Shown here one piece after another: positions 1 through 31,749 of a DNA stretch of 31,749 nt. The notes beneath the pieces were generated by a model, which did no database searches, was not told the DNA's origin, and saw only the letters and a program-made list of their open reading frames with translations. This DNA comes from a virus (Duplodnaviria > Caudoviricetes): positions 1 through 31,749 of the IMG/VR virus record IMGVR_UViG_3300010398_000027, one strand, 5' to 3'. Positions within the stretch are counted from its first letter, which is position 1. Every line of letters starts with the position of its first letter. A program made the translations under genes and the position numbers.

Positions 1-93
1 CCATCGAAACCACCGCGCGAGCGCCAGGACCAGGCACACGCTACTGCACAGCCAGCCGATCACCATCCACGCCCAGGCCGGCAGCTCGAGCAT
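1..93 (-). CDS. Partial small membrane protein (runs off window)
   Basis: ATG at 93 overlaps the TGA of the upstream gene (TGATG); MLELPAWAWMVIGWLCSSVCLVLALARWFRW is one hydrophobic segment. Confidence 0.55.
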   Translation of the reverse strand, partial: MLELPAWAWMVIGWLCSSVCLVLALARWFRW

Positions 94-401
94 CAGCGCG
101 GCACGCTCTCGTCGACCATCTCGTCGGGCCAGTACGCCGAACCCTGCTCGGCCTCGCGTTCGATGTCCGCGGTGCGGTACGCGTCGGCGAGCTCCTCGAG
201 TCGCTGGACGATGCGCGCCAGGCTCAGGCCCAGGTCGCTGTTGCGACGGATGGCGTCCCACGCGCCGGCCTGCCAGGCGTCGCACCACAGACGCCCGAGC
301 ACTTCGGGCGGCACGTCATGCAGCAACGCGGCCTCGCTGGGATGGCGCGCCAGCCACCGGAAGTACTCCTTGCGCTGGGCGTCCTCGAGCGTGGTCGTCA
401 C
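93..401 (-). CDS. Hypothetical phage protein, paralogue of 4811..5086
   Basis: Translationally coupled to neighbours; EYFRW..HP...LWCDAWQAG resembles EFFRW..HP...VWGAAWRAG. Confidence 0.7.
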   Translation of the reverse strand: MTTTLEDAQRKEYFRWLARHPSEAALLHDVPPEVLGRLWCDAWQAGAWDAIRRNSDLGLSLARIVQRLEELADAYRTADIEREAEQGSAYWPDEMVDESVPR

Positions 402-583
402 GCCACCTCGGCGACAGGCTTTTTGGCCATGCTGCGCCGGACGATGCGTTCGAGCTGCACGCTCGCCCAGTCTCGAGGGTCCTGGCGCGCGTCCTGGGCT
501 AACTCAAACAGGCGGTCCCAGTATTCGTCGCGCACGGGCACCCGCAAGATCCGCTCCGCGGCTGAGCGGTACGCACTTGACAT
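398..583 (-). CDS. Small DNA-binding protein, possible ribbon-helix-helix (Arc/CopG-like)
   Basis: GAGGG SD before ATG; alternating strand ILRVPV followed by two predicted helices; first gene of a leftward operon. Confidence 0.55.
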   Translation of the reverse strand: MSSAYRSAAERILRVPVRDEYWDRLFELAQDARQDPRDWASVQLERIVRRSMAKKPVAEVA

Positions 584-594
584 AGCCCTCTAAC

Positions 595-638
595 TGTGCA
601 GCGGGTCGGTGTGCACGCGATCGTGCAAAGACTGTGCA
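595..638 (-). promoter_or_regulatory. TGCAC(A/G) box array 1
   Basis: Four YGTGCA copies at 595, 610, 622, 633, upstream of gene 583. Confidence 0.6.
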
Positions 639-715
639 ATTTCGGACCAATTTTCGAGGGGTGATGAAACTGTAACGCTCGTCTATGGAGCCACTACGCG
701 CGCTTTCGCACTCGT

Positions 716-730
716 GTACTGCGGCAGTAC
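716..730. promoter_or_regulatory. Palindromic operator GTACTGC-G-GCAGTAC
   Basis: Perfect 7-bp arms ending 13 nt before the XRE ATG; half-site resembles boxes at 4107-4152. Confidence 0.55.
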
Positions 731-743
731 CGTTGCCTTAGGC

Positions 744-992
744 ATGCCGAAGTTGAGCACTGGTACACTAGCGCCTCGCTCCGGTATCTCTCGGGCCGTG
801 CTTGTGCCACACCTCGAACGCAAGCGGCGGGAGGCAGCACTGTCGCAGAAGGACCTGGCTCAGCTCGCCGGCGTCTCCCGCGCGACCATCGGCCGCGGCG
901 AGGACGGCGAGGATATTCGCTTGTCCAGCGTGCGGAAGTTGGCGCTCGCGCTCAAGTGCCGTCCCGTAGACCTGACCGGCCCACTGAGCTGA
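744..992 (+). CDS. XRE-family helix-turn-helix transcriptional regulator
   Basis: LERKRREAALSQKDLAQLAGVSRATIGRGEDG...SVRKLALAL, classic HTH_3 pattern; ATG 744 preferred over GTG 609. Confidence 0.9.
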   Translation: MPKLSTGTLAPRSGISRAVLVPHLERKRREAALSQKDLAQLAGVSRATIGRGEDGEDIRLSSVRKLALALKCRPVDLTGPLS

Positions 993-1074
993 CCCCGCAA
1001 CCTGGTGTGGCATTACAGTCGCCTTAGTGCGACACTGTCAAGTGAACATCCGAGGCGTGCCGGCACACAATCTT

Positions 1075-1103
1075 TGCACGATCCTTGCACGGTCGCTTGC
1101 ACA
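1075..1103 (+). promoter_or_regulatory. TGCAC(A/G) box array 2
   Basis: TGCACG/TGCACG/TGCACA at 1075, 1086, 1098; 1066-1083 is a 17/18 inverted match to 619-636. Confidence 0.6.
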
Positions 1104-1144
1104 GCTGAGCGCCGCACACTAGGACATATCCAGGCAACCACGCG

Positions 1145-1951
1145 GTGACAGAGGATGGCACGGGAGACGTCGCCTACGGGGTCGAAGGGGAAAGGGAGCG
1201 TTCACAGTTTGATTCGATGCAGAGCAGGCACCAGCAGCCGTGGCACAGCCCCGCCGGCACTCCACGGGGGCCACAGTGGCCCATCAACATCATCATGGAC
1301 AAGACCTATGCCGCCGCACGCCTCCTTGCACGCCCACGCTCGAAGGCGGACTTCTGCAGCCATCTCCGCATTGCGCGGCATACCTATCTGCGCTACCTCA
1401 GCGCGGTCGGCATGTTCTGGTATCCCAATCAGGGGCCACCGCCCGAGGATCACCTGGTCATGGTCGTCACCTGCAGCGATCACGTCCTGCAGTGGGTCTC
1501 GGCGTCGGTGAGCGCCGCGGTGGGTGTGCCGCGCGACGAGCTCATCGGCCAGGACATTCGCCTGGCGCTGCGTCGCGGTCGCCAGCAGCAAGTGCACTAC
1601 GACCGCTTCGCGCAGATCATCCAGGCGCTGCGCGCCGGCCTGCTCGAGCCACCCATCGGCGAGTGCGAGACGTACCTGCTACAGCATGACGGGCGGCGCC
1701 TGCCGCTGCACCTGCGCGTGACCTACGGCCAGGAATTCGACTGCGTCTTTATCGACGCCACCGCAGGCCGACCCGAGGAGGACGGATCCCCCACGGCCGA
1801 CACGTTCAATGTCGTACCGAACCTCGTCCTGCGGCAGGGCGTGACACCCGACCAGGTCGAGGTCCTGGACATGGACGGCCTGCTGCGGCTGTACCGGGAG
1901 TCCTTGCCGCCCTACAGCTTTCAGGGAGGCGATGGCACAGTGCACGATTGA
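1145..1951 (+). CDS. PAS-domain protein with possible N-terminal HTH
   Basis: LQWVSASVSAAVGVPRDELIGQDI and ETYLLQHDGRRLPLHLRVT match PAS/PAC patterns; SKADFCSHLRIARHTYLRYL resembles an HTH; true start uncertain. Confidence 0.65.
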   Translation: MTEDGTGDVAYGVEGERERSQFDSMQSRHQQPWHSPAGTPRGPQWPINIIMDKTYAAARLLARPRSKADFCSHLRIARHTYLRYLSAVGMFWYPNQGPPPEDHLVMVVTCSDHVLQWVSASVSAAVGVPRDELIGQDIRLALRRGRQQQVHYDRFAQIIQALRAGLLEPPIGECETYLLQHDGRRLPLHLRVTYGQEFDCVFIDATAGRPEEDGSPTADTFNVVPNLVLRQGVTPDQVEVLDMDGLLRLYRESLPPYSFQGGDGTVHD

Positions 1952-1981
1952 TTGCACGGGTCGTGCACGATCGCGTGCACA
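1941..1981 (+). promoter_or_regulatory. TGCAC(A/G) box array 3
   Basis: Four copies at 1941, 1953, 1964, 1976 (12/11/12 spacing); 1964-1982 is a perfect 19-bp inverted copy of 609-627. Confidence 0.6.
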
Positions 1982-2005
1982 CGCGGCGTGCGCATACTGG
2001 CCGGT

Positions 2006-2149
2006 GTGCCCGAGCAAAATGACGTGGTCATCGTCAGCCACTACGCGAGCGAGGACGCGCCGGAGTGCATCCAGGCGTTGCTACTGCTGCTGCTGGCCGT
2101 CAAGCCGCTGCGTCCGCAAGACCAACCCCGAGACGACACAGCAGCGTGA
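2006..2149 (+). CDS. Small hypothetical protein convergent on the integrase
   Basis: GTG 7 nt after a CATACT -10-like hexamer (leaderless geometry); 47 aa; overlaps the integrase 3' end. Confidence 0.4.
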   Translation: MPEQNDVVIVSHYASEDAPECIQALLLLLLAVKPLRPQDQPRDDTAA

Positions 2150-3806
2150 GTGCATTGTTGTCACTAGCGCTGCCGTTAGTGACAACAACAGCACTACGCG
2201 CGCGCTGTCCGAAATAGAAGTACACATCGACCGTCGCCCGTTTGCGGCGGCGGCGGCCATCGTTGTTGATGCCCACGATTTCGGTGGTTACCACGATCTT
2301 GGCCACCAGTCGCTCCACGATCTGACGCTTGCGCTCAAGGTCATTGTTGCGCGAGATCTCGTCGACGTTGTCCTGGATCTGGTGCAGCAGGGTCGCGGCC
2401 GTGCTGACGGCACGTTCCTGCTGCTCGGCGAGTTCGCGCTCGTTGCGCATGCTGTCGAGCTCGAGACGCAGCGCCGCGGACTCGGCACTGATCGCGTCCA
2501 GGTCCTCCTGCAATTCATCGAGCGTGCTCAGTCCGCGACGCGCCATCTCGCGCGCACGCTGGCGTTCTCCGTCCTTGGCGGCGAGTGCCCTACGCAATTC
2601 CGACTCGCGCTTGGCACGCCCGGCAACCGTGCCGAGGCGCCGTCGCAGTTCGGCCTGTGCGAGGGCCAACGTCTGCTGCGGGTCGGCAGCGAACTCCTTG
2701 ATCTTCGACCAGACGTAGTCCTCGAGCGGCAGCGCGTACACCATCTTGCCGATGCAACGATCGCCGGCTTCGGGGTTCACCGTGCCGATCTGGGCGTTAC
2801 AGCGGTAGTAGCCATCAGGTCGGTTCACCGGCCGACGACTGTGCTGATAGGTATGTGCATACCCGCCACCGCAATTGCCGCAACGAATCAGACCGCGGAG
2901 CAGGTAGGTCTGTTTGGCGTTGCGCTTGCTAAGGACCCGGTTGCGCTGCATGTTGCGGTTCGCCAGATCCCACGTCGCGTCATCCACCAACGGCGGCACC
3001 TCGCGCGTGATCGTGCCGGCCTTCGAGTTGTACACGTGCGCGCCCCTGTACGCAGGATTCATGACCATCTGACGGATCCGCGAGGGAAGCCAGGTTTTGC
3101 CTCGGTCGACAACGGTCCCGTTGCCGTAGCGCCGCGCGGTCGAGACGTGCAAGGCGTTGAGGCGCCGCGCTTCGTTGATGGTAGAGGCACCCTCGTAGGC
3201 GAAGCGATGAAAGACGCTAGCCGCAAGTTCTGCCTCAGTGAAACCCGTACCCTCTGCGATCCGATCGCTGGGCACGAGCAAGCCGCACGACTCGGTGGTC
3301 ATGTAGCCAAAGGGGACTGGTCCACACGTCCAGCGCGAGGCGCGCACCTGGCGATCACGGCCTTTGGTCATTTCCTGCAGGATCGTGGCGCGATGCAAGC
3401 GCGCGACGCTGGCGTGGACGTCGCGGATGAACTCGCCCTGCGGACTGCTATCGAATTGCTCGGCGAGCGACAGCAATGTGCAGTTCAGCGACGCCAGCGT
3501 GCGCATGGCACAGGCGTAGACCCAGATGTCGCCGCGGGTGATGCGACTCATGCGCGTGATGACGAGCACCGGATTCTGGTTGGTGAACGGGCGCATGGCC
3601 TCGATCAACTCCAGAGCTCGCGGCCGATCCTCGAGCAGCAGCGTGCCGCTGGCAGGATCGTCCCAGAACTCGCCGGCGACCCAAACTTGACGCTCAGTCT
3701 GCCACTGCCGCAGATCATGCTGCTGCGACTCAATGGTGCCGTCTTCGGCCTGGTCTTCGGAACTCACCCGACCGTAGAAGAAATGGGGGCGTTCTATACT
3801 TTGCAT
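2100..3806 (-). CDS. Large serine recombinase (integrase)
   Basis: Catalytic YGRVSSEDQ, RMSRITR, recombinase domain (PFGY...NPAYRG...PPLVD), zinc ribbon LLRGLIRCGNCG...YYRC, coiled coil; start may be ATG 3806 or TTG 3866. Confidence 0.95.
   Translation of the reverse strand: MQSIERPHFFYGRVSSEDQAEDGTIESQQHDLRQWQTERQVWVAGEFWDDPASGTLLLEDRPRALELIEAMRPFTNQNPVLVITRMSRITRGDIWVYACAMRTLASLNCTLLSLAEQFDSSPQGEFIRDVHASVARLHRATILQEMTKGRDRQVRASRWTCGPVPFGYMTTESCGLLVPSDRIAEGTGFTEAELAASVFHRFAYEGASTINEARRLNALHVSTARRYGNGTVVDRGKTWLPSRIRQMVMNPAYRGAHVYNSKAGTITREVPPLVDDATWDLANRNMQRNRVLSKRNAKQTYLLRGLIRCGNCGGGYAHTYQHSRRPVNRPDGYYRCNAQIGTVNPEAGDRCIGKMVYALPLEDYVWSKIKEFAADPQQTLALAQAELRRRLGTVAGRAKRESELRRALAAKDGERQRAREMARRGLSTLDELQEDLDAISAESAALRLELDSMRNERELAEQQERAVSTAATLLHQIQDNVDEISRNNDLERKRQIVERLVAKIVVTTEIVGINNDGRRRRKRATVDVYFYFGQRARSAVVVTNGSASDNNALTLLCRLGVGLADAAA
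2149..2195. mobile_element. Candidate attP of the serine integrase
   Basis: Inverted repeat TTGTTGTCACTA (2155-2166) / TAGTGACAACAA (2177-2188), extended by AGTGC/GCACT; about 47 bp, relatively AT-rich. Confidence 0.55.
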
Positions 3807-3884
3807 TGCAGGTCGGGTCGTCCTTTCCAAAGCTTTCTGATCTGCGGGCCCCGCGTCTCCATGCAACTGACGCGGGGTATTTCT

Positions 3885-4100
3885 TTAGTCTGGCCTGGCA
3901 CCGATGGTAATCGCCGTGGGTGGCACGCCGAGCGCGTGGGCAACTCTGCGGAGAGTGCTCGGACGGACGGGTGAGCCGCGCTCCAGGCGCATGATGGTGA
4001 AGCGGTCGAGGCCGGCGCGGGCGGCGAGGTCGATCTGGGACAGCGCGTGCTGGTAGCGCAGGGCGCGCACGCGCTGGCCAATGGGGTCGCTGATTTCCAT
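3885..4100 (-). CDS. XRE-family HTH repressor upstream of the integrase
   Basis: IGQRVRALRYQHALSQIDLAARAGLDRFTIMRLERG...TLRRVAHALGV; extended -10 (TGcTACAGT) 7 nt upstream suggests leaderless mRNA. Confidence 0.9.
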   Translation of the reverse strand: MEISDPIGQRVRALRYQHALSQIDLAARAGLDRFTIMRLERGSPVRPSTLRRVAHALGVPPTAITIGARPD

Positions 4101-4106
4101 GACCAC

Positions 4107-4162
4107 TACTGTAGCATATTGGGATGCCTAATGTTGCAGTATCGCTGCAGTAGCGGTATACT
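4107..4162 (+). promoter_or_regulatory. Divergent switch region with sigma70-type promoter TTGCAG-N17-TATACT and three TACTGYRRCR boxes
   Basis: -35 at 4134-4139, -10 at 4157-4162; boxes at 4107-4116 (+), 4132-4141 (-), 4143-4152 (-). Confidence 0.7.
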
Positions 4163-4244
4163 ACGGTCATGACACACAGAGAGCAGGCCAGCGCTCGTGA
4201 CGCCGACCTGCTCGTGGTCAACAGCTAGTAGGAGCCATCGACCA

Positions 4245-4625
4245 ATGCTTACTCTAACCGCCTTCCCCAGCACCGACCCCCGCAGCGCGCGCGCCGTCGC
4301 CATCGCCGCCGATGCCGGCCAGTGGCTCAAGTGCCGCGACCGCTCCGGCCGCAAGGCGTACGGCATCCGCTCCAGCCGCGACACCGACGAGATCTACTTC
4401 GTCACGCGCACCAGCTGCACCTGCTTCGACGCGCGTCGCCACGACTGCAAGCACATGCTGGCCGTGCAATTGCATTGCGCGCAGGTCGAGGAGGAGCGGC
4501 ACGCCGACATCTTCGCCCGTTTCGAGCAGGACGACAGGCCGCTGCCGACGCCCGAGCTCGCGCGCATCCTCGGCCGACCACGGCGCGGCGTCATCCCCGC
4601 CAGCCAGATCGCGCGGGAGGACTGA
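4245..4625 (+). CDS. SWIM zinc-finger protein
   Basis: YFVTRTSCTCFDARRHDCKHMLAV (CxC...CKH); AGGAG SD upstream. Confidence 0.85.
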   Translation: MLTLTAFPSTDPRSARAVAIAADAGQWLKCRDRSGRKAYGIRSSRDTDEIYFVTRTSCTCFDARRHDCKHMLAVQLHCAQVEEERHADIFARFEQDDRPLPTPELARILGRPRRGVIPASQIARED

Positions 4626-4628
4626 GCC

Positions 4629-4814
4629 ATGACGACGCAGTCCGAGCCGACGCTCCTCGTATGGGGCTGCGGCCACGTCTGGCCCGTGCGCCTCGCGGTC
4701 GATCCTGTCAAAGCGGCCGAGCAGATCGCCGCCTACACCCAGATCGACTGCATCGCGTGCGCGAAAGCGTCCCGGATGCCGACCCGCGGCATCACCTGGG
4801 CAGATGTGCGATGA
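4629..4814 (+). CDS. Small Cys/His zinc-binding protein
   Basis: CGH...CIAC; coupled to the next gene (ATGA). Confidence 0.65.
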   Translation: MTTQSEPTLLVWGCGHVWPVRLAVDPVKAAEQIAAYTQIDCIACAKASRMPTRGITWADVR

Positions 4815-5086
4815 CCGCCCCGCTGCAGCTCACCAGCGCCGCGGGCGAATTCTTTAGGTGGAAGCACTATCACCCGCACGAGTCGGAGGATCCCGCCGCA
4901 GTGTGGGGCGCCGCCTGGCGCGCGGGCGGGCGCGCCGCGCTGCAGGACAGCGCTCGTCTGGTCGACCTCGTGCCCGTGCTGCGCGAGCTGCTGTGCCTGC
5001 TCGAGGACGGCCGCGTCGAGGACGTGCTCCGGCGCACCGATCGCCGCCCGCGGCCCATCTTCGACGACCAAGAGCTGGCCTTTTGA
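4811..5086 (+). CDS. Hypothetical protein, paralogue of 93..401
   Basis: MTAPLQ...; ATGA overlap upstream and TGATG overlap downstream. Confidence 0.7.
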   Translation: MTAPLQLTSAAGEFFRWKHYHPHESEDPAAVWGAAWRAGGRAALQDSARLVDLVPVLRELLCLLEDGRVEDVLRRTDRRPRPIFDDQELAF

Positions 5087-5217
5087 TGACGGCCGCCGAC
5101 GTACTTATCCAACGGCTCGCCGCAGCGATTGAGATGGTCCTTCAAGACGAAGAGGATTTGCGGCTCTTCCGCGACTGGCTAGCCCTGTATCACGCGCGCC
5201 GGCATCAGAAATCATGA
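5086..5217 (+). CDS. Small helical hypothetical protein
   Basis: MTAADVLIQRLAAAIEMVLQ..., 43 aa, coupled on both sides. Confidence 0.6.
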   Translation: MTAADVLIQRLAAAIEMVLQDEEDLRLFRDWLALYHARRHQKS

Positions 5218-5585
5218 ATGGCCGCGTGCAGACGCAGGACGTCGAGGGCCTCGTCGAAAGCGTCAACGCCACCGGCCTGAAACTCGGTGGCGCGTGGGTC
5301 AATGTCTCGCGATTCCATCCGATCGACATGCCCGAGACGGGCGCGCATGTGCGCATGAAAGTCGATTCGAAGGGATACATCGTGTCACTGGAAAACCTGT
5401 CGCCGAAGGACACGCCCGCCGTTGTGCATGACCGGGACGAGCGCATCACGCGATTAGCAGTTTTGAAAGCCGCGGCGGAGTTCGTCGGATTGTGGGGTCA
5501 GACACGGGAGGAGGTGAAGTCGGAACACGTCCTGGTGATCGCCGACAAGTGGTTGGAGTGGGTCACGCGTGAGGGGGTTGGATGA
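5214..5585 (+). CDS. Hypothetical protein, possible OB-fold nucleic-acid binder
   Basis: Beta-rich N-half (VEGLVESVNATGLKLGGAWVNVS...VRMKVD), helical C-half; coupled. Confidence 0.6.
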   Translation: MNGRVQTQDVEGLVESVNATGLKLGGAWVNVSRFHPIDMPETGAHVRMKVDSKGYIVSLENLSPKDTPAVVHDRDERITRLAVLKAAAEFVGLWGQTREEVKSEHVLVIADKWLEWVTREGVG

Positions 5586-5725
5586 GATACTGGCGTTGCC
5601 GTCTGCCGGGCTGGCTGGATGTTGTTCTGTGGCCGATGGTGGGCCACCTGATCGTGTTCAAGGCTGGGTACGCTTGCTGCGAGCGCTGCCCGTGGCGCGA
5701 GCCGCTGCCGGTATTTTTTGGATGA
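5582..5725 (+). CDS. Small Cys-rich hypothetical protein (not in ORF track)
   Basis: MRYWRCRLPG...GHLIV...CCERCPW..., 47 aa; ATGA overlap upstream and TGATG downstream. Confidence 0.55.
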   Translation: MRYWRCRLPGWLDVVLWPMVGHLIVFKAGYACCERCPWREPLPVFFG

Positions 5726-5916
5726 TGCGGGTGATGACCGAGACCGAGCACGCCGCCACACAGCAAGCGCTCGAGGACCTGCAGCGGCTGCACGTCTCGC
5801 TACTGATTCAGATCGACCAGCTCGATCGCGAGGTGCGCCGTCTCCGCTGGTGGGTGCTCGCCCACGCGCTGTTGCTGCTCACGCTGGCCGTCATCGTGCT
5901 CGAGGCGCGGCCGTGA
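5725..5916 (+). CDS. Coiled-coil protein with C-terminal transmembrane helix
   Basis: LLIQIDQLDREVRRLR followed by WWVLAHALLLLTLAVIVL. Confidence 0.65.
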   Translation: MRVMTETEHAATQQALEDLQRLHVSLLIQIDQLDREVRRLRWWVLAHALLLLTLAVIVLEARP

Positions 5917-5951
5917 GCCAGTTCGTCGAGGCGACGTGCGTCCACCGCGCG

Positions 5952-5994
5952 CGCGCACACACCCAACTCCCCGGCCTCCGGCAGGCCCCCCCTA
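5952..5994 (+). repeat. 43-bp direct repeat, copy 1
   Basis: CGCGCACACACCCAACTCCCCGGCCTCCGGCAGGCCCCCCCTA. Confidence 0.95.
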
Positions 5995-6020
5995 CACAGG
6001 ACGTAACGATCAGGAGCGAT

Positions 6021-6215
6021 ATGTCTGATAAACAACCATGGGAGCGCGTCGGCGGATCGTTCGTCTGGCGAGGCAACAGGGGCCAAGCCAGCCTGCCAGG
6101 ACGGTGTTGTGCTGAGCCGAAACCGACGATCGTCGGTGACTGCGGCCAGGGCTGCTGCGATGACTACGAGTGTCAGACGTGTGGCAAACGCTGGCGCTAC
6201 GAGTGGCCCGACTGA
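6021..6215 (+). CDS. Small Cys-rich (zinc ribbon-like) protein between the direct repeats
   Basis: AGGAG SD; CC...CGQGCC...CQTCGKRW. Confidence 0.65.
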   Translation: MSDKQPWERVGGSFVWRGNRGQASLPGRCCAEPKPTIVGDCGQGCCDDYECQTCGKRWRYEWPD

Positions 6216-6231
6216 GAACGATTAGTCAGGT

Positions 6232-6274
6232 CGCGCACACACCCAACTCCCCGGCCTCCGGCAGGCTCCCCCTA
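6232..6274 (+). repeat. 43-bp direct repeat, copy 2
   Basis: 42/43 identical to 5952-5994; period 280 bp. Confidence 0.95.
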
Positions 6275-6307
6275 TCTCGGATTCACGCATAGACTGAGCG
6301 CTGCGCC

Positions 6308-7099
6308 ATGCTGGTCCTGAGTCTGTTTCCTGGCATCGGTCTGCTCGATATGGCGTTCGAGCAGGAGGGCTTTACAATCGTGCGCGGGCCTGACGTGCTC
6401 TGGGGTGGCGACATCCGCCGCTTCCATCCACCAGCCGGCGTGTTCGATGGCGTGATCGGCGGGCCACCGTGCCAGGCGTTCAGTCGACTTGCGATCATGG
6501 TGCGTCATAACGGCTATGAGCCAAGGTTCGGGAATCTCATTCCGGAATTTGAGCGGTGCGTGGCCGAGGCAGCACCGAGCTGGTTTCTGATGGAGAACGT
6601 ACCGGCGGCACCGCGACCCGTCGTTGAGGGGTATCACGTGCGTTCGCAGGTGGTGAACAACCGCTGGTTCGAGGCGAACAACGGTGTCGGCGCCGAGCAA
6701 CATCGAACTCGAGCGCTTTCATTCGGTACACGCGATGGTCGCGCGCTCGAGTTCGATGTGGCACTGTGGGAGCATTCGGAGTTCGCTGCTGGTGACACCA
6801 GCAGCGAAGGTGGTGGAGTGATGCGCGGCCGCCGGGCAGCATTGGAGCCCGGCGGCCTCCTGCCGTCACAGCGAGCCGAGCGAGGATTCGCGGTCACTGC
6901 CGGCCACGGCGGAGGCACCAGCAAGCAATATGTCTATTCGCTGGAGGATGCCTGTGAACTCCAGGGCTTGCCGCGGGATTTCACAGAGCACATGCCATTC
7001 CGGAAGGACATGAAGCTCAAGGCCGTCGCCAACGGCGTGCCACTGCCGATGGGCCGCGCCATTGCTCGCGCCGTGAAGCGCGCGGTTGTTGACCAGTAG
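6308..7099 (+). CDS. DNA (cytosine-5) methyltransferase, orphan
   Basis: Motifs I SLFPGIG, IV GGPPCQ, VI ENV, VIII QHRTR, X ANGVPLPMGRAIA. Confidence 0.93.
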   Translation: MLVLSLFPGIGLLDMAFEQEGFTIVRGPDVLWGGDIRRFHPPAGVFDGVIGGPPCQAFSRLAIMVRHNGYEPRFGNLIPEFERCVAEAAPSWFLMENVPAAPRPVVEGYHVRSQVVNNRWFEANNGVGAEQHRTRALSFGTRDGRALEFDVALWEHSEFAAGDTSSEGGGVMRGRRAALEPGGLLPSQRAERGFAVTAGHGGGTSKQYVYSLEDACELQGLPRDFTEHMPFRKDMKLKAVANGVPLPMGRAIARAVKRAVVDQ

Positions 7100-7100
7100 C

Positions 7101-7292
7101 CTACATCGGCCGGCCACACGTCGGGCAGCGGGGTAAGGCGACCTCGCGTTCGATCCAGGCGATGAGCGCTTTCCTCCGCGCCGCGCCGAGATACGGGCCG
7201 TAGGACCACGGCGAGTCCCGAATCCAGCGCACCAGCTGCGCGACGGTCCAGGTTCGCCAGTCGTCCGGCAGCGGTGAGGGCGCGGTCGTCAC
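7101..7292 (-). CDS. Hypothetical protein with C-terminal CPTCG
   Basis: GTG at 7292 overlapping a GGAG; DWRTWTVAQLVRWI...RCPTCGRP; start uncertain. Confidence 0.5.
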   Translation of the reverse strand: MTTAPSPLPDDWRTWTVAQLVRWIRDSPWSYGPYLGAARRKALIAWIEREVALPRCPTCGRPM

Positions 7293-7376
7293 TCCGACTA
7301 CGCCGCGCTCGGCCTGGGCGTGCCCATCAGGAACCGGCGAGACCTGATGCCGCACAACGGCTCGCCCAGCCTCACC

Positions 7377-7526
7377 TCACCTAGAACGGCCGTGCGCATT
7401 GGGATTTTCCCAATGTTGCAACGACGGTTTGGGACTTATGGCCCATAATCCCACGTTGGTCAGCTCCCCAGCGCACCCAGGATGCGCGGCACCGCCCACG
7501 CCCAGTGTGTACGTACCGATTTGCAT
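7377..7526 (-). CDS. Possible 49-aa ORF over a hairpin-rich segment
   Basis: Strong GAGGAGGAG SD before ATG, but atypical codon usage. Confidence 0.35.
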   Translation of the reverse strand: MQIGTYTLGVGGAAHPGCAGELTNVGLWAISPKPSLQHWENPNAHGRSR

Positions 7527-7540
7527 GCTTCGCTCCTCCT

Positions 7541-7759
7541 CTAGCGATGTTCGGGTGGGTGCCGGCGCAGCCACCATGCCTCGTGGTCGGGGAGCTTCGC
7601 GCCGCTGGCGATCGCGGCGTCGCGGTAAAAGTCGCGCTCGTCGACCAGGTCCAGAATGCGCTCGTCCTTACTGGTCACCAGCAGCTTCACCAGGAATACG
7701 ATTGCACCGGCCAGCCCGCCGATCAGTCCGCCCAGCAGCCCGAAGTCCTGGACATTCAC
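7541..7759 (-). CDS. Single-TM holin-like protein
   Basis: FGLLGGLIGGLAGAIVFLVKLLV followed by a charged tail; in the lysis cassette. Confidence 0.65.
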   Translation of the reverse strand: MNVQDFGLLGGLIGGLAGAIVFLVKLLVTSKDERILDLVDERDFYRDAAIASGAKLPDHEAWWLRRHPPEHR

Positions 7760-7762
7760 GGC

Positions 7763-8017
7763 TCACCGCCGTGCGGCCACCGGCGTCACCGGAAACCTCG
7801 CATTCGCGTCCGTGCCGCCGTTCGGCGTGCGCGAGGGCAATGGCGTCGGACCATACGGTGGCACCGCGGCCGGCATCGCCGCGGCCACCTCAAGCACGGT
7901 TTCGTACAGCTGCACGCCCGCCCATGCGCCGACGATGCCACCGGACGCCGTGAAGCCGAAGGCCTGCACCAGCGGCGACTGCACCGCGAGCACGACGGCC
8001 ACCATAAGGCGACGCAC
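7763..8017 (-). CDS. Hydrophobic small protein, possible lysis accessory
   Basis: Fills the gap between peptidase and holin-like genes; hydrophobic N-half. Confidence 0.4.
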   Translation of the reverse strand: MRRLMVAVVLAVQSPLVQAFGFTASGGIVGAWAGVQLYETVLEVAAAMPAAVPPYGPTPLPSRTPNGGTDANARFPVTPVAARR

Positions 8018-8020
8018 CCA

Positions 8021-8506
8021 TCACACCAGCCATACCACGCTGAAAGCGCCCAGCCGCTGGAAATCGTACGGACTGAGCACGTCGTAGACGCCCTTGTAAC
8101 CCGGTGCCGAGTTGGCGATCCACAGGTTCGAGCCCTGCACACCGCGGAGGCCGACCCAGTGATACCAGGCCGCGCCTGACATCAGGCCCGTCGTGCCCTG
8201 CGCGAGCTCGTAGACCGTGTCGAAGTCCAGCCAGCTCTGCGACGACTCGCGGCCGTACTGCTCGAGCACGGCTTGCAGCGCTGCACCTGAGGCGTCGTGG
8301 AGCCCGACGTCGGGCGAGATGTTGTTCGGATAGCCGATCTCGTACACGGTGGTCTCGCGACTGCCGTAGATATCGTCGGTCACGACTAACCCGGTGGCGC
8401 GTTTCAGCCACTCGAGGCTGCACGCCGAGCACGTCCAGTCATACAGCTGGCCAGGCTGGCTGGTCCACGGGTCATACCAGGCGGATGGCGGCGACTCTTC
8501 CTCAAC
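8021..8506 (-). CDS. C39-like cysteine peptidase domain of a putative endolysin (frame has no start codon before the catalytic Cys)
   Basis: Frame reads ...QPGQLYDWTCSACSL... upstream of GTG 8383, then YHWVGLRG...LWIANS (Q/C/H/N papain-like set). Confidence 0.75.
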   Translation of the reverse strand, partial: VEEESPPSAWYDPWTSQPGQLYDWTCSACSLEWLKRATGLVVTDDIYGSRETTVYEIGYPNNISPDVGLHDASGAALQAVLEQYGRESSQSWLDFDTVYELAQGTTGLMSGAAWYHWVGLRGVQGSNLWIANSAPGYKGVYDVLSPYDFQRLGAFSVVWLV

Positions 8507-8687
8507 GAAAGGGCACCCGGTTGACCCGGTTGTCCTCCTCGTACCACCAGTACTGGCTGTCGCGCGCGAGCGTCAAACTGATCTTGTGGCCATCGTCCAG
8601 GATGATGTAGCGCTCGTCCGAGCGGGCCTCGTCGCCATTGTCGGCAATGGCCTGCTGCACGCCGGGGCCGATGTTGTAGTCGGTCAT
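8502..8687 (-). CDS. N-terminal module of putative endolysin (0-frame ORF)
   Basis: GAAGGAG SD, ATG 8687; ends CCC TTT CGT TGA overlapping the peptidase frame. Confidence 0.75.
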   Translation of the reverse strand: MTDYNIGPGVQQAIADNGDEARSDERYIILDDGHKISLTLARDSQYWWYEEDNRVNRVPFR

Positions 8688-8697
8688 GTGTGCTCCT

Positions 8698-9594
8698 TCA
8701 TGCAAATTCAAAGCGTTTCGAGGCGGGATTCCAGACGATGAGCGGCGCGGTACCGGACGACTGGAAAGCGCCGCTGCCCCACCGCGTCGGTGGGCCGGAG
8801 GCGACGGTTTGAAAGGCGCCGGTGTACCAGTACACGTAGCCCGTCACGACCAGGACGTGGCCCAGGCTGAGCGCCTGCCCCTGGCCCGCGGTCACCGTGA
8901 TCGGATAGGTATGCGCCGCCGGGATGACGGTCCAGGTCCTCGCGACGGATTGCGCCTGATTCAGCGCGCGCGCGAGCCGCGCCTGCTTGACGAGACTGGT
9001 CGCCTGCGTCTGGAAGGCCGTCAGCACGCGTGGCAGCGTGCGCGCCGCCAGTACGGTCAGCAGTTGCGACTCTGCGAGCGCACGCGGCAGACGGATCTGC
9101 TTGACGAGGACAGCGGCCTGCGTCTGCGCCAGGCTGAGCTGGCGGAGCAGCGCGCGCGCGCTGGTCAGCGCGAGCGACTGTGCCTGCGTCAGGGCCCGCG
9201 CGAGACGGGGTTGCTTGAGAAGTGCCAGCGCCTGCGTCTGGGTGAGCGCGCGCGCAAGCCGCGGCTGCTTGACCAGGCTGACCGACTGGGCCTGCGTCAA
9301 CCCGCGGGCCAGTTGCGCCTGCTTGAGCAGCGCCAGTGCTTGCGCCTGGGTGGCGCTGACCGTCCGCAAGTAGACGCGTTGCGCCGCAAGGCTCAGCGCT
9401 TGCGCCTGTACGAGCGCGCGCGCAAGCCGCGGCTGCTTGACCAGGCTGACCGACTGGGCCTGCGTCAGCGCCGACGCGCGGCGGACCTGCAGTTGCAGGC
9501 TGACCGCCTGCGCCTGGCTCAGCTGGGTGGCAAAGTCCCAGAACCGATTGGTGTCGTACTGAGAGACGCCGTCGTCCCAGTGGCCAATCGGCAC
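8698..9594 (-). CDS. Repetitive fibre-like virion protein
   Basis: About 10 imperfect 18/20-aa repeats (ARALTQAQSVSLVKQPRL). Confidence 0.75.
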   Translation of the reverse strand: MPIGHWDDGVSQYDTNRFWDFATQLSQAQAVSLQLQVRRASALTQAQSVSLVKQPRLARALVQAQALSLAAQRVYLRTVSATQAQALALLKQAQLARGLTQAQSVSLVKQPRLARALTQTQALALLKQPRLARALTQAQSLALTSARALLRQLSLAQTQAAVLVKQIRLPRALAESQLLTVLAARTLPRVLTAFQTQATSLVKQARLARALNQAQSVARTWTVIPAAHTYPITVTAGQGQALSLGHVLVVTGYVYWYTGAFQTVASGPPTRWGSGAFQSSGTAPLIVWNPASKRFEFA

Positions 9595-9611
9595 CGGCTA
9601 ACTCCATCTGA

Positions 9612-10007
9612 CTAGGTGAACTGGACGCGCGCGGTGAACTGGATGCTGTCGCCCGAGTTCAGCGCCTGGCTCAGGCCGTCGAAGATGGCGTAGAGCACGC
9701 CGCCGGACGGGGGCGAGCCGGAGCCGGCGGCGTCGAAGACGCCCACGTTGGTGATCGTTTTGGCGCCCGTCGCGGTGATGGTGCCCACGATCTGATGCGT
9801 GTCGTTGGTTTGCGTCGTGGTGAACTGGCTCGAGGTGCCGTTGGCGCGCGCCTCAGCCGCCGGCGTCGACAGGTCGGTACTGGTCGCCGAGCCGGCCGTC
9901 GCGCCCGTGCCCCAGCCGATGTAGTGCGGCTCGGCCTGCGTCGGCGTCGCGCCGAACATGCGGCCGCTGATTACTGCTTTTCCGGCGTTCGGACAGAGTG
10001 ACGCCAC
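9612..10007 (-). CDS. Virion structural protein (fibre-attachment/collar-like beta sandwich)
   Basis: YIGWGTG...TDL...ITNVGVFDAA..GGVL...LNSGDSIQFT pattern typical of phage fibre-base proteins. Confidence 0.7.
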   Translation of the reverse strand: MASLCPNAGKAVISGRMFGATPTQAEPHYIGWGTGATAGSATSTDLSTPAAEARANGTSSQFTTTQTNDTHQIVGTITATGAKTITNVGVFDAAGSGSPPSGGVLYAIFDGLSQALNSGDSIQFTARVQFT

Positions 10008-10186
10008 CGCAGATAGTTCTCCTTCAGTGTGTGCATCATCGAAACACGGTGATCAAAACTGGCGATCATGCCCAGTTCTTCGACCTGCCGCTCGGGACAC
10101 GCGAGCGGACATTGCGCGTGCGCGGTGCACGCGCGGATCACGCGCGCGCTGAGCGTGGCCGCCACCGGGACCTCGGACGCGCTCAC
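9971..10186 (-). CDS. Hypothetical protein
   Basis: GTGA coupling to the upstream gene; fills the operon gap. Confidence 0.55.
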   Translation of the reverse strand: MSASEVPVAATLSARVIRACTAHAQCPLACPERQVEELGMIASFDHRVSMMHTLKENYLRWRHSVRTPEKQ

Positions 10187-10404
10187 GGCGGCGGCGGCGG
10201 CGGCCCGCCGGGATCCAGCACGGCCATCACGCGCTGCACGTAGGCGCGCAATTCTTTGTCCTGCGCCACCAGCGTGCCGGTGGTCGGGTTCACGAAACTG
10301 TCCATGCGCAGCCAGTTCTGGCCGAGCCAGCGCTGCAGATAGGTCTGCACGTCGTCGCCGAGCGCGTACAGCAGGAAGTTGCCGCTCTTACTCTTGAGCG
10401 TCAC
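10183..10404 (-). CDS. Hypothetical protein
   Basis: GTG 10404 coupled (GTGA); MTLKSKSGNFLLYAL... Confidence 0.65.
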   Translation of the reverse strand: MTLKSKSGNFLLYALGDDVQTYLQRWLGQNWLRMDSFVNPTTGTLVAQDKELRAYVQRVMAVLDPGGPPPPPP

Positions 10405-10607
10405 GCGTGATCCGGTGCCGCGAGGACATGGTTTTTGTCCTCGCTCAGATACGCCGGGTCGGTGCGCATCAGCGCCTCGTACTCGAGGGGATCGAACAAC
10501 ACGGCCACCTTGTGGGCGTTGCCGACGGCGCCGCCCGAGGGCTCCATGCCCACGATCAGCCCGTTGCCTGGATCTACGTACACCACCTTGAACTGAAAGT
10601 CGGTCAT
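10401..10607 (-). CDS. Hypothetical protein
   Basis: ATG 10607 coupled (ATGA); MTDFQFKVVYVDPGNG... Confidence 0.7.
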   Translation of the reverse strand: MTDFQFKVVYVDPGNGLIVGMEPSGGAVGNAHKVAVLFDPLEYEALMRTDPAYLSEDKNHVLAAPDHA

Positions 10608-10969
10608 GCCAGTACCCACCTTCCGGGGCCATCCAGCCGATTGGTCTGCAACCTGACGTGCGACTCGGCGAGCGCCGTCGGGTCGCCGGCCTGCACCTGG
10701 CCGCACGGGCAGCCGTTGGTCTGCGCGTGCGTCACGAACATCTGCTGCACGCTCTGCGGCTGCGCGCCCCCGCTCGCCGGGTGCGTGCTCGCCGAGTCGC
10801 ACATCGGGCAGACGATGACCAGAAAGTTGTGATTCTCGGTGCCGTCGACGTTGAGCGCGTGCTTGACCGTCGAAGGGTCGATGGTGCCGCCGTGCCCGCC
10901 ACCGGGCGCGTCGTCGTGGATCACCTGCCACGCGGTCGCCGAGGTGAAGTCGCTCACGTATATCGACAC
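10604..10969 (-). CDS. Hypothetical zinc-binding protein
   Basis: GGAGG SD; CPMC...H...CPC. Confidence 0.7.
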   Translation of the reverse strand: MSIYVSDFTSATAWQVIHDDAPGGGHGGTIDPSTVKHALNVDGTENHNFLVIVCPMCDSASTHPASGGAQPQSVQQMFVTHAQTNGCPCGQVQAGDPTALAESHVRLQTNRLDGPGRWVLA

Positions 10970-11045
10970 CCTGCACCTCCAAGCTCCTTCTGAGCAGACG
11001 ACTTCGGTGGAAGGGTGGTCGATTCACAGGGATACGTGTACGTGC

Positions 11046-12203
11046 TCATGGGTTGGCCTCGACGGTGATGCAGTTGCCCGCAGTGTTGGCGTACGCGTAG
11101 CCATCACCAGCGGCCGTCGCCTGGACCTGGACCCAGACCACGTCGACGCCCGCCGTGTTGACCACGGGCTGGCCGGCATTCGATACCGTCCACGTCCCCA
11201 CTTTGGTCACGGTCGGGGTGACCGGCTTGCGGGCTTTATAGGACAACGTCGTGCGGATGATGCCGCCGGCACTGTTGTTGTTCTGCGACACAATGAGACT
11301 GCCAGTTGTTTCACCAATGATCTCGTAGTACCGCGCGCAGCGTGCCCAGTCGTCGGCCGGATGGAGCGGCACGTAGTTAGCCGGCTGGACGCCAACCACC
11401 AGGCAGGCGTTATCGATGTACGCCGTGCACGAGGCTGAAAATGAAATACACGCTTGGAGTATTTGCGGAGAGCTGAGCGCCGTGGCAAAGACCGTCAGGG
11501 TGTGATAGGTGCCATCACCCGGATGGAACGCGGAATACACGAAATTGTCGCCCGGATTCGCGGTGTCAACGCCAATGCGCACGGCATTGGCCACTGACGT
11601 CCGGACCCGCATGCTCAGCGACACCGGCAGTCCCCAGATGCCCGGTTGGTCCGCGAGCGTCAGGCTCTGATAGATACGGCTCAGTCCTGTGCCCGTCCCG
11701 AGCGTGAACGTCGCGGCCAGGGCCGCCTGACCATAGTTGTCATAGTTGGTGGTCTTGCTCACCGAGAATGTGTCGGTGCCCGTGACGAAGATCGCCCACC
11801 GATCAGCCGTGTAATTGGCGGTGAACGGGCCGTTGCCCCTCTGCCACACCTCGAAACCAGGATTCGTGAGCAAATTCGCACGCGCCACGTCCGCGCCCAG
11901 CGCCGCGTTCGGCACCGAGGCCGTCGGCAGCGTCAGTGATGGGCCAGTGACCGTGGTGTTGCCCAGATTCACCCCGTTCACGTCGGCGCGGATCAGCAGC
12001 GTGCCGTCCGACTTCAGCACGTTCAGCGCGCGCGAGTTCGTCGCCTCTAGGTTCTGCACGCTCAGCGCGTAGTTGGTGGCGTCGTTGACCGACGTCTCGG
12101 CAATGGGGATGCCCTTGCCGCTGGCCCCGTTCAGCGAATCCACGATCTGGTCCAGGTTGGCCGAGGCGATCAGGTCGCCAGGGTTCACGCGCGCGAAAGG
12201 CAT
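11046..12203 (-). CDS. Tail fibre / receptor-binding protein with carbohydrate-binding-like domain
   Basis: NLLTNPGFEVWQRG...YTADRW and ...DDWARCARYY motifs seen in phage fibre proteins. Confidence 0.75.
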   Translation of the reverse strand: MPFARVNPGDLIASANLDQIVDSLNGASGKGIPIAETSVNDATNYALSVQNLEATNSRALNVLKSDGTLLIRADVNGVNLGNTTVTGPSLTLPTASVPNAALGADVARANLLTNPGFEVWQRGNGPFTANYTADRWAIFVTGTDTFSVSKTTNYDNYGQAALAATFTLGTGTGLSRIYQSLTLADQPGIWGLPVSLSMRVRTSVANAVRIGVDTANPGDNFVYSAFHPGDGTYHTLTVFATALSSPQILQACISFSASCTAYIDNACLVVGVQPANYVPLHPADDWARCARYYEIIGETTGSLIVSQNNNSAGGIIRTTLSYKARKPVTPTVTKVGTWTVSNAGQPVVNTAGVDVVWVQVQATAAGDGYAYANTAGNCITVEANP

Positions 12204-12206
12204 GGC

Positions 12207-14252
12207 TTATGGGGACCCCCAGTGCTCGTTAGTGTCGTACTTGCTGACGCCATCGTCCCACCGTACCGGCGACCAGGTCACCGACACGCTCGGATCCGGC
12301 GCCAGCAGCTTCAGGGTGAGCGTGGCGACGATCACCGGCTCCGCCGTGCCCTTGCCGCTTTCGCCGCGCAGATAGATGACCCGTCGTTCGATAGGCGGCA
12401 GCACCAGCACGCTGTAGGTCTCGCCGAACTCGTCGCGCAAACTGACGCGGCCGCCCCACTGCAACGGCTCGAGTTTCCAGTAGTCGTTCTGCGTGCGCGA
12501 GATGTCGCGGCCGCCGAAGCGATCCACGTTGCCCTCGCCGAGCAGCACTTCGTAGGTGCGCACGCGCCGCAACGCCGGCCGCAGCTGCGCGCGCAGCATG
12601 ATCGCGCGCACGGCGACCGGCGCGTACGACGGGTTGGTGCCGTCCATGCACACCGCGATGCGCCGGCCAAAAAAGTCCGCCTGGCCGACGATGCTCGACT
12701 GCGGCGACTGGGTCGCGGTGCCGAAGTCCTGCAAGCCGCCGCCGTCCGCGCCCACCGTGAAGTCGAGCGTTGCCGAGCCGCTCAGCAGGCCGTCAGCCTG
12801 CACGTCGATCTGCAGCAGGTCCTTGGTGGTCACCGGGTGCTGCCAGTCCTCGCCGGGGATGTGCACCTCCCAGCTGGTGGCGAAGGTCATCTCGGGGTCC
12901 TGCATGGGATTCTCGGTGCGCGCGATGATGCCCCAGCGCAGGTGCACCGAGCTGTCGCTGGTCTTGAGCGAGCCGACCCACAGCCGCGGCGGCGAGGTCA
13001 GGCCGCTGACCGCCAGCATGCGGCACACCTCGCCTTTGAGCACGATCAGGCCGCCGTGCCACAGCATGGGCGAGGGCCCGATGGCCTGCGGGCTGGCGCC
13101 GTAACCGGCCCCGTAGCCGAACGGCGAGGTGCCCGCGTCGCCCTGCCGAATGTCGCGGCCCCACATGACGTACGAGTCCTGGCCGTTGTAGACCGCGGCG
13201 ATGATCCAGGGTCCGTACGAGGTCTGGGCGAGGATCTTGCCGCGGATGGGCGTCTCGTTGGGCAGGCCGTGGCCGGGCGTGACGGTGGTGATGCGCCCGG
13301 TCGTCGAGCCGCCCGAGACGTCGTAGCGGAACAGGCCCGCCAGGTCATTGACGTAGACGCTGCCGTTGGCGCACATCGCCGAGACGCCGTTGTCGTCGTC
13401 GACGGCGGCCTCGTAAAACGGCATCAGGTTCGGCGTGAAACCCGTGGTGCCGTCGACGTCGTGCAGGCCGTTGGTCTTGGCGACGTAGACGTGGCCCTGG
13501 TCCGAGACCAGGCTGTTGATGCTGTACGTGGTGTCGCCCACGCTGATGCTCGCGCCCCAGTTGCCGGCCGTCATGGGATCGGTCGCGGCGTTGGTCACGC
13601 TCGAGAGCGTGTCCTGGCCAATCAGCTGCCAGGCGCCCGTCGTGCCGCTGGCCTGCGCCTGATACCAGGCGTGCGCGATCGCTTTTCTGGTCGGGCCGCC
13701 GCCCGTCCAGGCGCCGGCCGCGTTGCGCACGAGCGGCCCCGGCGTCGACGAGCTCGTCTGCCCGGTCGAGGTGCCGACGTACAGGTTGCCCAGAAACGTG
13801 TCCATCGACCAGGCGATGTTGGCGGCGCCCAGGTCGAAGTCCTGCACGGGCGTGCCGGTGCCGTTCGGGATGCGGTAGATGTAGCGTCCGGCGCCGACGT
13901 AGAAGTGGCCGTTGTAGTCCTGCGCGCAGCGCGGCACGGCCTGCCCCACGCCCGCGGGCAGCGTGACCTCGGTCATGTACGGACCGGGCAGCACCAGCCG
14001 CGGAAAGCGACAGTCGGCGTTTTCGGCGTAGGCGTACGAGCCCTGCAGCAGGCGCCACGAGTAGCCGAAGCCGAGGTGGAACGTGTCCATGACCAGCGGC
14101 TCTTCGGAGACGTCGATGGGCTCGCCCGAGATCTGGACCGCGTTCGTCTCCTGGTCGACGGACTGCTGCTGCCGTTGGCCAGCCGCGCTGAACTGGAACA
14201 GGGTGAGATCCATCCCGTTCAGCGATATGGACTCTCTGAGCGGATACGGCAC
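12207..14252 (-). CDS. Tail nozzle / tubular protein B-like (beta-propeller)
   Basis: Repeated propeller-like blades (YNGHFYVG, FLGNLYVG, DQGHVYVA, ANGSVYV); podoviral position. Confidence 0.65.
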   Translation of the reverse strand: MPYPLRESISLNGMDLTLFQFSAAGQRQQQSVDQETNAVQISGEPIDVSEEPLVMDTFHLGFGYSWRLLQGSYAYAENADCRFPRLVLPGPYMTEVTLPAGVGQAVPRCAQDYNGHFYVGAGRYIYRIPNGTGTPVQDFDLGAANIAWSMDTFLGNLYVGTSTGQTSSSTPGPLVRNAAGAWTGGGPTRKAIAHAWYQAQASGTTGAWQLIGQDTLSSVTNAATDPMTAGNWGASISVGDTTYSINSLVSDQGHVYVAKTNGLHDVDGTTGFTPNLMPFYEAAVDDDNGVSAMCANGSVYVNDLAGLFRYDVSGGSTTGRITTVTPGHGLPNETPIRGKILAQTSYGPWIIAAVYNGQDSYVMWGRDIRQGDAGTSPFGYGAGYGASPQAIGPSPMLWHGGLIVLKGEVCRMLAVSGLTSPPRLWVGSLKTSDSSVHLRWGIIARTENPMQDPEMTFATSWEVHIPGEDWQHPVTTKDLLQIDVQADGLLSGSATLDFTVGADGGGLQDFGTATQSPQSSIVGQADFFGRRIAVCMDGTNPSYAPVAVRAIMLRAQLRPALRRVRTYEVLLGEGNVDRFGGRDISRTQNDYWKLEPLQWGGRVSLRDEFGETYSVLVLPPIERRVIYLRGESGKGTAEPVIVATLTLKLLAPDPSVSVTWSPVRWDDGVSKYDTNEHWGSP

Positions 14253-14262
14253 GGCTCGAGGC

Positions 14263-15213
14263 CTAGCCTGGCGTCAGGACGGTATAGCCGTAGCCGTAGT
14301 TGTCGCGTGACCGCACCGTGAGCACCGCGGGCCAGTGCTGCTTGCGCACCTGCGGATGCTGCAGGCTGAGCCGCTTCCACTGGTTGGCCGCCGCCCTGGC
14401 CTGCGCGCGCTGCTGACGGTAGGTGTTCTGGTCATCGGGCAGGCCCCACTTGCTGAGCTCGAGGAACACCCACGCGGCGCCGACGAGCTCCATGCCCAGC
14501 AGCGGCAGGATGGCCTGGTCGGTCTCGGCGTGCAGGCCCTCCGTCGTCGCCAGGCCGAAGCCGGTGCCCGTGTTGATCCACCACGACATCGGCACGTACA
14601 CCTGCGGCAGCAGCGTGTCGCCCGTACTTAGCGTCTGGGCGATCTCGATGCCGGGGTTGTCGGCGCCGGGCACCCAGCGCCAGTTGATCATCAGCTGATC
14701 GTCGTCGTTGGGCTGTGCACCCGAGGAGCGGTAATACACGTCCACGATCTGGTCCTCGGCCTGCAGCCACGGCGCGAGCGTGCCAATGGGGTAGACGCGC
14801 TGGTCCTGCACGGCAGCGATGGGTAGCTTCTGGACCGTCCAGCATTCGGCGAGCGCTTTGTTGACCAGGTCGTTCAAGCCGAGGCGGCCTTCGTAGCGCA
14901 CTGGCGGCAGGCGGCCGATGAACTCGACCGCAGTCCCCGTGGGCGTCAGGGTAGTATGCGCGCGCTCGAGCGTGACCGTGCCGGTGGTCTCATCCAACCC
15001 CTGGTACACCACGCGCCGCACCTGTCCCGCGTTCGGGCCGCTCGGCTGATACTCCCAGGTGTTGCCCAGAAAGCTCGGCTCGAGCTCGCTGCTGAGGAAG
15101 TCGTGCACGACCACCTGGTTGGCCTGGCTCGCGTCGGCGGTGGTGGTGGTCTGGATGTTGAAGCCGGCCGTGTCCGCCAGGCGGTGGCGATAGTCGGCTA
15201 GGGTCTGAGGCAC
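14263..15213 (-). CDS. Head-tail adaptor-like protein
   Basis: TLADYRHRLAD start, LNDLVNKAL, QRVYPI pattern; precedes the nozzle gene. Confidence 0.55.
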   Translation of the reverse strand: MPQTLADYRHRLADTAGFNIQTTTTADASQANQVVVHDFLSSELEPSFLGNTWEYQPSGPNAGQVRRVVYQGLDETTGTVTLERAHTTLTPTGTAVEFIGRLPPVRYEGRLGLNDLVNKALAECWTVQKLPIAAVQDQRVYPIGTLAPWLQAEDQIVDVYYRSSGAQPNDDDQLMINWRWVPGADNPGIEIAQTLSTGDTLLPQVYVPMSWWINTGTGFGLATTEGLHAETDQAILPLLGMELVGAAWVFLELSKWGLPDDQNTYRQQRAQARAAANQWKRLSLQHPQVRKQHWPAVLTVRSRDNYGYGYTVLTPG

Positions 15214-15215
15214 CC

Positions 15216-15596
15216 TCAGGCGTTGCCTTCGATGGCGACGCTCGCCGACACGCGCGCCGGGCCCGTCGTGGTGATGGTGTTGATCTGCACGGTGATGCGA
15301 TCACCGGGCCGCACGCCGGTCCTGCCGGGGTCGCCCGCCGCGTTGGTAAACTCGCCCGTCCCCGAGGCAAGGGTCGGCTTGTTGCCGGCGGTCGCCCAGA
15401 TGCTGGTGCCGTTGACGAGCACGTCGCCGACACACGCGCCGCCGCCGGCCGTCTGGGCGTAGAACTTGATGCCGGTGATGCGGCCGAAACACAGAATGAC
15501 GTACTCATTGAGGATCTGGCCAGCCGTGGTCGCGGCGTTGGAATAGCCGGCGACGGTATCGACGATGTTCTTGGCTTGTGCGCGTGTGCCTGGCAT
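15216..15596 (-). CDS. Small beta-rich virion protein
   Basis: GGAGG SD; DVLVNGTSIW...KPTL...GDRITVQI. Confidence 0.65.
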   Translation of the reverse strand: MPGTRAQAKNIVDTVAGYSNAATTAGQILNEYVILCFGRITGIKFYAQTAGGGACVGDVLVNGTSIWATAGNKPTLASGTGEFTNAAGDPGRTGVRPGDRITVQINTITTTGPARVSASVAIEGNA

Positions 15597-15620
15597 GGTC
15601 GGGGAAAGCCTCCTGCCGCT

Positions 15621-16396
<776 letters not shown>

Positions 16397-16412
<16 letters not shown>

Positions 16413-16822
16413 GGTGCTCCTTCGTCCGCGACGTATTCCGTCGGGATAGCGGGCCGCGCAAAGACCGCGGCGTACTCCCAGTCGACTTCGTCAGTCATCA
16501 GATGCGCGGCCTTCGGGCCGAAGGTGGGCAGCGTGCTCACGCGCCACAGGCTGTCATCCGTGGCCAGCGGCGCGCGTGGGCCAGCCGGCGGCCGCTTGCC
16601 AAAGCCCTTGACGGGCACGACCGGCAGCGGGCCACGCGGCTGGCGATCGCTGAGGCGAAGGAAGGTCCAGCCCTGCCGGGCGAGGTGCGCGTTCATGCGC
16701 TCGAGCGACCAGGCGAGGCGTGCCTGCAGCAGGTCGGGGTCTGGGCGCGCCGGCACGCGGACGTGGAAGAGCACCGTGTAGGCCTGCTGCTCGAGCTCGG
16801 GATGCGTGATGACGTGCGGCAT
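16397..16822 (-). CDS. Hypothetical protein
   Basis: In-operon ORF with GC3-rich codons. Confidence 0.7.
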
Positions 16823-16825
16823 GGC

Positions 16826-17098
16826 TCAGCTATAGACCAGGATGCCGCCGCCGGCGGAGCCGGGCACGATGTAGATGCCCGTCTTGGCCGGGATGTCCAG
16901 CACGGTGATGCCGACCGCAGGCGTGGTGGCCGTGAACAGCACGGTGCCTGAGGCGGCGCTGGGGTTGTCGTAGATGGTGATGCTGCCGGTCACCACCGAG
17001 GTGACGACGAGTTTCGCGACGCGCCCGGCGCGCGGCTTGACCGCGAGGCCCGTGGTCGTCCAGGCCGCGTAGTTGGCGCCCTGAAAGGTCTCTTCCAC
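16826..17098 (-). CDS. Small beta-sandwich protein, possible capsid decoration
   Basis: Directly after capsid gene; GSITIYDNPSAASGTVL...TGIYI. Confidence 0.6.
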   Translation of the reverse strand: MEETFQGANYAAWTTTGLAVKPRAGRVAKLVVTSVVTGSITIYDNPSAASGTVLFTATTPAVGITVLDIPAKTGIYIVPGSAGGGILVYS

Positions 17099-17107
17099 GC
17101 GCGTCGG

Positions 17108-17992
17108 CTACTTGACCGCCAGAAGCTTGACCGTCCAGTTGCTCGAGTTGGTCGTGGCCGCGGCCGCCTCGTCCGCTTCCAGGCGCTCGAACATGCCGTA
17201 GATGGTGTCCATACTCACGATCCAGCTGAGATCCAGCGGGCTGTACCAGGTGTGCGTCGTCGGCTGGCGCTGGATGGCCTTGAAATAGTGTGTCTTCGAC
17301 CAGAACGCGCCCGTGGCGTTCGGCGCGGTGCCCGCGAGCAGCTGCGACTCGTACACGTCGGCGCCGTAGATCTTGCCCACGCGCGCCTCTTCGACCGCGG
17401 TGCCGCCCTCGTCCTGGCCGACGTACAGCATGTTGGTGAATTTCTCGAGCTTGAGGAAACCCGAGTAGGTGGCCGGCGGGACGACGATGTACCACGGGCG
17501 GGGCGCGGCCTGGTTGCGCAGCAGGGTGCGCGCCTGGATCAGGTTGTCGTCGGTCAGCTCGGCGCCGTTGGTGCCGACCGAGTTCGTCGCCGCCGAAAAC
17601 AGGCTCGCCGCGTCGACGTCCATCTGGCGCGCCAGGGCGTAGGCGCCGGCTATCGTCGTCTCGGAGCGGATGTCGTAGCGCGACTGGATCTCGGCGATGT
17701 CCTCGATTTTCTGGGCGATGGCGCGGTGGCCGTTGGTCATCGGCAGCACGAACTGCTGCGACGTTTCGGTGATGGCCTGCGGCGTGAGCGGAGTGCCGGC
17801 CGCCTTCGCGTTGGCGGTCAGGTTGTGGCGCGACGGCAGGTTGATGGTGTTGGCGTGCTGGTCGACGAGCGCGCTCTTGTCATCGAACAGCGCGGCGACG
17901 ACGACGTCGTATTGAATGGCGCGGTTGAGTTCCGGCGACCAGACCTGATCGATGAACACCGCCGCGGTGGTGATGGTGGTTTCACCAGCCAA
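17108..17992 (-). CDS. Major capsid protein (HK97 fold, P22-coat-like)
   Basis: GGAGG SD, TTG start; FIDQVWS, TINLP, AYALARQMD, VGKIYGADVYES, DTIYG; follows scaffold. Confidence 0.88.
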   Translation of the reverse strand: MAGETTITTAAVFIDQVWSPELNRAIQYDVVVAALFDDKSALVDQHANTINLPSRHNLTANAKAAGTPLTPQAITETSQQFVLPMTNGHRAIAQKIEDIAEIQSRYDIRSETTIAGAYALARQMDVDAASLFSAATNSVGTNGAELTDDNLIQARTLLRNQAAPRPWYIVVPPATYSGFLKLEKFTNMLYVGQDEGGTAVEEARVGKIYGADVYESQLLAGTAPNATGAFWSKTHYFKAIQRQPTTHTWYSPLDLSWIVSMDTIYGMFERLEADEAAAATTNSSNWTVKLLAVK

Positions 17993-18035
17993 GGTATGAG
18001 ACCCTCCGTGGAGGGCGTTGTCAGAGTCGCTCTAA

Positions 18036-18917
18036 CTAGCCCTGGGTACGGCCGTTCGCGTGGTCGGCGGCGAGTTGCGCCGTGATCGCGTCGATCTGGG
18101 CGCTGCTCAACTTCGCGGCCTCTTTCGGCGATAAGGCCAGATAGTCATCCACACTGAGTCCGCCCAGGTTGGGCGCGCCGGCGCCGTTGGTCCGTTCGGG
18201 GGTGGCGCGCGAACCGACGAGGCGGCCGCGCAGGCCCTCGAGTTCGCCCTCGAGCTTGGCGACCTGGTCGTCGCGACTCTTCTTGCCGATGTCGATGGCC
18301 CGTTTCACGAGGTCCGCGGCCGACGGCGAAGCGTGCAGGCTCTGGTAGTCGGCCTCGCTCAGGCCGTCGAGCTTGCCCAGGTTGGCAAAGTCGGCGGCCA
18401 TCTCTTGCAGAATCTGCTGACGGGTGCTCTGCATCAGCGCGCTGGCCTGGCGGTTGCCCGAATACAGCTGCAGGACGGCCTGGCGGGCACGATCCTGCGT
18501 GGCGTAATCCGGGGACGCCAGCTCGTTGAAGAGCTGCTCGATACGCTGGTTGGCCTCACGCTGCGTCTGCTGGAACGCGTCCTGCTGCTGGCGTTCGGTC
18601 TGCTCGCGCTCGAGGGCGGCGCGCCCCTCGTTCAGACCGCGCTGGTACGCATCCTCGGCCGCTCGTCGGCGGGTGCCCCGCGTCTCACCGTCCTGGGGTG
18701 AGGCCGCGGCTCCAGCGCTCTCGAGGTGGTCATCGGGTGCGGTCGCCTCGGCAGGTTCCGGTGCCTCCGCGACGGGCGGTGCGGCTCGCTCGGCAGGTCT
18801 CAGCGACTCGGGATAGATCGACGGATCGGGCCCGAGTTGGACATCGACCTGCGGGCCAGCGTCCGGGCCCGTGGGTGCAGGTGCATCTGTCGGTGGCGAC
18901 GTGAGCGAGTCTGACAT
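18036..18917 (-). CDS. Capsid scaffolding protein
   Basis: Acidic, Pro-rich N-terminus, coiled coil, short C-terminal helices; immediately upstream of capsid. Confidence 0.7.
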   Translation of the reverse strand: MSDSLTSPPTDAPAPTGPDAGPQVDVQLGPDPSIYPESLRPAERAAPPVAEAPEPAEATAPDDHLESAGAAASPQDGETRGTRRRAAEDAYQRGLNEGRAALEREQTERQQQDAFQQTQREANQRIEQLFNELASPDYATQDRARQAVLQLYSGNRQASALMQSTRQQILQEMAADFANLGKLDGLSEADYQSLHASPSAADLVKRAIDIGKKSRDDQVAKLEGELEGLRGRLVGSRATPERTNGAGAPNLGGLSVDDYLALSPKEAAKLSSAQIDAITAQLAADHANGRTQG

Positions 18918-19074
18918 CGGGGATGGGGACTCAGACGCCGCAACTGTACCGTAACTTGGCGTTAGCAGTCCGTTGACGGGTGCCGGCTATAGTCGGGCTA
19001 CCACAGAAAAACGCCCGCGTCGCACGTTGGCACTAGCGACCGGGCGTCACACCGAAAGAAGGTTCGTTCTTCCG

Positions 19075-19305
19075 ATGCAACCAAAGACTAGCGTTTTTCT
19101 CGCCGAGGGCATCGTTATCAGTGCCGCGTTGGTTCTCATCGCCGTCCTGGTGGTCGCGTTCAGTCCGCTGCTGTGGACCGACCACCTATTCCACAACAGC
19201 AACCAGCTCATACCCGCCAGCTGCTCGATCACGACGCCCTTGGGGAATGGCTACGTTGGCGTGGCACACTGCCCAGTGTGGGCGAACTGGCAACCTGCCA
19301 GCTAA
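19075..19305 (+). CDS. Moron-like small membrane protein on the opposite strand
   Basis: AAGAAGG SD; TM helix GIVISAALVLIAVLVVAF; two Cys in the C-terminal part. Confidence 0.6.
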   Translation: MQPKTSVFLAEGIVISAALVLIAVLVVAFSPLLWTDHLFHNSNQLIPASCSITTPLGNGYVGVAHCPVWANWQPAS

Positions 19306-22300
19306 GCCGCGCCCAGGAGCGACTGCATGAGCGCGCGGTGCTGGGCGTCGCGCCGCATTTGCTGCTGCAGCAGCATCTGGGTACTGGCCACGTCTGGCCC
19401 GTAGCCGACCACGGGCGCGAGCACACCCGTCGGCGTCGCACGCGCCAGACCATTCCTGCCGACGTCCCGCAGCAGCATTTGACCCGCTGCGGTCGAGGCG
19501 ACCTGGTCGATATTCTGCAGCGCCGCGCGCTGGGCTACCGGGGACATCTGTTGCCACCGATCCGAGCTCACCAGCGTCCCGGCGGCCCGCTGGATGATCT
19601 GGCCGCGGTACTGCTCATACGTGAGCCGCTCCTGCGGCGTCAGCCGAATCTCGTGCATCGGGCCGTACGGGATGCTGTCCGGGGTCGCCGACGGCGCCAC
19701 GCCTGCGGCTTGCATCGCCCCCAGGATAGGGCCGGGCGTGCCGGGCGCGGTGCGCACCGGGACCAGCTCGCCGAGTCCCTGCAGCGGATTGGCGAGCTGC
19801 CGGCCGAGCACGTCCTGTCTGGCCGGCAGGTTCTCGCGCAGGCCGGGGATGTTCTGCAGGACGTTCTCCACGACGCTCTGGGGCAACTGCTGGGATGTCT
19901 GCGCCTGCAAAGCCTGGCGTTGAAGCGGATCGGTCATCTGCGCGATCGACCGCACCAGGCCGGACTCGGGCACCAGGCCGCCGAGCACGCTCGAGGCGAC
20001 GTCCGTGGCGCCCCGTAAGCCGGTAGCGGCCACGCCGCCCGACTGCAGCGCGTCGTACAGGTTGGCAAACGTGCGCATCGGGGTCGCCGAGGCGAGCTGC
20101 TGGCCGACCTCCGAGACGAGCTGCGCCGCGGCCGTGACGCGCGGATCCTCGATGCCGTACGCCTGCGGACCGGCGGCCTGCTGTTTGGCGGTTTGCTTGT
20201 TGTAGGCCTGCACCGCGTCGGCGTACGCGCCGGCCATCATCATCGGTCCGCGCAGTTGGGGGGGCAGCTTCTCCCAACTGTGATAGGCGCCGTCGGGTCC
20301 GACGAAACTGTTGGGCTGGTTGCCGTCGCCAATCCACACGCGCCGCTCGCCCGGATCGGTGGGCCCGTTGCCGGTGATTGCGCCGCTAGTCGCCTTGCTG
20401 GCCAGCCAGACGCTCAGCGCGGTGCCGATCAGGTTGTTGGTGAGCCGCTCGCTGAGCGGGCCCACCGCGGTGCCGGCTGGCGTGGAGCCGAGCCCGGCCG
20501 CGTACGGGCCACGCCCGGCGAGGCCGCGCGCGACGTCGACGGCCGTGCCGGCCAGGCCCAGCGGCGAGGTCTCGACCATGCGACTGGCGAGTGCCATGCC
20601 CATGCGATACACGGGGAACAGCGCATCACCGACAGGTCCCGCGTTGGTGACGAACCTGCCGAAGGCGCTCGTGAGCGTGCCCAGCTCGCCGCGGGCCGCC
20701 GCGCGATCGCCCATGGCGACGGCTCGTGTGCTCGCGGGCTGCCCGAACTGGCGCTGGAACTCCGCGAACCAGTTGGCGCCGCTGTGGCCGGCCGCGGACG
20801 CCGCCTCGCCCGCCTCGGCGCCGTGCTCCATGCTCTGGATCAATTGCGAGGTGGCGTTTTGAAACGCGCCGTGCAGCGCCCCGGCGCCTTCGAACAGGTT
20901 GGCGAGCACGCCCGGCAGGCCACCCCCGGCGCGCGCCGACAACGACGTGGGCCGCGCCAGACTGTCGCTCAAGCCCTGGAGGAAATTGTCGGTCCAGTTG
21001 ACCAGGCCCGATTGCGCACCCAGCACGCGGCCTTGCAGTCGACCCGGCTGGAAACTGGCCAGGTCGCGCACGGCGCCCGTCACCCCGCTCAGCATGGGCG
21101 TCAGGCTAGCGTTGAAGGCGACATCGGCCATCGTGTTCAGACCACTGATGACGCCGCCCTTGTACAGACCCTGCAGCCAGTCGCCGAGCGTCGGCGGCGC
21201 CAGACCCGCGGCCGCGCCAGCCGCGCGCGCGCGCGCCACGGCACCCGGCACGCCCAGGGCGACATCCAGGCCAGGTCCGCCGGCGAGCGCGCCGAGACCC
21301 GCGGCGCCGGCGACTTTGAGCCAGCGGTTGGGATCGTTGGGGTCGGTCGTCTGGTACGCGCCGAGGCCGCCCGCGGCACCGCCACCGAGCGCGCGCGCGA
21401 ACGCTACGTTGGCCGCGGCGGGTTGGGCGCCGCCGAACGGCGCGCCTGCTCCGCCAATTTCACCCGGCGCTGCAACGCCTGCTCGTGGCGCTCCCGGATA
21501 CGGCGCGCCGCCTGCTGGAGTCGCTGCTGCGGACTCGGCTGCTGGGCCACCTAGATCGAATGGTAGCGCCTCGGCCGCCTGCGCCCCAGGTCGGAAGAAC
21601 GTGGCGTTCGGGTTGTCCTCAATGCCCTGTGACGCTTCGGCGATTTGCTGCTGCTCGGCCTGGAGTTGCGCGAGCTCGACGCGCGCGTCGGACAGCGTCT
21701 GCTGACCGCCGCCGAAGGTTGGCCGCACCTGCTCGCGGGCGTAGCGCAATTCGCCGCTGCCCGAGACGAGGCCGACGCGCTCCCACCAGAGCGGGGCGTT
21801 CGCGTCGACGCCGTGGACGCGCGCCAGCTCGCGCAGCGCGTTGTTCGTCCAACCCACAGCCCAGGGTGGACGCAGGACCCCGCCGCCGCCGCCCGCGCCG
21901 GCGTTGTAGACGTCGCCGCCCAGACGATTCTCGAGCTCCGCAATGCGCGCGTCGTTGGCGTCGTAGCGGTCGCCAAGGGTGTTGAGGTGGTCCACGACGT
22001 CGTCGATGGCCATGGGCGAGGCGCCGGGCGCGGTTTCTGTCAGGAGCGAGAATGGATTGACCGGACGCGCCGGTGGCTCGCGACCGGCGAGCGTGCCCCG
22101 CAGCGCGTCCATCATCGCCTGCAGATCGGCCTGGACTTCGCTTTGCGGGCGCGCGATTGGTGCCGCGGGCTCGCGGCCCGCGAGCATGTTCTGCAGGCCG
22201 GTGAGCACGTCGCTGGCGGCCTGCGGCGGCGGGGTGACCACGGGCTCGAACTGGTTGCCGGCGGTGCGCACGAACGACGTCGCCTCGGGATGCGCCGCGG

Positions 22301-24884
22301 CCGCCGCGGCGTAGCTATTCGGCGTCCCCTCGAGCGGCGCCGTGGGCTGGAAGCCTACGCGCACGCCGTACGGGTCGTAGGCGATGCCGGGCGTCGGTTG
22401 GAAACCCTTCAAGACGCCGTACTCGTCGTAATTGGCGGGATTCCTGAGCAAGTCGTCAGCTGCGATGCGCCGCTCCGCCTCGGCGTTGATCGACCGCACC
22501 AGGTCGTCTTGGGCGATGCGTTGCTGGGCGGCCGCGTTGATCTCGTCGAGCAGCTGCTGCTGGTGCGTCGCGGCGGTCTCGAGCCCGACCGCCGCCGGCG
22601 GCGCGATCGGCGACGGTCCCGTGCGCAGGCGTCCCAGCAACAGCTCCTGCAGGTTGGGCATCTCGGGCATTTCGAGGCCGCCCACGGCGAACTGAGCCTG
22701 CTGGTAGCGCTGCCGGTCCTCGGGCGTCATCACCGAGGGATCGACCGACATCGTCATCGGCTGGCCGCCGATCGGCAGGCTGAGCGCGCCCGGCGTGCCC
22801 GCGTACTTCTGGTTCAGGTCCGAGATCGCCTGCATCGAGTCCAGCACGCCCATGGGCATGTACGGCCCGAGCGTTGAGCTGAGGTCCTGGCCCAGGCCGC
22901 GCAGGTTCTGCATGAAGGCCGGGATGGGCCCGTTCTGGCTCAGATCGGTGACCGACTGCGGGCTGCTCAGGTACTGGCCCAGATCGAGCGCCTTGCCGCC
23001 GATGTTGGGGATGCCCGAGGCGGTGAGCGCGTTCGACTGCAGCAGGTCGTTGACCGTGGTCGGTATCTGCTGCACGCCCTGCGACAGCTGGTCCTGCAGC
23101 GACTGCAGCGACGAGGTGGGCGGCGGGCTGCCACCGACGTCGAGCACGGCGCGCGTGATGTCGTCGATCTTGCCCTGGAGCGCGCCCGTGGCACCGCCCA
23201 GGATGCTGCCGACCAGGCGCTGGCCCTGCTCGAGCAACGGCTGCTGCAACGCGCCCGGCTGCGGCGCGAAGCTACCCGGCGGCGTGACCAGGCCGCCCGG
23301 CACGCCCGGCAGCGGGTGCGGGCTCTGACCCGGCCCCGGCAGGGGAATGGACACCGGCCCGATGTTGAGCGAGCGAGCCGTCGTCGACTGGGCAGTACCG
23401 TCGGATTGCGCCAGAGGATGATCGGCAAAGATGGCCGCGCGCGCGCCGCCGTGCGACTGGGGCATGCCGTTGATCTGGTCGGGCGTCATCCACTCGCTGC
23501 CGCCCTTCAGGTCGGTGCCGCTCGTGCCGACGTGCAACTGGCCGGTCTGGGCGTTGTAGCCGTCGACGTAGTAGTAGTGCCCCGGCGTGTCGATGATGAC
23601 GGGGTTGCCGCCCGCGGCGTCGCGGCCGACCGTGGCCCAGTCGACGCCCTGCGTGGCGTGCGCGTCCACGCCCATCGCGTTCAGCAGTTTGACCTCGGAG
23701 CCGACGCCGGCCATGCCCTGATCGGGATTCCAGCCGACCTGCTGGGCGAGCTGCTTGGCCTCGGCGACCGTCGGGTTGCGACCGTACGTCTGGGCGAAGG
23801 CGATCGCCGCGGTCGGCCCGCAGAACGCCATCGCGTCGCCGCTCGAGAGCCCCAGGCCAAACTGCGAGGTGCGCGTGGCGACCTGCGACTTGGCGGCGTC
23901 GATGGCCGTGTTGACCGCGCTCAGGCCCTGCTGGGCGACATCCTTGGCACCACCCAGAATCGTGTTGACGTAGCGCTGCGTCTCCGCAAACGGCGGCACG
24001 CCAGCGTACTGGTCGACGTTGCCTGGTCCGGCGTTGTAGGCGGCCAGGGTCTTGCTCCAGTCGCCGCCGTATTTCTGCAGGTTCTGGGCGTCCATCTTCG
24101 CTGCGGCGTCCAGCGATTGCTGGGGATTGGTCGGGTCGATGCCCATGCCCTGCGCCGTCTGGGGCATGAACTGCGCAATGCCGGTCGCGCCCGCCGGTGA
24201 CTTCGCACTGGGATTGAACCCGGATTCTTGCTGGATCTGGCGCGTGAACACCTCGGGGTCGATGCCGTACTTCGCCGCGGCCTGGCGCGCCTGGTCGATG
24301 TAGTCGCCGGGCGTGGCGGACTGCGGACCCGCGGGCACCCCGGGCGTAGTCTGGGGGGTGCTGGGAGGCCCGCCAGACACTTGCGGCGCCGGAGTGGGTG
24401 GTGGACCGCCTGGTGGCGGAGGCGTGGGCTCAGCGGCCTGTGCGGCGCCGCCGAGCAGCTTCTGCATCTGCTGGCCGACCCAGTCGGCGCCGGCATTGGT
24501 CAGATCCGTGGTCTGCGACGGGGTGGAGGGCTGCGCCACCGGCGCTGGTGGTGGCGCCTCGGGCGTGGGCGTCGGCGGTGGAGGCGTGGGGACCGGCGGC
24601 GCGGCCGCTTCTGCTGGCGGGGCCACCGGTGGTGGCGTGGGCACGCCGCCGGGTACGGGTGCCGGCGTCGGCGTGGGCATCGGCGCCGGGGTTGGCTGGG
24701 CGACCGGCGCTGGCGACGGCGCGGCCTGGGGAACCATGGCCTGCACCTGGCGCATGGCCTGCTGCATCTGCTGCTGGGCCCAGTCCTGGCCGGCCTGCAC
24801 GCGCTGCTGCTGCTGCTGCAGCCACAACTGGCCGGCACTCTGCAGGTAGTCCTCGGTCGGCAGCCAGATGCCCGTGCCCGGCAT
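19302..24884 (-). CDS. Large internal virion/ejection protein with lytic transglycosylase and C39-like peptidase domains
   Basis: SLT motifs QESGFNPSAKSPAGATGIAQFMP...LAAYNAG...ETQRYV; FCGPTA...HYYYVDGY; 1860 aa. Confidence 0.85.
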   Translation of the reverse strand: MPGTGIWLPTEDYLQSAGQLWLQQQQQRVQAGQDWAQQQMQQAMRQVQAMVPQAAPSPAPVAQPTPAPMPTPTPAPVPGGVPTPPPVAPPAEAAAPPVPTPPPPTPTPEAPPPAPVAQPSTPSQTTDLTNAGADWVGQQMQKLLGGAAQAAEPTPPPPGGPPPTPAPQVSGGPPSTPQTTPGVPAGPQSATPGDYIDQARQAAAKYGIDPEVFTRQIQQESGFNPSAKSPAGATGIAQFMPQTAQGMGIDPTNPQQSLDAAAKMDAQNLQKYGGDWSKTLAAYNAGPGNVDQYAGVPPFAETQRYVNTILGGAKDVAQQGLSAVNTAIDAAKSQVATRTSQFGLGLSSGDAMAFCGPTAAIAFAQTYGRNPTVAEAKQLAQQVGWNPDQGMAGVGSEVKLLNAMGVDAHATQGVDWATVGRDAAGGNPVIIDTPGHYYYVDGYNAQTGQLHVGTSGTDLKGGSEWMTPDQINGMPQSHGGARAAIFADHPLAQSDGTAQSTTARSLNIGPVSIPLPGPGQSPHPLPGVPGGLVTPPGSFAPQPGALQQPLLEQGQRLVGSILGGATGALQGKIDDITRAVLDVGGSPPPTSSLQSLQDQLSQGVQQIPTTVNDLLQSNALTASGIPNIGGKALDLGQYLSSPQSVTDLSQNGPIPAFMQNLRGLGQDLSSTLGPYMPMGVLDSMQAISDLNQKYAGTPGALSLPIGGQPMTMSVDPSVMTPEDRQRYQQAQFAVGGLEMPEMPNLQELLLGRLRTGPSPIAPPAAVGLETAATHQQQLLDEINAAAQQRIAQDDLVRSINAEAERRIAADDLLRNPANYDEYGVLKGFQPTPGIAYDPYGVRVGFQPTAPLEGTPNSYAAAAAAHPEATSFVRTAGNQFEPVVTPPPQAASDVLTGLQNMLAGREPAAPIARPQSEVQADLQAMMDALRGTLAGREPPARPVNPFSLLTETAPGASPMAIDDVVDHLNTLGDRYDANDARIAELENRLGGDVYNAGAGGGGGVLRPPWAVGWTNNALRELARVHGVDANAPLWWERVGLVSGSGELRYAREQVRPTFGGGQQTLSDARVELAQLQAEQQQIAEASQGIEDNPNATFFRPGAQAAEALPFDLGGPAAESAAATPAGGAPYPGAPRAGVAAPGEIGGAGAPFGGAQPAAANVAFARALGGGAAGGLGAYQTTDPNDPNRWLKVAGAAGLGALAGGPGLDVALGVPGAVARARAAGAAAGLAPPTLGDWLQGLYKGGVISGLNTMADVAFNASLTPMLSGVTGAVRDLASFQPGRLQGRVLGAQSGLVNWTDNFLQGLSDSLARPTSLSARAGGGLPGVLANLFEGAGALHGAFQNATSQLIQSMEHGAEAGEAASAAGHSGANWFAEFQRQFGQPASTRAVAMGDRAAARGELGTLTSAFGRFVTNAGPVGDALFPVYRMGMALASRMVETSPLGLAGTAVDVARGLAGRGPYAAGLGSTPAGTAVGPLSERLTNNLIGTALSVWLASKATSGAITGNGPTDPGERRVWIGDGNQPNSFVGPDGAYHSWEKLPPQLRGPMMMAGAYADAVQAYNKQTAKQQAAGPQAYGIEDPRVTAAAQLVSEVGQQLASATPMRTFANLYDALQSGGVAATGLRGATDVASSVLGGLVPESGLVRSIAQMTDPLQRQALQAQTSQQLPQSVVENVLQNIPGLRENLPARQDVLGRQLANPLQGLGELVPVRTAPGTPGPILGAMQAAGVAPSATPDSIPYGPMHEIRLTPQERLTYEQYRGQIIQRAAGTLVSSDRWQQMSPVAQRAALQNIDQVASTAAGQMLLRDVGRNGLARATPTGVLAPVVGYGPDVASTQMLLQQQMRRDAQHRALMQSLLGAA

Positions 24885-24890
24885 GTCGAC

Positions 24891-26576
24891 CTACGCCAGC
24901 GTCGTCCGAGCGATGGGTGCCTGTTGGCCGACGCGCGACTGCGCGTACTGGTTCATGAAACTGGGCAGGCTGTAGCCGGCGGCGCCGAGGCCCGAGCCGA
25001 AGGCCTGCATCTCGTCCGGCGACATGCGCTCGAGGCTGCCGGGCGCCAGGCCCTGGGCGCCGCGCTGCGCGATGCCGCGGATTGTGTTCAGCGTCGAGGT
25101 GTAGTCCCAGCCCGGCGTGGCCGACGTGGGCGTCGTCTGGCCGGCACCGGTCTGATACAGCGCGGGCGTGGCGAGCGCGCCGGGCGTCCAGCCCGGTTGC
25201 GTGCCGCTCGAGGTGCCGCGGATGGCGCCGCTCGGGGCGACCTGCTGGTTAGGGTTGTAGTTCTGATCGGCGACCAGCGTGTTGGGATTGGCCAGATCGC
25301 CCTGCATGGCGCCCATCTGCATGTAGCCGGTGGGCGCGTTCGGGTTGTACGTCGCCTGGCCATAGTTGGCCGTGGGGCCGAGCCTGGTGCCCGACGGGTT
25401 GGCATACTGCGCGAGCGACGCCTCGGGCGTGGTCCAGCTCGGTGTGGTCGTGCCGCCCATCTGCCCGATCAGGCCGGCCGCGGACTGCGGCGTCGGCGCC
25501 GTCGTGCCCGTGGCCTGGAAGGCGGGCGCGGCCATGTTGTTGGCCAGGTTCTGCAGGTACACCGGCACGTTGGGATTGCCGGCCGCGCCGCGCAGATAGT
25601 TGGACAACTGGAACGTGTTCTGCGGGCCCTGCAACTGCGCCGCCGTGCTCAGGTACTGCTGACCCAGCTGCCCCTGCTGCAGCGCCAGATTCTGGTTGAA
25701 CTCGCGCGCGGCCTCGGTCGGCGCGCCCTGATACATACCCGACAGCGTGGCCGCCTGATTGATGGCCTGCAGGGTCTGCTGCCCTTGCTGCGGCACGCCG
25801 TAGGTGCCGTACATCTGCTGCAGCGCCATCGTCGGCGTGGGCCCGTTGGTGCCGTACACGAACTGCTCGGGCGTCATGCCGGCCTGCTGCAGCGCGCCCT
25901 GGACGTCACCCCAGTAGTGCTGGGCCGCCTCGGTGGGATCGCCCTCGTACTGCTTCAGATAGGTCTGCTGCGTCGAGGGGCTGGCCTTGGCAAATGCGTC
26001 ATTGACGATGTTGCCCATCGGCTGCTGGTAGAGCCCTGTCTGGGCCGCCTGATTGGCGGCGATCTGCGCCGCCTGCGCCGTGGCCTGCTGCGTCTGGCCC
26101 ATCTGCCCCTGGCCCTGCCGCAGCAACTGGAAATTCGCCGTGTCGACCTGGGGGAAGGTGTTGGCATCGACGCCCGCGGGCGCACTCGGCAGCACCACGA
26201 GCTGGCCGCCGGCCTGGATCTGGCCGACCTGCCCGGTCTGCATGTCGCGGATGTACGTGCCGGGCTGGTATTGCCACGCCTGGGGGTTGTTGAACTGCCC
26301 CGTCAGACCCGCGGCGCCCATGCCCAGCTGCGCGTACTGGCCGAGCGCGCCGAGGGTGGCCGTGCCGGCCGCGGGTTGCGTCGGCCCGCCGGCGCCCCAC
26401 TGCATCCAGTTGCCGCCGGGCGCGTTGCCGAACTGCGTCGCGTACGCCTGCGCCTGCTGCAGCGCGGCCTGCTGCTGCTGGAACTGCAGCGCCTGCAGAA
26501 ACATCTGCCACTGCTGATTCAGGCCGGCCGCGTAGCCGCCCGAGGTCTGTCCGAAGAACGTGCCGAGGGGATCTGT
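24891..26576 (-). CDS. Gln/Gly/Ala-rich internal virion (ejection-like) protein; probable non-AUG start
   Basis: First ATG (26504) has no SD; frame is open to 26597 and GGGAGG at 26591-26586 precedes CTA-ACA-GAT-CCC (..TDPLGTFFGQ..). Confidence 0.7.
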   Translation of the reverse strand, partial: TDPLGTFFGQTSGGYAAGLNQQWQMFLQALQFQQQQAALQQAQAYATQFGNAPGGNWMQWGAGGPTQPAAGTATLGALGQYAQLGMGAAGLTGQFNNPQAWQYQPGTYIRDMQTGQVGQIQAGGQLVVLPSAPAGVDANTFPQVDTANFQLLRQGQGQMGQTQQATAQAAQIAANQAAQTGLYQQPMGNIVNDAFAKASPSTQQTYLKQYEGDPTEAAQHYWGDVQGALQQAGMTPEQFVYGTNGPTPTMALQQMYGTYGVPQQGQQTLQAINQAATLSGMYQGAPTEAAREFNQNLALQQGQLGQQYLSTAAQLQGPQNTFQLSNYLRGAAGNPNVPVYLQNLANNMAAPAFQATGTTAPTPQSAAGLIGQMGGTTTPSWTTPEASLAQYANPSGTRLGPTANYGQATYNPNAPTGYMQMGAMQGDLANPNTLVADQNYNPNQQVAPSGAIRGTSSGTQPGWTPGALATPALYQTGAGQTTPTSATPGWDYTSTLNTIRGIAQRGAQGLAPGSLERMSPDEMQAFGSGLGAAGYSLPSFMNQYAQSRVGQQAPIARTTLA

Positions 26577-26604
26577 TAGCCGGTCCCTCCCTGGTGTTCA
26601 GGTC

Positions 26605-26679
26605 TGGTTGCGGGGCCAGGATTCGAACCCGGCTCAACACCTAACAGAGGTGCCATGCTACCCACTACACCACCCCGCG
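26605..26679 (-). tRNA. tRNA-like gene: fMet-type acceptor stem, atypical anticodon loop centred on UGU
   Basis: CGCGGGG TG GTGT AGTGGGTA GCAT G GCACC TCTGTTA GGTGT TGAG CCGGG TTCGAAT CCTGG CCCCGCA A CCA folds into a 75-nt cloverleaf with encoded CCA. Confidence 0.88.
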
Positions 26680-28563
26680 GAAGCCGATCATGTTGACCGG
26701 GTTGGCAAAGCCCATGTAGTTCTGCATCAGGTTGGGGATGGTCGGCACGGGCGCCGGCACATACGCCGGCTGCGACGAACCCGGTGGTGGTCCAGCGGTG
26801 GCCGGCGGGCTGCTGATCGACGGCGGGTTGAAGTAGCCCGGCGCGGCACTGAGAAAACCGGGGGGTGGACCAGCGCTCGGGGGCGGCGGCGCGGCCTGCG
26901 GATTGAAGGTCGGGCCGCTCGAGCCGCCGGCGGGCTGGCCGTTGACGTTGACGTTGACCGTTGGCTGCTGGCCGGCGCCCTGTGCCTGCGCCTGCGCCTG
27001 CGCCTGGCCCGCCTGGTGGCCGGCGGCGAAGGACTGCAGCAACGCCGGCATGGGTGGGCCCTGCGGGATCTGCACCGGCGCGAACTGCTGCGACGCCAAC
27101 CGCTGCGCCATCTCGTCCATCACCTCGCGGAACGCGGCCGCGCCGGCGGTGCTGCCCCGCGGCGCGTACTGGTTCATCGACGCCATCTGGCCGAGGGCCG
27201 CGCTGCCCAGCTGCGCGTACTGGTTCGCCCTCTGGGCCATCGCCGACTGCAGCGCGTTGGTACCGGCCATCTGCTGGCCGTACTGGTTCTGCTGATAGTT
27301 GGCCGCGGCCACGCTCGCGGCGTACGGCGTGGTGCCCGCCGTCGCGGCGCGGAAGTAATCCGCCATTGCGTCGTTGGCCTGCTTGGTCGCCTCGTCGGGA
27401 CTCAGGCCGGAGCCGGGGCCGAAGAACTGGTTGTGAATGTCCTTGATGGCTTGCAACTGTTGCTGCAGGCCGTACATCGGCCCCTGCAACTTTTCCTGGA
27501 TGCCGGCCAGCGTGGCCTGGGCCGTGGCCTGGCTGGCGGCGCCGGCGCCAGCCGCCTGCGCGGTCTGCGCGGCCTGCAGGCCCGGTGCGCCGGGAATGAG
27601 CGCGCGCTGGTAGTCGGCCTGGGCGTTGGTGAGACCCGTATCAGCAACGGACTTCCCGGCCTGGGCTCTGGCGAGGTCCGACTGCGCATCCGTCAGGCCG
27701 ACTTGCGATTGGGTGAGGCTGACATCGGCCTGTTGCTTGTTGACCAGACCAGGCAGCAGCGTGTCGATCTGTGTTTTCTGCGCCTTGAGCAGGTCGGCCT
27801 GGGCGTTGAGCTGGTCGGTTTCAGGACCTGCTTTCGCCTTGGCAATGTCTGCCTGTGTCTGCTTGAGGGCCGCATCGGCCGCAGCCGATCCGGCCTGCGC
27901 CGCGACGAGCGCCTTCTGGGTATCGGCCCCGTTGAGCAGGACGTCGGCCTGCGCCTTCGCGGTGGCCGCGTCCTGGTCGGCTTTCTTGATCTGTGCCTGG
28001 ACCAGGGCTACCTGATTGGGATCGACGGTCTTGATCGCGTTGGTCAGCGCGGTGGAGTACGCGGCGTTGGCCGTCTCGACTCGCTGTTGCGCGCTCGAGA
28101 GCGTCGAGTACGCCGACTGCAGCTGTTGCGTGGCCGAGGCGAGCGCGTTCTGCTGCGTGATGTCGCCGCCGGTGACCGCGGCCTGCAGTTTGTCGACCTG
28201 GCCCTTGGCCGCGTTGACCTGCTCCCACATCTTCGCAGCGTCGACATTGGCCTGCTGGACTTCCTTGGCGGCCTGCTCGGTGGCCTGGTCGACCGTGAAC
28301 ATGCCCTGCGGACCCTGCGGCGCGCCGATCGTCGGCGCCGTCGGCGGCGTGGTGCCCGTGCCGGGACTGGGCGGCCCCTGCACCGGTGGTGGCGCCTGCC
28401 GTTGCGACGCGTTCGGATCGACGTTGGGTGCGGTGGGCACCTGGTCGCTCGGGGCCGTGTAGGGCGTGCCTGGCCCGCCCGGTTGCGGCGCCGGCTGGCC
28501 GGTCGCGGAGTCGACCCAGACCCATTGACCGGTGGCCGGATCCTGGCGCGGAACGATCGGCAT
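26665..28563 (-). CDS. Coiled-coil internal virion/ejection-like protein
   Basis: Long Ala/Gln helical region with Pro-rich termini; its stop codon lies within the tRNA D-arm. Confidence 0.75.
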   Translation of the reverse strand: MPIVPRQDPATGQWVWVDSATGQPAPQPGGPGTPYTAPSDQVPTAPNVDPNASQRQAPPPVQGPPSPGTGTTPPTAPTIGAPQGPQGMFTVDQATEQAAKEVQQANVDAAKMWEQVNAAKGQVDKLQAAVTGGDITQQNALASATQQLQSAYSTLSSAQQRVETANAAYSTALTNAIKTVDPNQVALVQAQIKKADQDAATAKAQADVLLNGADTQKALVAAQAGSAAADAALKQTQADIAKAKAGPETDQLNAQADLLKAQKTQIDTLLPGLVNKQQADVSLTQSQVGLTDAQSDLARAQAGKSVADTGLTNAQADYQRALIPGAPGLQAAQTAQAAGAGAASQATAQATLAGIQEKLQGPMYGLQQQLQAIKDIHNQFFGPGSGLSPDEATKQANDAMADYFRAATAGTTPYAASVAAANYQQNQYGQQMAGTNALQSAMAQRANQYAQLGSAALGQMASMNQYAPRGSTAGAAAFREVMDEMAQRLASQQFAPVQIPQGPPMPALLQSFAAGHQAGQAQAQAQAQGAGQQPTVNVNVNGQPAGGSSGPTFNPQAAPPPPSAGPPPGFLSAAPGYFNPPSISSPPATAGPPPGSSQPAYVPAPVPTIPNLMQNYMGFANPVNMIGFRGVV

Positions 28564-28564
28564 C

Positions 28565-29626
28565 TCAGTGTCCCGGAATGCCCTGCCAGCGGCTCACGCC
28601 AGCCGGCACCGACCCGTAAAACGTCGGATACCAGCCCCGCTGCAGCGCCGTGTCCAGCGCGAAATCCACGCTCGCGCGCCAGGCTGCGGGGTCGCCGGGC
28701 TGAAAGCCGGTCTGTGCTGTGAACTCGTTGCCCAGGCCGGGTGTGGTGCCGTATTGCTGGTAGCCCGGCCCGCCATAGTGCAACTGGAACGGCCACCAGC
28801 TCGAGCCCGTGGCGAAGGTGCCGCGCACCGCGGGATTGGTGAACGCGGCCTGCTGCGGGTTGGACGGATCGTGGCCACCCTCGTTGTAGGCCACCGCCAT
28901 GGCCACCTGCGGATCGATGCCGCGCGCGCGCGCCGCCTGGTCGATGTAGTTTTGAATGTCACCAGGCTGCGGATTCGCGGCCGTCGTGCCGCCCAGATGC
29001 GCAACCAGGTCCGGATCGGGCTGTAGCGGCACGACGGCTTCGGGGCCTCGCTCGCCGAGCAGCGCCACCGTCGGCTGGGTGACGATGCCGCCGCTAGCCA
29101 TCGCCGGGATGCCGGGCCCTGGCATGCCCATGGGCGGCGGCGCGCCCGGTGGCGGACCGCCGGCGGGCAACGGCGGCAGGGCTGGGCCAACCGGCATCGG
29201 GGGCGGCGCGGACTGGGCCGCCAGGTGCTGCTGGGCGAGCGCGAGCGGCAGCGTCGAGCCCTCGAACGGAGGCGGCGGGTCGGTGCCGGCCGCGTCGTGC
29301 GACCAGCCCTGGATCTTCTGGGCGTTGGCGATCGCCTCCTTGAGGTCGGCGCCCTGATACAGCATCTGGCGCATCGGATAGACCTGTTGCAGCGCCTGGC
29401 CCGGCGGCATGCCCTGGCCCACCAGCGTGTGATACTGCGCGTCCGCGACCTGGGTGCTGCCCAGCGGCGTGAAATTCCAGCGCTGCACGACGTCGTCCTT
29501 GCTCAGTTGCTGGCCGCTGAGCGGCGAGCCCAGCCGATTGGCGATACCCGAGGCGTAGTCCTGCACGCGCTGCGCGAACGCGTCCACGGTCTGGCTGAGC
29601 AGGTCCTGCGAGGTCTGGCCGGCCAC
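28565..29626 (-). CDS. Virion protein with C-terminal lysozyme-like domain
   Basis: MASGGIVTQPTVALLGERGPEAVVPL motif; YIDQAARARGIDPQVAMAVAYNEGG...SSWWPFQL. Confidence 0.72.
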   Translation of the reverse strand: MAGQTSQDLLSQTVDAFAQRVQDYASGIANRLGSPLSGQQLSKDDVVQRWNFTPLGSTQVADAQYHTLVGQGMPPGQALQQVYPMRQMLYQGADLKEAIANAQKIQGWSHDAAGTDPPPPFEGSTLPLALAQQHLAAQSAPPPMPVGPALPPLPAGGPPPGAPPPMGMPGPGIPAMASGGIVTQPTVALLGERGPEAVVPLQPDPDLVAHLGGTTAANPQPGDIQNYIDQAARARGIDPQVAMAVAYNEGGHDPSNPQQAAFTNPAVRGTFATGSSWWPFQLHYGGPGYQQYGTTPGLGNEFTAQTGFQPGDPAAWRASVDFALDTALQRGWYPTFYGSVPAGVSRWQGIPGH

Positions 29627-29633
29627 CAGCGGA

Positions 29634-29771
29634 CTACTTCTTGCCCTTCCTGGCCTGGCGCTGGGTGTTCAGCGCGATCGCGATCGCTTGCTTCTGGGGC
29701 CGGCCCGCGGCCATCTCGGTCTTGATGTTCTTGCCGACGTCGGCCTGCTTGCTGCTTTTGCGGAGCGGCAT
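29634..29771 (-). CDS. Small basic phage protein
   Basis: MPLRKSSKQADVGKNIKTEMAAGRPQKQAIAIAL, resembling small basic proteins common near portal genes. Confidence 0.75.
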   Translation of the reverse strand: MPLRKSSKQADVGKNIKTEMAAGRPQKQAIAIALNTQRQARKGKK

Positions 29772-29788
29772 GATGACCAGGACCGCCA

Positions 29789-30043
29789 TCAGTGGCCGTT
29801 GCCGTTTTTGGTGGGCAGCGACTCGTGCAGAAAACCGCCGCCACGGCCACCGGTGGGCGTCATGCCGGTATGCACGCGGCACGGCGGACACGGATAGCTG
29901 TGGCGGTCGGCCTCGAGGACGCCCGGCTGCGGAGGGAGCAGCTGAGCGTTCAGCCGGGCCAGGCGGTCGAGCTCCGGGTAGCTGTTGGGACCCGCGGGCG
30001 AACCGGCATTCGACGGCCCGGACTCGGCCTTGCTGCGCGTCAT
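29789..30043 (-). CDS. Hypothetical protein
   Basis: ATGA-coupled; CPPCRVH. Confidence 0.6.
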   Translation of the reverse strand: MTRSKAESGPSNAGSPAGPNSYPELDRLARLNAQLLPPQPGVLEADRHSYPCPPCRVHTGMTPTGGRGGGFLHESLPTKNGNGH

Positions 30044-30210
30044 GGCTTGCGCATCCCCGGCGGGCCCGGCACGCGCGCGGCGCGCGACACCACGCGACCG
30101 GGGCTCGGTATGCCCGGCACACCACGCATGGGCCCGACTGGCGCCTTGGGCATTTTCGGCAACGCCACGCGCGGATTCGCCGGCGTCGGCGCTTTGGGAG
30201 CTCGAGGCAT
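30040..30210 (-). CDS. Small Pro/Arg/Lys-rich protein (not in ORF track)
   Basis: MPRAPKAPTPANPRVALPKMPK..., 56 aa, fills the operon gap exactly. Confidence 0.6.
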   Translation of the reverse strand: MPRAPKAPTPANPRVALPKMPKAPVGPMRGVPGIPSPGRVVSRAARVPGPPGMRKP

Positions 30211-30212
30211 CG

Positions 30213-30455
30213 CTACTTGCCTTTCTTGCCGCTCACGGCAATGCCGGGGAATTTCGCCGCGACCTTGCGTTTGATGGTCGCCTGCTCGGCCGGGCTGGCG
30301 TGCTGCGCCGCGCGGGCTAACGCGTTCCTGGCGTGAGCTTCGTCATTGATGGGATACGAGCCGGCGCCCTTGCCCTTGGGCCCCTCGCCTTTACCAGGCA
30401 GCGCAAACGACTTCGCGGGCAGCGCCTGGCGCTTCTTGCTGCTGAGCACCGCCAT
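30213..30455 (-). CDS. Small basic phage protein
   Basis: LSSKKRQALPAKSFALPG...YPINDEAHARNALAR, a recurrent phage motif. Confidence 0.8.
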   Translation of the reverse strand: MAVLSSKKRQALPAKSFALPGKGEGPKGKGAGSYPINDEAHARNALARAAQHASPAEQATIKRKVAAKFPGIAVSGKKGK

Positions 30456-30608
30456 CTACTTGCCCTTCTTGAGCGGCACGCCGCGTTTTGTATCCAGCGC
30501 GTTGTCGCGCGCCGAACCTTCCTTGACGCCGTGCGCTTTGTCCCAGGCCGCGTCTCTGGCCGGCGTCCACTTCTTGCCGCCCTTAGGTGGCGTTGCCCGT
30601 GTCGCCAC
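30456..30608 (-). CDS. Small basic protein (not in ORF track)
   Basis: GTG start; KKWTPARDAAWDKAHGVKEGSARDNALDTKRGVPLKKGK; stop abuts the next ATG. Confidence 0.65.
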   Translation of the reverse strand: MATRATPPKGGKKWTPARDAAWDKAHGVKEGSARDNALDTKRGVPLKKGK

Positions 30609-30798
30609 GATTCCAGCTGTAGGACTTCTTGGTGGCCGGCGACTCGTTCAGTACGTCGGGATCTTCCACGAAGTTGTTGACGTTGCCGTTCGACGAGACC
30701 GCCAGGCTCGAGTCGGCTGCGGCGGTGCCGCCGTTGCTGGGTTGCGGGTAGCTCGTACCTGCGCCAGTGCCAATGCTCGGCATGCGTTTGTTGGCCAT
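30583..30798 (-). CDS. Hypothetical protein
   Basis: GGAGG SD; follows the portal stop. Confidence 0.65.
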   Translation of the reverse strand: MANKRMPSIGTGAGTSYPQPSNGGTAAADSSLAVSSNGNVNNFVEDPDVLNESPATKKSYSWNRGDTGNAT

Positions 30799-30805
30799 GC
30801 GCTGC

Positions 30806-31749
30806 TTATCCTCCCGGAGGTGCTGCGGCCCCCGGCCCGACTACGGCGCCCGCCTGCTGCGAGGCGAGCACGTCCTGACGCATTGGACCTGCCCCGGTGG
30901 CACCCGCCATGATGCCACCGATGGCTGAGTTTACCGGCTGGGGCGGGTTGGTCCCCTGCAGTTGGCCGGTCGGCCCCGGCGGCGCGCCGTTGCCCGGCAG
31001 CGCCGCGGTGGGCGTGCCGTCCGGCATCGCCTGGCCGCCCTGGACCGCGGCGAACAACTGCGCCATCTTCTCGTCGTCCAGTTTCTTGCCCACCAGGTGG
31101 AACAGATACTGCTGGCCTTGCGGCGTCTGGAACAGCAGTTTCTCGGTCTGGATCTCGATCATCGTCTCGTCCGGCGACTCGTCGCCCAGCCCCTTCTCGA
31201 GCGCCTGGCGCAGCGGGATCCTGCCCTCGAGTGACCACTGCATGAGCATCTGCGCGTAGGGGAGGTTCTCGCCTTCTTCCGGCGGGTACTCGCACCAGAA
31301 GTCGTAGACGCCCTGCGCCATGTCCTGCGTCAATTCCTGCGCGGACCGCACGCTCTGCCGCATGCCCTTGGGTTGCACGCTGCAGTACACCGGCACAGTC
31401 ACGTTGTAGTTCTGGGCGATGCGGTCGGCGATCTCGGTGGCCATGCTGCCCACGAACGTCATGGCCTGCAGGCCACCGTTGAGCACGTCGTCGTAGGCGT
31501 CCTGCAGCATGCTGCGGATCAGCGCGCGGTCGTGGCCGCTGGTCGCGCCCGGCCCGCCGCCCGCGGCGCTCGAGGGCGCCTCCTCGTGCACGCTGCCGAG
31601 CATCAGCCCCATCAGCTCGTCGACGTCCTTGTTGGTGCCGGGGTGCGTGGCCGGCACCGGCTGCCCGGCCACGTACTGCGCCTTCATGGGCTGGATGGTG
31701 ATCTCGCGCGGACGGCCGTCCTCGAGCACCAGGTCGGGCGAGACATCCG
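30806..31749 (-). CDS. Probable portal protein, C-terminal part (5' end outside window)
   Basis: Helical body with a Pro/Gly/Gln-rich tail; position at the head of the structural operon. Confidence 0.55.
   Translation of the reverse strand, partial: DVSPDLVLEDGRPREITIQPMKAQYVAGQPVPATHPGTNKDVDELMGLMLGSVHEEAPSSAAGGGPGATSGHDRALIRSMLQDAYDDVLNGGLQAMTFVGSMATEIADRIAQNYNVTVPVYCSVQPKGMRQSVRSAQELTQDMAQGVYDFWCEYPPEEGENLPYAQMLMQWSLEGRIPLRQALEKGLGDESPDETMIEIQTEKLLFQTPQGQQYLFHLVGKKLDDEKMAQLFAAVQGGQAMPDGTPTAALPGNGAPPGPTGQLQGTNPPQPVNSAIGGIMAGATGAGPMRQDVLASQQAGAVVGPGAAAPPGG

Follow-up and report, generated by a model that had tools for sequence, protein, structure and literature searches.

A candidate natural initiator tRNA with a threonine anticodon is linked to AUG-less starts of virion genes in tailed phages and inoviruses

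Analysis of the window (the whole stretch of viral DNA studied here, 31,749 nucleotides) revealed a tRNA gene located between two protein-coding genes. The tRNA gene (positions 26605 to 26679, minus strand) lies downstream of a gene for a 632-amino-acid Gln/Ala/Pro-rich protein, read as an open reading frame (26665 to 28563, minus strand), whose last five codons, including the stop, overlap the first 15 nt of the tRNA. It is followed by the Shine-Dalgarno (SD) sequence GGGAGG (26586 to 26591, minus strand, read from the sequence) and by a 561-codon Gln/Ala/Gly-rich gene (24891 to 26576, minus strand) that is apparently opened by ACA. Farther downstream, a gene with an ordinary ATG start (19302 to 24884, minus strand) encodes an 1860-amino-acid internal virion protein with an SLT domain, assigned by Pfam (lytic transglycosylase domain PF01464, E 5.5e-24) and PHROG (PHROG 342, "internal virion protein with endolysin domain", E 1.5e-30). 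The window also contains a T7-like major capsid gene, and the closest cultured capsids show only 20 to 30% identity. The phage contig comes from a soil metagenome. A host link was sought in the species genome collection and in plasmids, with 0 matches; among viral contigs, there were 0 matches to the protein when queried directly and 0 to a narrow DNA pattern, and positions 24700 to 28700 showed neither a sigma-70 promoter nor a sense-strand terminator. The product of the 561-codon gene belongs to no Pfam or PHROG family, and the only Atlas lead was P22_gp7 (13% of a cluster, score 0.82). From the position of its gene, it is likely an internal virion (ejection) protein.

The reading frame of the 561-codon gene is closed upstream by an in-frame TGA (26600 to 26598), and its earliest ATG (26504) lies 24 codons downstream of the ACA, in agreement with the lack of a nearby in-frame ATG noted in the original prediction. 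The in-frame ACA (26576 to 26574) sits 9 nt past GGAGG, within the 8-mer CTAACAGA (26579 to 26572) that is complementary to the tRNA's anticodon loop. When both strands of the window are counted, this 8-mer is found only twice, in the loop and at the start site, and the match is therefore not due to chance. Re-reading of the sequence showed that the tRNA, the SD, the ACA, and the 8-nt match had all been placed correctly. The window contains 43 GGAGG sites, just one of which, that of the ACA gene, opens a gene without a nearby ATG, GTG, or TTG. No other ACA-started structural genes were found among the matches listed in an orthologue comparison with three related records.

The 561-codon protein has 82 homologues, and the close ones share an N-terminal motif that is encoded ahead of the window ATG. 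This motif is preceded by Met in several close homologues (e.g., P0014, P0020, and P0025); many other homologues were called from a downstream Met, as was the window protein. Because homologues conserve this N-terminus, several of them behind a Met, the 24 codons before the ATG are, by the standard of sequence conservation, coding. An assembly error, for which the original prediction had reserved the case of an ATG at the CTA position, was rejected because 12 related loci share the layout of tRNA, SD, and ACA; a contig spanning 26388 to 26900, possibly from the source run and hence not independent, also had no differing letter. Read-through or hopping from the 632-amino-acid gene was rejected as well, since the frames differ and in-frame stops lie between.

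ARAGORN called the minus-strand gene at 26679 to 26605 as tRNA-Thr(tgt), and Rfam placed it in the tRNA family RF00005 with 44.4 bits (gathering score, 29). The acceptor stem carries C1·A72, G2-C71, C3-G70, and A73, and CCA is encoded. The initiator-like acceptor that had been claimed was borne out; ARAGORN, Rfam, and the family alignment support a tRNA, here with an initiator-type acceptor stem and the Thr anticodon UGU. The anticodon loop is UCUGUUA, with C33 and U37. The U11-A24 pair is present, and positions 29 to 31 and 39 to 41 read ACC/GGU (A-U, C-G, and C-G), so that the three G-C pairs of the anticodon stem (3GC) are missing. Minimum-energy folding of the window tRNA alone did not return the cloverleaf as the lowest-energy model. 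An alignment of 20 family members backs the cloverleaf: 95.5% of the cells are paired, and two-sided changes occur in 12 of the 21 cloverleaf pairs, with 0 of 500 shuffles as high and slid controls at 39 to 53%. Shifted anticodons at positions 35 to 37 and 37 to 39 were rejected, the former for giving the wrong frame and the latter because a loop re-centred on 38 leaves no stem.

Protein and DNA scans yielded 13 distinct tRNA-bearing tailed-phage loci, the window included. All 13 have the anticodon UGU, with ACA in frame either 6 or 9 nt past a GGAGG and no ATG or GTG within 12 codons; in the 12 other loci, the tRNA sits in a short spacer ahead of the SD. Loci that lack the tRNA were also examined. 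Among 27 of these, one was cut by a contig end, and an N-terminal ATG or GTG was present in all 26 evaluable cases; five records of tRNA-less loci, two of them complete, contain no tRNA of any kind. Across the tailed-phage loci, the tRNA and the ACA start go together. Base 37 follows the base before the ACA (U37 with A in seven loci, C37 with G in six). On a quick maximum-likelihood tree of 40 low-complexity proteins, the tRNA-less loci L004, L019, and L029 are placed among tRNA-bearing ones and the U37 and C37 copies are interleaved, each of which requires at least five changes on well-supported branches. Two of these three nearby tRNA-less genes are opened by GTG and then a Thr codon, which suggests that the mature N-terminus was probably already Thr. 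A scan of the tailed-phage family in which the loop could vary returned eight loci, all with UGU, and a scan with the 3' half returned 16 loci, eight of them from the tailed-phage tRNA family.

A BLAST search of GenBank phages with the window tRNA matched two gut inoviruses, and follow-up led to 17 inovirus records; near-copies (MT135299 and PQ006147) and weak matches (MT837354 and OR464140) were left out. The D-arm and a weak 1·72 pair are common to the 17 tRNAs, all of which have CCA encoded. Their anticodons are UGU, AGU, or CGU, and a coat-like gene apparently opens at the matching ACA, ACU, or ACG. In the first two whole genomes, a small hydrophobic coat-like gene with the arrangement GGAGG-7 nt-ACA was located 2.5 to 2.6 kb from the tRNA, and its -1 base was complementary to base 37. 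The -1 base and codon were then predicted in writing for nine genomes before these were fetched. All nine predictions held (G-ACU and A-ACG three times each, G-ACG, U-ACG, and G-ACA), two of the nine genomes sharing one tRNA sequence, and four more records without a written prediction also fit. The tRNA lies 2.3 to 2.8 kb from the start of the coat-like gene in 14 of the 17 inoviruses and adjacent to it in the remaining three. In two records, MT135304 and MT135294, the tRNA is immediately followed by another gene whose first four bases are identical to those of the coat-like gene's start. In two others, MT135290 and PQ006171, the start is ambiguous because an in-frame ATG abuts the SD. The designation as major coat is derived from size, hydrophobicity, and position; three of four coat-like proteins were unnamed in PHROG, and the fourth gave a weak match (E 0.015).

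Covariation between the tRNA loop and the start site was analyzed in 30 rows that represent 27 distinct tRNA/target pairs (11 from tailed phages and 16 from inoviruses). The target was the first in-frame ACN located 5 to 10 nt after an SD-like word, a loose rule that is also satisfied within 4 of 27 control genes with an ATG start. Since the SD word list was set after the data had been seen and ACN was required, only positions 34 and 37 were tested. Watson-Crick pairing was complete, at 27 of 27, both for 34 with +3 (shuffled mean, 11.3) and for 37 with -1 (shuffled mean, 8.9); in 100,000 shuffles, which ignore kinship, neither observed value was reached. For the tailed-phage set alone, the 37:-1 pairing had a p value of 0.0019. 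Ten of the 12 possible combinations of anticodon and base 37 occur. The original prediction had suggested testing whether the loop covaries with the mRNA in homologues; it does so at positions 34 and 37. Positions 38, 33, and 32 pair in only 10, 14, and 11 of the 27 distinct cases. In the inoviruses alone, pairing of these three positions is at chance, and only 34 to 37 pair. The conserved unit is therefore four base pairs, not eight, and pairing of the whole loop over 8 nt was rejected as the conserved feature. As only 34 to 37 pair in all homologues, the 8-nt match is partly particular to the window genome.

In the window, the four-base reading face consists of U34 G35 U36 (26646 to 26644) and U37 (26643), together positions 26643 to 26646 on the minus strand, and was delimited by covariation. 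The predicted start signal comprises A at -1 (26577), which covaries with tRNA base 37, and the in-frame ACA (26576 to 26574), together positions 26574 to 26577 on the minus strand. Further matches are seen in the tailed phages, where pairing is seen for 38:-2 in 10 of the 11 distinct members (eight Watson-Crick and two wobble) and for 39:-3 also in 10 of 11, and 33:+4 and 32:+5 gave p values of 0.014 and 0.046, both uncorrected; some extra pairing may exist in the tailed-phage precursor. G35 and U36 are invariant and NGU is present in 30 of 30 rows, with variation at 34 and at base 73, which is A, U, or C in the family. ACN is preceded by CUA, CCA, UUC, CGG, AGG, UUA, CAG, AUU, UGC, CGC, UCC, CUG, or UUG. 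A role of the tRNA as an elongator at codon 2 was rejected, since no common start codon precedes ACN.

Comparison of the phage tRNAs with known classes revealed a mixture of features. The 1·72 position is C·A in 13 of the 30 rows, G·A in 8, U-A in 7, and C·U and A·A in one each, and never G-C or C-G. In bacterial initiators, a weak 1·72 pair is a mark for formylation and for exclusion from the A site (PMC7949028, PMC11231383). The weak 1·72 pair, G2-C71, C3-G70, and, in the window copy, A73 are shared with bacterial tRNA-fMet of the E. coli metZWV/metY type, as is a base 37 available for pairing with the -1 base (PMC7949028, PMC10018350); compensatory mutants are reported to demonstrate this pairing for the E. 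coli initiator (PMC10018350). In contrast to tRNA-fMet, the tRNA studied here is phage encoded and has an NGU instead of a CAU anticodon, no 3GC, C30 in place of G30, U11-A24, and a base 37 that varies and is matched to a single target gene. The absence of 3GC and of A11:U24, noted as a caveat in the original prediction, was confirmed throughout: 3GC occurs in 0 of 30 tRNAs, and U11-A24, found in 20 of 20 aligned members, replaces the purine-pyrimidine 11-24 pair of tRNA-fMet. G2-C71/C3-G70 is present in 27 of 30 rows, and three inoviruses have C2-G71/U3-A70. By sequence, both U11-A24 and C2-G71/U3-A70 depart from the formylation set.

With elongator tRNA-Thr, the phage tRNAs share the NGU anticodon, the invariant G35 U36, and the variable discriminator. 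Elongator tRNA-Thr has a paired G1-C72 and a purine at 37, whereas the phage tRNAs have an unpaired or U-A 1·72, G2-C71 in the 27 rows given above, a pyrimidine at 37 in 21 of the 27 distinct pairs, and a tie to a start site. The C2-G71 pair is a Thr determinant in E. coli, from which the G2-C71 of the window tRNA differs. Base 37 of elongators is usually a purine and has no contact with the codon (PMC11231383). Threonine identity is described as depending on the anticodon bases and mostly not on base 73 (PMC9976931). Engineered initiators, in which a tRNA-fMet body given a different anticodon initiates at the matching non-AUG codon (PMC11744186, bioRxiv 10.64898/2025.12.21.695813), were represented by i-tRNA-AAC, the amber initiator, and the CGU/ACG initiator; in vitro, the CGU variants begin translation at ACG after artificial charging (PMC11744186). 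Unlike these derivatives of native tRNA-fMet, the phage tRNA is natural, has a rebuilt anticodon stem, forms a fourth base pair, and evolves together with its target. To judge from these features, it behaves like an anticodon-variant initiator but belongs neither to tRNA-fMet nor to elongator tRNA-Thr.

We regard the window tRNA, with good confidence, as a processed, trans-acting, and likely Thr-charged initiator for the ACA-opened virion gene. The tRNA would be cut out by host processing enzymes, with CCA added where it is not encoded, and would be charged by the host ThrRS via the invariant G35 U36; fixed G35 U36 together with variable 34 and 73 fits ThrRS charging. The weak 1·72 pair would, by the rules of tRNA-fMet, allow formylation and exclusion from elongation. 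At the P site, the strong SD and the 37:-1 pair would offset the absent 3GC and limit the tRNA to its own target, and the products of one or two virion genes would begin with Thr in place of Met. For RNAs that lie kilobases from each other, a duplex of four base pairs is plausible solely on the ribosome. The natural orthogonal pair of initiator tRNA and start codon that had been proposed is strongly supported by co-occurrence and covariation. It is probable, by comparison of the genomes, that tailed dsDNA phages and filamentous ssDNA phages, which belong to two unrelated realms, run a private initiation channel in which a Thr-charged initiator reads N-ACN. Equally, one or two virion genes likely start with (formyl-)Thr and would be silent without the phage tRNA. 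Such a channel might, speculatively, serve as a phage-owned gate or as a supply line for one structural protein that does not draw on host fMet-tRNA; candidate purposes are the gating of a toxic or abundant structural protein, escape from host defences that disable tRNA-fMet, and the setting of stoichiometry.

The main difficulty for the reading as an initiator is the anticodon stem without three G-C pairs. The strong SD may offset the absent pairs; one study reportedly deals with bypass by an extended SD. G30 is reported to be the most crucial 3GC base in E. coli, where a "mid CG" mutant (C30-G40) failed to sustain the cells, yet entered 70S complexes (PMC5389676). The C30-G40 of the window tRNA corresponds to this mutant; G30 occurs in 7 of the 30 tRNAs, and the 13 from tailed phages all lack it and carry C30-G40.

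Decoding at the P site could be the same and only the start codon private, with the tRNA charged with Met or another amino acid. The tRNA-fMet-like body, the reported mischarging of tRNA-Thr(CGU) by E. coli MetRS (PMC9976931), and the presence of CGU in 8 of 16 distinct inovirus pairs point in this direction. We consider it improbable, however, because UGU, with no C34, is the anticodon in the window and in each of the 13 tailed-phage copies, and the NGU box is kept in 30 of 30 rows while 34 changes freely, as for ThrRS and not MetRS. An ordinary elongator tRNA-Thr, or an integration site, beside a gene with a mutated start codon is hardly credible. ARAGORN does name a tRNA-Thr, and tRNA genes are often carried by phages and often serve as attachment sites, but 1·72 is unpaired, base 37 is mostly a pyrimidine, covariation with one start site is perfect, and the tRNA is absent wherever the gene has ATG or GTG. 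The inovirus predictions, the 34/37 covariation, and the tRNA-less loci all contradict an ordinary tRNA.

Two further readings place the tRNA in the message or make it a regulator. In dicistroviruses, pseudoknot I of the intergenic-region IRES provides an AUG-less start, its anticodon-like loop pairing with the P-site triplet and upstream bases. An unprocessed tRNA might similarly mimic a P-site tRNA in cis, with translation beginning at the codon after ACA and no initiator tRNA involved. Both systems have an AUG-less start and an anticodon-like loop paired at the start triplet; the tRNA adjoins its target in 13 of 13 tailed-phage loci and in 3 of 17 inoviruses, the additional tailed-phage matches at 38, 39, 33, and 32 described above would suit such a structure, and CCA is encoded in only 5 of 13 tailed-phage copies. 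The dicistrovirus mimic is, however, an uncharged part of the mRNA, whereas the phage element is a complete tRNA, often kilobases away, beside an ordinary SD. In 14 of 17 inoviruses, loop and codon-like strand are not contiguous but 2.3 to 2.8 kb apart with only 34 to 37 paired, and CCA is encoded in 17 of 17. The 7 to 17 nt between base 73 and the SD in the tailed-phage loci are likely too short for a ribosome-tethered tRNA, the unpaired 1·72 and fixed G35 U36 would be purposeless in a mimic, and the 38 and 39 matches, being invariant, lack covariation. No match to an IRES family was found in the window with Rfam. With whole-loop pairing unconserved, the cis pseudoknot offered in the original prediction is therefore very unlikely. 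The tRNA could instead be a switch or decoy, with host fMet-tRNA starting at a near-cognate codon (CUG or ACN) or at the downstream ATG. Six of the 13 tailed-phage loci carry an in-frame CUG 3 nt past the SD (three of these also have UUG at 0 nt), and folding with downstream sequence added pairs the tRNA region with the SD/start region, albeit at only 2.7% of the ensemble. This appears quite improbable, given that the codon before ACN is no common start codon across the set, a four-base duplex kilobases apart would be unstable off the ribosome, and the conserved N-terminus lies upstream of the ATG; the earlier idea of a switch hiding the start leaves the distant inovirus cases unexplained.

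Within the open full-text literature searched, no natural phage Thr initiator tRNA was found, only engineered systems; the portion of PMC8530359 covered mentions inoviruses and tRNAs in other contexts only. If the reading as a Thr-charged initiator is true, it would represent a natural case of four-base start recognition and show how an initiator can function without 3GC pairs. The 10 four-base combinations observed would then be a supply of evolved orthogonal tRNA/start pairs with uses in synthetic biology and phage containment; an amber-initiator tRNA study has reportedly dealt with phage biocontainment. A similar tRNA occurs in a Bacteroidales-like phage (L136), with a GGU loop and three G-C pairs kept with a bulge, and its record G001, which is 69% complete, did not contain the C-ACC start predicted for it. 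Not every tRNA with an initiator acceptor and a Thr anticodon thus follows the rule. The tRNA of Arthrobacter phage Hestia (L246) was rejected as a member of the phage Thr-initiator-like class. Starts of this kind fall into a blind spot of gene calling: the window protein is stored from a downstream Met, and 6 of 10 matching GenBank records carry no annotation of the inovirus coat-like gene.

Analysis of the tRNA position in the window revealed an overlap with the upstream gene, the final four codons and stop codon of which lie inside the tRNA (26665-26679, minus strand). Because the stop codon is inside the tRNA, 5' processing of the tRNA would leave the mRNA of the upstream gene without a stop codon. 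At the other tailed-phage loci, unlike in the window, the tRNA is placed in a spacer. In one tailed-phage relative (L002), a short duplication (2977-3010) leaves two ACA triplets downstream of the SD. The first is 6 nt past the SD and in frame, and the second is 13 nt past the SD and out of frame, opening 49 codons; the better match to the anticodon loop is that of the out-of-frame site, not the in-frame one.

In inoviruses, the tRNA was found within the 5' end of a long minor-coat-like gene and in frame with it (L231, 1493-1573; L232, 1499-1573; also L235, L236, L239, L242, and L245). The tRNA sequence apparently doubles as code for the basic start of the signal peptide of the minor-coat-like protein. 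Excision of the tRNA would remove the start of this gene. A switch is therefore possible, in which either the minor protein or the tRNA, the putative starter of the coat-like gene, would be made. The porcine inoviruses L249, L250, L255, and L266 carry two coat-like paralogues in tandem, just upstream of a zot-annotated gene. The first has a predicted ACN start, and the second starts with ATG or TTG and is an internal control for the predicted start position. Inovirus PQ006117 (L247) contains an intergenic tandem repeat of about 10 units of 30 nt (about 1751-1900).

In AT-rich phages, tRNA-fMet-like genes (L136, 301-374, corresponding to 19897-19982 in record G001; L139, 300-373) lie immediately 5' of similar genes with ATG starts. 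These tRNAs have the three G-C pairs, but their anticodon stem contains a bulge and the loop is GGU or AGU. No ACN-started target for the L136 tRNA was found in G001, which is 69% complete. In a single case (L222), a tRNA with anticodon CAU, U37, and C38 (1446-1525) is followed, a few bases past its 3' end, by A-AUG complementary to positions 34 to 37; this A-AUG is in frame with a gene also having an SD and a TTG start. The CUA-anticodon tRNA of phage loci L218 (1433-1523) and L229, assigned by ARAGORN to tRNA-Pyl, has a weak, U1-type acceptor end.

The major capsid gene of the window (17108-17992, minus strand) has a TTG start preceded by GGAGG, an arrangement common to the capsid genes of the window and two relatives. 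The nearest cultured counterparts of the window capsid are of the cyanophage podovirus type, with 20 to 30% identity.
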